A stretch of 64,000 nt of DNA from Nodosilinea sp. (GTDB taxonomy: Bacteria; Cyanobacteriota; Cyanobacteriia; Phormidesmidales; Phormidesmidaceae): positions 1,109 to 65,108 of the forward strand of contig DATIVG010000128.1 in NCBI GenBank assembly GCA_035466075.1, written 5' to 3'. Positions 1-64,000 of this stretch are shown one piece after another; the first letter of the stretch is position 1; every line of letters starts with the position of its first letter. The position numbers and the translations under genes are program-made. The notes beneath the pieces were generated by a model, which saw nothing but the letters and a program-made list of their open reading frames with translations, made no database searches and was not told where the DNA came from.

Positions 1-780
1 GGCTGTGCGAGTCAGCGACAGCAGCCGCCGTAGACCGAGCCAGCCAATGGTGGAGTAGCCCGCCGCCAGCAGCAGGCTAATCACTGAGATGCGGAAGGCT
101 GACTTGCGGGCCTCGATTTTGACTCGGCGCTCTGCCTCGGTGCGGCGGGTGCCAATTTCGGTTTCAATCTGCTGCTGGGCCTGGCTAGCCCGCTGCTGCA
201 AGAACTCGGTCAGCCCGGCGGGGTCGTCGCGATACTGCTCAATGTCGGGGGGAAGCTGGCCGCTTTGGATCGCCTGGGCAAGCAAATCCTCGTCTTGCAG
301 CAGGGCCCCGAGCTGGGTTTGCTGCTGGCTGAGCTCGGTCGAGAGGCGCTGCTGTAGCTGGGAGGCGGCCTCGCTGGCTTCGTTGTTGACCTGATCGAGG
401 GCTTGCTGGCTAGACAGCCGTACCGCATTTAGGTGCAGCAGGGTAAGCAGCAGATACAGGAGCCCCAGCAGGCTGGCCAGGGTGCAGACCCAAAAGCGCA
501 GGTCGGTGGTGAGGGTTTTGCGCTGGGCCACGCGCCCGACGGAGTTGTCTAGCCAAAACCCGGTCAGCAGAAGGGCCATGCCGACCAGAGGGACAATGCC
601 TCGATCGACAAACTGGGTGGTGGTGGCCAACTGCCACTGGGTATTGACCAGGTTGGGGGGCACCAGCAGGATGATGAAGTCTAGCAGGGCCGAGAGAATT
701 GCGATCGCACCGGCTACCTTGAGGGCAATGGCGGCCAGGGGAGACGCCACTAAGCTGGGAGCAGCGGGTTCAGAGGTCAT
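1..780 (-). CDS. hpsJ: HpsJ-family membrane protein (hormogonium polysaccharide-associated), partial, runs off the window edge
   Basis: Not in the ORF track. Hand translation from ATG at 780 gives MTSEPAAPSLVASPLAAIALKVAGAIAILSALLDFIILLVPPNLVNTQWQLATTTQFVDRGIVPLVGMALLLTGFWLD..., with several TM helices and a Q-rich helical region. The 'LLDF...WQ...VDRGIVP.VG' pattern matches cyanobacterial HpsJ-like proteins. No stop codon seen before position 1. Confidence 0.75.
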   Translation of the reverse strand, partial: MTSEPAAPSLVASPLAAIALKVAGAIAILSALLDFIILLVPPNLVNTQWQLATTTQFVDRGIVPLVGMALLLTGFWLDNSVGRVAQRKTLTTDLRFWVCTLASLLGLLYLLLTLLHLNAVRLSSQQALDQVNNEASEAASQLQQRLSTELSQQQTQLGALLQDEDLLAQAIQSGQLPPDIEQYRDDPAGLTEFLQQRASQAQQQIETEIGTRRTEAERRVKIEARKSAFRISVISLLLAAGYSTIGWLGLRRLLSLTRTA

Positions 781-909
781 AGGATTGGGCAGTTGCTACA
801 GATAACCATTCTGCACTGGCGGTGCCAGAAAACCACAAAATTGCTATAAAACCTTGAGCTTTACCGCCGGGCGATCCAGGTGCAAGAGCAGGTCGGGGGA
901 GCACTGGGC

Positions 910-2676
910 TCACTCGGGGCTGGGGGCCGGACGCCAGTCTTTGATGGCCCAGGTGCTGGCATCCCAGGGCGTGAACTCCACCTCGGCCAGCCGATCGTTG
1001 ACGGCATTGGCCATGGCCCGGTGCACCACCGGAATCACCGCCACATCCTGGGCTAGCAGCTCATTCATCTGCTGAAACAGCTCGGCCCGCCGAGCCGGGT
1101 CTAGCTCCTGCCGGGCGGATTCCCAGAGCCGATCGTACTCCGGGTTGCAGTAGCGGGCGTTGTTGGGCTCCTGCCACTGGTTGGCCTGGGAGGCCATTTT
1201 GTCGCAGGTCCACCAGCCCATGTAGGTGCCGGGGTCGGGGCTGTCGTTGCCGGTGGAGTACACCTGCATGTCGGCGTAGAAATGGTTGAGGCTGCCGGTG
1301 TCCTGCGGGTTGCCCGAGAAAAACTCATCCATGCGCACGCGCGCGATCTGCACATCTATGCCCAGCTCCTTGAGGCTGTCGCTGACGATGGCCTGGGTTT
1401 TTTGGCGCACCGGGTTTACCGCCGCCTGGAACAGCACCTCCAGGGTGACCCCCTCGCGATCGCGCAGGCCGTCGCCGTTGGTATCGACCCAGCCCGCGGC
1501 ATCCAGCAGGGCCTTGGCCCGCTCCAGGTCGTAGGTGTAGGTGACGGTGGCCGATTGGTAGTCGGTGGGGGCCACCAGCAGTTGGGCGGTGGGTTTGCCA
1601 GCGGTGCCGTACAGCTCTTTGGCAATGGTGTCGCGGTCGATGGCCAGATTGATGGCCTGGCGCACCTGGAGGTCGGTGAAGTAGGGGTGCGGAATCTGGG
1701 GGCTGGAGCGCTCCCCCGCCTCGGTGCGGGCGAAGGGATGGGAGAAATTCAGCATGATGCGCTCTACCTGGGAGCCAAACAGGGTGGTGACATGGCCGCT
1801 GGCGTTAGCTTCCAGATCGCTGAGGGCCTCGGCTTCGACCTGGAGATTGTGAGCAAAGTCGGCGGTGCCGGTTTGCAGCACCTCTCGGGCCGCCGCGTAG
1901 GGGGCGAGCCCACCCAGCAGCTCCACCCGCTCAAAGGCCGGGCGACCGCCCCAGTAGCTGGGGTTGGGCTCGTAGATCACGGTGCCCGCCTCAAACCCCA
2001 CCGCCTGGTAGGGGCCGGTTCCTACGGGCTGGAGGTTGGCCAGGGCTTCACGGGCCGTGGGGCCGTTATACTCGGCAAAAATGTGGCGGGGCAAAATCAG
2101 CCCGGTTTGGCCGGTAAAGGGCACCGACCAGGCTGGGTTGGGGGTGGTAAAGGTGATTTTGACGGTGTAGGGATCGAGGGCCTCGACGGCTTTTACCCCT
2201 TCGTAATACTGAGCGGTGGCGGCGGCTACCGCCGGGTTGCGAATGAACTCAAAGGTAAAGACCACATCCTCGGCGGTGAAGGGTTCGCCATCGGCCCAGG
2301 TGATGTCGGGGCGCAGGGTCCAGGTTACGGTGGTGCCGTCGCTGGCAATGCCCCCATTTTCTAAGGTGGGAATGTCATCGGCGAGAAAGGGCACCAGTTC
2401 CCCGGCCTGGTTGTAGCTGGCCAGGGGCTCGTAGACAATGCGAGCGGCTTCAAAGTCTTGGTAGCCGGTGGCCAGGTGGGGGTTGAGGGTGAGGGCAGCC
2501 CGGCTGTAGAGCAGGCGCAGGGTGTCGGGGCTGCGGGCCTCGGTTGGGGGAGCGGTAGACTCAGCGGTGGGGCCATCGGCGGGGCCGGGCGACTGGCTAC
2601 AGGTGACGGTGGCGGCTAGGGCAGCCCCCGCAGCGACAATGCCCAGTGCCGTACGCAATCCTCGTCGTCTGATCAT
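910..2676 (-). CDS. Peptide/nickel ABC transporter substrate-binding lipoprotein (SBP family 5)
   Basis: ORF 910..2751. Likely start is ATG 2676 (MIRRRGLR...ATVTC lipobox). Contains family-5 motifs LNPHL, DITWADGEPFTAEDVVFT, PVGTGPY and VRQAINLAIDR. Confidence 0.9.
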   Translation of the reverse strand: MIRRRGLRTALGIVAAGAALAATVTCSQSPGPADGPTAESTAPPTEARSPDTLRLLYSRAALTLNPHLATGYQDFEAARIVYEPLASYNQAGELVPFLADDIPTLENGGIASDGTTVTWTLRPDITWADGEPFTAEDVVFTFEFIRNPAVAAATAQYYEGVKAVEALDPYTVKITFTTPNPAWSVPFTGQTGLILPRHIFAEYNGPTAREALANLQPVGTGPYQAVGFEAGTVIYEPNPSYWGGRPAFERVELLGGLAPYAAAREVLQTGTADFAHNLQVEAEALSDLEANASGHVTTLFGSQVERIMLNFSHPFARTEAGERSSPQIPHPYFTDLQVRQAINLAIDRDTIAKELYGTAGKPTAQLLVAPTDYQSATVTYTYDLERAKALLDAAGWVDTNGDGLRDREGVTLEVLFQAAVNPVRQKTQAIVSDSLKELGIDVQIARVRMDEFFSGNPQDTGSLNHFYADMQVYSTGNDSPDPGTYMGWWTCDKMASQANQWQEPNNARYCNPEYDRLWESARQELDPARRAELFQQMNELLAQDVAVIPVVHRAMANAVNDRLAEVEFTPWDASTWAIKDWRPAPSPE

Positions 2677-2893
2677 GAGCGGTTGTAAGCGGTTGTAAAT
2701 GGAACCCAAAACTACAGTGCCTTCGGCCTCTGACCCCAGCCCCGATGCCAAGCCCTATGGTAAACAATTTGGGCCCTGGGCGGCGGCGAGGGCGGGCCGC
2801 TCTCTCCCTTAGGTGTACCGAGGGCACTAGACCCATTTCAGGAGAGTTTTGTGGCCCTAGGCGGTGAAATGGCGGCGGTGAGGGGACGGGGGC

Positions 2894-3790
2894 TTACCCG
2901 CACCCCAGGGCAACGGCGGGGGGCTGTAGACCATCGAGGTGGTGGGCGTAGCGGCTGGGGGCAATACCGGCCTTAGCTGAAATCATGATGGCGATGTTTT
3001 CAGGCTGGGTGGCGGCAAAGAAGTCGGCCAGCTGGCGGTCGTCGAGGGGTTGGGGCAGCCAGTATTCGTTACAAAGGGGGGCCCAGTCGTAGTAGTGGCC
3101 GCTGGATTCTTTGAGCAGGTGATCGACAAAGACGCCGTAGAGAATGTACTCCGAGAGGGTTTTGGCCCCAGCCAGGGTTTCGAGCCAGGGACGACCGGAG
3201 ACTTGCTCGATGCGATCGCACATAGCAATCGTATGGTCGCGTCGCCAGGTGATTAAATTGCCGATGTAGTTGGGGCGGGGCCAGCCGCAGCCATCGCCCG
3301 ACAGACCGAGGAACTGGTAGGCTGCCCGGTACAGAGGGTCAAAGTCAGGATTTTCGTAGGCTGGCACCCGAAACAGCCGGGTTTTGCCCTGCCGGACAAA
3401 CTGGGTCAGATCAAAAGGGCGAATAAACGCCACATCGGAATCGACAAAGACCGTGGCCGCCTCAGGGATGCTTTTGGCCAGGGCGATTTTGACCAGCTGC
3501 TGTAAAACCCAGTTGCGAATCGGGGGGGTTTTGAGGCTAAACCAGGCTTTGCCCACCAGCGGCAGGCGGAAAATCCACGGCGGTAGCAGCGATTCTACGG
3601 TCAATATTTCGGTGGTGGGGCTGGCGAGCGAGCGAAACAGGCGGTATTCCCGCTGATCGACAATGACGTAGTGGCGCACCGGAGATTGACTGAGGGCCTG
3701 GACGCTGTTGACCAGAAGTTTACAGCGGTCGTAGTCGGGCCCATAGCTGGGGGTGGCCAGGGCCATGGTGGGCTGCACAGAGAAGCGCAT
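2894..3790 (-). CDS. DUF6492-family protein, glycosyltransferase-like
   Basis: 298 aa. TPSY.PDYDRCKLL, W..QQLVK and a DxD-type FVDSD motif. Confidence 0.7.
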   Translation of the reverse strand: MRFSVQPTMALATPSYGPDYDRCKLLVNSVQALSQSPVRHYVIVDQREYRLFRSLASPTTEILTVESLLPPWIFRLPLVGKAWFSLKTPPIRNWVLQQLVKIALAKSIPEAATVFVDSDVAFIRPFDLTQFVRQGKTRLFRVPAYENPDFDPLYRAAYQFLGLSGDGCGWPRPNYIGNLITWRRDHTIAMCDRIEQVSGRPWLETLAGAKTLSEYILYGVFVDHLLKESSGHYYDWAPLCNEYWLPQPLDDRQLADFFAATQPENIAIMISAKAGIAPSRYAHHLDGLQPPAVALGCG

Positions 3791-4071
3791 GGGTTGAAAT
3801 CGGGAAACGCAACAGCAAAGACCTAGAATGGGCGAGGGTATTGGGTCTGCACCACCCCCAGGGGAGGGATTTAGCCAGTTTTTTTGGCCTTCAAGACCTT
3901 AGGTGGTGAACATAAAATGACGGTAAAGGATGCCCTTAGACTACAGAAAGTACATAGGCTAATTAAGCCCCCATAAAAAGGTGAACAAATCGGCAAAATT
4001 AGCTATTGTTAGGGGTCAACCGACCCGGTAGCGGTTGACTGTGAGACTAAGCGAGAGCACCAGGCAGGACT

Positions 4072-5475
4072 ATGACTGACACTACGGCTTCGAGCGCCTC
4101 CCCAGACCCCCAGCGACCAGAGCCCTTCACCTCCTCTGGAGATCGGCCCGACCAGGGTACATTTGAGGCGGGGACTGGGTGGGAAACGGTGAGCTTTCCA
4201 GGCCAACTGCCCCTGGCAGGAGAATCCGAGGTTAGCCTCGATCCCGTTGCTGACGCTACCATCTCCAACGCCGCCGCGCCGGGAGGGCCTGAGACCAGCG
4301 CCCTGGAGCCCGAGCTTTACCCCCAGGCCGAGAGTGCAGAGCCTGCCCCCGAAAACCTGGTGCAGCTGATTCAAGACCTCAACCAATGTAATGATGCCCT
4401 ACTGCTGCGGGTGACCGAGCTGGAAGACGATCTGGAGCGATCGCAGGTGGCCCTCCAGGCGGAGGTTGAGCGCCACCAGAGCCAGTCGGGCCGGTTGCCC
4501 GCCGATAGCCTGCCCGGCCCGGTACAGCAGCAAATTGCCCAGCTGCTCAGCGAGCTCGACATTGCCAACGACGGCCTGCGGCGCACCACCATTCACAATG
4601 AAACCCTCCAGGCTGAGCTAGAGGCCAGCCAGCAGCGGGTGGCCCAGCTGGAGCGAGAATGTACCCTATTGCAGCAGCGGTTTGGGGAGAAAAACACCGC
4701 CCTGCACCAGGCCGAGGAGACCTGCCGCGACCTCAAGGCACGGCTGCACCGGCAGCAGCGCTACACCCTGCAATTCAAGGCGGCGCTAGAAAAGTGTCTC
4801 AACATGGCGCCGGGCTCTGCCACCGCCAGCGACCCTGAGGTGATCCAGGGGCAGCTGTTGCCCGCCCTCAAGGAGTCGGGGCAGCCGGTAGCCATGCCGC
4901 GATCGCAACAAATTCAGCCCTGGTCGGCGGGAAAAACCACCCTGACCGACAACCCCAGCCTGACCCACCTGCTGCGGGGCCTGCGCAGCAGCGAGCCGCC
5001 TGTGCCGCCGATGCCGGCCCCGGCCCCCGAACCGGCCCTAGCCCCCATTGTCTTTGCCGACTTGCCCGCCGCTGCCCCGACCCCCGCCCCCGACCCCTGG
5101 CTAGAAGAACCACCGGCCCCGGCGGCTCAAGCCTCTCTATTTACCGAGCCCTCCCCCTGGGGCGAGCCGGTTACTGCGCCCGCCCCAGCGGAGCGGCCCG
5201 ACCCCCGACCTACCGTACAGCCCCCGGCCCCGGTGCAGCCCCCGGCCTCAGTGCAGCCCCCGGCCCCAATGCAAACTCCAGCGGTGAGGCACACCCCGGT
5301 TGAGCCGCCGCCCATGGCCTCGGCCCCCTCGCCGCTGCCCAGCTATCTGATTGGCAACGCCAGCGCCAAGGCATCGCCCTCGCCGCTGGTCTACCCGCTG
5401 CGATCGCAGAAAAAAATCACCTCCATTGCGGCGGTTGAGCTACCCAGCTTTGGCCGCACCCTCCGGCGGCGGTAA
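4072..5475 (+). CDS. Conserved cyanobacterial coiled-coil protein with Pro-rich C-terminal linker
   Basis: 467 aa. Heptad-rich central region ending in QRYTLQFKAALEKCL, Pro-rich tail, C-terminal AAVELPSF motif. Confidence 0.75.
   Translation: MTDTTASSASPDPQRPEPFTSSGDRPDQGTFEAGTGWETVSFPGQLPLAGESEVSLDPVADATISNAAAPGGPETSALEPELYPQAESAEPAPENLVQLIQDLNQCNDALLLRVTELEDDLERSQVALQAEVERHQSQSGRLPADSLPGPVQQQIAQLLSELDIANDGLRRTTIHNETLQAELEASQQRVAQLERECTLLQQRFGEKNTALHQAEETCRDLKARLHRQQRYTLQFKAALEKCLNMAPGSATASDPEVIQGQLLPALKESGQPVAMPRSQQIQPWSAGKTTLTDNPSLTHLLRGLRSSEPPVPPMPAPAPEPALAPIVFADLPAAAPTPAPDPWLEEPPAPAAQASLFTEPSPWGEPVTAPAPAERPDPRPTVQPPAPVQPPASVQPPAPMQTPAVRHTPVEPPPMASAPSPLPSYLIGNASAKASPSPLVYPLRSQKKITSIAAVELPSFGRTLRRR
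5215..5286 (+). repeat. In-frame 18-nt tandem repeat x4 (VQPPAP/VQPPAS/VQPPAP/MQTPAV)
   Basis: gtacagcccccggccccg gtgcagcccccggcctca gtgcagcccccggcccca atgcaaactccagcggtg read directly from the sequence. Confidence 0.85.
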
Positions 5476-5485
5476 TCGACCTGGC

Positions 5486-5543
5486 ATAGCGTGAAACGGA
5501 ATGGGGGTGGTCAGCTGACCACCCCCATTCCGTTTCACGCTAT
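5486..5543. terminator. 58-bp perfect spacerless palindrome between convergent genes; probable bidirectional terminator
   Basis: atagcgtgaaacggaatgggggtggtcag|ctgaccacccccattccgtttcacgctat. Lies between the stop at 5475 (+) and the hetR stop at 5570 (-). Confidence 0.7.
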
Positions 5544-5569
5544 CTGATCAGGCTGATCAGGCGATGCCG

Positions 5570-6523
<954 letters not shown>

Positions 6524-6800
6524 TCATAACGACGAGCGATCTCGCAACCCGTGCTGCTGAGGGGACGAAACCGCCAAAAACGACCAGAATTATGCCAATA
6601 CAGCTTAATCTAAAAGCTTAAAAAGAAAATGTATTAATAAGAATGGGTATCAAATACTGTTGCTTAGGTAAAGCTTTAGGATCGGCTCTGGGAACTGAGC
6701 CTTAAACCTAGGGGTGACAACCTGATTATGTTTAAGTGTGACTCAAAATCTGCCAAATAAACGGTCATCCCTGGGGGAGTTGCTCAGTGCTCCAGGCCCA

Positions 6801-6850
6801 GCCTGACCTGGCCTGGGTGCCGGGTCTCGGCAGCCCGGGCCAGGCTAGGC
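6801..6850. terminator. GC-rich hairpin overlapping the patX stop codon
   Basis: gcctg-a-cctggcctggg-tgccg-ggtct-cggca-g-cccgggccagg-ct-aggc. Could act as terminator or RNA stability element between patX and hetR. Confidence 0.55.
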
Positions 6851-7132
6851 ACCGTGGGGCTCGGTAATGCGACCGCTGCCGCGGTAGGCGACAGCCTCCG
6901 GCTGCCAGCTACTGCTGGGAGCCGGAGGTTGGGGGCTCACCCGCCCACTGCCGCGAAAGCTTTGCAGTTGCAGGGTGGCGGGCAGGCGGCTGAGGCGACC
7001 GCTGCCGCGGTCATCCTCGGTGCGAACGGTGGCCCGCAGCCCGGCCCCCGCGTAGGCGTTGAGCAGCAGGGAAATCCCTGGGGCAGCGGTGATCAGCAGG
7101 CCTAGGCTGGTGGCGCAGGCCAGACGAGTCAT
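6845..7132 (-). CDS. patX: PatX, an RGSGR-pentapeptide-containing HetR inhibitor precursor (three RGSGR copies)
   Basis: ORF 6845..7159, likely start ATG 7132. Hydrophobic N-terminus, then DRGSGR, FRGSGR and a C-terminal YRGSGR. Adjacent to and co-oriented with hetR. Confidence 0.88.
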   Translation of the reverse strand: MTRLACATSLGLLITAAPGISLLLNAYAGAGLRATVRTEDDRGSGRLSRLPATLQLQSFRGSGRVSPQPPAPSSSWQPEAVAYRGSGRITEPHGA

Positions 7133-7494
7133 CAAGGAACAGGTAACGGAAGGGTGCATAGGACTTGGCCTTGTTAGCGCTTCTAGTCCTAGTTACAAAC
7201 CTGGCCGCGCTCAGTCAGGAAAATCTTCATACGTAAATCCGCTGATTTTTCCCGATTCCGTAACCCCTGGCACGGTTTTTTCGGCTACTCGGCTCGTGTA
7301 GAAGTTCTGTATTGGTTTTGCCTGCTGGGTTACAGCCCCGGCAGGGGGCGCGGCGGGCGGCGCTAGGCCGTGCCTAGGTTCATCAAATCTTGTTGAAAAG
7401 GACGGGCTGAAACCGGGGATTTTGCCCTGTTTAGCCCTAGCCAGTTTGGTGCAGATAGATCTCCCAAACAGGTTTGAAGGTGCAAAGGCCTGGA

Positions 7495-7582
7495 GATTTT
7501 TGGCAGGTTTCTGAGAGGTTTCGGGCAGCTTTCTGAAAGGTTTCGGGCGGGTTTTTGGCGGGTTTCGGGCGGGTTTCGGGCT
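7495..7582. repeat. Degenerate 11-bp tandem repeat x8 (consensus GGTTTCGGGCG)
   Basis: GATTTTTGGCA GGTTTCTGAGA GGTTTCGGGCA GCTTTCTGAAA GGTTTCGGGCG GGTTTTTGGCG GGTTTCGGGCG GGTTTCGGGCT. Confidence 0.8.
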
Positions 7583-7876
7583 GTCCTGAGCGAGGCAGTG
7601 GTTACACCAGGGTGGTCTCCGGGGGGTGACAGGGTGTGAGGCCGAGGGCAGCAGCGGGGCGACAGTGGGCTAGGGCCGGGGTGGGCGCGTTCTCTCAGGG
7701 TAAGTGCGGCAATTCATAACAAACTGGTCGGAAAAGCCTGGGGTGAAATGGCCAGAACCGCCTAAACGATCTACTCTAAGTGGGATATCTTGTGTCGTTG
7801 AGTTTGGCTACCGGTGGTCTACCTGAAAAGACAAGCTTTTCTGGGTCTGGTGGCCGACGTTTTTTGAGGTCTGGCC

Positions 7877-9054
7877 ATGCCCCCACTCGCCCTGGCAAAC
7901 CGTGTTGCCCGCGTTACCCCGTCGATGACTCTGGCCATTTCGGCTCGGGCTAAGGCTATGAAGGCCGAGGGGTTGCCGGTGTGCAGCTTTAGCGCCGGAG
8001 AGCCCGATTTTGATACCCCTGACCATATTAAGGCGGCGGCAAAGACCGCCCTTGACCAGGGCAAGACCCGCTACGGCCCGGTGGCGGGCGAGCCGGGGCT
8101 GCGCCAGGCCATTGCCCACAAGCTCCAGCACGACAACGGCCTCTGCTACGGCCCCGACAACGTGCTGGTCACCAACGGCGGCAAGCATTCGCTCTACGGC
8201 CTGATGATGGCGCTGATTGAGCCGGGCGATGAGGTGATTATTCCGGCGCCTTACTGGCTGAGCTACCCGGAGATGGTGCAGCTGGCGGGGGGACGCCGGT
8301 GATTGTGCCGACCACCGCTGAGCAGGGCTACCGCATTACCCCGGAGCAGCTGCGCCAGGCCATCACCCCGCAGACCAAGCTGTTTATTCTCAACACGCCG
8401 TCTAACCCGACGGGGATGGTGTACTCGCCAGCGGAGATTGAGGCGCTGGCGGCGGTGGTGGTGGAGGCCGATATCTGGGTGGTCTCCGACGAAATCTACG
8501 AAAAAATTCTCTACGAGGGGGCGACCCACCTGAGCATTGGCGCGGTGTCGCCAGCGGCCTTTGAGCGCACCCTGATTAGCAATGGCTTTGCCAAGGCCTA
8601 CTCGATGACGGGCTGGCGGGTGGGCTACCTGGCCGGGCCGGTGGAGTTGATCAAGGCGGTGGCGACAATTCAGGGCCACAGTACGTCGAATGTCTGTACC
8701 TTTGCGCAGTATGGTGCGATCGCAGCCCTGGAAGGCCCCCAAGACTGTATTGCCACCATGGGCCGGGCCTTTGCCGAGCGCCGCCAGGCCATTGTCCAAC
8801 GCTGTCAGGCCATTGCGGGCCTCAGCTGCGGCGTACCCGAGGGGGCCTTTTACCTCTACATCGACATTGGGGCGCTGGGGTTACCCTCCCTCGACTTTTG
8901 CACCCAGCTGCTCGACGAAAAGTATGTCGCCGCCATTCCCGGCATTGCCTTCGGGGCCGAGCACACCATTCGCGTCTCCTACGCCACCGATATGGACACC
9001 ATTCTGACCGGTATGGATCGACTGGAGGCCTTTGTGCGCACCCGTTTGGGGTAG
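7877..9054 (+). pseudogene. aspC: PLP-dependent aspartate aminotransferase (class I/II), frameshifted at a G6 run (8287-8292)
   Basis: N-half (7877..8302: [19 protein letters not shown]) and C-half (8299..9054: [29 protein letters not shown]) are in different frames. One extra G restores [10 protein letters not shown]. May be a sequencing error. Confidence 0.85.
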
Positions 9055-9171
9055 GCCTGGGGCCTGGGGTGAAGGCCAGGGGCAGGCACCGGTCACGTAA
9101 CGTGTGATGTCGAAGGCTTAGTTTTTGCCCCAGCCTGGAATACTAAGGGGGCCTTCGGTAGTCCATGCTAC

Positions 9172-12100
9172 ATGAGCCGTCGTTTTGAATTACCCCTTCG
9201 AGCCGCCTTTAGCCGCATACCGCTGCGGCTACTCATCGTGGTGCCCTTTTTGCTGCAAGTCTCGGTGGCGGTGGGCCTGACGGGGTATCTATCCATGCGC
9301 CATGGGCAGCGGGCCGTCAATCAGGTGGCCAGTCAGCTGCGCGGCGCGGTGTCTCACCACATTGAGCACAAGCTGGAAGAATTTTTGGCCACCTCCCACC
9401 TGGTCAACCAGATCAACTACGACGCCATCGCCCTGGGCCAGCTCGACCCCAGCGATTCTGAGGCGATGTTTCGCCACTTCATGCAGCAGTCCCACACCTT
9501 TGGCTATATCGACTCCATCTTTCTGGGCTACGCGAATGGCGAATTTGTGGGCCATACCACCCTGGGCCAGCGCGGCCACCAATTGATGCGGGCCGGGCCG
9601 TCGCTGGATAACCATATCCAGTTTTCAGAAATCGACCTGGCCACCGGCCAGCCGGCCCAGCTGATCAACACGACGCCCGGGTGGAATACCCAGACGCGGC
9701 CCTGGTATCGGGCGGCGGTGGAGGCGCGGGAGCCGGTGTGGGGAGAGATTTTTCCGTACCATGCCTACCCGGTGCTGGCGATCTCGGCGTCGCGGCCCCT
9801 TTACGATGCCGAGGGCGCCGTGGTGGGGGTGCTGGGCAACAACTTCTTTCTCACCCACATCAGCCACTTTTTGCGGGAAATAGACATCAGTGAGCATGGT
9901 CAGGCGTTTATTGTGGAACGCTCTGGGCTGCTGGTGGCCAGCTCTACCGAGGCCGAGCCCTTTACGGTGGTGGAGGGCCGCCCCCAGCGATCGTACTCGG
10001 TGACCAGCGCTGACCCGCTGATTCGGGCCAGCGCCCAGATTTTGCTCAACCAGTCGGGGGGCGACTGGGGCACCCTTGGGCCCCAGCAGCTGGAGTTTCG
10101 CCTGGGCCAGGAGCGGCAGTTTATGCAGGTGGCCACCCTCGATGACGACTACGGTCTGGACTGGCTGATCGTGGTGATCATGCCCGAGAGCGACTTCATG
10201 GCGGAAATTGAGGCCAATCGCCGCAACACCATTGCCCTGTGCGCCCTGGCCCTGGCTGGGGCAGTGGTTTCGGGCCTCTACACCAGCCGCTGGATTACCC
10301 GCCCCCTGAAGGCATTTAGCGCCGCCTCGCGGGCCATTGCCGACGGCGATCTGAGCCAGGAAATTGCCCACACGGGCCTACAGGAGCTAGAGGGGTTGGC
10401 CCTGGCCTTTAACCGCATGGCGGCGCGGCTGGAGGCTTCGTTTAGCGATTTGCAGCGCTCCAAGGGCGAAGTGGAGCGGGCCAATGCTGAAATCCAGCAG
10501 CAGGCGGCTCTGTTTCAGCTGATGGCCGACAACATGAGCGATCTGGTCTGTCTGCACGACCTCGATGGCACCTATCTCTACGTCAGCCCGTCGGCGGAGT
10601 GGCTGCTGGGCTATGCCGCTGAGGCGCTGGTGGGGCTACAGCCCTGTAGCCTGGTGCACCCCGACGATCTGCCCCAGTGCCGCCGCCATCTGGCGCTGCA
10701 AACCGCCGACCCCAGCCAGCAGCTGGCCCCGCTGGTGCATCGCATGCTGCACCAGCGGGGCCATTACGTTTGGCTGGAGACCTTTACCCGCGCCATCGTC
10801 GGTGCCGATGGCGGTGTGGTGCAGCTGCAAACGGCCTCTCGGGATGTGACCAGCCAGGTGAGGCTGCGCCGCCAGCTGGAGCACGATGCCTGCCACGACA
10901 GCCTCACCGGGTTGCCCAACCGCAAGCAGCTGCTCGATCGGCTGGAGAGCGCCCTGGCCCTGGCCCGCCAGCACAACAGCTACCGCTTTGCGCTGCTGTT
11001 TTTAGACATTGACCACTTTAAGGTGGTCAACGACAGCCTGGGCCATCTGATTGGCGATGAGCTGTTGATGGAGGTGGCCAGCCGCCTGCGGGCGGTGCTG
11101 CGCCCGGTCGATCTGGCGGTGCGGCTGGGGGGAGATGAGTTTATCGTGCTGCTGGAGGATGTGGGCCACCAGACCCTGGCCGAAGCGCTGGCTGAGGAAA
11201 TTTTGATGGTGCTGCGGCAGCCGTTTCAGCTGAGCAGTCACCAGATGTTTGCCACGGTGAGTCTGGGGTTGGTGATGGGCCACCCCCGCTACCAGACGGC
11301 CTCGGAGATCATTCGCGATGCCGATACGGCCATGTATGAGGCGAAGGCGCGGGGCCGCGATGGTTATCAGGTGTTTGACAGCGGTATGCACGACCGTGCG
11401 ATCGCACGTCTCACCCTCGAAAACGAGCTGCGCCGCGCCCTGCTCGACCACCCCCAGGAATTTGTGCTCTGCTACCAGCCCATCGTTGACCTGCAAACCA
11501 CCGAGGTCAAAGGGTTTGAAGCCCTCGTCCGCTGGCACCACCCCCAGCGCGGCCTGATCATGCCCGGTGACTTCATACCCGTGGCCGAAGAGACCGGGCT
11601 GATCGTGCCCCTCAGCTACCTGCTCCTAGAGCTCGCCTGCGGCCAGATGGCCCGCTGGCAAAGCACCTACGTCCAGGCTCGCCACCTCACGGTCAGCGTC
11701 AACCTGTCCGCCCTTCAGCTGCACAGTCCAGGTTTGCTAGAGCGAGTCGATGGAGTGCTGGCCAAAACCGGCCTGCGGCCCCACAGCCTGGTGCTCGAAA
11801 TCACCGAAAGCATGCTGATTGACAACATCGACGACACCATTACCGTGCTCAACGGCCTGCGCCAGCGCGGTATTGCCCTCAGCATTGACGACTTCGGCAC
11901 CGGCTACTCCTCGCTCAGCTACCTCTACCGCTTCCCCATCGACAGCCTCAAAATCGACCGCTCCTTCGTCAGCCAGATGGACACCAGTCCCAGCTACGAA
12001 AAAATTGTGCACACCATCATCAACCTGGGGCGTCAGCTGGGGTTTAAGGCCATTGCCGAGGGCATTGAAACCCCCCAGCAGGTCAACACGCTCAAGCGGC

Positions 12101-12213
12101 TAAGCTGCGACTACGGCCAGGGCTACTGGTTTGGCAAACCCCAGGCCGCCGCCGCCATCGAAGCCTGGCTCACCCAGGCCAACGCCCACTACCACCCCCA
12201 CCCGGTCAGCTAA
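9172..12213 (+). CDS. Membrane-bound diguanylate cyclase/phosphodiesterase (TM-Cache-TM-HAMP-PAS-GGDEF-EAL)
   Basis: TRPWY Cache motif, HAMP (ELEGLALAFNRM), PAS, HDSLTGLPNR, RPVD I-site, RLGGDEF, EALVRW, DDFGTGYSSL. Confidence 0.93.
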   Translation: MSRRFELPLRAAFSRIPLRLLIVVPFLLQVSVAVGLTGYLSMRHGQRAVNQVASQLRGAVSHHIEHKLEEFLATSHLVNQINYDAIALGQLDPSDSEAMFRHFMQQSHTFGYIDSIFLGYANGEFVGHTTLGQRGHQLMRAGPSLDNHIQFSEIDLATGQPAQLINTTPGWNTQTRPWYRAAVEAREPVWGEIFPYHAYPVLAISASRPLYDAEGAVVGVLGNNFFLTHISHFLREIDISEHGQAFIVERSGLLVASSTEAEPFTVVEGRPQRSYSVTSADPLIRASAQILLNQSGGDWGTLGPQQLEFRLGQERQFMQVATLDDDYGLDWLIVVIMPESDFMAEIEANRRNTIALCALALAGAVVSGLYTSRWITRPLKAFSAASRAIADGDLSQEIAHTGLQELEGLALAFNRMAARLEASFSDLQRSKGEVERANAEIQQQAALFQLMADNMSDLVCLHDLDGTYLYVSPSAEWLLGYAAEALVGLQPCSLVHPDDLPQCRRHLALQTADPSQQLAPLVHRMLHQRGHYVWLETFTRAIVGADGGVVQLQTASRDVTSQVRLRRQLEHDACHDSLTGLPNRKQLLDRLESALALARQHNSYRFALLFLDIDHFKVVNDSLGHLIGDELLMEVASRLRAVLRPVDLAVRLGGDEFIVLLEDVGHQTLAEALAEEILMVLRQPFQLSSHQMFATVSLGLVMGHPRYQTASEIIRDADTAMYEAKARGRDGYQVFDSGMHDRAIARLTLENELRRALLDHPQEFVLCYQPIVDLQTTEVKGFEALVRWHHPQRGLIMPGDFIPVAEETGLIVPLSYLLLELACGQMARWQSTYVQARHLTVSVNLSALQLHSPGLLERVDGVLAKTGLRPHSLVLEITESMLIDNIDDTITVLNGLRQRGIALSIDDFGTGYSSLSYLYRFPIDSLKIDRSFVSQMDTSPSYEKIVHTIINLGRQLGFKAIAEGIETPQQVNTLKRLSCDYGQGYWFGKPQAAAAIEAWLTQANAHYHPHPVS

Positions 12214-12421
12214 GCCGCCGATCCACCCAGCGCTTAGCTTTATAAATGGCCTCAGAGCGGCTGATCACCCCAGGCACCGCCACGGCACAGCCCCGGTCAT
12301 AGGTAGCCCACACCGCGTACAGGGGCACCCCCGCCTCCGTACTCTGGTCGAGCTCAAGGCGAAAGCCCCGGTAGTCAAACGACAGCACCACATGGGGAAA
12401 ATCTGGATCGGCAAACAGCAT
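12206..12421 (-). CDS. Small conserved cyanobacterial hypothetical protein
   Basis: 71 aa directly downstream of the FKBP gene. 'YAVWATYDRGCAVAVP...AKRWVD' resembles a family I recall from cyanobacteria. Confidence 0.6.
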   Translation of the reverse strand: MLFADPDFPHVVLSFDYRGFRLELDQSTEAGVPLYAVWATYDRGCAVAVPGVISRSEAIYKAKRWVDRRLS

Positions 12422-12481
12422 GCGGCATTCCTACGGCGCTGGGGAGCGAGAGGTGGCAAGGGGGTCAGCAGAGCCAGCGGC

Positions 12482-12913
12482 TCAGCCCTGGATAGCCACC
12501 AGCTCAATGTCAAAGATCAGCGTTTCGCCCGCCAGGGGATGGTTGGCATCCAGGGTAACCTCGGCCTCAGACAGGTCGGTAACCAACACCGGCACCAGCT
12601 GCCCCTGGGGCCCCTGGAGCTGAAGCTGCTGCCCCACATCCAGGGGAATATCGTCGGGAATCTGGTGGCGCTCGACCACCATCACCATGTCGTCCCGGTG
12701 GGGGCCGTAGGCATTTTCGGCGGCAATCACCTCGGTTTTGGCCTCGCCGGGGGCCATGCCCACCACCGCCGCCTCAAAGCCCGGAATCACCTCGCCATTG
12801 CCAATGGCAAACTGCAACGGGTCGCGATCGCGCGATGAGTCAAACACCGTACCGTCTTCGAGCCGACCGGTGTAGTGAATCGCAACGCTGTCGCCGGATT
12901 TAGCCTGGGTCAT
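12482..12913 (-). CDS. FKBP-type peptidyl-prolyl cis-trans isomerase (SlyD/FkpB-like)
   Basis: Likely start ATG 12913 (MTQAKSGDSVAIHYTGRLEDGTVFDSS). C-terminal DANHPLAGETLIFDIE. Confidence 0.93.
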   Translation of the reverse strand: MTQAKSGDSVAIHYTGRLEDGTVFDSSRDRDPLQFAIGNGEVIPGFEAAVVGMAPGEAKTEVIAAENAYGPHRDDMVMVVERHQIPDDIPLDVGQQLQLQGPQGQLVPVLVTDLSEAEVTLDANHPLAGETLIFDIELVAIQG

Positions 12914-13122
12914 AAAACCATCCTCGCCCTGCTGGGGCCATGTCTTGGGGGCAATATATCTTGGGGGCAATAGCTCCGGGGCACATAGCTCGGGAGCCAT
13001 TGGCTTAGGAGCCATATTGTTTGGCGGGGTTGTTAACATCAATTACTATCCCCCTACGCTAGCGGGCATTTTGTGGAACCCCAGCAATACTAGAGATTTT
13101 CCTAAGGTTTTGGCAGCACACC

Positions 13123-14094
13123 ATGGGCGAAGCATTCCCAGCAGGTCTCCAAGCAGTTCCCCCTCAGGACAACCCCCAGAGGACCGCCAACATCTGGCTA
13201 GCCGAGTTTCGGGCCATTCTGCAGGGGGCGGTAGGGGGCTTTTTATTCGGCATTCCCCTGCTGTACACCGTAGAGGTTTGGGCCATTGGCGAAGCCACCC
13301 ACCCCGGCTGGCTGCTGCTGGTGCTGCTGGTCACCCTGGTGGGGGTAGGGCTGCTCACCCAGGTAGAAGGGTTTCGCCAAACCCTCAGCCTGCACCCCCT
13401 GGAGGCGTTTCGAGAAACCATTGAGGCCGTAGCGATCGGCGTTCTGTGCGCTTTTCTGGCGCTGGTGCTGCTGTGTCGCATTACCCTGACCACGCCGCTG
13501 TCAGAGGTGCTGGGCAAAGTTGTCTTTGAGACAGTGCCCTTTGCCCTGGGCGTGGCCCTGGCCCGCTCTACCCTCCAGGGCAATCGCCTGCGCGACGTCC
13601 CCCGCGATGATCGCCCCGAGGGGGGTGAGGAGTGGTCCACCAACCGCCGCACCACAGCCCCGATCTCCCCCCGGCTAGCAGCCCTCAGCCGCGGCACCCT
13701 GCGCGACGCCCTGGTCGATTTCGACGCCGCCCTGATTGGGGCCGTGCTGATTGCCTTCAGCATCGCCCCCACCGAAGAAGTACCCCTGCTCGCCTCGTCG
13801 CTGCCCCCCCTGTGGCTGCTGCTGGTGATGGCGGCCTCCCTGGGGCTTTCCTACGCGATTGTGTTTGCCTCAGGCTTTACCGATCGCACCAAACGACGCC
13901 AGCGGGGGCTGCTGTTTAGCCCCCTCACCGAGACCCTGGTGGCCTATCTGGTGGCGCTGCTGGCCTCCACCGTGATGCTAGTGCTGTTTCAGCAGCTCAA
14001 CCCCAGCGACCCCTGGTCAGAATGGCTGAGCGACATTTTAGTTTTAGGCCTGCCAGCCTCCATCGGCGGAGCCGCAGGGCGTATTCTTATCTAA
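13123..14094 (+). CDS. TIGR02587-family integral membrane protein
   Basis: GGFLFGIPLLYTVEVW and PTEEVP motifs, multiple TM helices, paired with a TIGR02588-like gene. Confidence 0.85.
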   Translation: MGEAFPAGLQAVPPQDNPQRTANIWLAEFRAILQGAVGGFLFGIPLLYTVEVWAIGEATHPGWLLLVLLVTLVGVGLLTQVEGFRQTLSLHPLEAFRETIEAVAIGVLCAFLALVLLCRITLTTPLSEVLGKVVFETVPFALGVALARSTLQGNRLRDVPRDDRPEGGEEWSTNRRTTAPISPRLAALSRGTLRDALVDFDAALIGAVLIAFSIAPTEEVPLLASSLPPLWLLLVMAASLGLSYAIVFASGFTDRTKRRQRGLLFSPLTETLVAYLVALLASTVMLVLFQQLNPSDPWSEWLSDILVLGLPASIGGAAGRILI

Positions 14095-14558
14095 TGGATT
14101 TGCCCAATTCTGCTGACGACGCCCCCGCCAAGAGCCCTGCCCCTGAGGCACCTGCTCCCGAGGCAGCCGCAAGCCGCTCGACCCAGCGCTCGGCCGCTGA
14201 GTGGGTGACCTTTGTGGTGGCCTCACTCATTTTGCTGGGGCTGGTGGGGCTAATTTGCTTTGACTGGCAAACCAACCAAAACCGTCCACCAGCCTTTGCG
14301 GTGGCGGTGTCGGAGGCCGTGCGCGTCACCGATGGCCGCTACTACGTACCCTTTGCCATTACCAACACCGGCGGACGCATTGCCCGCATGGTGCAGGTGA
14401 CCGCCGAGCTACACACCCGCGGTGAAGACGACGAAACCGGCGAACAGCAGATCGACTTTCTCTCAGGCCATGAGACCAAGGCCGGCAGTTTTGTCTTCAC
14501 CCACGACCCCCAGGACGGCGATCTGGTGGTGCGGGTGGCAAGCTATCGGCTACCGTAG
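14094..14558 (+). CDS. TIGR02588-family protein
   Basis: ATG overlaps the upstream TAA (taatg). AEWVTF...YYVPF.ITNTGG..A..VQV...EQQIDFLS. Confidence 0.85.
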   Translation: MDLPNSADDAPAKSPAPEAPAPEAAASRSTQRSAAEWVTFVVASLILLGLVGLICFDWQTNQNRPPAFAVAVSEAVRVTDGRYYVPFAITNTGGRIARMVQVTAELHTRGEDDETGEQQIDFLSGHETKAGSFVFTHDPQDGDLVVRVASYRLP

Positions 14559-14612
14559 AGTGCGGTTAGGGCGTTTCAATCGGGGGCATCCCTGAGATGT
14601 TAGGAGGGATGC

Positions 14613-15545
14613 ATGCTGGGCTACGTCTTGATTTTGCTGGCGACGGTGTGCTTTGGGGCGCAAAACCTAATCACCCGAGTACTGTTTATTCCCTCTGATC
14701 TGTTTGGGGTGGTGCAGATCGGCGGCTTTGTGGCGCCCACCCTGCCCAACTCGTTTTTGCTCATGTTTATGCGCATGGTGGTGGGGGTGCCGCTGATGGC
14801 GCTGCTGCTGCCGCCGGTGTACCCGCCGATGTGGAGCGACCTGCGCCGACTGGCGACTAAAGCCTACCGCCGCGAGCTGTATCTGGCGCTGGTGGGCGGC
14901 GGGCTGATGTTTTCATACCTGGCGCTGCTCTATGTGGCGGTAGGTCGGGTAGCAGCGGGCATTGCGCTAACGCTGTTTTTCACTTTCCCGGTGTATACGG
15001 CGCTGCTGGACTGGTACTGGTTTGGCCACCGGCCAGGGCTAGGCCGCTGGGCGATTTTGGCGCTGATTTTGCTGGGTAGCGCCCTGACGGTACCGATCAC
15101 GGGCAGCGCGGTGGAGAGCTGGCTGGGGGTAGCCTTTGGGCTGGCTTCGGGGGTGGTGTATGCCGTTTACACGGTGGTGGCCCAGAAGGCCTTTGAGACC
15201 TTTCACCCCGTGCCGTTTACGGGCATTAGCTTTGCGGTCACGCTGGGGCTGTCGGTGGTGTGCCTGCTACTGTGGCCAGGGGATCTAGAAGGACTGCTGT
15301 GGCCAGCACTATGGGTAGGCGGCCTGCTCTCTGCCCTGGCCACCCTCACCGGCCACGTGCTCAATAACCTGGGCATTCGCGTGGTGGGGGCCACCGCGGC
15401 CTCTATGCTGGGGGCAGCCAACCCGGCTCTCACCGCCGTGCTGGCCTGGGGGGTGCTGCAAGAACAGCTTTCTGTGGTGCAGGGCCTGGGTGTGCTGCTG
15501 GTGACCATCAGCGTGGGGCTGCTAAGCCTGACCAAGTCCTCCTGA
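14613..15545 (+). CDS. DMT/EamA-family transporter
   Basis: 310 aa with about 10 TM helices in two repeats; NPALTAVLAWGVLQEQLS. Confidence 0.85.
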   Translation: MLGYVLILLATVCFGAQNLITRVLFIPSDLFGVVQIGGFVAPTLPNSFLLMFMRMVVGVPLMALLLPPVYPPMWSDLRRLATKAYRRELYLALVGGGLMFSYLALLYVAVGRVAAGIALTLFFTFPVYTALLDWYWFGHRPGLGRWAILALILLGSALTVPITGSAVESWLGVAFGLASGVVYAVYTVVAQKAFETFHPVPFTGISFAVTLGLSVVCLLLWPGDLEGLLWPALWVGGLLSALATLTGHVLNNLGIRVVGATAASMLGAANPALTAVLAWGVLQEQLSVVQGLGVLLVTISVGLLSLTKSS

Positions 15546-15591
15546 GCTGGCTCTCAGTATTGCCTGCCTTGTTTAATGGCGGCTAGTGCAG

Positions 15592-16281
15592 TTAGGACGG
15601 CAGAGCTTCTGGGGTGGGGTTCATCGCTGGCAGGCTTTTGGCCGAGGGGCAGAGGTCGGCCAGCCCACAGATGCCGCAGTTGGGGTTGCGGGCATTGCAC
15701 ACCGCCCGGCCGTGATACACCAGCCGAATTGACCAGTTTTCCCAGTCGGGCTGGGGCAGCAGCTTCATCAGGTCGCGCTCGATTTTGACCGGATCAGCGT
15801 GCTTGGTGAGCCCCAGCAGATTGGTAATGCGCTTGACGTGGGTATCAACCGTAACCCCGCCGTTGATGCCAAAGCCGTGGGCCAGCACCACGTTGGCGGT
15901 CTTGCGGGCCACGCCAGGCAGGGTCACCAGGTCTGCCATGCGGGGGGGCACTTCGCCGTTGTACTCGGTGACAATGCGCTGGCAGGCGGCGCGAATGTTT
16001 TTGGCCTTGTTGCGATAGAAGCCGGTGGATTTGACCAGTTGCTCCAGGTCGGCAACATCGGCCTCGGCAAAGGCGTAAACATCGCGGTAGGCCGCAAACA
16101 GGGCGGGGGTGACTAAGTTCACCCGCTCATCGGTACATTGGGCCGCCAGCATGGTGGCAATCATCAGCTGCAACGGGTTCTCAAAGTCGAGGGAGCAGGG
16201 GGCTTCGGGGTACAGCCGCTTGAGGCGAATGAGAACTTCGAGCGCCCGCTGCTTTTTAGAGGCTCGCCGCTGGTTTGGCAT
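15592..16281 (-). CDS. nth: Endonuclease III
   Basis: AQCTDERVN, HhH LPGVARKTANVV, VDTHVKR, 4Fe-4S motif CNARNPNCGICGLADLC. Confidence 0.97.
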   Translation of the reverse strand: MPNQRRASKKQRALEVLIRLKRLYPEAPCSLDFENPLQLMIATMLAAQCTDERVNLVTPALFAAYRDVYAFAEADVADLEQLVKSTGFYRNKAKNIRAACQRIVTEYNGEVPPRMADLVTLPGVARKTANVVLAHGFGINGGVTVDTHVKRITNLLGLTKHADPVKIERDLMKLLPQPDWENWSIRLVYHGRAVCNARNPNCGICGLADLCPSAKSLPAMNPTPEALPS

Positions 16282-16319
16282 GGAGAGGGTGGGGGGCTAA
16301 GGGGGGAGTGGAGTTTTCT

Positions 16320-17411
16320 CTAACGCAGGTTTTGAAAGATTTCGAGCTGGGTGGTGTCGCGGACGATGAGAAACACGCCCAGGCCCAGCAGCAGCACTAG
16401 CCCAGTCTGCATCACGTTTTCTTGGAGGCGGTCGGGCAGGGGCTTGCCGCCGCGCAGAGCTTCGATGAGCAAAAACGCCAGCTGGCCCCCGTCAAGGGCG
16501 GGCAGGGGCAGGATATTGATGATGGCCAGGTTGATGCTGATGATGGCGGTGAAGGGAAACAGCATGGCGGCGCTGTTTTTGGCCAGACCGGCCCCCTGCT
16601 CCACAATTTTGACCGGGCCGGCCACCTGGCTAGCCATTTCGCCAAAGTTGGTGATGAGCTGCACAAAGCCTTTGACCGTGCGGACCAGGGTGTCTTGAAA
16701 CTGCTGGGCCGCTAGGGTAAACACCTCGATGGGATTGGTGGGGCGGCGGTAGCCAAAGTCGCCATTGGGCTGAAGCTGCACGCCAATCACGGCGCTGCCA
16801 TCGGGGCCGATTTCGGGGGTTACGGAGACATCTAGCTCGCGGGTGCCGCGCTGCACGGTGAGCTCGACCGGCTGGTTGGGGCTGTCTTTGATGAGCTGAA
16901 TGAAGGTGGGAATGCTCTCTTCGCCTGCGCCCAGGGGTTCACCGTTGGCGGCCACCAGCACGTCGCCTGGTCGAATGCCCGCCTGGCCCGCTGGGGAGCT
17001 TTCGGAGATGACCTGGGGAACTAAAATGCCGGGCTGGGGGTTAAAGGTTTCGGGAATGCCGACGGCGGTGAACTGGGCCACAAACACCAGATAGGCAAAG
17101 ACCAGGTTGGCAATCACCCCGGCACTGATGACGATGGCGCGGTCGAGGATGGGGCGATTTTTGAGCAGATCGGGATCGGTGGTGGGGATTTCGCTGTCGG
17201 GGTCGTCGTCGGGGAAGCCCACAAACCCGCCCAGGGGAATGGCCCGCAGGGAGTACTCGGTCTCGGCACCCTGGTATTTCCAGAGGATGGGGCCAAAGCC
17301 GATGGCAAAGCGGTTGACGTGGATGCCCTGTAGCCGAGCGGCGGTGAAGTGCCCCGCCTCATGGACGGCTACCAGCAGGGCAATGACCGCGATCGCAGCT
17401 AAAACCGACAT
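16320..17411 (-). CDS. rseP: RIP metalloprotease RseP
   Basis: HEAGH zinc motif, PDZ domain, NILPLPALDGG. Start ATG 17411. Confidence 0.96.
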   Translation of the reverse strand: MSVLAAIAVIALLVAVHEAGHFTAARLQGIHVNRFAIGFGPILWKYQGAETEYSLRAIPLGGFVGFPDDDPDSEIPTTDPDLLKNRPILDRAIVISAGVIANLVFAYLVFVAQFTAVGIPETFNPQPGILVPQVISESSPAGQAGIRPGDVLVAANGEPLGAGEESIPTFIQLIKDSPNQPVELTVQRGTRELDVSVTPEIGPDGSAVIGVQLQPNGDFGYRRPTNPIEVFTLAAQQFQDTLVRTVKGFVQLITNFGEMASQVAGPVKIVEQGAGLAKNSAAMLFPFTAIISINLAIINILPLPALDGGQLAFLLIEALRGGKPLPDRLQENVMQTGLVLLLGLGVFLIVRDTTQLEIFQNLR

Positions 17412-17502
17412 AGACAAACCCGATAGGTTAAGGACAGTCTCCCCATTCTAGCGTTGCTTCTGCCCAGGGGCGGGAGAGGGGGCGAGGGGGGAGCGGGGAA
17501 GG

Positions 17503-17579
17503 TTTTGAATTTTGGGTTTTGAGTTTTTGAGTTAAAGGGGGTGGTGGGGAGGGCTAAGTTTTGAACCTTGAATTTTGAA
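17503..17579. repeat. Heptamer STRR-like repeats (TTTTGAR)
   Basis: ttttgaa ttttggg ttttgag tttttgag ... ttttgaa ccttgaa ttttgaa between ispE and rseP. Heptamer tandem repeats are typical of filamentous cyanobacteria. Confidence 0.7.
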
Positions 17580-17587
17580 TGGATGGG

Positions 17588-18532
17588 CTAAACGGCGAGT
17601 TGAATGCCGCTGGGCACAAACTGAGCTGTCCACACCCCCAGATCGGGGTCGGGCAGGGCGGCTCGCAGCCGGGCGGCCAGCTGCTCGGCCTCGGCGGCGG
17701 ACTCGGCCAGGGTAAACACCGAGGGGCCCGAGCCCGACATCAGCGTGCCGAGGCCGCCCAGTTCGGCCATGGTGGCCTTGAGGGCGGCAGTTTTGGGGTG
17801 GGCGGGCAGGACTACTTTTTCAAAGTCGTTGTAGAGGTGCTGGGCCAACCCGCTGGCGTTGCGATGGGCCACGGCGGCCACCATGTCACCCGAGCGCACC
17901 TGGGACTGCCGCTCTTGCCAGCCCTGGGCATTGGGCAGGTAGGTGTCGCCGTACTGGGCGCGGTAGGTCTGGTAGGCCCAGGGCGTGGCCACAAACTCTG
18001 AGCCGTACTTGGCCAGCACCAGGTGCAGGCTCTCGATACCGGGCAATGGATCGAGCTGTTCGCCTCGGCCGGTGGCGATCGCCGTGCCCCCCGCCACACA
18101 AAACGGAATATCTGAACCCAGCTCGGCCCCCAGCTCTTGCAGCTCGCCCTGGGCCAGCCCCAGCTGCCACAGCATGTCGAGCCCGACCAGCACCGCCGCC
18201 GCATTAGACGAGCCCCCCGCCAGCCCCGCCCCCACCGGAATTTGCTTTTCGATGGTGATCTCTACGCCGCCGAGTTTGGCCATCACTCCTGGAAACCGCT
18301 CAACCACCAGGGCCGCAGCTTTGTAGGCCAGGTTGGTGTGGTCGGCGGGCACCAGAGGATGGTCGCAATGCACCCGAATTTCATCGACGCCAATGCTGCG
18401 CACGGTGATGCGATCGCACAAACTCACACTCTGCATCACCATGATCAGTTCGTGAAAGCCATCGGGGCGGCTGCCCACAATTTCGAGATAGAGGTTGATT
18501 TTGGCGGCGGCCAGCAGCGAGTAGAGGCGCAT
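17588..18532 (-). CDS. ispE: 4-diphosphocytidyl-2-C-methyl-D-erythritol kinase
   Basis: [42 protein letters not shown]. Confidence 0.97.
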   Translation of the reverse strand: MRLYSLLAAAKINLYLEIVGSRPDGFHELIMVMQSVSLCDRITVRSIGVDEIRVHCDHPLVPADHTNLAYKAAALVVERFPGVMAKLGGVEITIEKQIPVGAGLAGGSSNAAAVLVGLDMLWQLGLAQGELQELGAELGSDIPFCVAGGTAIATGRGEQLDPLPGIESLHLVLAKYGSEFVATPWAYQTYRAQYGDTYLPNAQGWQERQSQVRSGDMVAAVAHRNASGLAQHLYNDFEKVVLPAHPKTAALKATMAELGGLGTLMSGSGPSVFTLAESAAEAEQLAARLRAALPDPDLGVWTAQFVPSGIQLAV

Positions 18533-18538
18533 AGAACT

Positions 18539-19381
18539 CTAGGGTGATTGCTTCAGGATTGTATTACTCAGCGTTACCCACTGCTCAACGCTGAGGTCTT
18601 CGGCACGGGCGGTGGGTTCGATGGCTAGATGAGTCATCATCGCCTCCAGCTCGTCGCGATCGACCACGCCCTTGAGGTTGTTGCGCAGCATCTTGCGCTT
18701 GCTGCCAAAGCCCAGCTTCACCAGGCGGTCAAACCCCGCCAGGTCATCCGACGGGGTGACAGGCGGGCGGGGGGTGAGCTTCACCACCGCCGAATCAACC
18801 TGGGGCGGCGGCTGAAAGGCGCGGGCAGGCACCGGGCACACCAGTTCACAATCGGCCAAATACTGCACCCGCACCGAGAGCGCCCCAAAAGCTTTGCGGC
18901 CCGGTCGGGCGTAGAGCCGTTCGGCCACTTCTTTTTGCACCAGCAGCACAATCGCGTCGTAGGGCTCTGGGTTCGGTGCCGCCAGGGTGCCCAGCAGCTT
19001 TTCTAAAATCGGCCCGGTGATGTAGTAAGGGATGTTGGCCACAACCTTGTTCGGCAGGCCAAAGTCAAAGTTTTTGTCCCTTGAGGCGGCAGCGATGTCG
19101 AGTTCGAGAATATCGCTCGGCACCAGGCGAAAGTTGTCGTGCTTGGCGAACTGGTTATTGAGTTTGCGAACCAGGTCGCGATCAATCTCGACAGCGATCA
19201 CCGCGTTGGCCAAGGGCAGCAGCCAGCGGGTCAGCGCTCCGGTGCCAGGGCCAATTTCGAGCACGGTGTCCTGCCGGGTGACGGCAGCGGCCTCCAGCAT
19301 GCGGTGCAGCACCTTCTCGTCGGTGAGCCAGTGCTGGCCAAAACGCTTGCGGGTGGGTTGAGAAAACATGGCGTCTTGCAA
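18539..19381 (-). CDS. rsmA: 16S rRNA m6,6A dimethyltransferase RsmA/KsgA
   Basis: RKRFGQHWL, VLEIGPGTG, VVANIPYYIT, KRKMLRNNL. Confidence 0.97.
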   Translation of the reverse strand: MQDAMFSQPTRKRFGQHWLTDEKVLHRMLEAAAVTRQDTVLEIGPGTGALTRWLLPLANAVIAVEIDRDLVRKLNNQFAKHDNFRLVPSDILELDIAAASRDKNFDFGLPNKVVANIPYYITGPILEKLLGTLAAPNPEPYDAIVLLVQKEVAERLYARPGRKAFGALSVRVQYLADCELVCPVPARAFQPPPQVDSAVVKLTPRPPVTPSDDLAGFDRLVKLGFGSKRKMLRNNLKGVVDRDELEAMMTHLAIEPTARAEDLSVEQWVTLSNTILKQSP

Positions 19382-19535
19382 TGAACTGGACGGTCAGATC
19401 GCTGATGCTCTCGACAGAGGGAGGACATGGAGGCGCTACCCATTGAGCGCCATGGTTTCACTAATCCAAGGGTTGTCAGCCCAATGACCGACCTGGGGAA
19501 ACCTACAAACCAGTGAACTCCCCCGAGGCAATGGC

Positions 19536-20156
19536 ATGGCACCTGTTCCCCAGCAAGGGCGACTGACTTCCTGGAAGGATGACAGAGGCTTTGGCTTTAT
19601 TAAACCTGAAGGCGGTGGTAAGGATGTTTTCTTACACATCAGCGCTTTGACAAAGGCAGGTCGTCGCCCACAGGTTGGAGATACGATTCTATACGAGAAA
19701 GTAACTGAGCCCAATGGCAAGACACGGGCGGCCAAAGCTTCTATTCAAGGGGTTATGATCCGATCAGTGCCCCAACGGCATCAGCCCAAACAGCGGTATC
19801 AGCCCAAACAACAGAGCTGGCTGGCATCGCTTGCAGGTATGGTCGGCCTGGTAATTGCAGCCGTATGGATTATTCCATTTGCGTACAAAAGCTCCCAGAT
19901 TCGATTCAACGCAAACCTTGCCGCCCAATCTGTCGAAGGGGCAGAAGCCACTGACCTACCAACGCAGATTGAAGCAGTTATCGCTCCCAGTTGCCCGATT
20001 AAAGGCAATATTTCAATTTCGAGCGGCAACAAGCTCTACCACGTTCCCGGAATGGAGGATTATGAGGGAACAGAAATCCATCTCGACAAGGGAGAACGAT
20101 GGTTTTGCAGCGAGGCGGAGGCAATCGCTGCGGGCTGGCGCAGAGCACCGAGGTAG
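19536..20156 (+). CDS. Cold-shock domain protein with a TM helix and a C-terminal CxIKGNI...ERWFCSE domain
   Basis: [12 protein letters not shown]...DVFLHIS (RNP1/RNP2), one TM segment, then [15 protein letters not shown]...[17 protein letters not shown]. Confidence 0.85.
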
Positions 20157-20210
20157 GCCCGTGACGAATAGCCTGGTTACACTTAAATCCAAGTGAAGTT
20201 CAGTAAGCCT

Positions 20211-20540
20211 ATGCCAACCGTTACGGCCAAAACTTACGTTGAGTATCGCAGCGAGGCCTACTGGGTCAAAGGCACTCGTATTTCCCTAGATTCTGTTGTC
20301 TATGCCTTTCGGGATGGCTCGGCACCCGAAAGCATTGTTCAATCATTCCCGCTGCTGACCTTAGAGCAAGTGTATGGGGCGATTACCTTTTATTTGGCCA
20401 ATCGTGCTGAGGTTGACGCTTATTTGGCGGTGGAGCAAGCTGCCTTTGATGCCATGCCCCAACCCCTACAAGCTTCTGACCCTAGTTTGTACAACAAGCT
20501 CCTAGCAACTAAAGCGTCACAGCAGCAGGTGAATTTTTGA
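20211..20540 (+). CDS. DUF433-domain antitoxin
   Basis: VKGTRISLDSVV...ESIVQSFPLLTLEQVYGAITFY HTH-type signature. Overlaps the downstream toxin by 4 nt. Confidence 0.87.
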   Translation: MPTVTAKTYVEYRSEAYWVKGTRISLDSVVYAFRDGSAPESIVQSFPLLTLEQVYGAITFYLANRAEVDAYLAVEQAAFDAMPQPLQASDPSLYNKLLATKASQQQVNF

Positions 20541-20887
20541 CTGTTCGCTACCAAGCTGATGCTGATTTGAATCAAGCTATTGTGACCGGGGTGCTACGGC
20601 GAGAGCCTACGGTGAATTTTCAAAGTGCCTTTGCTGCTGGGCTGGATGGACTGATAGACGCTGAGGTATTGCACCTCTCGGCCCAGCAAAGGCGGATTCT
20701 GGTTAGCCACGATCGCCGGACGATGCCATCGGAGTTTGCCTCATTCGTCGCCAGTCAGAAAAGTTCTGGCGTCATCATCGTTTCCCGAAAACTACCGTTT
20801 GAAACAGTGATTGAAGAACTGCTGCTGATTTGGGCCGCCTCCAATGCTGAAGAGTGGGTCAATCGCATCGCCAAGCTACCCCTTTAA
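20537..20887 (+). CDS. DUF5615 PIN-like toxin
   Basis: YQADADLN, DAEVL, RILVSHD acidic PIN-like residues. Coupled to the DUF433 gene. Confidence 0.87.
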   Translation: MTVRYQADADLNQAIVTGVLRREPTVNFQSAFAAGLDGLIDAEVLHLSAQQRRILVSHDRRTMPSEFASFVASQKSSGVIIVSRKLPFETVIEELLLIWAASNAEEWVNRIAKLPL

Positions 20888-20947
20888 AGCGCCTTTCCAA
20901 GGCCGTCCCCCCTCCTTCCTCATCCCCCTCACCTTCCCCATCCCCAA

Positions 20948-22423
20948 TTACCGCCCTAGATAATTCAAAATGCCTCGGGCGATGCCGTCGGCGATTCGAT
21001 TCACCGCAGCGGGGTCGCGGAAGCGGGCGGCGTCTTCGGAGCCGGTGACAAAGCCGGTCTCGACCAGCACCGAGGGCATGGTGGTGTAGCGCAGTACGTA
21101 GAAGCGGGCGGTGCGCACGCCGCGATCGCGCATACTGACATTTTGCAAGACCGCGCTGTGGATGCTGCGGGCCAGCCGCTCGCCGCTCGAAAAGTAGTAG
21201 GTCTCTAGGCCGTTGACCTCAGGGCGGTCCATGCTGATGGCGTTGGCGTGGATGCTGACAAACAGGTCGGCCCCGGCCCGGTTGGCGTACTGGGCGCGGG
21301 CGTCGAGATCGACAAAGACATCGCTGCTGCGGGTCATTAGCACCGTAATACCGGCGGCGGCCAGCTGCTGCTGCACCCGGTTGGAGATGGCGGTGTTGAT
21401 TTGTTTCTCTTGCAGGCCGCCGATGCCCACCGCGCCGGGGTCGCGGCCGCCGTGGCCGGGGTCGATCACCACCACCACCGCTCCCTGGGGAATCGGGGGC
21501 AGGGTGGGGGTGGAGGCCACCGCCGGGGCTGAGGCACCGAGAATTTTGGCGGGCAGACGGTTGGCGACCAGGGCGTTGTAGATCTCGTCGGCCCGCTGGC
21601 GATCGCGGAATAGCCCAACCTGGACTACATCCTGACCATCGGCGGTGGTGCGAAAGGCTTCGGGTTCGACGGCGCGCACCTGTTGCAGGGTGTTGGGCCC
21701 GGTGATCGGCACCACCACGCGAAAGTAGTTGCCCGTGGCTACGGTGCCGCTGGGCGGCGGTGGCGACGTCGCCACCGGAGGGGTGGTGGGCCGGGCGGCG
21801 GGTGGTGTAGCGGGGGTCTGGCTCAGGGGTGGGGCGGCCCCGGCGGCCAGGCGCACATCCAGGGGCGCGTCGTGGGTGAGGTAGATATGGCCGACGGGCT
21901 GGCCGTTGTAGGTGCGGCGGGCCATTTGCCAGCCGGGGTTGAGCTGAATTTTGAGAAAGCCGTTGGTGCGGCCGTTGGTGCGGCCAATTTCGATCGGGGG
22001 GGCGCTGCGATCGCGGGTGGGTCGGGCAAACAGCACCAGGTCGTTTTGCCGCCCCGAAACCTCCAGCCGATAGTGAACGCCGAGGTCCTGGCCGTTGATG
22101 CGCACGGAGTAGCCGTTGCCGTCGGTGCTGCGATCGCAGGCCCCGCTGAAGTCAAAATTGAGCAGCAGAGGATCCACCACCACCGAGCCATTCGCCTGGG
22201 CCTGCTCTTGCCAGCACTGCCGCTGGTTGGGCACCTGGGTCAAAATCATCAGGTTGTGGAGAGCACCGTTGCGCACCGGGCTGGCAATGGCCACCGCCAG
22301 GCTGGGGTCAATGGGCTGCTGGCCAAACTGCTGGGCGCGGGCCACCGGGGCGGCAGCCAGGCTGGCCAGCACCACGGCGGCGGTGGTCATCAGAGTACGT
22401 AGCGGGTGAGAAAGCAAGGCCAT
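20948..22423 (-). CDS. N-acetylmuramoyl-L-alanine amidase (DUF3747 + SPOR-like + Amidase_3)
   Basis: Signal peptide, N-terminal 'VDPLLLNFDFSGACDRSTDGNGYS' DUF3747 pattern, and IDPGHGG, EK, SIHAN, LVETGF amidase motifs. Start is ATG 22423 or 22390. Confidence 0.9.
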   Translation of the reverse strand: MALLSHPLRTLMTTAAVVLASLAAAPVARAQQFGQQPIDPSLAVAIASPVRNGALHNLMILTQVPNQRQCWQEQAQANGSVVVDPLLLNFDFSGACDRSTDGNGYSVRINGQDLGVHYRLEVSGRQNDLVLFARPTRDRSAPPIEIGRTNGRTNGFLKIQLNPGWQMARRTYNGQPVGHIYLTHDAPLDVRLAAGAAPPLSQTPATPPAARPTTPPVATSPPPPSGTVATGNYFRVVVPITGPNTLQQVRAVEPEAFRTTADGQDVVQVGLFRDRQRADEIYNALVANRLPAKILGASAPAVASTPTLPPIPQGAVVVVIDPGHGGRDPGAVGIGGLQEKQINTAISNRVQQQLAAAGITVLMTRSSDVFVDLDARAQYANRAGADLFVSIHANAISMDRPEVNGLETYYFSSGERLARSIHSAVLQNVSMRDRGVRTARFYVLRYTTMPSVLVETGFVTGSEDAARFRDPAAVNRIADGIARGILNYLGR

Positions 22424-22561
22424 GGCAGAGGGAGCAGCGGTGAGGAGGAGATGACTAGGATCGAGCGCTGGCAAGACTCCTAATGCTACCCACGATTGTG
22501 GCGATCGCACGCCCCCCTTGCGCCGGTAACGTGTCGCAGTTTACCAATTGTCCCTGGCCAA

Positions 22562-22592
22562 TACAAAACCGGCCCAGCAAGGCTAGGCCGGT
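22562..22592 (-). terminator. Intrinsic terminator downstream of desA
   Basis: accggcc-c-agc-aag-gct-a-ggccggt stem followed by a T-run on the minus strand. Confidence 0.6.
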
Positions 22593-22638
22593 AGCAATGG
22601 GCTGTATCACCTTCGGTGAGGCCAGCTCTAGAAATTCC

Positions 22639-23679
22639 CTAGCGCGGCAAATCCTTGAAGGTCTGGTAGGCCCGCTCGGGGTGGTAGATGTGACAGCGCT
22701 GGGTAATCGTCTTGATCAGACTCCAGGAAAACCGGGTCTCCTTCATCAGCGGGCCCCAGTTTTCCTTCAGCGAAGCGTAGGCAGGCCGCAGGTTGTAGGA
22801 CGGAATGCCCACTGAAACATGGTGGGGAACATGGACGTTGATGTCGTGGCAGAGCACCTCAATCCACCGGGGGTAGTCGCAGTGCAGAGTGCCTGAGAGC
22901 TGCGACTCTACTTCGTTCCAGCTGTCGCTGTAGCGAAACTGAATCTCAGGGATGGTGTGGTGCACCAGGGTAAAGGTGCTCATCCAGAAGTGGTAGCCCA
23001 GCCAGGGCATCAGCCAGTACTTCACCACGCCCCAGGGGCCAGCCACGTAGAGCAGGGTGGGAAAGAAAATCGCCGCAAAGATCGCCACGACGGCAATGGA
23101 GCGGGTCACCTTAGCGCGATCGCGGGGTTCAAAGTTGCGCAGATCAAAGTGCAGCGCCCCCCAGTGGGCCACCGACGCCAGCCACCACAGCCAGCCCCGC
23201 ATGCCCTGATACACCGCCTGCAAAAAGCCGCCCGCCCCGGCGTACTCCTCTTTGCTCCAGGGGGCCCAGGCGTTGTCGATCTCCATGTCGTTGGTGTGGC
23301 GGTGGTGAATGTCGTGCAGCAGCCGCCAGCTGTGGAAGGGGTAGATCAAGGGCAGAAACATGATGTGCCCCAGCCAGTTGTTGACCCAGCGGCGGTTGGC
23401 AAAGGAGCGGTGGCCGCAGTCGTGGCCGACCACAAAAAAGCCGGTCAGCGCGGTGCCGGTCAAAAACCAGGCCACCGGCAGCAAAAACCAGGGCGACAGC
23501 GCGATCGCAGCGTAACCCGCTGCCACCGCTGCCACGCTGAGCGCCACCTGGGTCCAGGCTTTGCGCGAGTCTTTTTGAAAATAGACTTTAGGAATACTTT
23601 GAACAACCTGCTTCAGGGTCAGGTCACCATAGAGATCCGCGTCCGCCCCTCTGGCGGAAGGCTCAAAAATTGCAGTCAA
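22639..23679 (-). CDS. desA: Delta-12 acyl-lipid desaturase
   Basis: His boxes HDCGH, HDIHH and HVPHH; IPKVYFQKD; HFWMSTFT.VHHT. Confidence 0.92.
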   Translation of the reverse strand: MTAIFEPSARGADADLYGDLTLKQVVQSIPKVYFQKDSRKAWTQVALSVAAVAAGYAAIALSPWFLLPVAWFLTGTALTGFFVVGHDCGHRSFANRRWVNNWLGHIMFLPLIYPFHSWRLLHDIHHRHTNDMEIDNAWAPWSKEEYAGAGGFLQAVYQGMRGWLWWLASVAHWGALHFDLRNFEPRDRAKVTRSIAVVAIFAAIFFPTLLYVAGPWGVVKYWLMPWLGYHFWMSTFTLVHHTIPEIQFRYSDSWNEVESQLSGTLHCDYPRWIEVLCHDINVHVPHHVSVGIPSYNLRPAYASLKENWGPLMKETRFSWSLIKTITQRCHIYHPERAYQTFKDLPR

Positions 23680-23942
23680 GGAATAGTCTCCACAAAAGTT
23701 AAAGTGCGCATCAGAGCTGGACTATGTTGCCCAAAAAAAATCTGTTCACCCCGCAGGGAGCCGAACAGACCCTAAGCTTGATTGCAAAATTGAGGTATCA
23801 ACAAGCCGAACTACTTCTATAACTCTGATAACCGCCGCAAACAGCTTAATGGGGCAAAGATTGGCCCATGAGAATGCTTATAATTCCTTAACATTTATAC
23901 CACGGGGAAGATGACGCGCCACATTCTACGGAGTGAACCCCG

Positions 23943-23980
23943 GAGACCAGCGCCATAGCTCGGAGTCTGGCGCTGGTCTC
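23943..23980. terminator. 13-bp-stem hairpin, possible terminator or REP-like element
   Basis: gagaccagcgcca-N12-tggcgctggtctc, downstream of the 24056 stop on the minus strand. Confidence 0.55.
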
Positions 23981-24055
23981 AGCAGCTTTCGAGCCGCTAG
24001 CAGAGCGCTGGCGGCCAAGGGGGGGATGGCGACCTGGTGGTCTGACCAACAGAGC

Positions 24056-24520
24056 CTAGCGACGACGACGGGTAAACCCCAGCCAGGCCAGCGCTCCGCC
24101 GATGGACACCACCAGCGGCATAAACGCGGCGGCGGCGCGATAGTGCACATCCTCCGTCGAGTCGAGGCTGATGCCGTCGTAGATGATGCCCTTGTCGCCC
24201 ACGGGCACGGTCCAGTAGTCGGCGTGGCTCTGGGTGTCGTCTTCAATTTCTACGGCCCAGTCGCCGGGAATCGACTCGTCGGGCAAAAAGGCGAACCGCC
24301 CCTCGCGGTCGGTGGTGGTGGTCATCCAGGGCTGATCGGGGTTGTTGGGCGCGTAGATGGTGACCGTGGCCCCCACAAACGGTTCGCCCGAGCTAAACAA
24401 CGACTGAAACTCCAGCTGGTTGTTGAGGGAGTAAAAGGTCTCAACCTGGTGGGCCCACGCCTGGGCCGGCAACCCGAGCAGGGCCAACCCCATTACCAGG
24501 GCAACAAACAACCGTTTCAT
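24056..24520 (-). CDS. Exported protein with a carboxypeptidase-regulatory-like (transthyretin/prealbumin-fold) domain and C-terminal TM
   Basis: Start ATG 24520. Signal peptide ...AWAH, then FSSGEPF.GA.V.IYAP...TTDREGRF.F and a C-terminal hydrophobic anchor. Confidence 0.72.
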   Translation of the reverse strand: MKRLFVALVMGLALLGLPAQAWAHQVETFYSLNNQLEFQSLFSSGEPFVGATVTIYAPNNPDQPWMTTTTDREGRFAFLPDESIPGDWAVEIEDDTQSHADYWTVPVGDKGIIYDGISLDSTEDVHYRAAAAFMPLVVSIGGALAWLGFTRRRR

Positions 24521-24654
24521 AGGGCAAGTCTTCCGTAATCTGTCTGCTGCCCATTGTAGCGAGAGATTGATAAAGGCTTTGCCCCACCGCCCCAGACTCG
24601 CCCAAAGACTCCCCCCCAGAGCGATTTTCAACCAATATTTAGCTGGCCCCCGGT

Positions 24655-24939
24655 ATGACCTCCCCCCCTGAGCTGCAGCCCTACCTCGACCCCGAAGGCC
24701 GACTCAAGGCCTGGCCCTCGAAGCGCAATCGGGGCCGGTTTCAGCAGCTGGCCCTGGAATATTTGGCCGGTCAGTTTGCGCCGGGCAGGCGCTACACCGA
24801 GCGCGAGGTCAATGCCCTGCTCAACCAGCTCCACACCTTTGGCGACCCCGCTCTGCTGCGCCGGGAACTCTTTGAGCGCCGCCTGGTCGATCGTCTGCCC
24901 AATGGCTCTGCCTACTGGCGTTTAGAGGCTCGCGGGTGA
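24655..24939 (+). CDS. DUF2087-domain protein
   Basis: LKAWPSKR...YTEREVN.LL...HTFGDPALLRRELFE. Confidence 0.88.
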   Translation: MTSPPELQPYLDPEGRLKAWPSKRNRGRFQQLALEYLAGQFAPGRRYTEREVNALLNQLHTFGDPALLRRELFERRLVDRLPNGSAYWRLEARG

Positions 24940-24959
24940 CCGATGCAAAGAACCTTTGC

Positions 24960-24983
24960 GGCGGGGTGCGATCGCACCCCGCC
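24960..24983. repeat. HIP1-centred 24-bp perfect palindrome
   Basis: ggcggggtgcga|tcgcaccccgcc. Shares an 18-bp core with 57569..57600. Confidence 0.8.
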
Positions 24984-25106
24984 CCTGGGCACCTTAGGCC
25001 TGCGTATGCATCTGTGAAGATTCTCCTAATCTGAGCCGCCCCAGGCCGATCTGCGGGCGGCTTTTTCACGCCGGGGCGCGGCGGCCCATCCTCGGGTAGG
25101 AAGGCG

Positions 25107-25436
25107 CTAGACCCTGGGGGCATACATCATCACCAGCACCCCCAACAGCACAATCCAGCCCCCCAGCAGGTCAAAGCGATCGGGCTGCACCTGGTCAACC
25201 AGCCAGCCCCACGCGATCGACAGCACAATAAAAACGCCGCCATAGGCCGCATAGGCGCGGCCAAAATGGGTGGGTTGCAGGGTCGGCACCGCTCCGTAAA
25301 CGCCCAAGATGACCACGCCGAGCACCGCTAGCCACAGGCTTTTGCCCTCCCGCAGCGCCAGCCACACCAAATATCCCCCGCCAATTTCGCATAGACCAGC
25401 GACCACAAAAAATAGCAGCGATGACAGCACATGCAT
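25107..25436 (-). CDS. ynfA: YnfA-family (SMR-like) membrane protein
   Basis: [31 protein letters not shown]. Confidence 0.93.
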
Positions 25437-25448
25437 GGCTCAAACCAG

Positions 25449-26102
25449 TTACAGAGGGTGGTCTTGACCATCGGCGTGCCGGGCGAGGGCATCGCCCGCG
25501 GGCAGCCCCAGCTGCCGCCGCACGGTGTCTAGCGGCAGTTCCCACTGGTCTTCAAACCGCTGGCCCAGCAAAAACCCGGCCTGCTGCCCCAGGGCCAGGC
25601 CCCGGCGGCGGCTGGCGGCAATGGCCCGCCTCTGGGCCGGGGCCAGCAGAGGGTACAGGGCGCTGGCCAGCCCGAGCGCCAGCCGTTGGGAGCGGCTGTA
25701 GCCCTGGGCCACGGCAAAGGCCAGCACCCCCATTTCGCCCGCGTAGCTGGTGTCAAACCCCAGCAGCACGTGAAAAATATCGTGGGTGATGGCGTAGCGC
25801 AGGGCAAACACATTGCGCCGCGCCACCGCCTCCAGCTCGGGGCTGACGCTAAAGGGGCTGAGATGGTTGGTTTGCATGTGGTGGGCGTACTCATAGCCAA
25901 AGCTGCCCTCCGGCAGCTGGCTGAGCGCCTCCAGATCGATGGGCGGGTAGTAGCCGACCACGGGCTCCAGCTGGGCCCGCACCGCCGGGTCGGCCTGGGC
26001 CCCCAGGGCATCGGCCTTGAGAATGGCAAAATCCCCCAGCCTGGTCGCCTCCTGGCTGCGCACCGTCCGCATGGCCTGGATCAACTGCCTGGGTTTAAGC
26101 AT
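25449..26102 (-). CDS. Coq4-family protein
   Basis: LSQLPEGSFG.EY and the Zn-binding HDIFH-x11-E motif. Start ATG 26102 overlaps the P450 stop. Confidence 0.85.
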   Translation of the reverse strand: MLKPRQLIQAMRTVRSQEATRLGDFAILKADALGAQADPAVRAQLEPVVGYYPPIDLEALSQLPEGSFGYEYAHHMQTNHLSPFSVSPELEAVARRNVFALRYAITHDIFHVLLGFDTSYAGEMGVLAFAVAQGYSRSQRLALGLASALYPLLAPAQRRAIAASRRRGLALGQQAGFLLGQRFEDQWELPLDTVRRQLGLPAGDALARHADGQDHPL

Positions 26103-27423
26103 GGCCGCGGGGTTCAAAGACAACCTTCAGGCCCGATCGCGGTCTCAGGGTGGGAATCGGCATCATCTCGAGGTTTTGGTGGGGCACCAGCCTCCAGGTG
26201 TAGTGGCGCAGCAGGTGGGCCGCCACCAGCTTGATTTCGAGCTGGGCAAAGGCCAGCCCCAGGCAAATGCGGGGGCCACCGCCAAAGCCCACCAGGCTAA
26301 AGTCGGCGCGCTTGTGCTCCGCCCGCTGGGGGCCAAAGCGATCGGGGTCAAAACGATCGGGGTCGGTGTAAAGGGTGCGATCGCGGTGGGCCGCATCGAT
26401 GCGGTACAGCGCCATCCAGCCCTCGGGCACCCGGTAGCCGTTAAATTCAAAGGCTTTCACCACGCCGCGAAAGCCGCCCGCCACCGGCGGATACAGCCGC
26501 TCCACCTCCTTCACAATCTGGTCGAGGTAGGGCATTTGCCGCAGCTGCTCCAGGCCCAGCGGGGTAGCGTCACCCAGCTCGGCCTGCTCCTGCCGGGCCC
26601 GCGCCCAGACCTCGGGGTGCTGGGCCAGCGCCATCACCAGCGAGGTCAGCATCGAGGTGGTGGTTTCATGGCCAGCAAACAGCATCAGCAGCGCCTGCAC
26701 CTTAATTTCGTTGAGGCTGAGGCGGTTGCCCTCCTCGTCCTCGCTCTGCACCAGCAGGCCCAGGGCGTCCTGGCTGGGGTGGGCCTGGCGCGCTTTGACC
26801 ACCTGCTCAATGTGGTGCAGCAGCTGGTCGCGGGCTCGTAGGGCCTTGCCAAAGGGCGTCCAGCCCCAGCGCAGGGGCGGCGCAAACAGCCCGGCGGTCA
26901 GCTCTGTAAACCACTGCGACAGCTGCACCGTCTCGGGGCCGGGGGCGCTGCCCAGCAGCAGGGTGCTGGCAATTTCAAAGGTGAGCTGCTTCATCTCGTC
27001 GAACCAGGTGAACTGGCCCAGGGCAGCCCAGCGCTGGGTGTAGCGCTCGGTGAGCGCCTGCATGGTGTCCACATAGCCCACCAGGGCCGGGCCGTGGAAG
27101 GCGGGCATCAGCAGCTTGCGGTTGCGGCGGTGTTCTTCCCCCTCCTGCAAAAACAACGACTCGCCCAGCAGCTCACCAAAGGTGCCGGGCCAGCCGTCCC
27201 GCCACGAAAAGCAGTCCATGTGGCTGGAGAGCACAAACCGGTTGGCCTCATGGCCCATCATCACCACGGTGGGGCGACCCAGCAGACGGGTTTTGAAGAT
27301 CGGCCCGTACCTGGCCTGGCGCTTTTTGGCAAACTCGCGGTCAAACAAAAAATTGAGGGTTTCACCCACCACAGGCAGGCCAAAACTGCCGGGGGGAAGC
27401 GGAGGTTGGGAAGCAGGAGCCAT
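26095..27423 (-). CDS. Cytochrome P450 (CYP120-like)
   Basis: PPGSFGLPVVGE, I-helix AGHETT, K-helix EVER, PDRF, heme motif FGGGPRICLG. Start ATG 27423. Confidence 0.96.
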   Translation of the reverse strand: MAPASQPPLPPGSFGLPVVGETLNFLFDREFAKKRQARYGPIFKTRLLGRPTVVMMGHEANRFVLSSHMDCFSWRDGWPGTFGELLGESLFLQEGEEHRRNRKLLMPAFHGPALVGYVDTMQALTERYTQRWAALGQFTWFDEMKQLTFEIASTLLLGSAPGPETVQLSQWFTELTAGLFAPPLRWGWTPFGKALRARDQLLHHIEQVVKARQAHPSQDALGLLVQSEDEEGNRLSLNEIKVQALLMLFAGHETTTSMLTSLVMALAQHPEVWARARQEQAELGDATPLGLEQLRQMPYLDQIVKEVERLYPPVAGGFRGVVKAFEFNGYRVPEGWMALYRIDAAHRDRTLYTDPDRFDPDRFGPQRAEHKRADFSLVGFGGGPRICLGLAFAQLEIKLVAAHLLRHYTWRLVPHQNLEMMPIPTLRPRSGLKVVFEPRGHA

Positions 27424-27502
27424 GGGTGGCAAGCGTTAAGGGCAGAGCGATCAAGGCAACACGATCGGGGCAGAAGGCGATCAGCGCCGGGGCGGGCCGC
27501 CG

Positions 27503-27577
27503 TTCTGCTCTCTAGGGTATCGCTCTCTGGCCGATTGCTCCCTAGCCGATTGCTCTCTAGCCAGTCACTCTCTGGCC
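27503..27577. repeat. Degenerate 15-bp tandem repeat x5 (gattgctctctagcc-like)
   Basis: RCTCYCTR cores recur at 27507, 27522, 27537, 27552 and 27567, in the gap upstream of the P450. Confidence 0.75.
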
Positions 27578-27584
27578 CGTCGCC

Positions 27585-27788
27585 CTAGGCCGCGATATGA
27601 TGACCAGCCGCCACAATCAGCTCCTTAAAGGTTTCTTCGGAGGCTTTCGAGCTAATCACCACCGTTTTGGTCTGGGAATGCACATCCACACCGGCATCGG
27701 GTTCGGCCACCGCAATGAGGTCCTTGAGGTCTTGCTCCGCCTGCGGATCGGCCAGGGTAGGCACTTGAAATTGCCAGGGCATAATCAT
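27585..27788 (-). CDS. Heavy-metal-associated (CopZ/Atx1-like) domain protein lacking CXXC
   Basis: FQVPTL...VDVHSQTKTVVISS...IVAAGH matches the pattern of cyanobacterial Atx1. ADPQA replaces ACxxC. Confidence 0.7.
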   Translation of the reverse strand: MIMPWQFQVPTLADPQAEQDLKDLIAVAEPDAGVDVHSQTKTVVISSKASEETFKELIVAAGHHIAA

Positions 27789-27892
27789 TGCTCCTAATTT
27801 GAGGGGTTTCTGTGGCTACAGCCTAAGCGGTGGTACCCCCGGTTGCCGTCTATAAAAAGGCGCAAGAAAGAAAGGCGCAAGCAAAGCGCCGG

Positions 27893-28219
27893 TCAGGGCG
27901 ACGACACCAACCACTGCCAGCCCCAAAACACCCCCATACCGCCCGCGATGGTGAGCAGCAGATTCTGACGCCACAGGGCCAGCCCAACCCCTGCGATCGC
28001 ACCCACCAGCCGCGCATTGCGCCAGCCCAGCGCCAGGGTTTCGCCATCGGGCAGCACCACCGCTGGCACCACAATCGCCGTCAGCACCACCGGCGGCACG
28101 TAGCCCAGCGCCCGCACCAGGGCCAGCGGCAGCTGAATCCGCCCGCTCAGGGCCAGCAGCACGTAGCGAATTAAAAACGTCACCAGGGCCATAGCGGCCA
28201 CCAACAGCCAGTCGTGCAT
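27893..28219 (-). CDS. azlD: AzlD-family branched-chain amino acid transport protein
   Basis: VTFLIRY...RALGYVPPVVLTAIVVP; downstream of azlC. Confidence 0.88.
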   Translation of the reverse strand: MHDWLLVAAMALVTFLIRYVLLALSGRIQLPLALVRALGYVPPVVLTAIVVPAVVLPDGETLALGWRNARLVGAIAGVGLALWRQNLLLTIAGGMGVFWGWQWLVSSP

Positions 28220-28225
28220 AGCGAG

Positions 28226-28253
28226 TTCTGAGTTTTGAGGTTTGAGGTTTGAA
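28226..28253. repeat. Heptamer STRR-like repeats
   Basis: ttctgag ttttgag gtttgag gtttgaa between azlC and azlD. Confidence 0.65.
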
Positions 28254-28271
28254 TGTTAAGCGGGGCCAGCA

Positions 28272-29018
28272 TCATCCCTGCCGCCGCCACCGAGCCAGGC
28301 CAATTTCCAACCAGTAGCCGGTGGTGACCCCTGCGATCGCGGCCACCATCAGCCCCAGCTTGTGGGGCAACCCGTGGGCCAGCACCGCCACCACCCCGGC
28401 CACCCCAATCGCCCCCACCATCGGTCGCGTCGTTGCGTAGGGCACAATCATGCCAATAAACGTCACCACCATGGCAAAATCCAGCCCCCAGGCCGCCGCG
28501 TTGGGCATCAGCTGCCCCACCGTCAGCCCCAGCCCGGTGCAAACAACCCAGTTGATATACATGGCCACCGCCGCCCCCAGGTAGTACCAGTGCTTGTGGG
28601 GGCTGGCATCGGGCTGAGCGTAGCGGCGAATCGCCACCGCAAAGGCCTCATCGGTCAAAAAAAAGCCGATCACCACCTTCCACCCCTGGGAGGCCCCCCG
28701 CACGTAGGGCAGCAGGCTGGCCGCATAGAGCAGGTGGCGCAGGTTGACCACCACCGTCGTCAGCACAATCAGCGGCCCCGCACTGCCCGCCGCCAGCAGC
28801 CCCAGGGCAATAAACTGCGACGACCCGGCAAACACAAACAGCGACATGCCCAGGGTCGCCCCAAACGACAGCCCGCTGCCCTGGGCCAGGGTGCCAAAGA
28901 TGAGCCCAAACGGCACCGCCCCCACCACCAGCGGCACAATATCCCGCGCCCCCGCTAGCATCTCCTGACGGCGCGATCGCACCCCCAAATCAGACCCCAA
29001 ATCAGGCTTAGTTGCCAA
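28272..29018 (-). CDS. azlC: AzlC-family permease
   Basis: VPFGLIFG, FAGSSQF, VNLRHLLY, LTDEAFA. Confidence 0.92.
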   Translation of the reverse strand: MATKPDLGSDLGVRSRRQEMLAGARDIVPLVVGAVPFGLIFGTLAQGSGLSFGATLGMSLFVFAGSSQFIALGLLAAGSAGPLIVLTTVVVNLRHLLYAASLLPYVRGASQGWKVVIGFFLTDEAFAVAIRRYAQPDASPHKHWYYLGAAVAMYINWVVCTGLGLTVGQLMPNAAAWGLDFAMVVTFIGMIVPYATTRPMVGAIGVAGVVAVLAHGLPHKLGLMVAAIAGVTTGYWLEIGLARWRRQG

Positions 29019-29092
29019 AAGAAATCTCCAAACCCAGCATGCCCCCTCTATTTTGAGTTAGAAGAAAGAAGAGGTATCACAGCTTTATTCCC

Positions 29093-30286
29093 ATGGCAGA
29101 CGCTCCCCAGTCAATTTGCATCCTCGGCGGTGGCTTCGGCGGCCTCTACACCGCCCTGCGCCTCAGCCAGCTGCCGTGGGAAAGCACCCCGCCCACCATC
29201 ACCCTAGTTGACTGCCACGACCGCTTTCTGTTTTTACCCCTGCTCTACGAGCTAGTCACCGACGAGCTCCAAACCTGGGAAATCGCCCCCCCCTACGCCG
29301 AACTGCTGGCCGGCACCCCCGTGCAGTTTCGCCAGGCAGAGGTCGCCAGCATTGACCTCGACCAGCACCGAGTCAGCCTCAGCGACCACACCCTGCTCAC
29401 CTACGACCGCCTGGTGCTAGCCCTCGGCGGCACCACCCCCATGGATATGGCCCCCGGCGTAGCCGAACACGCCCTCGCCTTTCGCACCCTGCACGACGCC
29501 TATCAGCTCAAAGAACGCCTGCGCCAGCTCGAAGCCTCCGACGCCGAGAAAATCCGCGTCGCGGTAGTGGGCGGCGGCTACAGCGGCGTCGAGCTGGCCT
29601 GCAAAGTGGCCGAGCACCTGGGCGACCGGGGCCGAGTGCGCCTCATCGAGCGCACCGACACCCTGCTGCGCACCTCCCCCGAGTACAACCGCGACGTGGC
29701 CCAAAAGGCCCTCTCCGACCTGGGCGTGTGGGTCGATCTCGAAACCGCCGTCGAGAGCGTCGGGGCCGACACCATCAGCCTCACCTTCCGGGAGCAAACC
29801 GACATCCTGCCCGTCGATCTGGTGCTGTGGACCGTAGGCACCAAAGTCAACTCAGTCATCGCTGACCTCCCCCTCAAGCACAACGAGCGCCAGCAGATCG
29901 TCGTACAGCCCACCCTCGAAGCCGTCGATCGGCCCGGCGTCTATGCCCTGGGCGATGTAGCCGACTGCCGCGACGCCGACGGCCAGCACATGGCCGCCAC
30001 CGCCCAGGTAGCCCTGCAACAGGCCGACTTTGTCGGGTGGAATATCTGGGCCAGCCTGGGCGATCGCCCCCAGCTGCCCTTCCGCTACCGCCACCTGGGC
30101 GAAATGATGACCCTCGGCACCAGCCGCGCCACCCTCACCGGGCTGGGCATCCAGCTCGACGGCGAACTCGCCCACGTGGCCCGCCGTCTGGCCTACCTGT
30201 ACAGAATGCCGACCCTCACCCACCAGGTCAGAGTCGGCCTCAACTGGATGACCAAGCCGCTGCGCGACCTGCTGGCGCAGTCCTAA
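29093..30286 (+). CDS. ndbB: Type II NAD(P)H dehydrogenase, NdbB-like (demethylphylloquinone reductase)
   Basis: ICILGGGFGGLYTALRL, FLPLLYELVT.ELQTWEIAPP, second GGGYSGVELA motif. Matches my recollection of Synechocystis NdbB. Confidence 0.8.
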   Translation: MADAPQSICILGGGFGGLYTALRLSQLPWESTPPTITLVDCHDRFLFLPLLYELVTDELQTWEIAPPYAELLAGTPVQFRQAEVASIDLDQHRVSLSDHTLLTYDRLVLALGGTTPMDMAPGVAEHALAFRTLHDAYQLKERLRQLEASDAEKIRVAVVGGGYSGVELACKVAEHLGDRGRVRLIERTDTLLRTSPEYNRDVAQKALSDLGVWVDLETAVESVGADTISLTFREQTDILPVDLVLWTVGTKVNSVIADLPLKHNERQQIVVQPTLEAVDRPGVYALGDVADCRDADGQHMAATAQVALQQADFVGWNIWASLGDRPQLPFRYRHLGEMMTLGTSRATLTGLGIQLDGELAHVARRLAYLYRMPTLTHQVRVGLNWMTKPLRDLLAQS

Positions 30287-30409
30287 TGCAGCGTCAAGCT
30301 AAATGTTTGGCGAGGCTCCGCCAGCGCGAAGCCATGCACCCCAGGGCAGCCACATCCAAAACAGTCAGCTCCTAAATCTCACTATGGGCAGAGCACTAGG
30401 CGCAGAGCA

Positions 30410-31357
30410 CTAGGCTTCGCCGGTGGCCAGCCAGCGGGCACAGTCAGCGCCCAGCTGCGCCTCAGCCACCGATTCATACCACTCAACCTCCTCCGGGGTA
30501 AGGGTGTCGCGCCAGCGGCCATTGGTGCCTTTGTTAATAAAGGTCTGAGCCCCGCCCTCAAAAATTTGGCCGCCCAGGGGAGCCACCTGGTCAGCATTGC
30601 GCTTCATATAGTCAAAGGTGCAGTGCTCAACCACGGCATCCCACCGATCCTCATCAATGGGAATATCGAGAAATTCGGCAATGCGACGCATCTGACCAGG
30701 CAAATCTTGCTTCAGCTGGGCGTAGTGCAGCAGCAGTACATTGGGTAGCGATCGCACCTCCCACCAGGAGCGCACATTTTCCCACAGCGACCAAAAAGGG
30801 TAACCATCGCCCTCCAGCCAGTCATGAAAATATTGCCGAATAGAGCCAGGCGGTGGCTCAATCGGCGGCCCCACCAAGCCAGGGGCGTTATTCAAAATGT
30901 CGTAAAACGTGGCGTTGGCGTTGGCGTGGTGGTTGTAGAGGCTCCACAGCACGTCGCGCCCATCGCGGCCAATATACAGGTACTTCGCCTGCTCAGAAAA
31001 GACCAAGGCATCGACCGGCAGGTGGGTCTTGAGAAAGCGGCGGTGGGTCTGAGCCGCCACAGCCGCCATTTTCTCCGCCGCAGGCGGCACGCGTAAATCC
31101 ATCCAGGGCGACATCTCGGCTACATTTAGCCCCTCTTGGCCATTAAAAATGAGCTGACCTACAATCTGCTGCATCCAGGTGGTGCCAGATTTGGCATAGG
31201 TGGCGATGATCACATCGTCATCGCGAAACAAAAAGTCATTCCAAATAGTGGAGTCGAAATGGTGGCTGTGCAGTTCGCGGGTCTTTTGGGGAGGCCTTGG
31301 GGCTTCACCATCGTCGGCAACAGCGGCTGAAAACGGTTTAACCGTGGCTGGGGTCAT
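30410..31357 (-). CDS. PAPS-dependent sulfotransferase (Sulfotransfer_1)
   Basis: 5'PSB TYAKSGTTW, KTHLP, 3'PB RDGRDVLWS, FINKG.NGRW. Start ATG 31357. Confidence 0.9.
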   Translation of the reverse strand: MTPATVKPFSAAVADDGEAPRPPQKTRELHSHHFDSTIWNDFLFRDDDVIIATYAKSGTTWMQQIVGQLIFNGQEGLNVAEMSPWMDLRVPPAAEKMAAVAAQTHRRFLKTHLPVDALVFSEQAKYLYIGRDGRDVLWSLYNHHANANATFYDILNNAPGLVGPPIEPPPGSIRQYFHDWLEGDGYPFWSLWENVRSWWEVRSLPNVLLLHYAQLKQDLPGQMRRIAEFLDIPIDEDRWDAVVEHCTFDYMKRNADQVAPLGGQIFEGGAQTFINKGTNGRWRDTLTPEEVEWYESVAEAQLGADCARWLATGEA

Positions 31358-31642
31358 AGAGTTGGGCTCCTTCTCGCTTAAAAACAGTAAACAGTGGGAA
31401 ATTACACAGCTGGAGTAACTACAATTCGCCGCCTCAGAGTTCCGCAAAAATCACGGTGCATCCTGCCACTGGAGCCCTCCCTGGCCTCAGCAAAAGCGGA
31501 GGTTGCCAAACACAGGTATGAACAAAAAAATCCAGTGCCTCCTGTCAGGGCAAACAGCCGTTTGCCCTGACCAACTCCATCCCTTGATTCAGCCACATCC
31601 CAAATCGGAGTCTCCAAGGCTCGAACCTGGCAGGCAACTACC

Positions 31643-32197
31643 CTAGAGCAGCTGTCTCCCCCGAGCCAGCACGCCATCGTAAAACTCTTCCAGAGCGGGG
31701 TTACAGCCCCGGCAGCGAGCAACCACCTGCTCAGTCCAGTCAAGGTACTCGCGCCGTCGCTCCAACGACCAGCTGGCCGGAGGGGCGGTCGTGACATCGA
31801 GAACATTAGCGGTTTTATCGGCAATTCTGATCTGTTGAGCGCGCCGTGAGCGATGGGCTATCTGCTCAACCTGCAAACGCTTACGCTCATCCCTGGGCAA
31901 ACCCATGTCATCGGTTACTTCTTGCACCAGCTGGCGCACCTCTGGGCCAAAGTGGTGCTCTAGCTCCTCAGGGTTGGTCTCAGTGTCTTCCAGGGTGTCA
32001 TGGAGAATCGCCCCCTGCAGGGTGACCAGGTCACTCACACCGCCTTCGCAGGCCAGCAGCTGCGCCACCCGAATCGGGTGGTTAATGTAGGGCGAGGCCT
32101 CTTCGTCTTTCCGGCGCTGGTCGCGGTGTTTGGTGGCGGCAAAGTGCAGGGCCTCCAGCAGGGCGGCAGTAGTCGTGATCGAGGGAGATAGAGTCAT
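31643..32197 (-). CDS. Stand-alone HD-domain small alarmone hydrolase (Mesh1/SpoT-HD-like)
   Basis: [39 protein letters not shown]. No synthetase domain. Confidence 0.87.
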
Positions 32198-32431
32198 GGC
32201 TGTGCGCAAGAGGGTTGCCTTCAGCATGCCCTAGCGGCATGGCCTTAGCAGAGCCGCTTCACAAAAACATCGCCCGGCTTCACTCCAAAACCCTACCCCC
32301 AGCGCGCACCGCCGCTTTATGCAAGGAACTATCAACTTCATAGAATTCACCCGCCGCCCCGGCAGAGCCGACCAGTCGGCCTCAACCACCACCTGGCACA
32401 CCAGCTCAGCCCTCAGCTCACCCAGCTCCCA

Positions 32432-33901
32432 CTAATATCGCTCTACTCCAGCTGCCGCCACCGCCGTACTGCGCGCCGCTTCCCCACAGGTACGAGGGCT
32501 GGGCAACAGCTTCGTCGGGTTAGCCAACCCCGCCGGGTCAAAGGCGCTGCGCACAAACGCCATGGTGTCGAGATCCGTAGTCGAAAACATCGTCGGCATA
32601 TAGCACCGCTTGTCGGCCCCAATGCCGTGCTCCCCAGAGATGCTGCCCCCCACCCGCACACACAGCTTGAGAATGTCTCCCCCCAGCTCTTCCACCTGCT
32701 CCAACTCTCCAGCCACAGCATTGTTATAGAGAATCAGTGGGTGCAGATTGCCGTCTCCGGCGTGAAACACATTGGCCACTCGGTAGCCGTGGCGATCGCC
32801 CAGGGCCTCAATCTCCTTCAGCACGTAGGGCAGCTGCGTCCGAGGAATTACCCCATCCTGCACATAGTAGTCAGGGCTAAGCTTACCCATAGCGGCAAAG
32901 GCCGCCTTGCGCCCCTTCCACAACCGCAGCCGCTCCTCAGAGTCACTGGCCACCGTAATGGTGCGAGCCCCATTTTGTCGGCAGAGGTCAGCAATGCGAG
33001 CGCCCGTGGCTGCCACCTCGGCCGGCAGCCCATCGATCTCAATCAGTAAAATTGCCGCCGCATCGCGGGGATAGCAGTTAGTCGCCACCACATCTTCCAC
33101 GGCATTGAGGCTGAAGTTGTCCATCATCTCCATCCCCGCCGGAATAATACCTGCGCTAGTCACCGCTGACACCGCGGCCCCCGCCAGTTCCACCGAGGTA
33201 AAGTCTGCTAGCAGCACCTGCACCGATTGGGGGGCTTTGAGAATGCGGAGAGTCACCTCAGTAGCGATACCTAGCGTGCCCTCCGACCCCACAAACAGGC
33301 CGCACAGGTCGTATCCAGGCGTTTCTGACACCTCCCCGCCAATGTCCACCACCTCGCCGTCGGGCAGCACCAGCTTGAGTCCCAGCACGTGGTTAGTCGT
33401 CACCCCGTACTTGAGGCAATGCACCCCACCAGAATTTTCCGCTACGTTGCCTCCCACCGAACATACCGACTGGCTAGAGGGGTCAGGAGCGTAATAAAAG
33501 CCCGCCCCGCTCACGGCCTGGGTCACCCAGTTGTTAATCACCCCTGGTTGCACTACCACCTGCTGATTCTCAACATCAACAGCGAGAATTTGGTTCATAG
33601 GGGCGGTGACAATCAGCACTGAATTCTCAATGGGTAGAGCTCCGCCCGAAAGGCCAGTGCCTGCACCTCGGGCTACAAAAGGCACCTGAAACCGATCGCA
33701 AATTTTAACCGCCGCTGCTACCTGAGCGGTGGTTTTGGGGAGCACTACTACGGCGGGTCGTTGGCGATAGCTGGTCAGACCGTCGCACTCGTAGACCAAG
33801 ATCTCTTCTTTGCGGCGCACCACGCGCTCTGCTCCCAGCGCTGCGATAAAGGCGTCAACAATGGGCACCCAGTCAATTGTCACGCTATCCGCCAAAACCA
33901 T
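32432..33901 (-). CDS. glcD: Glycolate oxidase FAD-binding subunit GlcD
   Basis: RGAGTGLSGG, YAPDPSSQ, GGVHCLKYGVT, FHAGDGNLHP, GEHGIG. Confidence 0.94.
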   Translation of the reverse strand: MVLADSVTIDWVPIVDAFIAALGAERVVRRKEEILVYECDGLTSYRQRPAVVVLPKTTAQVAAAVKICDRFQVPFVARGAGTGLSGGALPIENSVLIVTAPMNQILAVDVENQQVVVQPGVINNWVTQAVSGAGFYYAPDPSSQSVCSVGGNVAENSGGVHCLKYGVTTNHVLGLKLVLPDGEVVDIGGEVSETPGYDLCGLFVGSEGTLGIATEVTLRILKAPQSVQVLLADFTSVELAGAAVSAVTSAGIIPAGMEMMDNFSLNAVEDVVATNCYPRDAAAILLIEIDGLPAEVAATGARIADLCRQNGARTITVASDSEERLRLWKGRKAAFAAMGKLSPDYYVQDGVIPRTQLPYVLKEIEALGDRHGYRVANVFHAGDGNLHPLILYNNAVAGELEQVEELGGDILKLCVRVGGSISGEHGIGADKRCYMPTMFSTTDLDTMAFVRSAFDPAGLANPTKLLPSPRTCGEAARSTAVAAAGVERY

Positions 33902-33992
33902 AACGCTACGTAGGATAAAGCTCTGTTAATGCTAACCCGAATTGTGGGTGTGTAGAAGATCTTCTTTCACAGATCGCAAGTGAGGAACTTAG

Positions 33993-34766
33993 TCATGTGA
34001 GACCATTACCGCGACCGCCTCGGTTCTCCTGCCGCTCAACGGTCGAGACCTGCTTAATAGCCTCAGAAAGTTTAGGCACTAAAATTTTGAGATACTGCTT
34101 CGGATCATAGTGATGATTGAGGCCATTTTCATGGCGCAGCACAGCTTTAACGAGGCCATCCTCCGATACAGATTCTGCATCGAGATTGATATACACAATA
34201 CCCATGGACTCACAGTGGCTATGCATGATCGAGTTGAGGCGCAGAGTCAGCTTAGTTCTCTCAAGCTGCGACGCTGAGACCTCTCTACGTTTGTTGGCCA
34301 CCTCTCCCCAATCTTGATTGTCAACTATCGTAGGCAGTGGTGAACTAATGCAAATAATATGTTTTGACTGGGCCAATTGCTCCAAAAAAGCTTGATACTT
34401 TTGAACTGTTTTACTAAGAGTCTGGTCTATAGATTGGCCGTATTTTTTGGCCTGATGCCAAATCACAAAGCCTGTATCGACCTCACCCATTAAAACAACA
34501 CAAATGTTGCTGTTAGAGCGCTGAAAGGCATAGTTAAAAATTGGCAGAGCCTGGCTCACTGAGTTAGGGTTCTCCAGGCCCGACAGAGTTGCCCCTCCAA
34601 CGCTAACCACATTGAAGTAAAGCGATGGGAACAGGGCCTCAACTGTCCGATCCTTAAGTACCTTAGCGTGCGAATCTCCAAGGACTAAAATCTCCGTCTT
34701 CCCTAACCGTTTTAGCCGCTGGGCAATGCGAACAACTAGCTTGTAAGGATAGTTCTTCATCGGCAA
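33993..34766 (-). CDS. SGNH/GDSL-hydrolase-like protein (low-GC gene)
   Basis: LGDSHA block I, GGATLSG, MGEVD, C-terminal NHHYD. Visibly lower GC than its neighbours. Confidence 0.65.
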   Translation of the reverse strand: MPMKNYPYKLVVRIAQRLKRLGKTEILVLGDSHAKVLKDRTVEALFPSLYFNVVSVGGATLSGLENPNSVSQALPIFNYAFQRSNSNICVVLMGEVDTGFVIWHQAKKYGQSIDQTLSKTVQKYQAFLEQLAQSKHIICISSPLPTIVDNQDWGEVANKRREVSASQLERTKLTLRLNSIMHSHCESMGIVYINLDAESVSEDGLVKAVLRHENGLNHHYDPKQYLKILVPKLSEAIKQVSTVERQENRGGRGNGLT

Positions 34767-34859
34767 GGTTTAGACCTGAGTCAAACGCATATTTTAGGCC
34801 ACACAGGTGAGGCTCACTTCCTGCCTGTCCCTCACAGTGTATACATAGGGAAATACAGG

Positions 34860-37800
34860 CTACTCTGCCTTCTTAGGAATCATGTTTTCGCCCTTGAGCA
34901 TGCGCTGGGCCGCATCCAGCAGCATTTCCTCCAGATAAGGCTTGGTAAAGTAGCCCCTAGCACCTAGGTCAACTGCCATTTGGCGGTGACGGTCAGCCCC
35001 TCTGGAGGTCAGCATGGCGATGGGAATTTGGCTCAGGGCGCTGTCTTTCTGCATTCGCGAGAGCAGTTCCAGTCCATCCATACGAGGCATTTCAATGTCG
35101 CAGAAAACCAGATCGCAGGGTAGGCCAGAGCGTAGTTTTTCCCAGGCTTCCTGACCATCACGGGCCTGCTCTACCCGATAACCAACCTTATTGAAGCTCA
35201 TCGACAACAGTTCACGTACCGTAATCGAGTCGTCCACAATCAGTACCGTAGGATCGGTCTGGTCGACCACTTCGACCGGTTCTTCGTCTACGGTCTGGGT
35301 CCACAGGGAGGTCGATGAGTCGCGGCGGAGACGGCCGCTGGCCAGATCAATTAGCTCCAGCACGTCGGCAATGGGCATTACCCGCCCGTCCCCTAGTACC
35401 GTAGCCCCAGCGATGCCGATGGGCTTTGGTACCGGCCCCTCTAGCTGTTTAATCACGATTTCCTGCTCGCCAATCACCTGATCAACCTGAAGGGCGATAA
35501 AGGTGCTGGCGCTGCGCAGCACCACCATGGAGACCACATCCTCGTCTTGGGGCCCACCGTACACGCGCCCGCGCCCCAGAGTCCGGTTAAAGCGCAGCAG
35601 CTCGGCTAGCGGACGGAAGGGCAGCAGGGTATCGCGCCACAGGATACAAGAGTGGCCTTGGTCGTCGGTTTGAATGCGCTCCTTGGGTACGTCGAACATG
35701 TCTTCGACCCCATCCATAGGAAAGGCAATGCGGGCCTGGTTGTTGACGCAGCTGAGGGCTTTGGTAATGCTGAGGGTAAGCGGCAGGCGAATGGTGAAAC
35801 TGGTGCCTTTGCCCACCTCCGATTCGATCGTGATGGAGCCGCGAATGTCAGCTAGGGCGGTGCGCACCACGTCCATACCCACACCGCGCCCCGAGAAGTC
35901 ATCGGCCTGGTCACGGGTGCTAAAGCCTGGCAAAAACAGCAGATCGTAGACTTCGATTTCGGTCATTGACTGGGCCTCAGCCGGGGTGATCAACCCCTGT
36001 TTGAGGGCCTTGGCCTTGACGACGGCAGGGTTGATGCCGCCGCCGTCATCGGCGATATAGATAACCGTTTGATTGCCCTGGTAAAAGGCTCGCACCGTGA
36101 TGGTGCCCTCGGTGGTTTTGCCTGTGGCCAGACGCTCCTCCGGCGACTCGATGCCGTGGGTAATGGCATTGTTGACCAGGTGGGTCATGGGGTCGTAGAG
36201 GCGTTCCAGAATCATCTTGTCGATCAGGGTGTCGCGCCCCTCAACCACAAGCTTGGCCTCTTTACCACACTTGAGTGAGATGTCGCGCACAGCTCGGGGG
36301 AGTCGGTCGGCGGTCTGCCCAAAGGGCACCATGCGGGCTTTGTTCAGCCCCTCTTGCAGCTGGGTAGTGACCTGGCGAAACTGACGGGCAATTTGGTCGG
36401 TGGAATCAATGGTGAACTCAATGTCTGAAGATGCTTCTCGCACCCGGACGATCAGCTCAATCATTTCTTGGGAGAGGGTGTGAAAGCCCGTAAAACGGTC
36501 CATTTCCAGCGCGTCAAAGGTGGCCCCGGTGGCGTGGCTACTGCTGCTAGGTTGAGACGAAACCCCCAGGGCAAAGGCTTGGCGGTTGGCGATCAGAGAG
36601 CTTTCCAGCAGGGAGCGCTCGTACAGGTCGCGCATGCGCTGGCCCACGTCGTTGAGCTGCGAAACCTGGTGCAGCAGGTTGTCTAGGAACTGCCGCAGCC
36701 GCTCCTGGTCTTGCTCGAGAGAGTTGCGGTTGACCACCAATTCGCCCACCAGGTTGCTAAGGGTGTCGAGGTGGCCAACAGAAACCCGCATGGTTTGGTC
36801 GGTGGTGCTGCTGGCCCGGCGGGGCGAGCGGCGGGCGCTGGGGGCGGCTGCCCCCCGGCGACTGGCCAGGGTAGGCGCTGAGCCCCCCAGTTGATCGGCT
36901 TCTTCAAGCAGCTTTTCAAGGTCGCCAAATTCGTCGTCACCGGCCTCAACGGAGGCAGCATTCCCCGGCCAGCTTGTCGCCGCAGAGTGGTCTCCAGCGC
37001 CGTTGCCGTTGCTACTGAGAGCGTGATCGATGCCGCTGGGGGGCTGCTCATCCGCCAGGGAGTCTGCGTCTAGCAATGCCTCTAGGTCGTCAAAGGCACC
37101 GTCGTCGTACAGCCCAGGACCCTCGGTTTCGGTGCCATTGAAGATCGAGCCCGATTCCCAACTGCTATCAAAACCGGGTTGAGTGTCGGCGTTCTCCGGA
37201 GTTGGGGCAAGGGGAGGGGTAGGTTCATCAAAATCAAAGGGGTCGTCGGTGACAGAGTCTTCGAGCAGGCTATCGAGAGCGCCGAAGTCGGCGGTTTCCA
37301 AGGCCATGCTCTCGGTGACGTTGCCCTGGTGGTCAGGGGCAGCCCACTCCTCTGGAGTGGCTGACTCTAAGGCATCGTCGATGTCAAGGTCAGCAACTTC
37401 AAGGTCAGCAACTTCAAGGTCGGCGGTTTCAAGGTTGGCCGGTTCGGTGGACTCGGGGGGAGATGGAGCGGTAAACGCTGCCTCGAAGGCAGAATCAAAC
37501 GGACTGTCTTCAAGGACGAGATCGCCAAAGGGATCGTCGGCCAGGGAGTTGTCGATTGGAGAACTGTCGGAACCAAATAAATCGATGTCGTCGTCGAGGT
37601 TCACCCCACCGGAGCTGAACTCATCGATATTGCTGTTGTCGGTGCTGAAAGCATCGGCGTCAGCATCGGCGAAGAAGCTCTCGGGGGTAGATGGGGTGAT
37701 CGGGGTTGGGGCGTTATCTACTACCTCATCGAAGTCGAGGTTTAATTCCGGCAGGGTGTGGGCATTGTCGGATTGGTTGAGGTCGGCTTCAGCGGCGGCA

Positions 37801-39422
37801 AAGAAGCTGTCAACGTCGGCAAGAGCAGAGCCATCGGCGGCTAGGCTTTCGCTTTCGTCATCGAACTCAAAGAAGTTGTCTAAGGGGGGACGAGAGGGTG
37901 GCGAGGCGGGGGGCTCAGCGGGGAGATCGTCGAGGAAATCAGCTGGGGCGGCGGCGCTAGCCCCTGGATTGCTCCTGGTGGGCTCCGACTCTAGCCAGTC
38001 GAGGGCAGCGGGAGGCGGGGTGGGGCTTTCATCTAAGTCATAGCCAAAGAGGGTGGCCATGTCGTCGATGGCCTGGTCTTGGGCGGAAACCGGGGGGGCA
38101 TCGGTGGCCAGCAAGTCGGCGAATTCGGTCTCTAAATCGGCTGCTTCGTCGTCGGCCTCGTCGCTTTTATCGCCTAGACCTAGATCTGCGAAGGATATCT
38201 CGGCCAGGTTTTCTTCTTCCCAGATGTCAGTGAGCCCATTGGGAGCGCTTTCAAAGAGGTCAGCTAGGCTGTTGAGTTCCGCTGCACCCACTTCGGGGCC
38301 AATGTTGCCCTGGCTGGGGCTGGAGGGCAGGGCTGGCCCCTGGGAGAGCTCGGTGTCTACGGTGTCAAAGAGAGCATCGAGGCCGGCATCGGTAATGTTG
38401 TCGGGCTCGTCTAGGTCGAGCTGGTCGAGCCAGTCGGCGGCATTGGCCATGCCCAGGTCGTCGCTGTCGCCAGCCTCGGCGGCGGCAAATAGATCGGCTA
38501 GGTCAGGCTCGGTTGAGTCGTCGTTGAGGGCTTCGGCCAGGAGGGCATCGAGGGTGGAGTCGTCGCTGATTGCCGGGCCTAGATCGGCGGCGGGAATGGG
38601 CAGCAGAGCAGCTAGGGCTGGGGAGGCATTCACTTGGCTCACACTGCCTGCCATCACCTGATCTTGGGCCTGCTTGAGGTCTTTGATCACGATGGGAGCC
38701 AGGGTGCGGTAGGTTTGGGCAGGATTTGCGATCGCACCATCCACCGCCTGAATCAGACTGCACCACTCGCTCAGCTCAAACTGCTCACCAATGCTGCGCA
38801 GTCGCTGGCAGAGCTGCCCCAGGGCGCGGCGAGAGGTGGGGGCATCGGGCTGCTTAAAGGTCGACAACATGTCGCGCAACAGCGCCGGTACATCGCTGCG
38901 AAACACCAGCTGCAGGGCGCTGGTCTCGGGGTGCGCGGCGGCCGCCATGACCGTCGTCGGCCGTGGCGCTGGCGCTGGTGCCGGAGCGGCCGCGGGGGCT
39001 GCCGCCACCAGCGCCTCCAGGTGAGCCTCAGCCTGGTCAAAAATCGGCTCCAGGGGGGTGAGAATTTCCTGGGCCTGGTCCTCGGTGAGGCCAAAGGGGC
39101 TCTGGAGCTGCTCCAGCTGCTCCTGGAGACCGTCAAAGATTTGCAGCAGCATCGACTCCAGGTCGCGGTCAGGGCGCAGCGGCGACTCTTTCATAATTTT
39201 GAAAAAGTCCTCCATGCGGTGGGAGGTGCGCTGAATGCTGTTGAGACCGAGCATGGCGGCCCCCCCCTTGACCGAGTGGGCCGCCCGAAAGACTTCATTC
39301 ATCATCTCGGAGTCGTTCACCGTGGCGCCCAAATTGAGCAGACCCTGCTCAATGGTGTTGAGGTGATCCTTGGCTTCTTCGATGAAGTACCCCAAGATTC
39401 GTTTTTGATCTTCAGGCAGCAT
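34860..39422 (-). CDS. pilL: Hybrid CheA histidine kinase/response regulator of the Pil/Hmp system (PilL/HmpE)
   Basis: Hpt (FRAAHSVKGGAAMLG), long acidic linker, dimerisation domain, HATPase (NAITHG, DDGGG, GRGVGMDVV), CheW, and receiver (DDS...DIEMP). Confidence 0.93.
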   Translation of the reverse strand: MLPEDQKRILGYFIEEAKDHLNTIEQGLLNLGATVNDSEMMNEVFRAAHSVKGGAAMLGLNSIQRTSHRMEDFFKIMKESPLRPDRDLESMLLQIFDGLQEQLEQLQSPFGLTEDQAQEILTPLEPIFDQAEAHLEALVAAAPAAAPAPAPAPRPTTVMAAAAHPETSALQLVFRSDVPALLRDMLSTFKQPDAPTSRRALGQLCQRLRSIGEQFELSEWCSLIQAVDGAIANPAQTYRTLAPIVIKDLKQAQDQVMAGSVSQVNASPALAALLPIPAADLGPAISDDSTLDALLAEALNDDSTEPDLADLFAAAEAGDSDDLGMANAADWLDQLDLDEPDNITDAGLDALFDTVDTELSQGPALPSSPSQGNIGPEVGAAELNSLADLFESAPNGLTDIWEEENLAEISFADLGLGDKSDEADDEAADLETEFADLLATDAPPVSAQDQAIDDMATLFGYDLDESPTPPPAALDWLESEPTRSNPGASAAAPADFLDDLPAEPPASPPSRPPLDNFFEFDDESESLAADGSALADVDSFFAAAEADLNQSDNAHTLPELNLDFDEVVDNAPTPITPSTPESFFADADADAFSTDNSNIDEFSSGGVNLDDDIDLFGSDSSPIDNSLADDPFGDLVLEDSPFDSAFEAAFTAPSPPESTEPANLETADLEVADLEVADLDIDDALESATPEEWAAPDHQGNVTESMALETADFGALDSLLEDSVTDDPFDFDEPTPPLAPTPENADTQPGFDSSWESGSIFNGTETEGPGLYDDGAFDDLEALLDADSLADEQPPSGIDHALSSNGNGAGDHSAATSWPGNAASVEAGDDEFGDLEKLLEEADQLGGSAPTLASRRGAAAPSARRSPRRASSTTDQTMRVSVGHLDTLSNLVGELVVNRNSLEQDQERLRQFLDNLLHQVSQLNDVGQRMRDLYERSLLESSLIANRQAFALGVSSQPSSSSHATGATFDALEMDRFTGFHTLSQEMIELIVRVREASSDIEFTIDSTDQIARQFRQVTTQLQEGLNKARMVPFGQTADRLPRAVRDISLKCGKEAKLVVEGRDTLIDKMILERLYDPMTHLVNNAITHGIESPEERLATGKTTEGTITVRAFYQGNQTVIYIADDGGGINPAVVKAKALKQGLITPAEAQSMTEIEVYDLLFLPGFSTRDQADDFSGRGVGMDVVRTALADIRGSITIESEVGKGTSFTIRLPLTLSITKALSCVNNQARIAFPMDGVEDMFDVPKERIQTDDQGHSCILWRDTLLPFRPLAELLRFNRTLGRGRVYGGPQDEDVVSMVVLRSASTFIALQVDQVIGEQEIVIKQLEGPVPKPIGIAGATVLGDGRVMPIADVLELIDLASGRLRRDSSTSLWTQTVDEEPVEVVDQTDPTVLIVDDSITVRELLSMSFNKVGYRVEQARDGQEAWEKLRSGLPCDLVFCDIEMPRMDGLELLSRMQKDSALSQIPIAMLTSRGADRHRQMAVDLGARGYFTKPYLEEMLLDAAQRMLKGENMIPKKAE
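37384..37443 (-). repeat. In-frame 15-nt tandem repeat x4 in the CheA acidic linker (ADLEV-type)
   Basis: tcaaggtcagcaact x2, tcaaggtcggcggtt, tcaaggttggccggt. Confidence 0.75.
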
Positions 39423-39485
39423 GTCGATTCCCCTCTGAATGCTTTCCTACCGTGACCCGCTCACTCCCATTGGGCTGAACTGCAC

Positions 39486-42119
39486 CTAGCTGTTAGTCTT
39501 GTTGACCTTAAATCGCTCCACCGAGGTCAGCAGGTCGCGGGCGACCCCCACCAGGTTTTGCAGAGACCCCGACACCCGCTGAGCCTCCTGGGAGGTTTCT
39601 TGGGCGGTGAGTTCCACCGATTGCATGACCTGGGCCACGGCGCGGGAGGTCTCGGTTTGCTCGACGGTGTCGGCGGTAATCGACCGCACCAGCACGTCGA
39701 TGCGGTTCGACACCTGAATGATGTCTTCGAGCGACCGCTTCGCCTGTTCGGCCAGGCGGGTGCCCTCAATTACCTGCTGGGTGCCCTCTTCCATGGCGGT
39801 CATCACCCCGCCGGTCTCACTCTGAATTTGCAGTACGATCTGCTCGATTTCCTTCGAGGCCTTGGCGGCTCGGTCGGCCAGCTGCCGCACCTCGTCGGCC
39901 ACAATCGCAAAGCCCCGGCCCGCTTCCCCGGCTCGGGCCGCCTCGATGCTGGCGTTGAGGGCCAGCAGGTTGGTGCGGGAGGCAATCTGCGAGATCAAAG
40001 CCACAATTTTAGAAATCTCCTGGGACGATTCGGCCAGGCGTTTGACCTTGCGGGTGGTCTCGGCCACCGTTTCGCGAATCTCCAGAATGCCCGCCACGGT
40101 GCGCTCCACCGACTCACCCCCCTTGAGGGCGGTCGATGACGCGGTGCGCGCCACCTCTTCGGCCTCGCGGGCGCTCTCGGCCACCCGCTGAATGGAGTCG
40201 GTCATCACCTGTACCGAGTTGAGGGTGACCGCCAGCTCCTCCGCCTGGCGCAGAGCGTCTGCCGAAAGGCTGCGGGCAAAAATCTCGTTCTCAGTAGAGC
40301 CTTTGCTCACCTGGCGAGCGGCCACGCTCACCTGTTCCACAATTTCCCGCAGGTTTTGAATGGTGAGGTTAAAGGAGTCGGCGACCGCCCCCAGCACGTC
40401 GGCGGTGACCTCTGCCTGCACGGTCAGGTCGCCCCGGGCGGCCCCCTCCACGTCGTCTAGTAGGCGAATTACCTGGCGCTGGAGGTCTTCCTTGGCCTGC
40501 TCTTGCTCCTGGGCCTTGCGCTGGGCCTCGCTGGTAGTGGTCAAGATCACCCGCGACATCTTGTTGAAGCTGTTGGACAGGTGGCCAAACTCGTCTTCGG
40601 TGAACACCGTGGCCCGGGCCGATAGATTGCCCTGGATGACGGTGTCAAACTGGTGTTGGAGGTCGCCAACGCTGCGCTTGACCTGGCGGTGGGCCAGGTG
40701 CCCTGCCCCCAGGGCGGTGCCAAACCCGGCGGCTCCGGCGGTCAGAGCCATGGCCGCGTGGACAACCTTGGGCATGTTGCGGCCAGGCTGGAGGGTGGAG
40801 GCGGCAAAGTTGACCACGCCGACGGCCAGGGCTGAGGCCACTCCGGCTGCGATCGCAACTATCAACTCCTTGGTTCCCAGCGGGGCATTATCCAAAAAAC
40901 CCAGCCAGTCCTGCTCAGCGGCCACCACCTCGCCATCGTGGCCATCGCCCTGGGTAAACACCGGCAAACTGTCAGTGGCCCCAGCAATACTAAAAATATC
41001 GTCATCGCTGATCGCCCCCTGATCGCCCATATCGCTGAGGTCAAAGGCCGAAGTGCCGCCCGTGGGGCCCATGGTGTCATCGGTAGAGTTGAGTCCAGAG
41101 GTGCCCACCGAGGGCGTCGTGAAACCCGCCGAGCTATCCGACAGTTCAAAATCTGGCAGGTTACCCAGATCGTCAAAATCGCTAAATTCATCCAAAAAGT
41201 CGACATTGCTGCCGGCCTGGGCACTGTCCTCCATCGACTGGCCGTAGCCATTGCCGCCGTAGTCGCTGTAGTCAGGGTTAGCGCTATCTCCAGCGGTGTC
41301 AAACTCATCGCCGAGCAGGTCGGGCTCAGGGGCAAAGACCGTCATATCGTCGCCGCCGTCATCCGCCGAGGGCCAGCCCTGGTTGCCCAGATCCGCAATC
41401 CCGGCATCGTAGTCATAGTCGCCGACCGCCGCCCCAAACGGATCCTCCGGAGGGGCCACCTCCAGCGAGTCAAAGCCCGCCTCATCGTCGAAGGTAATAT
41501 CTTCAAGCCCGCTAGAGCCCGCAGACCAGCCCGCACTGTTGCCCCGCGAGTCAGCCCCAAAGCTCGTCGCCTCTTCAGGGCTGAAGGGGTCGCTGAGATC
41601 CGCGGCAAAGGGATCGGCCAAACTGTTGGGGTCGGTGGCCATCGAGAGGGGAATATCCTCATCGAGGCTAAAGTCTCCCAGGTCGAGGTGGCTATCGGGC
41701 ATGGGCGTACCCGCAGCTGTGCCCATGCTGCTCTCAAGCCCCATCGACAGGGAAGCGCCCGCATCAAAAAAGGTATCGCCCGCATCGGTTTCGTAGGCCC
41801 CTGACTCAACCGGTGCCCCAGATGCAAACTGATTGGCGTAGTCCAAACCGTTGCTGGCGTAGTCAACGTACTCCGGCTCAGAGGTGAGCTCTAGCACGGC
41901 ACTGTACTGGGCAGCGGCGACATCGTACCGCTGCAAGCCGTAGCAGTAGATATGGCCCCGCAGCAGCAGCACGCTAGGGTCGTCGGGATAGTCCCCCGCT
42001 AGCTGGTCAATCGCCGCCGCCGCCTCTGGGTAGTTGCCCTGTACGTAAGCTTTTTCTGCTTTTTGATAGGCTTGAGAGTAATCAATGCCTGAAGCCATGG
42101 TCTTCTCCTGCCGGTGCAA
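39486..42119 (-). CDS. pilJ: Methyl-accepting chemotaxis protein with N-terminal TPR (PilJ/HmpD)
   Basis: TPR ([12 protein letters not shown]), acidic linker, 2 TM helices, HAMP domains, MA hairpin [34 protein letters not shown]. Confidence 0.92.
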
Positions 42120-42151
42120 ATGTCCTAAGGGGGTGAGGATGGGGCTAAGCC

Positions 42152-42682
42152 CTAGGTAGCCCAGCGGGCTGAGCGAATAACAGCGATGTGGTCAAGCAGC
42201 CTGAGGGTTTTGTGGTCTTCGGCATCCATCACCCACTCACCGCGCAAAAATGGGGCCATGGTATCTGGGCTGCTGTCCGAGACTCGGGTCTTGTCGGGGT
42301 TGAGCCAGCGGGTGCCCACAATGCGGTTGACGGCCAAGCCTAGCATAGTTCCCTGATCCTCAATGGCAATGACGGAAATCTCCGGTCGGTCAGTGTTGAG
42401 TATCGAGGCGTAGCCCAAAAACTGGCCCAGGTCAGCCACCCACACCACCCGGCCCTGCTCATTGAGAGTACCCAGCAACAGTTGCGACACGTTAGGAATC
42501 GGGGTGATGCGATCGGGGGGCTGCTCAATAATGCGGCGAATGCCGATGGCGGGCAGGGCAAACTCATCTTCGGCGGTAACAAAAAACCGCAGAAAAAGTT
42601 CGCCATCGGGGGTCTCCAGCTCTTGCAGTTCTGGATCTTGGTCTTGCCCGGCTTGAGTTAAAAAATCAGGATTGCCTACCAT
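42152..42682 (-). CDS. pilI: CheW-like adaptor (PilI/HmpC)
   Basis: ITPIPNV...[21 protein letters not shown]; located between cheY and the MCP gene. Confidence 0.92.
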
Positions 42683-42696
42683 AGCCTCTCGTTGAG

Positions 42697-43074
42697 TTAT
42701 CCCCTCAGTAGTTGCTTAACCGTACCCACCAGCTCCATGGGTTGAAACGGTTTGGCGATATAAGCATCGGCCCCCTGCTTCATTCCCCAGTAGCGATCAA
42801 ACTCCTCCCCCTTCGAGGAGCACATCACCACCGGCACGTTTTGGGTGGATGGATCGGCCTTGATGCGGCGACACAGTTCGTAACCATTCATGCGGGGCAT
42901 CACAATGTCGAGCACAACCATGTCGGGGCGCTGGCTCTGCATTTGCTCTAGGGCCTCCATGCCATCGTTGGCAACGGTAACATTCAGGCCAATGCCGCGC
43001 AGTAGCTCGGTAATCATTTCCCGCTGAGGAAGGCTATCTTCCACCACTAGCACTGTACTCATAGGTTGATTCAA
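42697..43074 (-). CDS. pilH: CheY-like response regulator (PilH/HmpB)
   Basis: VLVVEDS...LDIVMPRMNGYE...WGMKQGADAYIAKPF. Confidence 0.93.
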   Translation of the reverse strand: MNQPMSTVLVVEDSLPQREMITELLRGIGLNVTVANDGMEALEQMQSQRPDMVVLDIVMPRMNGYELCRRIKADPSTQNVPVVMCSSKGEEFDRYWGMKQGADAYIAKPFQPMELVGTVKQLLRG

Positions 43075-43326
43075 AAGGGCCCGCTAAGATGGCCAAAACA
43101 AACCGACAGCCTTGGGCTACATCGCCCCGTATGCCTGGGGTTTAGACCAGAGAGCGGGGGAGCTGCGGCACAAATCTCAGGATGCTCCTGTGGTATTAAA
43201 GTACCCTCAAACCCAAGTCATGCCTTCGGTCTAGACAAACTAATCAACCCGATTGTTTAGATTATGGCGAATCTTATTGAAATTGACGCAAAAAAACTCC
43301 AGGACTAGCGCCCAGGCTAAGGAATG

Positions 43327-44598
43327 TTACCGGGGCACGGGAGCTTCACTAAAGTCAATGTCAAACTCGTCCTCGATGGCTTCGGCCAGCAGGGTGTCGG
43401 GGCGGGGGCGGTTGGGGTCGCCGGGGCCTACATACTTCTCCACCAGGGCCAGGAGCTCGCTGGGGCCGAAGGGTTTGGTCAGATAGTCGGTGGCCCCCAC
43501 CATTCTGGCCTTGACCCGATCTAAAAACCCCTCTTTGCCGGTCAGCATCACAATGGGAATCTGGCGAAAGGCGCTGGAGTGCCGCAGCATGGCGCAGAGC
43601 TCATAGCCGTCGAGCTCGGGCATGGTGATGTCGCAGAGAATCAGGTTGGGCTGGAGCTGAAACAGCAGCCCCAGGGCCTTGAGCGGGTTACCAATGGAGG
43701 TGGCCTCGTAGCCATGGCCGTCAAGAATTTGCTCTACGGCCTGACGGATGGAAGCGCTGTCGTCTACGCAGACGATGCGGGGTAGGCGCTCTGGGACTTG
43801 CCGCTGGCTGGGGGGAACCAGGGCGGGGCGCGCCGGGCTGTAAACGAGTGTGATTTGCCCCTGCTGAATGGCGGGCACCAGGCTGCGGGCCACGCTGAGC
43901 AGATCGCGGCTGAGGTAGCGAGCGATGCGCCGGATGGAGGTTTGGCCGTCCATCCAGGTGACCATGCGCTGATAGACCTGGTCTGAAACGCTGGCTCGAA
44001 ACGCCTCGGGGGCCAGCAGCACGGGGCACTGATCGGGGGATTGCAGGTGGGGGTGCAGCTGGTGCCAGGTTTGAATCTGCTGGGTGAGCCCCGCCACCAG
44101 ATCGCCGATGGGGTGGGTCATGAGCTGGGGGCTGAGGGCTGAGCTGAGCTGGAATACAAAGGCCCCGTGGTGCAGGCTGAGCAGATCAAACAGGGTTTCG
44201 TGCACCATATGGCTGAGCATGGTGCGGCCCTGGTCAGGGGTGATCAGGTGTTGCTCGAGGAGGGTCCAGAGGGTGCCGTACTCTAAGGAGTTGAAGGCTG
44301 CGATCGCAGCTGTTGTACTGGGGTCTGGCAGCGCCTGGTCAATCCCATAGCGGTGCAGGTGGTCGCGCAGGCGATCGAGCTTGTTGTCGGTGGCCCCGGC
44401 ATAGACCACCTGCCCATTGGCCAAAAACACCAGCCACGACGGCGGGTCAGCCGCCACCATCGCCTCCTCAAAGGGTAGCCCCTGGGCCTGATTGCCCACC
44501 CCGCTGTAGCTCTCCAGATACAGCTCGCCCGTGCGCTGCCCCAGCTCAATCAGCTGCAGAATGCTGCGAATATCAATTTCTGACAAGTAACCCTGCAT
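43327..44598 (-). CDS. pilG: PatA-type (PATAN + receiver) response regulator (PilG/HmpA)
   Basis: Start ATG 44598 (MQGYLSEIDIRSILQLIELGQRTGEL). C-terminal receiver CVDDS...CDITMP...GATDYLTKPF. Confidence 0.9.
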   Translation of the reverse strand: MQGYLSEIDIRSILQLIELGQRTGELYLESYSGVGNQAQGLPFEEAMVAADPPSWLVFLANGQVVYAGATDNKLDRLRDHLHRYGIDQALPDPSTTAAIAAFNSLEYGTLWTLLEQHLITPDQGRTMLSHMVHETLFDLLSLHHGAFVFQLSSALSPQLMTHPIGDLVAGLTQQIQTWHQLHPHLQSPDQCPVLLAPEAFRASVSDQVYQRMVTWMDGQTSIRRIARYLSRDLLSVARSLVPAIQQGQITLVYSPARPALVPPSQRQVPERLPRIVCVDDSASIRQAVEQILDGHGYEATSIGNPLKALGLLFQLQPNLILCDITMPELDGYELCAMLRHSSAFRQIPIVMLTGKEGFLDRVKARMVGATDYLTKPFGPSELLALVEKYVGPGDPNRPRPDTLLAEAIEDEFDIDFSEAPVPR

Positions 44599-45060
44599 GA
44601 GGCGACCCAAGGACGGCAAAAGCACCTGGTAACCAGGCCATCGGCAAATGCCCGAGATGGACTCAGCATGCCCTAACTGCTCATTTAATTTCACCCGGCA
44701 GCGGCATTGGCTGTCCCTGCCGCTGGGCTAAGCCCTCTATCCTACCTCTCAGGTGAAGCAAACGGCATGGCATACAAAAGTTGACCATACCCCCAGTATA
44801 CGGCCCTTCCCGAAGCCGATGCCCAGGGGCGAAGTTTGGCCCCGCCTCGCCAATGTTTTTGTCAATATTTAACGTCATGCTGACCGCGCGATCGCACCCA
44901 CGATTGGGCAACCTAAAGCCAGGCCGAGGCCATCGTTCGGGCCAGGCGCGTTCGGGCCAGGCGATCGCTAACTTCCACAAACTACTGTCTAGCTGGCCAA
45001 AATTAGCTAAGATGCCAGGTAGCTTAGCAGCAGCGCCAACGCGCAACTCTGGAAACCGCT

Positions 45061-45385
45061 GACCCAATCCTCCGCCAGTGTTTCACCCAGCGGTGTTGGG
45101 AGTCCTCCCGCCACTTCGGGGGGTCTCTTGCCACCTCAGTGAACTGACGAGTTAGCGGCAGCCATTGACCAGTTCAGGTTCAGAGTACAGCTTGGCCGTA
45201 GGGTGTAGACCGTTTATTTTTAGAGAAGAGAGAGTCTGGGCATGCTCTAGGCCGTCAACGTCACTCCTTTCCTCCGGCTTGCCAGGGTCGCGGGCATGGG
45301 TTATTCCATCGAGCCAACCATCAGGTATTGACCGGTCAAACGCTCTGCTGCGATGTCCCACCCTCTGCATCAGTCCTATCCCCCA
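45061..45385 (-). ncRNA. Candidate structured leader or sRNA upstream of the Pil/Hmp operon
   Basis: Lies in an ~820-bp gap without convincing ORFs. Contains nested hairpins, e.g. minus strand gac.ccaa.ccgctgg-gtgaaacac-tggcgg.ttgg.gtc and tgaactg...cagttca. Not assignable to a family by eye. Confidence 0.3.
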
Positions 45386-45418
45386 AAGTTAACGTTCTAA
45401 GCCACGAGGACCACCAGC

Positions 45419-47170
45419 GTGCTGTACCTAGCAGAAGTTCAAAAAAAGACTGGGTTTATCGGTAGCGGCAAACCCGAGTTTAAGCTGCTTGCCTGCCAGC
45501 GCAGTGAACACAGCTGGAGCACCGTAACCGGGGAAGAAACCCTCCCGGCACCCGACGATGCCTCCTACAACGCCGGGGCCCTGGTCATGGTCGATGTTGG
45601 CGGCAATCGCCAGGTGCAGCGCCACTACGAAGCCGGTCGCACCCTGACCAGCATCCTGCAGAACTTTTCTAATCTGAGCAAAAAGTCTAAGACCCAGGAA
45701 GAAGAAATTGAGCAGTGGAAACAGTCCCTGACCTTTCAAAGCCAGGAACTCAATCGGCGTGAGCTAGAACTAGAGACCCGCCAGGAGCAGGTAGAGCAGG
45801 CCGAAGCCGACCTAGAACAGCTCGATGCCCAGCGCCAGGAGCTCGAGCAGCTCAAGCAAACCCTGGAGCAGCAGCAGCAGGAGCTAACCCGCAAAAATCA
45901 AGATCTAGAAGGAGCCTGGGCCCACCTCAACGGTGAAATGCGTCGCCTGGAAGAGCAGCGGGCCGATGTAGATGCGGCGGGGGGACTAGACCCCGCCCAG
46001 GTCGCCAGCCTAGAAGGTGCCCTCAACCGCCTCACCGAGGCGGTCATGCCCGTGGAAGCCCTGCGCGAGCCCCTCACCCATGCCACCGATGGTCTCAATT
46101 ACCACCAGGGCCTGCTGGGCGACTACCGGCAATCCCTAGAGAGTCAGCAGCAGGGGCTAGAGCAGCGCCAGCAAGAGCTTGACCAACAGGCGGCCCAACT
46201 CGCCCAGCGCTGGGCCGCCTGGCACCAGGCAGAAACGGCTCTAGTCGCCCAGCGCGAAGACTTAAAACTGCGCCAGCAGACCGTTCAAGGGCAGCAAGAG
46301 CAGGTGCACGCGCTGTCGATGACCCTCCAGGCCCAGGTAAGCCTCCACCAGCAAATCTACGGTCTGCTCAACCCTACCGACAAAGTGCGCCTCAGCAAAA
46401 AAGTTGATGTGGCAGCGCTGGAGGCCATGGGGCTTGAAGATCTACAGACCCTCGTAGGCGACCTCGAAAAAGATCTAGAGAAAATGTCTCGTTTTGTCTC
46501 CGACCAGGAGGAAGAGCTGACCCTAGAGCTCCAGGTTTTAGAAGGCATCAAGACCAAAATTGAGCAGGCCAACGAATTTGATCGCCTCCAGCTGGGGACT
46601 GAGCTGGCCGAGGAGCAAGACCGCTACCAGATGCTCAACGAGACCCTAGTGGGCCAGCGGCGCAACCTGCTGGAGCGAGAAGAGGTACTCAGCCAGCACC
46701 AAGCCGTGCTGCGCCGTCGCCAGGGGCTAGCGGTGGAAGAGACCCCCATGAGCATGGTCAACCTTGAGCCCCTGCTCAACACCATTGACGCCCAGCGCCA
46801 GCAGACCACAGACACTATGCAGACGCTGGAGGCCGATATCAAACAGGGCCAGGAGGCCATTGGCCAACTCAAGCGAACTATTGAAGCAGCTGAAGCGGCC
46901 CTGGCTACCCAGCGCACCGAGGTTGAGAGCTTTGAGGCCAATCTGCGCCAGCAGCAGCAAGACCTGGCTAGCCTGGGAGGTAAGCTAGCGGTCTGTGAAG
47001 AGCTGCTCAACCCTGCCCAGGAGAGCGTCAGCGGCATGCGGCAGTCCTTAGAGAGCCTGGCCGAGGCGGTGACTAAGCTTCAGGAAGTCAATGACTATCA
47101 ACTCCAGGCCATTGCCGAACTGCGGCAAACTGCGGCCACGGTTGGTGCTCCCCAGGTGGCGGCCTCCTAG
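45419..47170 (+). CDS. hmpF: Pilus motility taxis protein HmpF (coiled coil)
   Basis: GTG start, MLYLAEVQKKTGFIGSGKPEFKLLACQRSE, QEEEIEQWKQSLTFQSQELNRRE. Divergent from the chemotaxis-like operon, as for Nostoc hmpF. Confidence 0.92.
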   Translation: MLYLAEVQKKTGFIGSGKPEFKLLACQRSEHSWSTVTGEETLPAPDDASYNAGALVMVDVGGNRQVQRHYEAGRTLTSILQNFSNLSKKSKTQEEEIEQWKQSLTFQSQELNRRELELETRQEQVEQAEADLEQLDAQRQELEQLKQTLEQQQQELTRKNQDLEGAWAHLNGEMRRLEEQRADVDAAGGLDPAQVASLEGALNRLTEAVMPVEALREPLTHATDGLNYHQGLLGDYRQSLESQQQGLEQRQQELDQQAAQLAQRWAAWHQAETALVAQREDLKLRQQTVQGQQEQVHALSMTLQAQVSLHQQIYGLLNPTDKVRLSKKVDVAALEAMGLEDLQTLVGDLEKDLEKMSRFVSDQEEELTLELQVLEGIKTKIEQANEFDRLQLGTELAEEQDRYQMLNETLVGQRRNLLEREEVLSQHQAVLRRRQGLAVEETPMSMVNLEPLLNTIDAQRQQTTDTMQTLEADIKQGQEAIGQLKRTIEAAEAALATQRTEVESFEANLRQQQQDLASLGGKLAVCEELLNPAQESVSGMRQSLESLAEAVTKLQEVNDYQLQAIAELRQTAATVGAPQVAAS

Positions 47171-47267
47171 CGTTGTTTTTCTGAGCCCGTCTTCCCTAAG
47201 CCGTTTTCAAGGGCCTGTTTAGGCATGCAGGTGCTAGAGTCAGCTGATACCGTCTTGAGAATTGTCC

Positions 47268-47477
47268 ATGAGCATTTGGGTCAACGAACAACTTGATCCG
47301 TCCGGCATTATTTACTCGTGCATTGCCTGCTGCGATGAAGCCCAGGCCCAGGCATGTCACCGGTCGTTTCAGGAGAATCTTACCGAGGAGCAGCGGGCCG
47401 CAGGCTGGACCGCCCAATTGCGTACAGTTCAAACCTGGGATGAGGTGCCTGTCAACGCCCTGAAGCTGAGCTACTAA
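47268..47477 (+). CDS. Small conserved cyanobacterial Cys-containing protein (often auto-annotated 'glycogen debranching protein')
   Basis: MSIWVNEQLDPSGIIYSCIACCDE...W..VPVNALKL. Confidence 0.75.
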   Translation: MSIWVNEQLDPSGIIYSCIACCDEAQAQACHRSFQENLTEEQRAAGWTAQLRTVQTWDEVPVNALKLSY

Positions 47478-47504
47478 CAGTTGAAGCAAAGCCGGTGATG
47501 TCAC

Positions 47505-47846
47505 TTATCGGCTAGACTGTCGCCATCGCCACCGCTGGTCAAGTAGGGTGCGGCTGAGCACGCGCACTGGGTCGTGGCTTTCTCCGGAAAATAGCGCAAA
47601 GTCTACCGGGCCCCAGGTTTGCTCAGCCTGTTCAGCTAGGGCCAGCAAAAACGGGTCATCTAGGGCGATGCGGTGATCTAGGCGCAGGGTGAGCAGAGGC
47701 AGGCCCTGATGCCCCGCACCCGAGACAACTCCCCAGTCGTGTTGGTCGAGCATCGTTTGCAGGGGGGAACCGGCAGCGCGGCGAAACTTGGACAGCTGCT
47801 CTTGTTTTTGCCTGAGTTCTTGCAGGAGTTGGTGATTGCTCAACAC
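47505..47846 (-). CDS. Conserved hypothetical protein
   Basis: Probable GTG start at 47846; HDWG.VSGAG..GLPLLTLR...WGP.DFALFS.E pattern. Confidence 0.65.
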   Translation of the reverse strand: MLSNHQLLQELRQKQEQLSKFRRAAGSPLQTMLDQHDWGVVSGAGHQGLPLLTLRLDHRIALDDPFLLALAEQAEQTWGPVDFALFSGESHDPVRVLSRTLLDQRWRWRQSSR

Positions 47847-48039
47847 ATCGTGCCCCTTTGCTGGTAGCCGTGATATAAACACCCTAACCCGAGTGTAGGG
47901 GGCAGATCTGCCCCTAGAGTTAAAGACTTTCTATTGCTCTGCGGCAGCTCCCCAATCATAACGACCGCTGTGACTCGGGTTATGTGTCTAGGTTTCCCAG
48001 CCGGTGTAGGTTATTTTGTAGGTTTTCTTGAATTGCCCT

Positions 48040-48249
48040 ATGGCCAGCATTGACTACATTAAGCTCGATCAGTTTCTTAAGCAGCGCCAGATTGTCAATT
48101 CGGGGGGGCAGGCCAAAATGATGGTGCAGGGGGGAGAAGTAATGGTGAATGGGGATGTGGAAACCCGCCGGGGGCGAAAGCTGGTGACCGGTGATTGGGT
48201 TGAGGTGGGAGGAGAGGGCTGGACGGTTGATCTGGCTGCGCTGACCTGA
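48040..48249 (+). CDS. RNA-binding S4-domain protein (YaaA/RqcP-like)
   Basis: IKLDQFLK...SGGQAK..VQGGEV.VNGDVETRRGRKLVTGD.V. Confidence 0.92.
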   Translation: MASIDYIKLDQFLKQRQIVNSGGQAKMMVQGGEVMVNGDVETRRGRKLVTGDWVEVGGEGWTVDLAALT

Positions 48250-48369
48250 GGAGCTTTAGCCCGGCGGTGAGACGCTATCGCCCTCTGTAAAATTTATGGG
48301 CTTGTTAAGCAACCTCGAACCTTAGGGAGAGAATGCTGAGCTGGTCCATAGGTTGTGAATACTTGAGGG

Positions 48370-48849
48370 ATGACACCCAATCAATTCTTTATTCAGAGCG
48401 CTGCTATGGAATTACGCGATATTTTGAAAGATAAGACCGTGAAAGCCCAGGTGGTGGAGGACTGCGCCCGGCTCATCGATCAGCAGGTGGCGGCCAAGGG
48501 CGGGCTCGGGGGCATGGCTCTCAAGGCCACCTACGGCGTGGTCAAAGGCGTCGGCCCCGGCTATATTCCGGGGGCTATTGAGCGGATTTTGCCCCAGGTG
48601 GTGACGGCGCTGGAGCCGATGTGGGCCGACGGGCTGCGGGCTGGTGATCCGGTGGGGTACCTGAGCCAAAACTCTGTGCAGGCGGCCGACGTGATTTTAG
48701 GGGTGACCGACGACCGCATTGCCAAAACCGACAATGGTTTGGTGAAGTCGTCGTACAGCAAGCTGCGCCAGTCGGTAAAAGGCGACGTGGAGAGTGCAGT
48801 ACCGGGCTTGGCTAAAATTTTGGGTGCCCATAGCGCCGTTGCTCCCTAG
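48370..48849 (+). CDS. DUF6918-family protein
   Basis: VVEDC..LIDQQVAAKGG.GGMALK..YGVVK.V.PG...ILGVTD.R pattern. Confidence 0.72.
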   Translation: MTPNQFFIQSAAMELRDILKDKTVKAQVVEDCARLIDQQVAAKGGLGGMALKATYGVVKGVGPGYIPGAIERILPQVVTALEPMWADGLRAGDPVGYLSQNSVQAADVILGVTDDRIAKTDNGLVKSSYSKLRQSVKGDVESAVPGLAKILGAHSAVAP

Positions 48850-48905
48850 GCGGGCAGCGGGGGCGGGCTGTAGGGAGGGCTGTGCAGGTAGGCTGCGGGG
48901 TAGCG

Positions 48906-50432
48906 TTAAGCCAGCTGGCCAGTGCTGTAGAGCCGATCCCAGTAGGGCTCGGCGAACTTTACCAGCCAGTCTTTGATGTGGTAAGTGGCTCGGCAGTCGT
49001 CTTCGTTGTAGCGGAGGATGGAGTCTAGATAGGTGCGATCGCCGGTTTCGGCCCAGGCGTTGTACCAACAGATCGACTGGGCCCCGTTGGCTCCTTCGTC
49101 GCGCCAGTTGAACCCCATCCAGCGGGCAATGTGCTTGAGGGCATAGCTCTCAATGGGCAGGGTAACGCCGTCGGTGATGCACTTGTGGACATCAAAGAAG
49201 CGGTCCAGCAGCGCATCGGTGTGGCGGTGGGGGGTGCCGTAGAGCTGGCCCAGCTTGCGCACGGTTTGCGCTTCGTAGGGGCAGAAGTGGTACACCGGCG
49301 CATGGGGGTAGGCATGCACCAGATCGAGAAACTCATTCCAGGCGGTGCGCTCCTGGCGGTGGTTCTCGGCCAGCAGGGCATGGAAGTTGGTTTCGCCAGT
49401 GATCTGGTTGACCACCAGCACCCCGTGCAGATAGATCAGGTTTTGATCGGGGGCGGCCTCAATATCGAAGTAGAGCTCAAACTCGCCCTCGGGGAGATCT
49501 TCGGGCCACAGGGGAAACCCGTGGGGGGCGTGGGGGGCGCTGCGGGCAATGGCTCGGTTCTCAATCAGCGCCTGGGCCTGGTGCACTAGCTTCTCGGCTA
49601 CCTGTTCGCCAAAGCCGGTGAGGGGGGCGAGGTAGGCTGGGCTCGCCTGGGCCAGGGCCGCGACGGTGGTTAACTGGTGTTGTTTGAGCAGGTCGTAGCG
49701 GGCTGGGGTGACCCCAGGCAGCAGAGACAGATGCCGGGCGGCCTGGGCCTCGCTGTAACAGTGGCTAAACCAGTGGCACAGATCGCAGCGGCTGTGGGAA
49801 ATGAAGAGTTCGGGTGGGGTGGGGCGGCGCAGATCGGCGAGGCAGTCGTTGAGCACGGTTTGTAGTTTGAGCACCAGCCGGGCCAGATCGACGTTGTAGA
49901 TCTGGCCCCCGCGCAGGGCTAGACAGCTGGCCTCGGGCCAGACCCCCTGCACCCGCGACAGCACGTAGGCGTGGTAGGTAGCCATTACCTGATAGTCGAG
50001 TTTTGGCTTTTTGCCCAGTTTGATGTCGATGGGCAGGTAGACCCAGTCGCCCCAGCAGGACCAGCCGGGCTGCTTGACTAGTAGATCGGGCTGGCTCACC
50101 AGCTGCACGCCATCGACGGCGGAGTTGGTGACTAGCACCCCCTGTTGAATGGCTTCGACCCCTGCGGCCATGAGGGCGCGGGTGGCCTCGGCGCCGGTTT
50201 CCCAATCGCCGGAGGAAAACTGGGGGCGGTGGAGCGGATAGTAGTCGTCGAGCACCTGCTCTCGATGCAGCAGGCTGTCTTGCCGCAGTTTGAGCAGATA
50301 GTCGGAGGGGGGGGCCTGCTGGCCGCGATCGCCGTAGAGATCGAGGAACGCTCGGCGGTTGCAGCGCTGGTAGTGAAACAGCACGTCGTCGGTCAGCCAC
50401 TGCAAGGGATATGGAGGGGGCAGTGTTGCCAC
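48906..50432 (-). CDS. TM0106-family RecB-like putative nuclease (PD-(D/E)XK + RNase H-like)
   Basis: HYQRC.RRAFLD, QPDLL...PIDIKLG, LYFDIE, YALKHIA..MGF.WR, YNEDDCRAT. Start uncertain (GTG 50432). Confidence 0.88.
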   Translation of the reverse strand: MATLPPPYPLQWLTDDVLFHYQRCNRRAFLDLYGDRGQQAPPSDYLLKLRQDSLLHREQVLDDYYPLHRPQFSSGDWETGAEATRALMAAGVEAIQQGVLVTNSAVDGVQLVSQPDLLVKQPGWSCWGDWVYLPIDIKLGKKPKLDYQVMATYHAYVLSRVQGVWPEASCLALRGGQIYNVDLARLVLKLQTVLNDCLADLRRPTPPELFISHSRCDLCHWFSHCYSEAQAARHLSLLPGVTPARYDLLKQHQLTTVAALAQASPAYLAPLTGFGEQVAEKLVHQAQALIENRAIARSAPHAPHGFPLWPEDLPEGEFELYFDIEAAPDQNLIYLHGVLVVNQITGETNFHALLAENHRQERTAWNEFLDLVHAYPHAPVYHFCPYEAQTVRKLGQLYGTPHRHTDALLDRFFDVHKCITDGVTLPIESYALKHIARWMGFNWRDEGANGAQSICWYNAWAETGDRTYLDSILRYNEDDCRATYHIKDWLVKFAEPYWDRLYSTGQLA

Positions 50433-50951
50433 CTCAGCGGCCAACTTCAGGGGGCTTGACGGGCCACCCCCTGAGCTGGAACGCGGCGGCAGGGGGTGAC
50501 TAGCAGACAAGGCGAGGGGTAGGGCAGGGGGTGAAAAACGGCAGGCAGGGCTGTAGCTGTTGCCCAAGAACAGTGGGGCAGGTACCGGGCTGAACCGGGC
50601 TAGCTGGATTGGACTGCGGCGACTTGAACAGCAACGATGTCTGTTGCTGATTGCGAGCTATCTGGTGCTGTTGCAGGCCGCAGTGCATACTCAACTCAAA
50701 CGGGGCGGGTCTATAAAGGGCCGGGCGTATACCCAGATCATTCTAAGCATGTTATACCCTATCGGGGTGACTGAGGGAATGGAGACCGGGAGAGGCAGTG
50801 GTGCCAGGGTTGCATCACGGCTCTGGGGTATTCTCTGACCGCACGCGACGGTTGACCGCGCGCGACGGTGGCCGGTGATTAAACAGCCAAGGATTGCCCA
50901 GCGATTGGCGTAGCTTGCTAGCTTTATAGACGCTGTATACCTGGTCTGAGT

Positions 50952-52175
50952 GTGACCTATTTTTCTGATTCGGCGGCGGGGCTCGATGAGCTACTGACCC
51001 ATCGCCAGGGGTTTTTGGCCCTGGAGGGCAAGCGGTATTTTAACTACGGTGGGCAGGGGCCGGTGGCGGCGGTCGCCCTGGAGGCGATGGCTGAGTCGCA
51101 GCGGCAGATGCAGCGGCTGGGGCCGTTTTCGGGGGCGGCTAACCAGTGGGTGGTGGCAGAAACAGCCCAGACCCGAGCCGCGATCGCAGCTGAGCTGGGC
51201 ACCACCGCCGACACCATTACCCTGAGCGAAGATGTCACCGTGGGCTGCAACATTCCGCTGTGGGGGCTGGACTGGCGGGCGGGCGATCACCTGTTGCTCT
51301 CCGACTGCGAGCACCCCGGCATTGTGGCGGCGGTGCAGGAACTGGGCCGCCGCTACGGCGTCACCCACAGCGTTTGCCCGCTGCTAGACACCGTGAACGG
51401 GGGCGACCCGGTGGCGGTGGTGGCCGACCATCTGCAACCTCGCACCCGGCTGCTGGTGATCAGCCATATTTTTTGGAATACGGGCCAGGTCTTGCCCCTG
51501 GATCGCATTGCGGCGCTGTGTCACGGCCAGCCCCACCCGGTGCTGGTGCTGGTGGATGCGGCCCAGTCGGTGGGAGCTATGCCCCTGGATTTGCCCGCCC
51601 TGGGGGTCGATTTCTACGCTTTTACCGGGCACAAGTGGTGGTGCGGGCCAGCGGGGCTGGGGGGGCTCTACGTGCGCCCCGAGGCGCGGGCGGCGATTGC
51701 CCCCACTTTTATTGGCTGGCGCAGCATTACCACCGATGCCGCCGCCAACCCCACGGGCTGGCAGCCCAGCGGCCAGCGGTATGAGGTGGCGACGTCAAAC
51801 TACGCGCTGCTGGCGGGGTTGCGGGCTGCGATCGCACATCAAACCCAGTGGGGCAGCGCCGCTGAGCGCCATCGGCGTCTGGTCGCCCTCAGCCAGCGCC
51901 TGTGGTCACAACTGCAAGACCTGCCCCAGATCCGCCCGGTGCGGCAAACCCCGCCAGATTCTGGCTTAGTTTCCTTTTGGATTTTAGAGAATGGCGCCCC
52001 CTCCCCCCGCTGGCACAAGCACTTAGTAGAGACCCTAGAGACCCAGGGCATCTATCTGCGCACCCTCCAAGCGCCCAACTGCGTGCGCGCCTGCGTCCAC
52101 TACCTGACCCTAGAATCCGAGGTGGATGAGCTGGTAGCGGCGATTCAGGCGGGCCTGGAGCAGCCCCTGGCCTAG
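50952..52175 (+). CDS. L-cysteine/cystine C-S lyase (C-DES), class V PLP enzyme
   Basis: [50 protein letters not shown]...RACVHY, as I recall for Synechocystis C-DES. Confidence 0.88.
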
Positions 52176-52362
52176 GGGTCAACGGAGCGTTCAAAGGTTC
52201 AGCGGGTTGATGGGGCAATGTCTTCGCCAACGAGACCCAGATAATCGCCTGAGACACCGCCCAAGCCCGTTGCCTAAGACCGTTGCCCAGGGCGATCGCC
52301 ACCGATGCGGCCCCCCAGACCCGCTAAAATTGAAGACCTACCGCTCTTTTGTGTTCAGCCCC

Positions 52363-54291
52363 ATGATCGCCCCAGGTTCCATTGACTTTGTAGATGAGTA
52401 CGACGTGGTTGTGGTTGGCGGCGGCCACTCGGGCTGCGAGGCGGCTCTGGCGGCGGCCCGCCTGGGCTGTCGCACGCTGATGCTGACCCTCAACCTCGAC
52501 AAAATTGGCTGGCAGCCCTGCAACCCCGCCGTGGGCGGCCCCGCCAAGTCGCAGCTCACCCACGAGGTCGATGCCCTGGGCGGCGAAATTGGCAAAATGG
52601 CCGACCGCACCTACCTGCAAAAGCGCGTGCTCAACAGCTCCCGCGGCCCCGCCGTGTGGGCGCTGCGGGCCCAAACCGACAAGCGCGAGTACGCCGCCGT
52701 GATGAAAACCATCGTTGAAAACCAGGACAACCTGGTGATTCGCGAGGGCATGGTCACCGACCTGGTGTTGGGCCCCAACGACGAGGTGGCGGGGGTCGCC
52801 ACCTACTTTGGCATGGCCTTTGGGTGCAAGGCCGTCATTCTCACCACCGGCACGTTTTTGGGCGGCACCATTTGGATTGGCGACCGGTCGATGGCCGCCG
52901 GGCGGGCGGGCGAATTTGCCGCCACCGGCCTCACCGACACCCTCAACCGCCTGGGGTTTGAAACCGGGCGGCTCAAAACCGGCACCCCGGCTCGGGTCGA
53001 CCGCCGCTCCATCGACTTCGCGGGGCTCGAACCCCAGCCCGGCGACGAGGAGGTGCGCTGGTTTAGCTTTGACCCCGAGGCCTGGGTGGAGCGCGAGCAG
53101 CTGCCCTGCTACCTCACCCGCACCACCGCCGCCACCCACCAGCTGATTCGCGACAACCTGCACCGGTCGCCGATCTACGGCGGCTGGGTCGAGTCGAAGG
53201 GGCCCCGCTACTGCCCCAGCATCGAAGACAAAATCGTTCGCTTTGCCGACAAAGAGAGCCACCAGATCTTTCTGGAGCCCGAGGGGCGCGATATTCCTGA
53301 CATCTACGTGCAGGGCTTTTCGACCGGGCTGCCCGAAACCCTTCAGCTGGCCATGCTGCGCACCCTGCCGGGGCTAGAACGCTGCACCATGCTGCGCCCG
53401 GCCTACGCGGTGGAGTACGACTATCTGCCCGCCACCCAGTGCTATCCCACGATGATGACCAAACGGGTGGCCGGGCTCTTTTGTGCGGGGCAGGTCAACG
53501 GCACCACCGGCTACGAAGAGGCGGCGGCCCAGGGGTTGGTGGCGGGGATCAATGCGGCCCGCCTGGTGCAGGGCCAGGAGATGGTGGTGTTCCCCCGGGA
53601 GCAGAGCTACATTGGCACCCTGCTCGATGACCTCTGCACCAAGGACCTGCGCGAGCCCTACCGCATGCTCACCTCCCGCTCTGAGTACCGGCTGCTGCTG
53701 CGCTCCGACAACGCCGACCAGCGGTTGACGCCCCTGGGCCGCGAGATCGGGCTGATCGACGATCGCCGTTGGCAGATTTTCACCCGCAAATACGAGGCCA
53801 TCGCCGCTGAAAAAGAGCGCTTGCAGGGCACCCGGGTGAAAGAGCACGACGACCTGGGCCAGCAAATCGCGGCGGATAGCGATCAGCGCATCAAGGGGTC
53901 GATCACCCTGGCTGACCTGCTGCGCCGTCCGGGCTGGCACTACGCCGACCTCGATCGCTACGGCCTGGGCAATCTGGCCCTGGCCCGCGACGAAAAAGAA
54001 GGGGCTGAAATCGACATCAAGTACTCGGGCTACATTCAGCGGCAGCAAAACCAGATCGACCAGGTGGCGAGGAATGTGGGCCGCAAGCTGCCGGAATCGC
54101 TGGACTATGCAGCCATTGACACCCTCTCTAAGGAGGCGCGGGAGAAGCTCAACCAGGTGAAGCCGCTCACCGTGGGGCAGGCTTCTCGCATTGGCGGGGT
54201 CAACCCGGCGGATGTGAATGCGCTGCTGGTGTATTTGGAGCTGCGATCGCGCCGCAGTGCCGCCGCCCAGCCAGTGGGATCCAACCCGTAA
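52363..54291 (+). CDS. mnmG: tRNA uridine-5-carboxymethylaminomethyl modification enzyme MnmG/GidA
   Basis: [49 protein letters not shown]. Start ATG 52363. Confidence 0.98.
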
Positions 54292-54319
54292 CCTGGCCGG
54301 TCATAGGGAGCCGCGATCG

Positions 54320-55183
54320 CTAGCGCAGCAGCTGGTCAATCATGCGGTTGGCCTGGGCCTCGTAGCTGCCGCCAAACAGCGTGAAATGGTTGAGGATGTG
54401 GTAAAGGTTGTACAACGTTTTGCGGCTGCCGTAGCCGCTGTCCAGCGGGTAGGCGGCATGGTAGGCGGCATAAAACGCCTCGGGAAAGCGGCCAAACAGC
54501 TCGGTCATGGCGATGTCTACCTCGCGGTCGCCGTAGTAGGTGGCCGGGTCTAAAATCACCGGCTCGCCGCTGGTGGTCACCGCCGCGTTGCCCGACCACA
54601 GGTCACCGTGCACCAGGGCCGGGGCCGGGGTATGGTCCGCCAGCAGATCGGGCAGAGCCATGAGCAGCTCGTGCTGGCGCGGAAACCGCCCGCCCCGCCG
54701 CCCCGCCAGGCGAAACTGATGGCGCAGGCGGTGTTCTCGGTAAAACTCAAGCCAGGTGGCCGTCCAGGGGTTGGGCTGGGGGGTGGCACCAATGGTGTTG
54801 TCCTGGTGCCAGCCAAAGCCGCTGGCGGTAGTCACCCGGTGCATAGCCGCCAGGGCAGTGCCCATGCGGCCCCAGGCATCGCCGCCGCCGCTGCCCAAAT
54901 CCAGCCATTCCATCGCCAGGTAGGCCATGCCGTCGGCGGTGCCCCAGCAGATCGGCCGGGGTACCCGAATGGTTTGGCTGTTGTACAGATCCCTCAGGCC
55001 CAGGGCCTCGGCCTCAAACATGGCGACCTGGGGAGCCTGGTTGAGCTTGAGGAAAAAGGTTTGGCGCTCGTCGCTGAGCCGGTAGGCCTGGTTGATGCAG
55101 CCGCCCCCGACCGACTGGCGGGCCTCCACGGCAAAGGCGGTGCCGGTTTGGGCGCTAATGTGCTGTGCGATCGCAGTCCACAT
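54320..55183 (-). CDS. Fructosamine kinase family protein
   Basis: VGGGCIN, FEAEALGL, HGDLWSGN, DPATYYGDREVDIAM. Start ATG 55183. Confidence 0.93.
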   Translation of the reverse strand: MWTAIAQHISAQTGTAFAVEARQSVGGGCINQAYRLSDERQTFFLKLNQAPQVAMFEAEALGLRDLYNSQTIRVPRPICWGTADGMAYLAMEWLDLGSGGGDAWGRMGTALAAMHRVTTASGFGWHQDNTIGATPQPNPWTATWLEFYREHRLRHQFRLAGRRGGRFPRQHELLMALPDLLADHTPAPALVHGDLWSGNAAVTTSGEPVILDPATYYGDREVDIAMTELFGRFPEAFYAAYHAAYPLDSGYGSRKTLYNLYHILNHFTLFGGSYEAQANRMIDQLLR

Positions 55184-55202
55184 GGCAGTCGTTTCCCCAG
55201 CC

Positions 55203-56519
55203 CTAGGCACGCTCCGGATGCAGCACCACCACCCCGTAGGCCGCCCCAGAGAGGTAGGTCTGGGCGGCCTGGAGCAGCTCCGCCTGGGTGAGCCGCTGGA
55301 TGTGGGCCGGGTAGTTGATGCCGTCAGTGATATTGCCGGTCAGGGTGTGGTAGTAGCCGTAGAGCCCGGCCCGATCGCTGGGGGTCTCGTTGGCAAAAAT
55401 AAACCGATTGGCCACCTGGGTCTGCACCCGCCGCAGCTCCGCCAGGCTGACCGGCTGCTGACAGATGGTGTCAATGTGGTGGGCAATCGCCGCCTCCACC
55501 GTCTCAAGATGCTCCGGGGGCAGCTGGGCCGACACCATAAACACCCCCTGGTGGGCCATGGTCAGGTTGTTGCAGCTCACGCTGGTGACCAGCTTGCGCT
55601 CCTCCCGCAGGTCTCGCACCAGGCGTGAGGTCAGCCCTCGCCCCAAAATCGACGCCAAAATATCGAGCCCGTAGGTGTCGTCCAGCTGGGCAATGCCGGG
55701 CACCCGCCAGGTCATCACCAGCCGCGCCTGGGTGAGGGCCGGGTCGTGGTGTACCGCCCGCCGCACCGCCGTAAACGGCTGCTCTGCCGCCCCCGGCAGC
55801 AGCGGCTTAAACCATTCCATCGACTCGTGGGCCGCCGGAGCCCGCTGGGCCATGGCCTGCTCAAACCCCTCGGCTACGGTGGCGATCAGCGTGTCTACAG
55901 GCAAATTGCCCACCGCCACCGCCGTCATACTTTGGGGCTGGTACCAGGTGCTATGAAACTCGCGCATCTGCTGAGCGGTGAGGGTTTCCACCACCTCGGC
56001 GGGGCCCAGCACCGAGCGCCGATAGGGCAGATGGTCAAACACCATCTCCATGGTGCGGGCGTAGGTGCGGCGGCGGGGGCTGTCCTCAGCCCGGCGAATC
56101 TCTTCTAAAATCACCGGGCGCTCGCGCTCAAAGTCGTGGTCGCTAATTCGCGGAGCCATCACCATCTGGATCTGAAGCGGTGCCAGGGTCGTGAAATCTG
56201 GCGGGGCGGTGGTGATGTAGTACTTGGTGTAGTCCTGGCTGGTGGCGGCGTTGGTAAAGGCCCCCCGTTCTTCCACCCGGCGCTCAAACTCCCCGCACTG
56301 GAGCTGCTGGGTGCCCTTAAAAATCATGTGCTCTAAAAAGTGAGCCATGCCGTTAATGGCGTCGGTCTCCACCGCTGAGCCCACCCGCAGCCACAGACTG
56401 AGGTTGACCACCTCCAGGGGCATTTGCTCAGCAATCACCGTCAGGCCGTTGGGCAAGCGCCGCAGGGTAGGTGAAACCAGGCGAGGGGGCAGATCAGCGG
56501 TGGCTGAGAGCGAAGGCAT
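55203..56519 (-). CDS. M16-family zinc peptidase
   Basis: Inverted zinc motif HFLEH(MIFKGT), NAATSQD.T, ERERPVILEE. Confidence 0.93.
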   Translation of the reverse strand: MPSLSATADLPPRLVSPTLRRLPNGLTVIAEQMPLEVVNLSLWLRVGSAVETDAINGMAHFLEHMIFKGTQQLQCGEFERRVEERGAFTNAATSQDYTKYYITTAPPDFTTLAPLQIQMVMAPRISDHDFERERPVILEEIRRAEDSPRRRTYARTMEMVFDHLPYRRSVLGPAEVVETLTAQQMREFHSTWYQPQSMTAVAVGNLPVDTLIATVAEGFEQAMAQRAPAAHESMEWFKPLLPGAAEQPFTAVRRAVHHDPALTQARLVMTWRVPGIAQLDDTYGLDILASILGRGLTSRLVRDLREERKLVTSVSCNNLTMAHQGVFMVSAQLPPEHLETVEAAIAHHIDTICQQPVSLAELRRVQTQVANRFIFANETPSDRAGLYGYYHTLTGNITDGINYPAHIQRLTQAELLQAAQTYLSGAAYGVVVLHPERA

Positions 56520-56762
56520 AGGAATTTTATGGCGTAGGCGGTCGAGACAGTTGGCTTTGAATATCTTAACGAGTGAATCCCCCGCGTGGAAAAATTCGCG
56601 GCTAGGGCCTGAGCGGGCGAACTCCGCCGGGGCAGTCGGGGGAATAGACGAAAATTTTGGCCGCTTTTTGCTGCCCTGGGGCCAAAATGCCAGAAACTCA
56701 ATGGCCCATTATCCTGAAAGTATTGTAAATTCCTGGTATGCGGGCTGTTCCGGGGAGGTCAG

Positions 56763-57485
56763 ATGGGAACCTGGATTAAAGAAACAGACATTGCGATTTA
56801 TCTAATGCAGGGGGGTTACTGGATCTCTCGCATTACCAAATATCCCTCCAGCTCCAACCCGAAGGAGCAGGTGGTCAACATTGGCAGCATCAGATCCTGG
56901 TTTCTGCGGGATGACTATCCCCGCGCCATGACGGTGTCCATTGGCACCGGAGCCCCAGAGCCCCAGCCGATGCCGCCGCCACCACCGCCACCACCGCCAC
57001 CGCCGCCGGTGGGCAACACCATCAATGCTGCGGGTCTGGAGATCGTCAAGGGGTTTGAGGGCCTCAGCCTCAAGGCCTACCCCGACCCTGGCACCGGTGG
57101 CGAGCCCTGGACCATTGGCTACGGCCACACGTCGGCGGCGGGGCCGCCCCAGGTCTACCCCGGCCTGACGATCACGCGGGCCCAGGCCGAAGAGATTCTC
57201 AAGCGCGACTTGGCCAAGTACGAAAAGGCGGTGGCCAACGCGGTGACCCGCACTGCCACCAGCGACCAGTTTTCGGCCATGGTGTCGTTTACGTTTAATG
57301 TGGGTCCGGGCAGCTTTCAGTCGTCTACGCTGCTGCGCAAGCACAACGCGGGCGACTTTGCCGGGGCCTCGGAGGAGTTTGGCCGCTGGGTCTATGCCGG
57401 GGGCAATGTGATGGCGGGCTTGGTGCGCCGCCGCAAGGCGGAGCGGGCGCTGTACCGCAGTGAAAACTGGCGGCAGTTTCTCTAG
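56763..57485 (+). CDS. GH24 (phage-type) lysozyme with an uncharacterised N-terminal domain and poly-Pro linker
   Basis: FEGLSLKAYPD...WTIGYGHT, QFSAMVSFTFNVG, WVYAGG...GLVRRRKAERALY; 12 consecutive Pro at 56973-57008. Confidence 0.9.
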   Translation: MGTWIKETDIAIYLMQGGYWISRITKYPSSSNPKEQVVNIGSIRSWFLRDDYPRAMTVSIGTGAPEPQPMPPPPPPPPPPPPVGNTINAAGLEIVKGFEGLSLKAYPDPGTGGEPWTIGYGHTSAAGPPQVYPGLTITRAQAEEILKRDLAKYEKAVANAVTRTATSDQFSAMVSFTFNVGPGSFQSSTLLRKHNAGDFAGASEEFGRWVYAGGNVMAGLVRRRKAERALYRSENWRQFL

Positions 57486-57568
57486 GGGCGCTGCCTACAA
57501 CCCATCTAGAGCTAAAGGCCAGGGCTGGAGACTCCAGCCCTGGCCTTTAGCGATGGCGAGGAAACGGG

Positions 57569-57639
57569 CGGAGTTGGGGTGCGATCGCACCCCAACTCCG
57601 GAACTCAACTCCGGAACTCAACTCCGGGTCTCAGCTCCG
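57569..57639. repeat. HIP1-centred 32-bp perfect palindrome followed by 13-bp tandem repeats
   Basis: cggagttggggtgcga|tcgcaccccaactccg (57569-57600), then gaactcaactccg x2 and ggtctcagctccg. Confidence 0.85.
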
Positions 57640-57764
57640 GGGCTAAAGAACCATTAAGACCTGTAAATGGTCGTTACAGTAGTGGGTTCAGTTCTGGGAA
57701 AAATGAGAGTGGTTTCCTTGGTGCCTACCCCCAGAGGCCGCCATCGTCCCAACGAGCGCACTGT

Positions 57765-60700
57765 ATGACCGATGACTGGAAGACGATAGCCCACCCCGGT
57801 GCCAGCTCACCCCTGCCCTTGTCCACCGGGCCCCAGAGTTCCCTCCCATCAGTTTCCCCTGGAGCCAATTTGCCCGCAGCGGACGCCCACTTCAGAGCGG
57901 TGCTAGAAACCATGGCGCTGGCTGGGCTGGTGGTCGATGGGCAGGGCACTATTTTGCTGTGTAACGACTACCTGCTGCGGCTGACCGGCTGGCAGCGCCA
58001 CGACGTCATCGGCCACAACTGGGTGGATCAGTTTATTCCCGCCGAGGGGCAGCAGAAGCTGCGATCGCTCTTTCAAACCGCCCTTGAGCAGGGCACCTGG
58101 CCCACCCACCACGAAAACACCATTCTCACCCGCTGCGGCCAACGTCGCCTGATCGCCTGGAACAACACCACCCTGCGGGGGCCGGGGGGCACCCTGCACT
58201 GCATTACCAGCATTGGCCAAGACATTACCGACCAGCGCCGCACCGAGCAGCAGCTCCAGGAGAGTGAAATCCGTCTGCAGCGCGTGGCGGCCAACCTGCC
58301 CGGCGTGGTCATACGCTATCTGCTGCACCCCACCGGAGCCGAAACCATTGCCTACATCAGCCCCGGCTGCGTCGATATTTGGGGCCTCACGGCGGAGCAG
58401 GTCCAGCAGCAGCCCCAGCGCCTGTGGGAAGCCATTCACCCCGGCGATCGCGATGGGGTACGCGAGCTGCTGCACCACTCGGCGGTCAACCTCACCGCCT
58501 GGTTTTGCGAATGGCGCATCACCACCCCCACCGGCCAGCAGAAGTGGCTCCAGGGCATGGGCCGCCCCGAACCCCTGCCCAACGGTGACATCGCCTGGGA
58601 TACGGTGATGCTGGAGGTTAGCGATCGCAAGTCCACCGAGCAGGCGCTGATGCAGGCCCACCAGCAGATGCAGGCCTTCATCGACAACACCCCTGCCCTG
58701 GTCAACCTCTTTGACGCCACCGGCCGCTACCTCCAGGTCAACCGGGCCGCCGCCGCCCAGTTTGGCCTCCAGCCCGAGGCCATGCAGGGGCGCACCTTTG
58801 CCGAGCTATTTCCCCCCGCCCTGGTCAACACCCTGATGGAGCGCATTCAGCGCATTGTGGCCACTCGGGCTCCCCTTACCGTCGAAGACACCCTGCCCGT
58901 CAACGGCCAGCCCAAGGTCTTTCGCTCGGTGCTGTTCCCGGTCAGCCCCGCAGAGCATCAGCCCATGATTTTAGGCTCTGTGGCCACCGACATCACCCCC
59001 CTCGTAGAGGCCCAGATCGCGCTGCGCCGCCAGGCCGAAGAAGAACGACTGATTCGCACCATTACCCAGCACATCCACCGCTCCCTCGACGTCAACCAAA
59101 TTCTGCAGACCACCGTCACCCAGATTCGGCAGTTTCTCCAGACCGACCGCGTGCTGATCTATCGCTTCAACCCCGATCGCAGCGGCACCATGGCGGTCGA
59201 GGCGGTGCTCCCCCCCTGGCAGGCAACCCTCGGCATCACCCTAGAAGAAACCTGTTTTATCACCAACCCGTACCTGATCGAGCAGTACCGCCAGGGGCGC
59301 ACCAGCACCATTGACGATGTCGAACACCACGGCCTCGATCCCTGCCATCACCAGCTGCTTCGTCGCTTTCAGGTGCAGGCCAGCCTGGTGGTGCCCATCA
59401 ACCAGGGCGGCACGCTGTGGGGACTGCTCTGCGTCCATCACTGCCGGGCACCGCGCCTGTGGCAACCCGAGGAAGTAGCCCTGCTGACCCAGCTGGCCCA
59501 CCAGGTGGCCATCGCCCTCCAGCAGAGTCAGCTGTTGACCCACACCACCCTGCTGGCTAACCAGGAAAAGTTGCTCAACGACATCCTGGGCGCCCTCAGC
59601 GACAGCCTCGATCTAGACAGGCTGCTGCACCGAGCCGCCACCGAAATACTCAATACCTTCAAAGCCAGTCGCAGCCTGGTGGTGCTCTGCCGCGACACCG
59701 ACGCCGTCCTGGTGCATACCACCGCCATTAGCGTGGCCGGGTGCCGCGACCTGCTTGGCCAGGCAGTACCCATTGAGGGCAACCCCCACGCCCAAAAAGT
59801 GCTGCACCAGGAGGAGCCAGTAGCGGTTGACAATGTCAACCAGGACCCACTCATGGCCCCGGCGCTGCCCCTGGCCCAGGCGCTAGAGATTGGCGCCATC
59901 CTGGCGGTCTCCATCCGCTATCAGGGGGTGGTAAAGGGTATTCTCAGCGTCCATCAGTGCCCCAGTCCGAGGGTCTGGACTGCCAACGAGATCCGGCTGA
60001 TCAAGCGGGTAGCCGACCACCTGGCGATCGCCATTCACCAGGCCGAGCTCTACGCCCAGGCCCAGCTGGAGCTGAGCGAGCGCAAACGACTCGAAGCCCA
60101 GCTGCGCTACGACGCCTCCCACGACCGCCTGACTGGGTTACCCAATCGGGTGCTGTTTTTAGAGCGTTTGGCCCTGGCCCTAGAGCAGGTGCACCAGCCA
60201 CGTCAGCCGCCGCTGGCTGACTGCTCTGCGGCCCCTGGCCCCCCTCAGTTTGCGGTCCTGTTTCTCGACCTCGACCGCTTCAAGGTGATCAACGACAGCC
60301 TGGGCCATGCCATCGGTGACCAACTGCTAAGAGTCGTCGCTGAGCGCATTCAGGCGTGCCTGAGCCCCGCCGATCTGGCCGCCCGCCTGGGGGGAGACGA
60401 ATTTGTAGTGCTGCTCAATGATCTAGACGATGCCCAGGTCGCCATCAGCCTGGCCCAGCGCATTCACCGCATCCTCGAAGCCCCCGTGCGGCTGGAGGGC
60501 CACGAGGTATTTATCTATGCCAGCATTGGCATCGCCCTCGGCTCGACCACCTACAGCGACCCCAACCAGGTGCTGCGCGATGCCGATATTGCCATGTACA
60601 AGGCCAAGAGCAGCAACCGCGAGTACGCTATTTTTGATGCACCCATGCATGCGCTGGTGGTTCAGCAGATGCAGCTCGAAAACGATCTGCGGCGAGCCCT

Positions 60701-61457
60701 AGAGCACCGCGAACTACGGCTGCACTACCAGCCCATCATTAACCTGGCCACTGCCCAGGTGGAGGGGTTTGAGGCTCTGGTGCGCTGGCAGCACCCTCGC
60801 CACGGGCTGGTGCCTCCCCTAGACTTTGTGCCCATGGCCGAAAATATTGGCTTGATTACGACGCTGGACCTGTGGACGCTCAACGAAGCCTGCCGCCAGC
60901 TCAGCCAGTGGCAGCGACAGTTTGCCCAGGGGCATCGCCTGGCGGTCAACGTCAATTTGTCTGCCAAGCAGTTTGTACGTCCCGACCTGATTCAACAGAT
61001 TGACCGGGTGCTGGCCGATAACGGTCTGCTAGGGCGGCACCTCAAGGTTGAAATCACCGAAAGCGTGCTGATTCAAAATGCTCAGATGGCCATCGAGCTG
61101 CTGAATCAGCTGCGCCAGCGCTCTATCCAGGTCTGTATGGATGATTTTGGCACCGGCTATTCTTCGCTGAGCTACCTGCACCGCTTTCCCATCGATGTGG
61201 TCAAGATTGACAAGTCGTTTATCACCACCCTCCAGGGCCAAAACCCCAGCGGCGGCGACTACGAGATTGTCAAAGCCATTATCAATTTGGCCGCCAGCCT
61301 GGGGCTGACGGTGGTGGCCGAAGGCATTGAAACTGCTGAGCAGCGGCAATACCTGGAAACCCATCACTGCCAGGCCGGGCAGGGCTACTATTTCTCGCCG
61401 CCGCTGGCAGTGGAGGCCGCCACCGCGTTTGTGGCGGGTCTAGGGGCCGCCGCCTAA
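57765..61457 (+). CDS. PASx3-GAF(CBCR)-GAF-GGDEF-EAL c-di-GMP enzyme
   Basis: Start ATG 57765. Three PAS domains; GAF1 with ETCF and DPCH; HDRLTGLPNR, RLGGDEF, EALVRW, DDFGTGYSSL. Confidence 0.92.
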   Translation: MTDDWKTIAHPGASSPLPLSTGPQSSLPSVSPGANLPAADAHFRAVLETMALAGLVVDGQGTILLCNDYLLRLTGWQRHDVIGHNWVDQFIPAEGQQKLRSLFQTALEQGTWPTHHENTILTRCGQRRLIAWNNTTLRGPGGTLHCITSIGQDITDQRRTEQQLQESEIRLQRVAANLPGVVIRYLLHPTGAETIAYISPGCVDIWGLTAEQVQQQPQRLWEAIHPGDRDGVRELLHHSAVNLTAWFCEWRITTPTGQQKWLQGMGRPEPLPNGDIAWDTVMLEVSDRKSTEQALMQAHQQMQAFIDNTPALVNLFDATGRYLQVNRAAAAQFGLQPEAMQGRTFAELFPPALVNTLMERIQRIVATRAPLTVEDTLPVNGQPKVFRSVLFPVSPAEHQPMILGSVATDITPLVEAQIALRRQAEEERLIRTITQHIHRSLDVNQILQTTVTQIRQFLQTDRVLIYRFNPDRSGTMAVEAVLPPWQATLGITLEETCFITNPYLIEQYRQGRTSTIDDVEHHGLDPCHHQLLRRFQVQASLVVPINQGGTLWGLLCVHHCRAPRLWQPEEVALLTQLAHQVAIALQQSQLLTHTTLLANQEKLLNDILGALSDSLDLDRLLHRAATEILNTFKASRSLVVLCRDTDAVLVHTTAISVAGCRDLLGQAVPIEGNPHAQKVLHQEEPVAVDNVNQDPLMAPALPLAQALEIGAILAVSIRYQGVVKGILSVHQCPSPRVWTANEIRLIKRVADHLAIAIHQAELYAQAQLELSERKRLEAQLRYDASHDRLTGLPNRVLFLERLALALEQVHQPRQPPLADCSAAPGPPQFAVLFLDLDRFKVINDSLGHAIGDQLLRVVAERIQACLSPADLAARLGGDEFVVLLNDLDDAQVAISLAQRIHRILEAPVRLEGHEVFIYASIGIALGSTTYSDPNQVLRDADIAMYKAKSSNREYAIFDAPMHALVVQQMQLENDLRRALEHRELRLHYQPIINLATAQVEGFEALVRWQHPRHGLVPPLDFVPMAENIGLITTLDLWTLNEACRQLSQWQRQFAQGHRLAVNVNLSAKQFVRPDLIQQIDRVLADNGLLGRHLKVEITESVLIQNAQMAIELLNQLRQRSIQVCMDDFGTGYSSLSYLHRFPIDVVKIDKSFITTLQGQNPSGGDYEIVKAIINLAASLGLTVVAEGIETAEQRQYLETHHCQAGQGYYFSPPLAVEAATAFVAGLGAAA

Positions 61458-62161
61458 AACGGAAAGGGCTTGTAGGGAATCCACTGGGCCCACAGCTTGG
61501 CCAGGGTGCCGTTGACAATCAGCTGGTTGAGGGCCTGGTTGAGGGCTTCTAGCAGTTCTCGGTTGCCGGGCAGCACCCCAATGCCGATGGGGTGCTGGGT
61601 AGGCATTTGAAAAGCCACCCGCAGGTGCTTGTGATCGGCTTCGGCGGTGAGCAGCAGCAGAGCGTCGCCGACGACGGCATCAATGCGGCCCTGGTCTAGG
61701 GCAGCTACCAGGTCGGGTAGGGCATGCCCAGCCTCGGCCACGACGCTCCACTCCAGGTCGGGCAGGCCTTCGGCCAGAGCGATCGGGGGGGTGTCGGCCA
61801 GGGTGCCCAGGCGCTTGCCACCCAGGTCTGGGGCGACGTGAATGGGGCTGTCTTCTCGCACCAAAACAGCTTCGTCGAGGCGACCGTAGGGACGGGTAAA
61901 GTCGGCCCAGGCGCGGCGGTCGTGGGTGATGGCCTGGCTAAACCAGACCACGTCGTAGTCGCCGGTGCTGAGGGTGGGATAGAACTGGTCGGGGGGGTAG
62001 TCAAACCACAGGGGCTCTAGGCCGAGCACCTCGGCCACGGCGCGGGCTACGGCGGGTTCATAGCCCAGGCGTTCGCCATTTTGCACAAAGCTGAGGGGGC
62101 GGGCGTCGGCGCTGCTGGCAATGATGGAAAGCTGACCTGGGCGGACGGTGGTGAAATCCAT
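61454..62161 (-). CDS. Polar amino-acid-type substrate-binding domain protein (SBP family 3), no signal peptide
   Basis: G.E..VARAVA..LGL, DVVWFSQAIT.DRR.WADFT.PY, LEALNQAL.QL..NGTLAKL...W. Confidence 0.8.
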   Translation of the reverse strand: MDFTTVRPGQLSIIASSADARPLSFVQNGERLGYEPAVARAVAEVLGLEPLWFDYPPDQFYPTLSTGDYDVVWFSQAITHDRRAWADFTRPYGRLDEAVLVREDSPIHVAPDLGGKRLGTLADTPPIALAEGLPDLEWSVVAEAGHALPDLVAALDQGRIDAVVGDALLLLTAEADHKHLRVAFQMPTQHPIGIGVLPGNRELLEALNQALNQLIVNGTLAKLWAQWIPYKPFPF

Positions 62162-62345
62162 GACCACGCAATAGAGTTTAGAGCTATTGTGACACCAAAC
62201 CCGACTTCCCTATGCGGGCTGCCTCCCCCCAGGTCACGGGGCGGCTGAAGCAATTGTGCTGAGGCGATTGTGGGGGGCCGGGTTGATATCGTCCTGCGTT
62301 CATCGATATGGTGGGGGCAGTACCGTTGGAGCGCTTGAGAGTTTA

Positions 62346-62771
62346 ATGACTGTTGGTACCCCTGCTGTTGATCCAGCCTTTGCCGCCCTGCGCGAGTTTC
62401 GTCCGCTGCTGCTGGCGGCCCACAAGCTGTTGATGGATGCCGAGAAAGAATTTTACGAGGAACGCCATGGCCCGATTGCCAATAAGGGTGAGTACCTGCG
62501 CCTGGTGCTGAGCCATGGGCAGTTTAGCTGGCTCCGTCCGATCTCTCAGTTTATTGTGCAGATGGATGAGGTGCTGATGTCGAAGCAGCCCCAGCCGCCA
62601 GAACGGGCCTCGGAACTGCTGAACCAGGCCCGTCACCTGTTGCAGGACACGGAGATTGGTCAGGTGTTTCAGGCGCGGACTGAGCTGGTGGCCCGCCATA
62701 GCCCTGAGATGGTGGCTACGGCCCAGCGCATGGAGGAACTTTTGCAGGTCTCGGGGGAGGCATCCGCCTGA
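62346..62771 (+). CDS. Conserved hypothetical protein
   Basis: LL..HK.LMD.EKE.YE..HGPI...GEYL.LVL.H.QF.WLRPISQ.IVQMDE pattern, which I recall from diverse bacteria. Confidence 0.72.
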   Translation: MTVGTPAVDPAFAALREFRPLLLAAHKLLMDAEKEFYEERHGPIANKGEYLRLVLSHGQFSWLRPISQFIVQMDEVLMSKQPQPPERASELLNQARHLLQDTEIGQVFQARTELVARHSPEMVATAQRMEELLQVSGEASA

Positions 62772-62874
62772 TCTAGGTGCCGGGGCCATCCTGTGCAAAG
62801 ATAGTAGGGTTGCAGCGAAGTTTCCCACCCGAGCTTGGGCTTGAGGGAGGATTGAGTAAGAGCGAGTGTGTGTT

Positions 62875-63111
62875 ATGAATGTTGGCGATCGCGTCCGGAT
62901 TACAGAGTCAGTTGTTTTTTATCACCACCCGCTGCACCGCAACGAAGCTTTCGATGCCAAGGGCCTGGAAGGGGTCATTGTAAATCTTCTGACCGACTAT
63001 AAGGGCAGGCCCATTAGCCCAAACTTTCCGGTGCAGGTGGAGTTTGAGGTGGAGGGGGCAAAGCGCCCAATGCGCGCCCATCTCAGGCAGGATGAGCTGG
63101 AATCTATTTAA
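62875..63111 (+). CDS. ftrV: Ferredoxin-thioredoxin reductase variable chain
   Basis: MNVGDRVRI.ESV.FYHHP.HRNEAFD.KG.EG...GRPISPNFP..V.F...AHL..DELE. Confidence 0.93.
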   Translation: MNVGDRVRITESVVFYHHPLHRNEAFDAKGLEGVIVNLLTDYKGRPISPNFPVQVEFEVEGAKRPMRAHLRQDELESI

Positions 63112-63273
63112 GTTTACCTGGTGGCTCAGGCCTAAACCGTTCTGACACCTGGCGGTGCGGCTGCTTTTGGCGGGGTGCTGGGGAAGCACGTCCATTTGCG
63201 TTGCCAAGATTTTGGCCTGGGGTTGGCACCTACAAAAATCTCTGCTGCTGAGTCTGATACATCCCTGGCGTCC

Positions 63274-63504
63274 CTAGGTGGAGCGACCGCTAAACCAGGC
63301 TCGCAGATTGATCTCCAGCTGCATTTGAGCTAGCTCTTGGCGGTGCTGGTGAGAGACTTGGTCGTACCACTGGCAGTAGGCTTCTAGGTTGGTGCGGTGC
63401 TCGACTTCCAGGCGAAAGGCTTGGGCGGCCTGCTGGGGCTCGAGGTACTGGCTGACGGCCTGGCGACTGGCCTGCGATCGCGGCGCAATATATTCCAAAA
63501 ACAT
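63274..63504 (-). CDS. Small conserved cyanobacterial hypothetical protein
   Basis: AF..EV..R...EAYCQWY....QH.QEL..M..EINL..WF pattern. Confidence 0.6.
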   Translation of the reverse strand: MFLEYIAPRSQASRQAVSQYLEPQQAAQAFRLEVEHRTNLEAYCQWYDQVSHQHRQELAQMQLEINLRAWFSGRST

Positions 63505-63545
63505 AGGGGCAATACCTGCGGGGCTGGGCCCATCATAGCCTGTGC

Positions 63546-63938
63546 CTAGGACTGGGCTGGGCCCACCAGCACCGCGATCGCCACACAGGCCCAGCCCACC
63601 ATCAGCGCGAGGCCGCCCAGGGGGGCCACTGCCCCCAAAATGCTGAGGCCCGACAGGCTGAGGGCGTAGAGGCTGCCCGAAAAGATCACGGTGCCGCCGA
63701 TAAAGGCCCAGCCCGCCGCCGTCAACAGCCCCGGAGCCCCCAGCCCCAGCTCTCGCACCACCGCCACCAGCAGCAGCGCCAGGGCGTGGTACATCTGGTA
63801 GCGGGCCCCGGTTTCAAACACCGCCAGCAGCCGCTCGCTGAGCTGCGGCTTCAGCGCGTGGGTGGCAAAGGCCCCCGCCGCGACGGCGGTGCCGCCCAGC
63901 AGAGCTGCGATCGCAACCAGCCCTCTCTCCACCGTCAT
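63546..63938 (-). CDS. DUF423 (YgdD/TMEM256) membrane protein
   Basis: GAFATHALK...FETGARYQMYHALALL, IFSGSLYAL, GAVAPLGG. Confidence 0.92.
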   Translation of the reverse strand: MTVERGLVAIAALLGGTAVAAGAFATHALKPQLSERLLAVFETGARYQMYHALALLLVAVVRELGLGAPGLLTAAGWAFIGGTVIFSGSLYALSLSGLSILGAVAPLGGLALMVGWACVAIAVLVGPAQS

Positions 63939-64000
63939 CGCTCCCTGACCGATCACAGCGTTCCCCTTCGCCCCTTGGCATAGTGTTTAGCCATTACCCT

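Follow-up and report, generated by a model that had tools for sequence, protein, structure and literature searches.

The cytochrome P450 gene analysed here, from a Nodosilinea genome, shows, judging from the junction of the two reading frames, translational coupling with the gene that follows it, a member of a cyanobacterial Coq4 subfamily; ynfA comes next. Across the cyanobacteria, members of the same subfamily have neighbouring P450 genes that belong to three unrelated families, which suggests an enzyme partnership, undescribed so far: literature searches on Coq4 together with P450s or with cyanobacteria yielded no description of a P450-Coq4 pairing. This recurrent partnership is probably functional and directed at a lipophilic substrate. 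YnfA, in turn, is associated with the P450 of this genus and not with the Coq4 subfamily at large, and an obligate module of three genes is ruled out by the differing phyletic patterns of the genes and by the existence of three locus states within Nodosilinea.

The locus and its gene junctions

The window (i.e., the whole stretch of DNA that was analysed, 64,000 nucleotides) contains the following features:

27585..27788, minus strand: ORF67, a conserved 67-aa open reading frame upstream of the P450 gene, without family match
26095..27423, minus strand: cytochrome P450 gene, probably of the CYP120 family, 442 aa (PF00067, E=1.8e-72; match to 2VE3)
25449..26102, minus strand: Coq4-family gene, 217 aa (PF05019, 59.3 bits; HDxxH-x11-E motif)
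25107..25436, minus strand: gene of a YnfA/UPF0060 (SMR-like) small membrane protein, 109 aa (PF02694, NF002586)

The assignment of the last three to the P450, Coq4 and YnfA families, which an earlier reading of the sequence alone had proposed, is borne out by these profile matches, and the tight physical coupling that it had described also holds. The eight nucleotides ATGCTTAA belong to both the P450 and the Coq4 genes and carry the ATG of the latter (26102-26100) and the TAA of the former (26097-26095). The Coq4 stop occupies 25451-25449 and the ynfA ATG begins at 25436, the 13th base after that stop, leaving a spacer of 12 nt. The ATG at 26102 is taken as the correct Coq4 start because the orthologues align from Met1. 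Location on one strand, the overlap and the short spacer are features of an operon, and from the sequence we infer that P450, Coq4 and ynfA would be co-transcribed. A promoter and terminator scan was uninformative, with four terminator-like sites against 4.2 expected by chance.

The neighbours of Coq4 in the window are the P450 gene, ynfA and genes for DUF2087, AzlCD, a desaturase and an NDH-2-like protein. This is not a quinone-biosynthesis context, and homologues of UbiD and of UbiA/PlqA are encoded on other contigs of the same genome. As for ORF67, Pfam and NCBIfam profile searches gave no match, and its homologues (54-72% identity) lie upstream of the P450 gene in most of the Nodosilinea loci examined.

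The three proteins

The closest solved relative of the P450 is CYP120A1 (2VE3; E=1e-116 over residues 6-435), which scores 394 bits in a dense alignment, far ahead of the next solved structure (183). The window's P450 is a probable member of the CYP120 family, a rank for which the nomenclature asks for 40% identity or more with a member already named. As expected for the P450 fold, FGGGPRICLG provides the haem-thiolate motif, and AGHETT the acid-alcohol pair of the I-helix. Twenty further genomes of the genus encode orthologues of 83-86% identity, which brings the P450-bearing ones to 21 of 53, the window's own included. The genome encodes five P450s, the cyanobacterial mean being about three per genome (PMC7014017). 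CYP120A1 acts on carboxylated or carbonyl isoprenoids and hydroxylates retinoic acid and apocarotenoids (PMC7014017); this hydroxylation is established for CYP120A1 only and is, by analogy, a candidate activity of the Nodosilinea P450.

The Coq4-like protein matches PF05019 well above the cut-off (22.9 bits) with E=4.2e-16. The intact metal motif noted in the sequence-only reading can be read residue by residue as H107-D108-x-x-H111-x11-E123, and neither these four ligands nor the block around them (T106-E123) vary among 40 sequences of the subfamily. An AlphaFold2 model (pLDDT 91.4) predicts the all-helical Coq4 fold of 6E12 and 3MSQ, which Foldseek retrieved at E=3e-9 to 7e-9 and TM 0.62-0.68, with nothing else below E=0.4. 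These two entries are the cyanobacterial Coq4 structures of Alr8543 and of an Npun protein, respectively; 6E12 holds Mg and an oleic acid lodged in a lipid tunnel. The window's protein belongs to a distinct cyanobacterial subfamily (56-81% identity), whose orthologues occupy at least 149 loci in the species collection and are present in 9 of the 53 Nodosilinea genomes.

YnfA is recognised at the level of an equivalog, with 146.3 bits against NF002586 (cut-off 114), besides 152 bits and E=6.5e-45 against PF02694. YnfA of Shigella and E. coli is an SMR-family efflux transporter for which efflux has been reported (PMC9295541).

Locus states within Nodosilinea

The comparison within the genus covered 53 Nodosilinea genomes, the window's own included among the 21 that carry the P450 gene. 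In 20 of these 21, ynfA adjoins the P450 gene, with or without Coq4; Coq4 lies between both in 7, and 14 have no Coq4 gene. In the 13 Coq4-less, ynfA-bearing P450 loci that were fetched, the order is ORF67-P450-YnfA, with ynfA directly after the P450 gene. Two further genomes (L037 and L038) have, at the same syntenic locus, Coq4 without P450 or YnfA; in L037 the order is ORF67-Coq4-NikL-like-desaturase, ORF67 directly preceding Coq4. The genus thus displays three states, namely P450-Coq4-YnfA, P450-YnfA and Coq4 alone, and the single three-gene module of the earlier reading gives way to a stable P450-YnfA pair. From these gene orders, Coq4 in Nodosilinea is best read as an insertion that only some genomes have, made into a P450-YnfA pair that was there before it, and YnfA would then probably stand on the P450 side. 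No remnants of a deleted Coq4 are visible in the P450-ynfA spacers of the Coq4-less genomes, where the P450 3' ends diverge. The 8-nt overlap is kept in all eight P450-Coq4 loci of the Nodosilinea group (the window, L031-L036 and L118). One of them, L035, is that of Nodosilinea nodulosa PCC 7104, where P450, Coq4 and ynfA succeed one another as in the window.

Pairing of P450 and Coq4 across cyanobacteria

Among the subfamily loci compared, YnfA is found beside Coq4 in Nodosilinea only, which places the export step that had been proposed as part of the unit outside the conserved P450-Coq4 pairing. Outside the genus, neither Coq4 nor YnfA was found at any of 29 loci of CYP120 orthologues. The pairing of P450 and Coq4, by contrast with export, does extend to other genomes; its conservation had been set beforehand as the test that could overturn the proposal, and it recurs there with three P450 families. 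A same-strand P450 gene lies beside the Coq4 subfamily in 33 of 80 loci, although many of the family-B cases come from one order, Nostocales, and share synteny, so that the number of independent events is far below 33. P450 is the commonest neighbour and almost always the next gene on the same strand. The linked P450s fall into three families with a mutual identity of at most 32%, occur in both gene orders and distribute as follows:

Family A: CYP120-like; Nodosilinea
Family B: Nostocales, Allocoleopsis, Waterburya, L084 and L050
Family C: L040, L048 and L060

On the Coq4 tree, the adjacency requires at least 9-12 changes over several lineages. Other Coq4 paralogues, taken as a control, had a P450 gene at none of 22 loci, and chance adjacency is ruled out by this difference and by the involvement of three families. 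The remaining 47 of the 80 loci have no adjacent P450 gene. In five complete genomes without the adjacency, the nearest family-B P450 is 51-56% identical in four and 63% in the fifth, and by these values they are probably paralogues. Atypical P450 chemistry is rejected as well, since all the Coq4-linked P450s retain the canonical I-helix motif AGH(E/D)TT and most of them match the haem-Cys pattern.

A weak search for a P450-Coq4 fusion ("Rosetta stone") protein found none; its sole longer match was a Coq4 joined to HlyD-like domains. A link with the merosterol ("deviated ubiquinone") cluster of Scytonema PCC 10023 found no support: upstream of Coq4, this strain encodes another Coq4-like protein and a TnmJ-like methyltransferase instead of a terpene cyclase, and the nearby UbiA scores as a housekeeping 4-hydroxybenzoate prenyltransferase.

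What would the pair do?

The explanation that we propose, with roughly even confidence, is a unit of accessory metabolism made of two enzymes, the P450 and the Coq4-type protein, which would act on one and the same lipophilic substrate through a COQ4-like decarboxylation or a related step. The P450 would add oxygen to that substrate. The Coq4-type protein would be a metalloenzyme whose metal site is binuclear and whose tunnel accommodates a long aliphatic or isoprenoid chain. Its substrate would be a carboxylated lipid (prenyl, apocarotenoid or aryl), and the reaction an oxidative, O2-dependent decarboxylation like that of COQ4, or another metal-dependent step related to it. YnfA would probably serve the P450, whose product or substrate it might, for instance, export. 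For P450 and Coq4, we infer the shared substrate, the type of reaction and the order of the steps; the succession of oxidation, decarboxylation and export of the earlier reading, and the class of substrate that it named, are likewise putative. The unit would be accessory and lie outside the core of plastoquinone synthesis, since the genome encodes homologues of UbiA and UbiD elsewhere and the standard route thus has no need of it. More tentatively, the whole subfamily may be a dedicated partner of soluble bacterial P450s, and both enzymes together would decarboxylate long-chain or prenylated acids oxidatively or convert them in a step that forms a hydroquinone.

Could the arrangement reflect nothing but the history of the locus? 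In Nodosilinea, P450 and YnfA would then be the functional pair, and Coq4 an independent accessory gene with its own substrate in a variable spot. The union of P450 and YnfA in 20 of 21 P450-bearing genomes, with Coq4 in 7, the solitary Coq4 at the same locus in L037 and L038, and the 47 of 80 subfamily loci without P450 all speak for it. We nevertheless regard it as rather unlikely, since it leaves unexplained why three unrelated P450 families, in both orders and several lineages, adjoin this subfamily when the other paralogues do so at 0 of 22 loci, and since the start/stop overlap of 8 nt is conserved in eight loci. The same variety of partners could also be expected if the Coq4-like protein were not catalytic at all, but a lipid-binding helper that passes a hydrophobic substrate extracted from the membrane to soluble P450s of any family; the lipid tunnel with bound oleic acid in 6E12, the long-standing view of COQ4 as a scaffold and the mere reduction in yield after the darK knock-out agree with such a role. 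Against it, the invariance of the four metal ligands and of block T106-E123 in 40 sequences points to catalysis, and the metal-site mutant D164A of human COQ4 loses its function yet keeps its interactions (bioRxiv 10.1101/2023.11.13.566839), so that we consider a helper decidedly improbable.

A different alternative brings the subfamily back to quinones: in the synthesis of plastoquinone or another prenylquinol, it would accomplish the C1 oxidative decarboxylation in one step, as an alternative to UbiD/UbiX plus a flavin hydroxylase, and the P450s would be incidental or would hydroxylate the side chain. In eukaryotes, the C1 oxidative decarboxylation of prenyl-4-hydroxybenzoate, an O2-dependent step, requires COQ4 and is carried out by it (bioRxiv 10.1101/2023.11.13.566839), and a study of plastoquinone synthesis from 2025 suggests that cyanobacteria lacking PlqD/X/H use an as yet unrecognised oxidative decarboxylase (PMC12998194). 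At 16 loci of Nostocales, moreover, a 4-hydroxybenzoate prenyltransferase (TIGR01474, 316.9 bits, above the cut-off) is encoded at a distance of two to four genes from the Coq4-subfamily gene, and an extra copy of ndhK is also near. This proximity to UbiA is, however, seen in Nostocales only and may have been inherited as synteny, and a subfamily as patchy as this one (9 of 53 Nodosilinea genomes) is ill-suited to an essential cofactor step. With UbiD and UbiA homologues in the window's genome, replacement of the standard plastoquinone decarboxylase by Coq4 is unlikely here, and we judge the alternative as a whole to be quite unlikely.

Implications

COQ4 is a human disease gene, and the O2-dependent reaction proposed for its product, a C1 oxidative decarboxylation, still awaits reconstitution in vitro: no activity and no working assay exist even for the human or other eukaryotic proteins, and the physiological metal and cofactor are still to be identified (bioRxiv 10.1101/2023.11.13.566839). 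A compact bacterial pair, made of an apparently soluble and conserved Coq4-type protein and ordinary P450s, offers a route to the substrate and chemistry of COQ4. If the subfamily were indeed a dedicated P450 partner, the two enzymes would represent a previously unrecognised module and would make the COQ4 mechanism tractable in vitro for the first time. The Nodosilinea strains in which this locus holds P450, Coq4 and YnfA, the P450-YnfA pair or a solitary Coq4 constitute a natural experiment. The pairing also bears on the role of Coq4 paralogues in cyanobacteria, which make no ubiquinone, and on the oxidative decarboxylase suggested for plastoquinone synthesis in some of them (PMC12998194).

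Comparison with known systems

The Nodosilinea P450 resembles CYP120A1 of Synechocystis PCC 6803 in its haem and I-helix motifs and in an alignment of nearly full length, but the end of its gene overlaps a Coq4 gene, a neighbour that, like YnfA, is absent from the CYP120 loci of other cyanobacteria (0 of 29). Its YnfA equals that of Shigella and E. coli in length and is an equivalog match (NF002586); the difference lies in the context, since the Nodosilinea gene is tied to the P450, not to Coq4, and in this genus only. The Coq4-like protein shares the PF05019 family and the HDxxH-x11-E motif with eukaryotic COQ4, 6E12 and 3MSQ; at about 25-35% identity to the latter two, it forms a separate subfamily. 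In contrast to eukaryotic COQ4, it is found in a genus that makes no ubiquinone, and its gene is patchy there and linked to P450 instead of quinone genes. The nearest functional parallels are a plant shikonin network, in which a COQ4-like paralogue is co-expressed with a 4-hydroxybenzoate geranyltransferase and CYP76B101, and the darumycin cluster, with its Coq4 paralogue darK. Like the loci studied here, both associate a Coq4 paralogue with P450s outside ubiquinone synthesis, on prenylated substrates; the evidence in them consists of co-expression or of a knock-out that lowers the yield, in a plant or in another bacterium, and the likeness to the cyanobacterial subfamily would be one of analogy.

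The three genes and their surroundings

Region 24600-27700, read and translated on the minus strand, contains three consecutive genes, which are preceded by a small conserved ORF:

27585-27788, minus strand: ORF67 (67 aa), conserved, without family match
26095-27423, minus strand: cytochrome P450, 442 aa (PF00067, E=1.8e-72)
25449-26102, minus strand: Coq4-family protein, 217 aa (PF05019, 59.3 bits against a cut-off of 22.9)
25107-25436, minus strand: YnfA/UPF0060 protein, 109 aa (NF002586, above the equivalog cut-off)

The P450, Coq4-like and YnfA proteins each belong to a known family and are unexceptional within it. The top solved relative of the P450 is, by a wide margin, Synechocystis CYP120A1 (2VE3; E=1e-116, 394 bits, runner-up 183 bits), and its haem (FGGGPRICLG) and I-helix (AGHETT) motifs are present. 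The Coq4-like protein carries the metal motif as H107-D108-x-x-H111-x11-E123, and its predicted structure (AlphaFold2, pLDDT 91.4) matches only the cyanobacterial Coq4 structures 6E12 and 3MSQ (TM 0.62-0.68). The P450 TAA and the Coq4 ATG lie in an 8-nt overlap (common string ATGCTTAA), and 12 nt separate the Coq4 stop from the ynfA ATG. The re-read sequence, its translation and the profile matches agree with the coordinates and motifs of the sequence-only reading.

Next downstream of the trio come a DUF2087 gene (opposite strand) and two genes whose products are, respectively, NikL-like or carboxypeptidase-regulatory-like and of the fatty-acid-desaturase family; the upstream side holds, beyond ORF67, azlD and azlC, then genes for a pyridine-nucleotide-disulphide oxidoreductase and a sulfotransferase. 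None of these flanking genes in the window is a quinone-synthesis gene, and homologues of UbiD and 4-hydroxybenzoate prenyltransferase are encoded on other contigs of the genome. The genome has five P450 genes and two more, distant Coq4 paralogues in unrelated contexts (L127:1922-2584 and L128:3953-4486, contigs C361 and C386), one flanked by genes for a universal stress protein and a divergent PadR regulator, and a shorter one adjoining a metallo-beta-lactamase-fold gene; no P450 is found near either. The C-terminal half of ORF67 resembles, by eye, a metal-binding HMA fold minus its cysteines.

Three states of the locus in Nodosilinea

Each of the three proteins was searched against 53 Nodosilinea genomes, where the CYP120 orthologue (83-86% identity) occurs in 21, YnfA (86-92%) in 22 and the Coq4 orthologue (73-80%) in 9. 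All but one of the 21 P450 genomes also carry ynfA, which adjoins the P450 in every case examined. The Coq4 gene is present in only seven of the 21, always in the order P450-Coq4-ynfA and always overlapping the P450 stop. For genomes that lack Coq4, 13 P450 loci were fetched, and these read ORF67-P450-YnfA with a short spacer. Two genomes have Coq4 with neither P450 nor YnfA, and one of them has a syntenic locus, ORF67-Coq4-NikL-like-desaturase (L037). The same locus thus exists in three states: P450 and YnfA are inherited together in Nodosilinea, with Coq4 as an optional gene between them. YnfA goes with the P450 in this genus and stands outside the conserved P450-Coq4 unit. Around the closest CYP120 orthologues outside Nodosilinea (60-72% identity), Coq4 or YnfA was found within 1.5 kb at none of 29 loci.

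In most of the Nodosilinea loci examined, ORF67 (54-73% identity) precedes the P450; where the P450 is absent, its immediate downstream neighbour is Coq4. In genome G076, ynfA beside the P450 is probably a frameshifted pseudogene, matching in two pieces in different frames (C32:125186-125489); in genome G068 the P450 is present and ynfA wholly absent. At three loci without Coq4 (L111, L113, L126) the P450 C-terminus is longer and divergent (…VVFKKR…) from the Coq4-start overlap point (window 26060-26150), so the indel reshaped the P450 3' end.

The Coq4 subfamily and its P450 neighbours

The cyanobacterial subfamily to which this Coq4-like protein belongs is well conserved (56-81% identity, block T106-E123 nearly invariant) in Nostocales, Coleofasciculaceae, Pseudanabaenaceae, relatives of Laspinema/Oscillatoria and others, and is only 29-41% identical to other cyanobacterial Coq4 paralogues. 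Eighty loci from different species were fetched and all their ORFs clustered. A P450 is the most frequent neighbour (33 of 80 loci), nearly always adjacent and on the same strand, so the proposed pairing does recur in other genomes; at 22 control loci of other Coq4 paralogues there is none. The linked P450s form three families with a mutual identity of at most 32%. Family A (CYP120-like, Nodosilinea) lies upstream of Coq4, overlapping it; family B (19 Nostocales loci plus Allocoleopsis, Waterburya, L084 and L040) lies mostly downstream after a short spacer, and upstream in L050; family C lies downstream in L040 and L060, and upstream in L048 with a MAPEG gene between. Given an average of about three P450s per cyanobacterial genome (PMC7014017), and up to about ten in Nostocales, the probability of an immediate P450 neighbour by chance would be well under 1%. 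On the Coq4 protein tree, P450 adjacency needs at least 9-12 changes. Because many family-B cases have a common Nostocales synteny, independent events are far fewer than 33, yet at least five different arrangements, drawn from three P450 families, remain.

The conserved Nostocales surroundings (e.g., the 12.6-kb loci L057, L069, L080 and L101) include, upstream of Coq4-P450, an extra ndhK/nuoB copy (2-3 per genome), a GNAT gene and a small gene of the VOC/glyoxalase family, to which some loci add a TnmJ-like methyltransferase gene. Downstream, the opposite strand carries a LOG-like gene (TIGR00725), an uncharacterised gene of 196 aa, the gene for 4-hydroxybenzoate prenyltransferase (TIGR01474, above cut-off) and ppx. 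These flanks persist in some Nostocales that have no P450. Six Scytonema, Nostoc or Mojavia loci (among them L051:4965-5969, L057:5024-5971 and L065:4528-5499) encode, upstream of Coq4, either directly or with the small VOC gene intervening, a protein of 315-350 aa that matches nothing in Pfam. It has an HDxxH-x11-E motif of its own (FHDFGHILSGYDTDPQGE), and hhalign aligns it to the Coq4 profile (93% probability, E=3e-7), which indicates two close Coq4-type genes, followed by a P450, at these loci. L040:1-7672 (Cyanobacteriota MAG099) may be a small terpenoid cluster: an ndhH fragment, Coq4, a family-C P450 and a 135-aa ORF are followed by a family-B P450 (other strand) and a 409-aa squalene-hopene-cyclase-like protein. 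L048:1156-6621 (Coleofasciculaceae MAG) holds on one strand a GST, a 96-aa ORF, an NdhK-like gene, a family-C P450 (24 nt further), a MAPEG-family membrane protein and Coq4, where GST, MAPEG and P450 suggest lipid or oxylipin-type detoxification.

A proposed optional partnership and its possible chemistry

An adjacent P450 is absent from 47 of the 80 loci. In five complete genomes without a linked P450, the closest family-B P450 shares 51-63% identity and looks paralogous. Function of the Coq4 protein is evidently possible in the absence of a linked P450. A weak search found no P450-Coq4 fusion protein. Together with the three Nodosilinea states, this argues against an obligate complex and fits an optional tailoring partnership. 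The gene order and tight junctions of the module initially proposed stand for the window; the three genes do not form one obligate module. An alternative, unlikely though serious, is that nothing but locus history lies behind the arrangements and that P450 and YnfA alone are a functional pair.

Eukaryotic COQ4, for which there is no in vitro assay yet, is required for the O2-dependent exchange of the C1 carboxyl for a hydroxyl on prenyl-4-hydroxybenzoate, and its HDxxH-x11-E site binds two metal ions (bioRxiv 10.1101/2023.11.13.566839). CYP120A1 hydroxylates retinoic acid and apocarotenoids (PMC7014017), and enterobacterial YnfA is an SMR-type efflux protein (PMC9295541). In an optional partnership, the P450 and the Coq4-type enzyme are proposed to share one lipophilic substrate, carboxylated or aromatic and isoprenoid-like; in either order, one enzyme would add oxygen and the other would carry out an oxidative decarboxylation like that of COQ4, or a related step that depends on metal. 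A non-catalytic helper presenting a lipid is disfavoured, since the metal ligands are invariant. It is improbable that the subfamily supplies a plastoquinone bypass enzyme: an unidentified oxidative decarboxylase has been postulated in some cyanobacteria (PMC12998194) and the Nostocales gene lies 2-4 genes from that for 4-hydroxybenzoate prenyltransferase, but the subfamily is patchy and the genome studied here has UbiD and UbiA homologues.

No description of a recurrent linkage between one Coq4 subfamily and P450 genes was found in the literature. These loci are valuable mainly as a tractable system for learning the function of Coq4-type enzymes, one that comes with natural presence/absence variants. 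The nearest precedents are shikonin-producing plants, which co-express a COQ4-like paralogue with prenyltransferase and P450 genes, and darK, a remote COQ4-like gene of a bacterial sesterterpene cluster.
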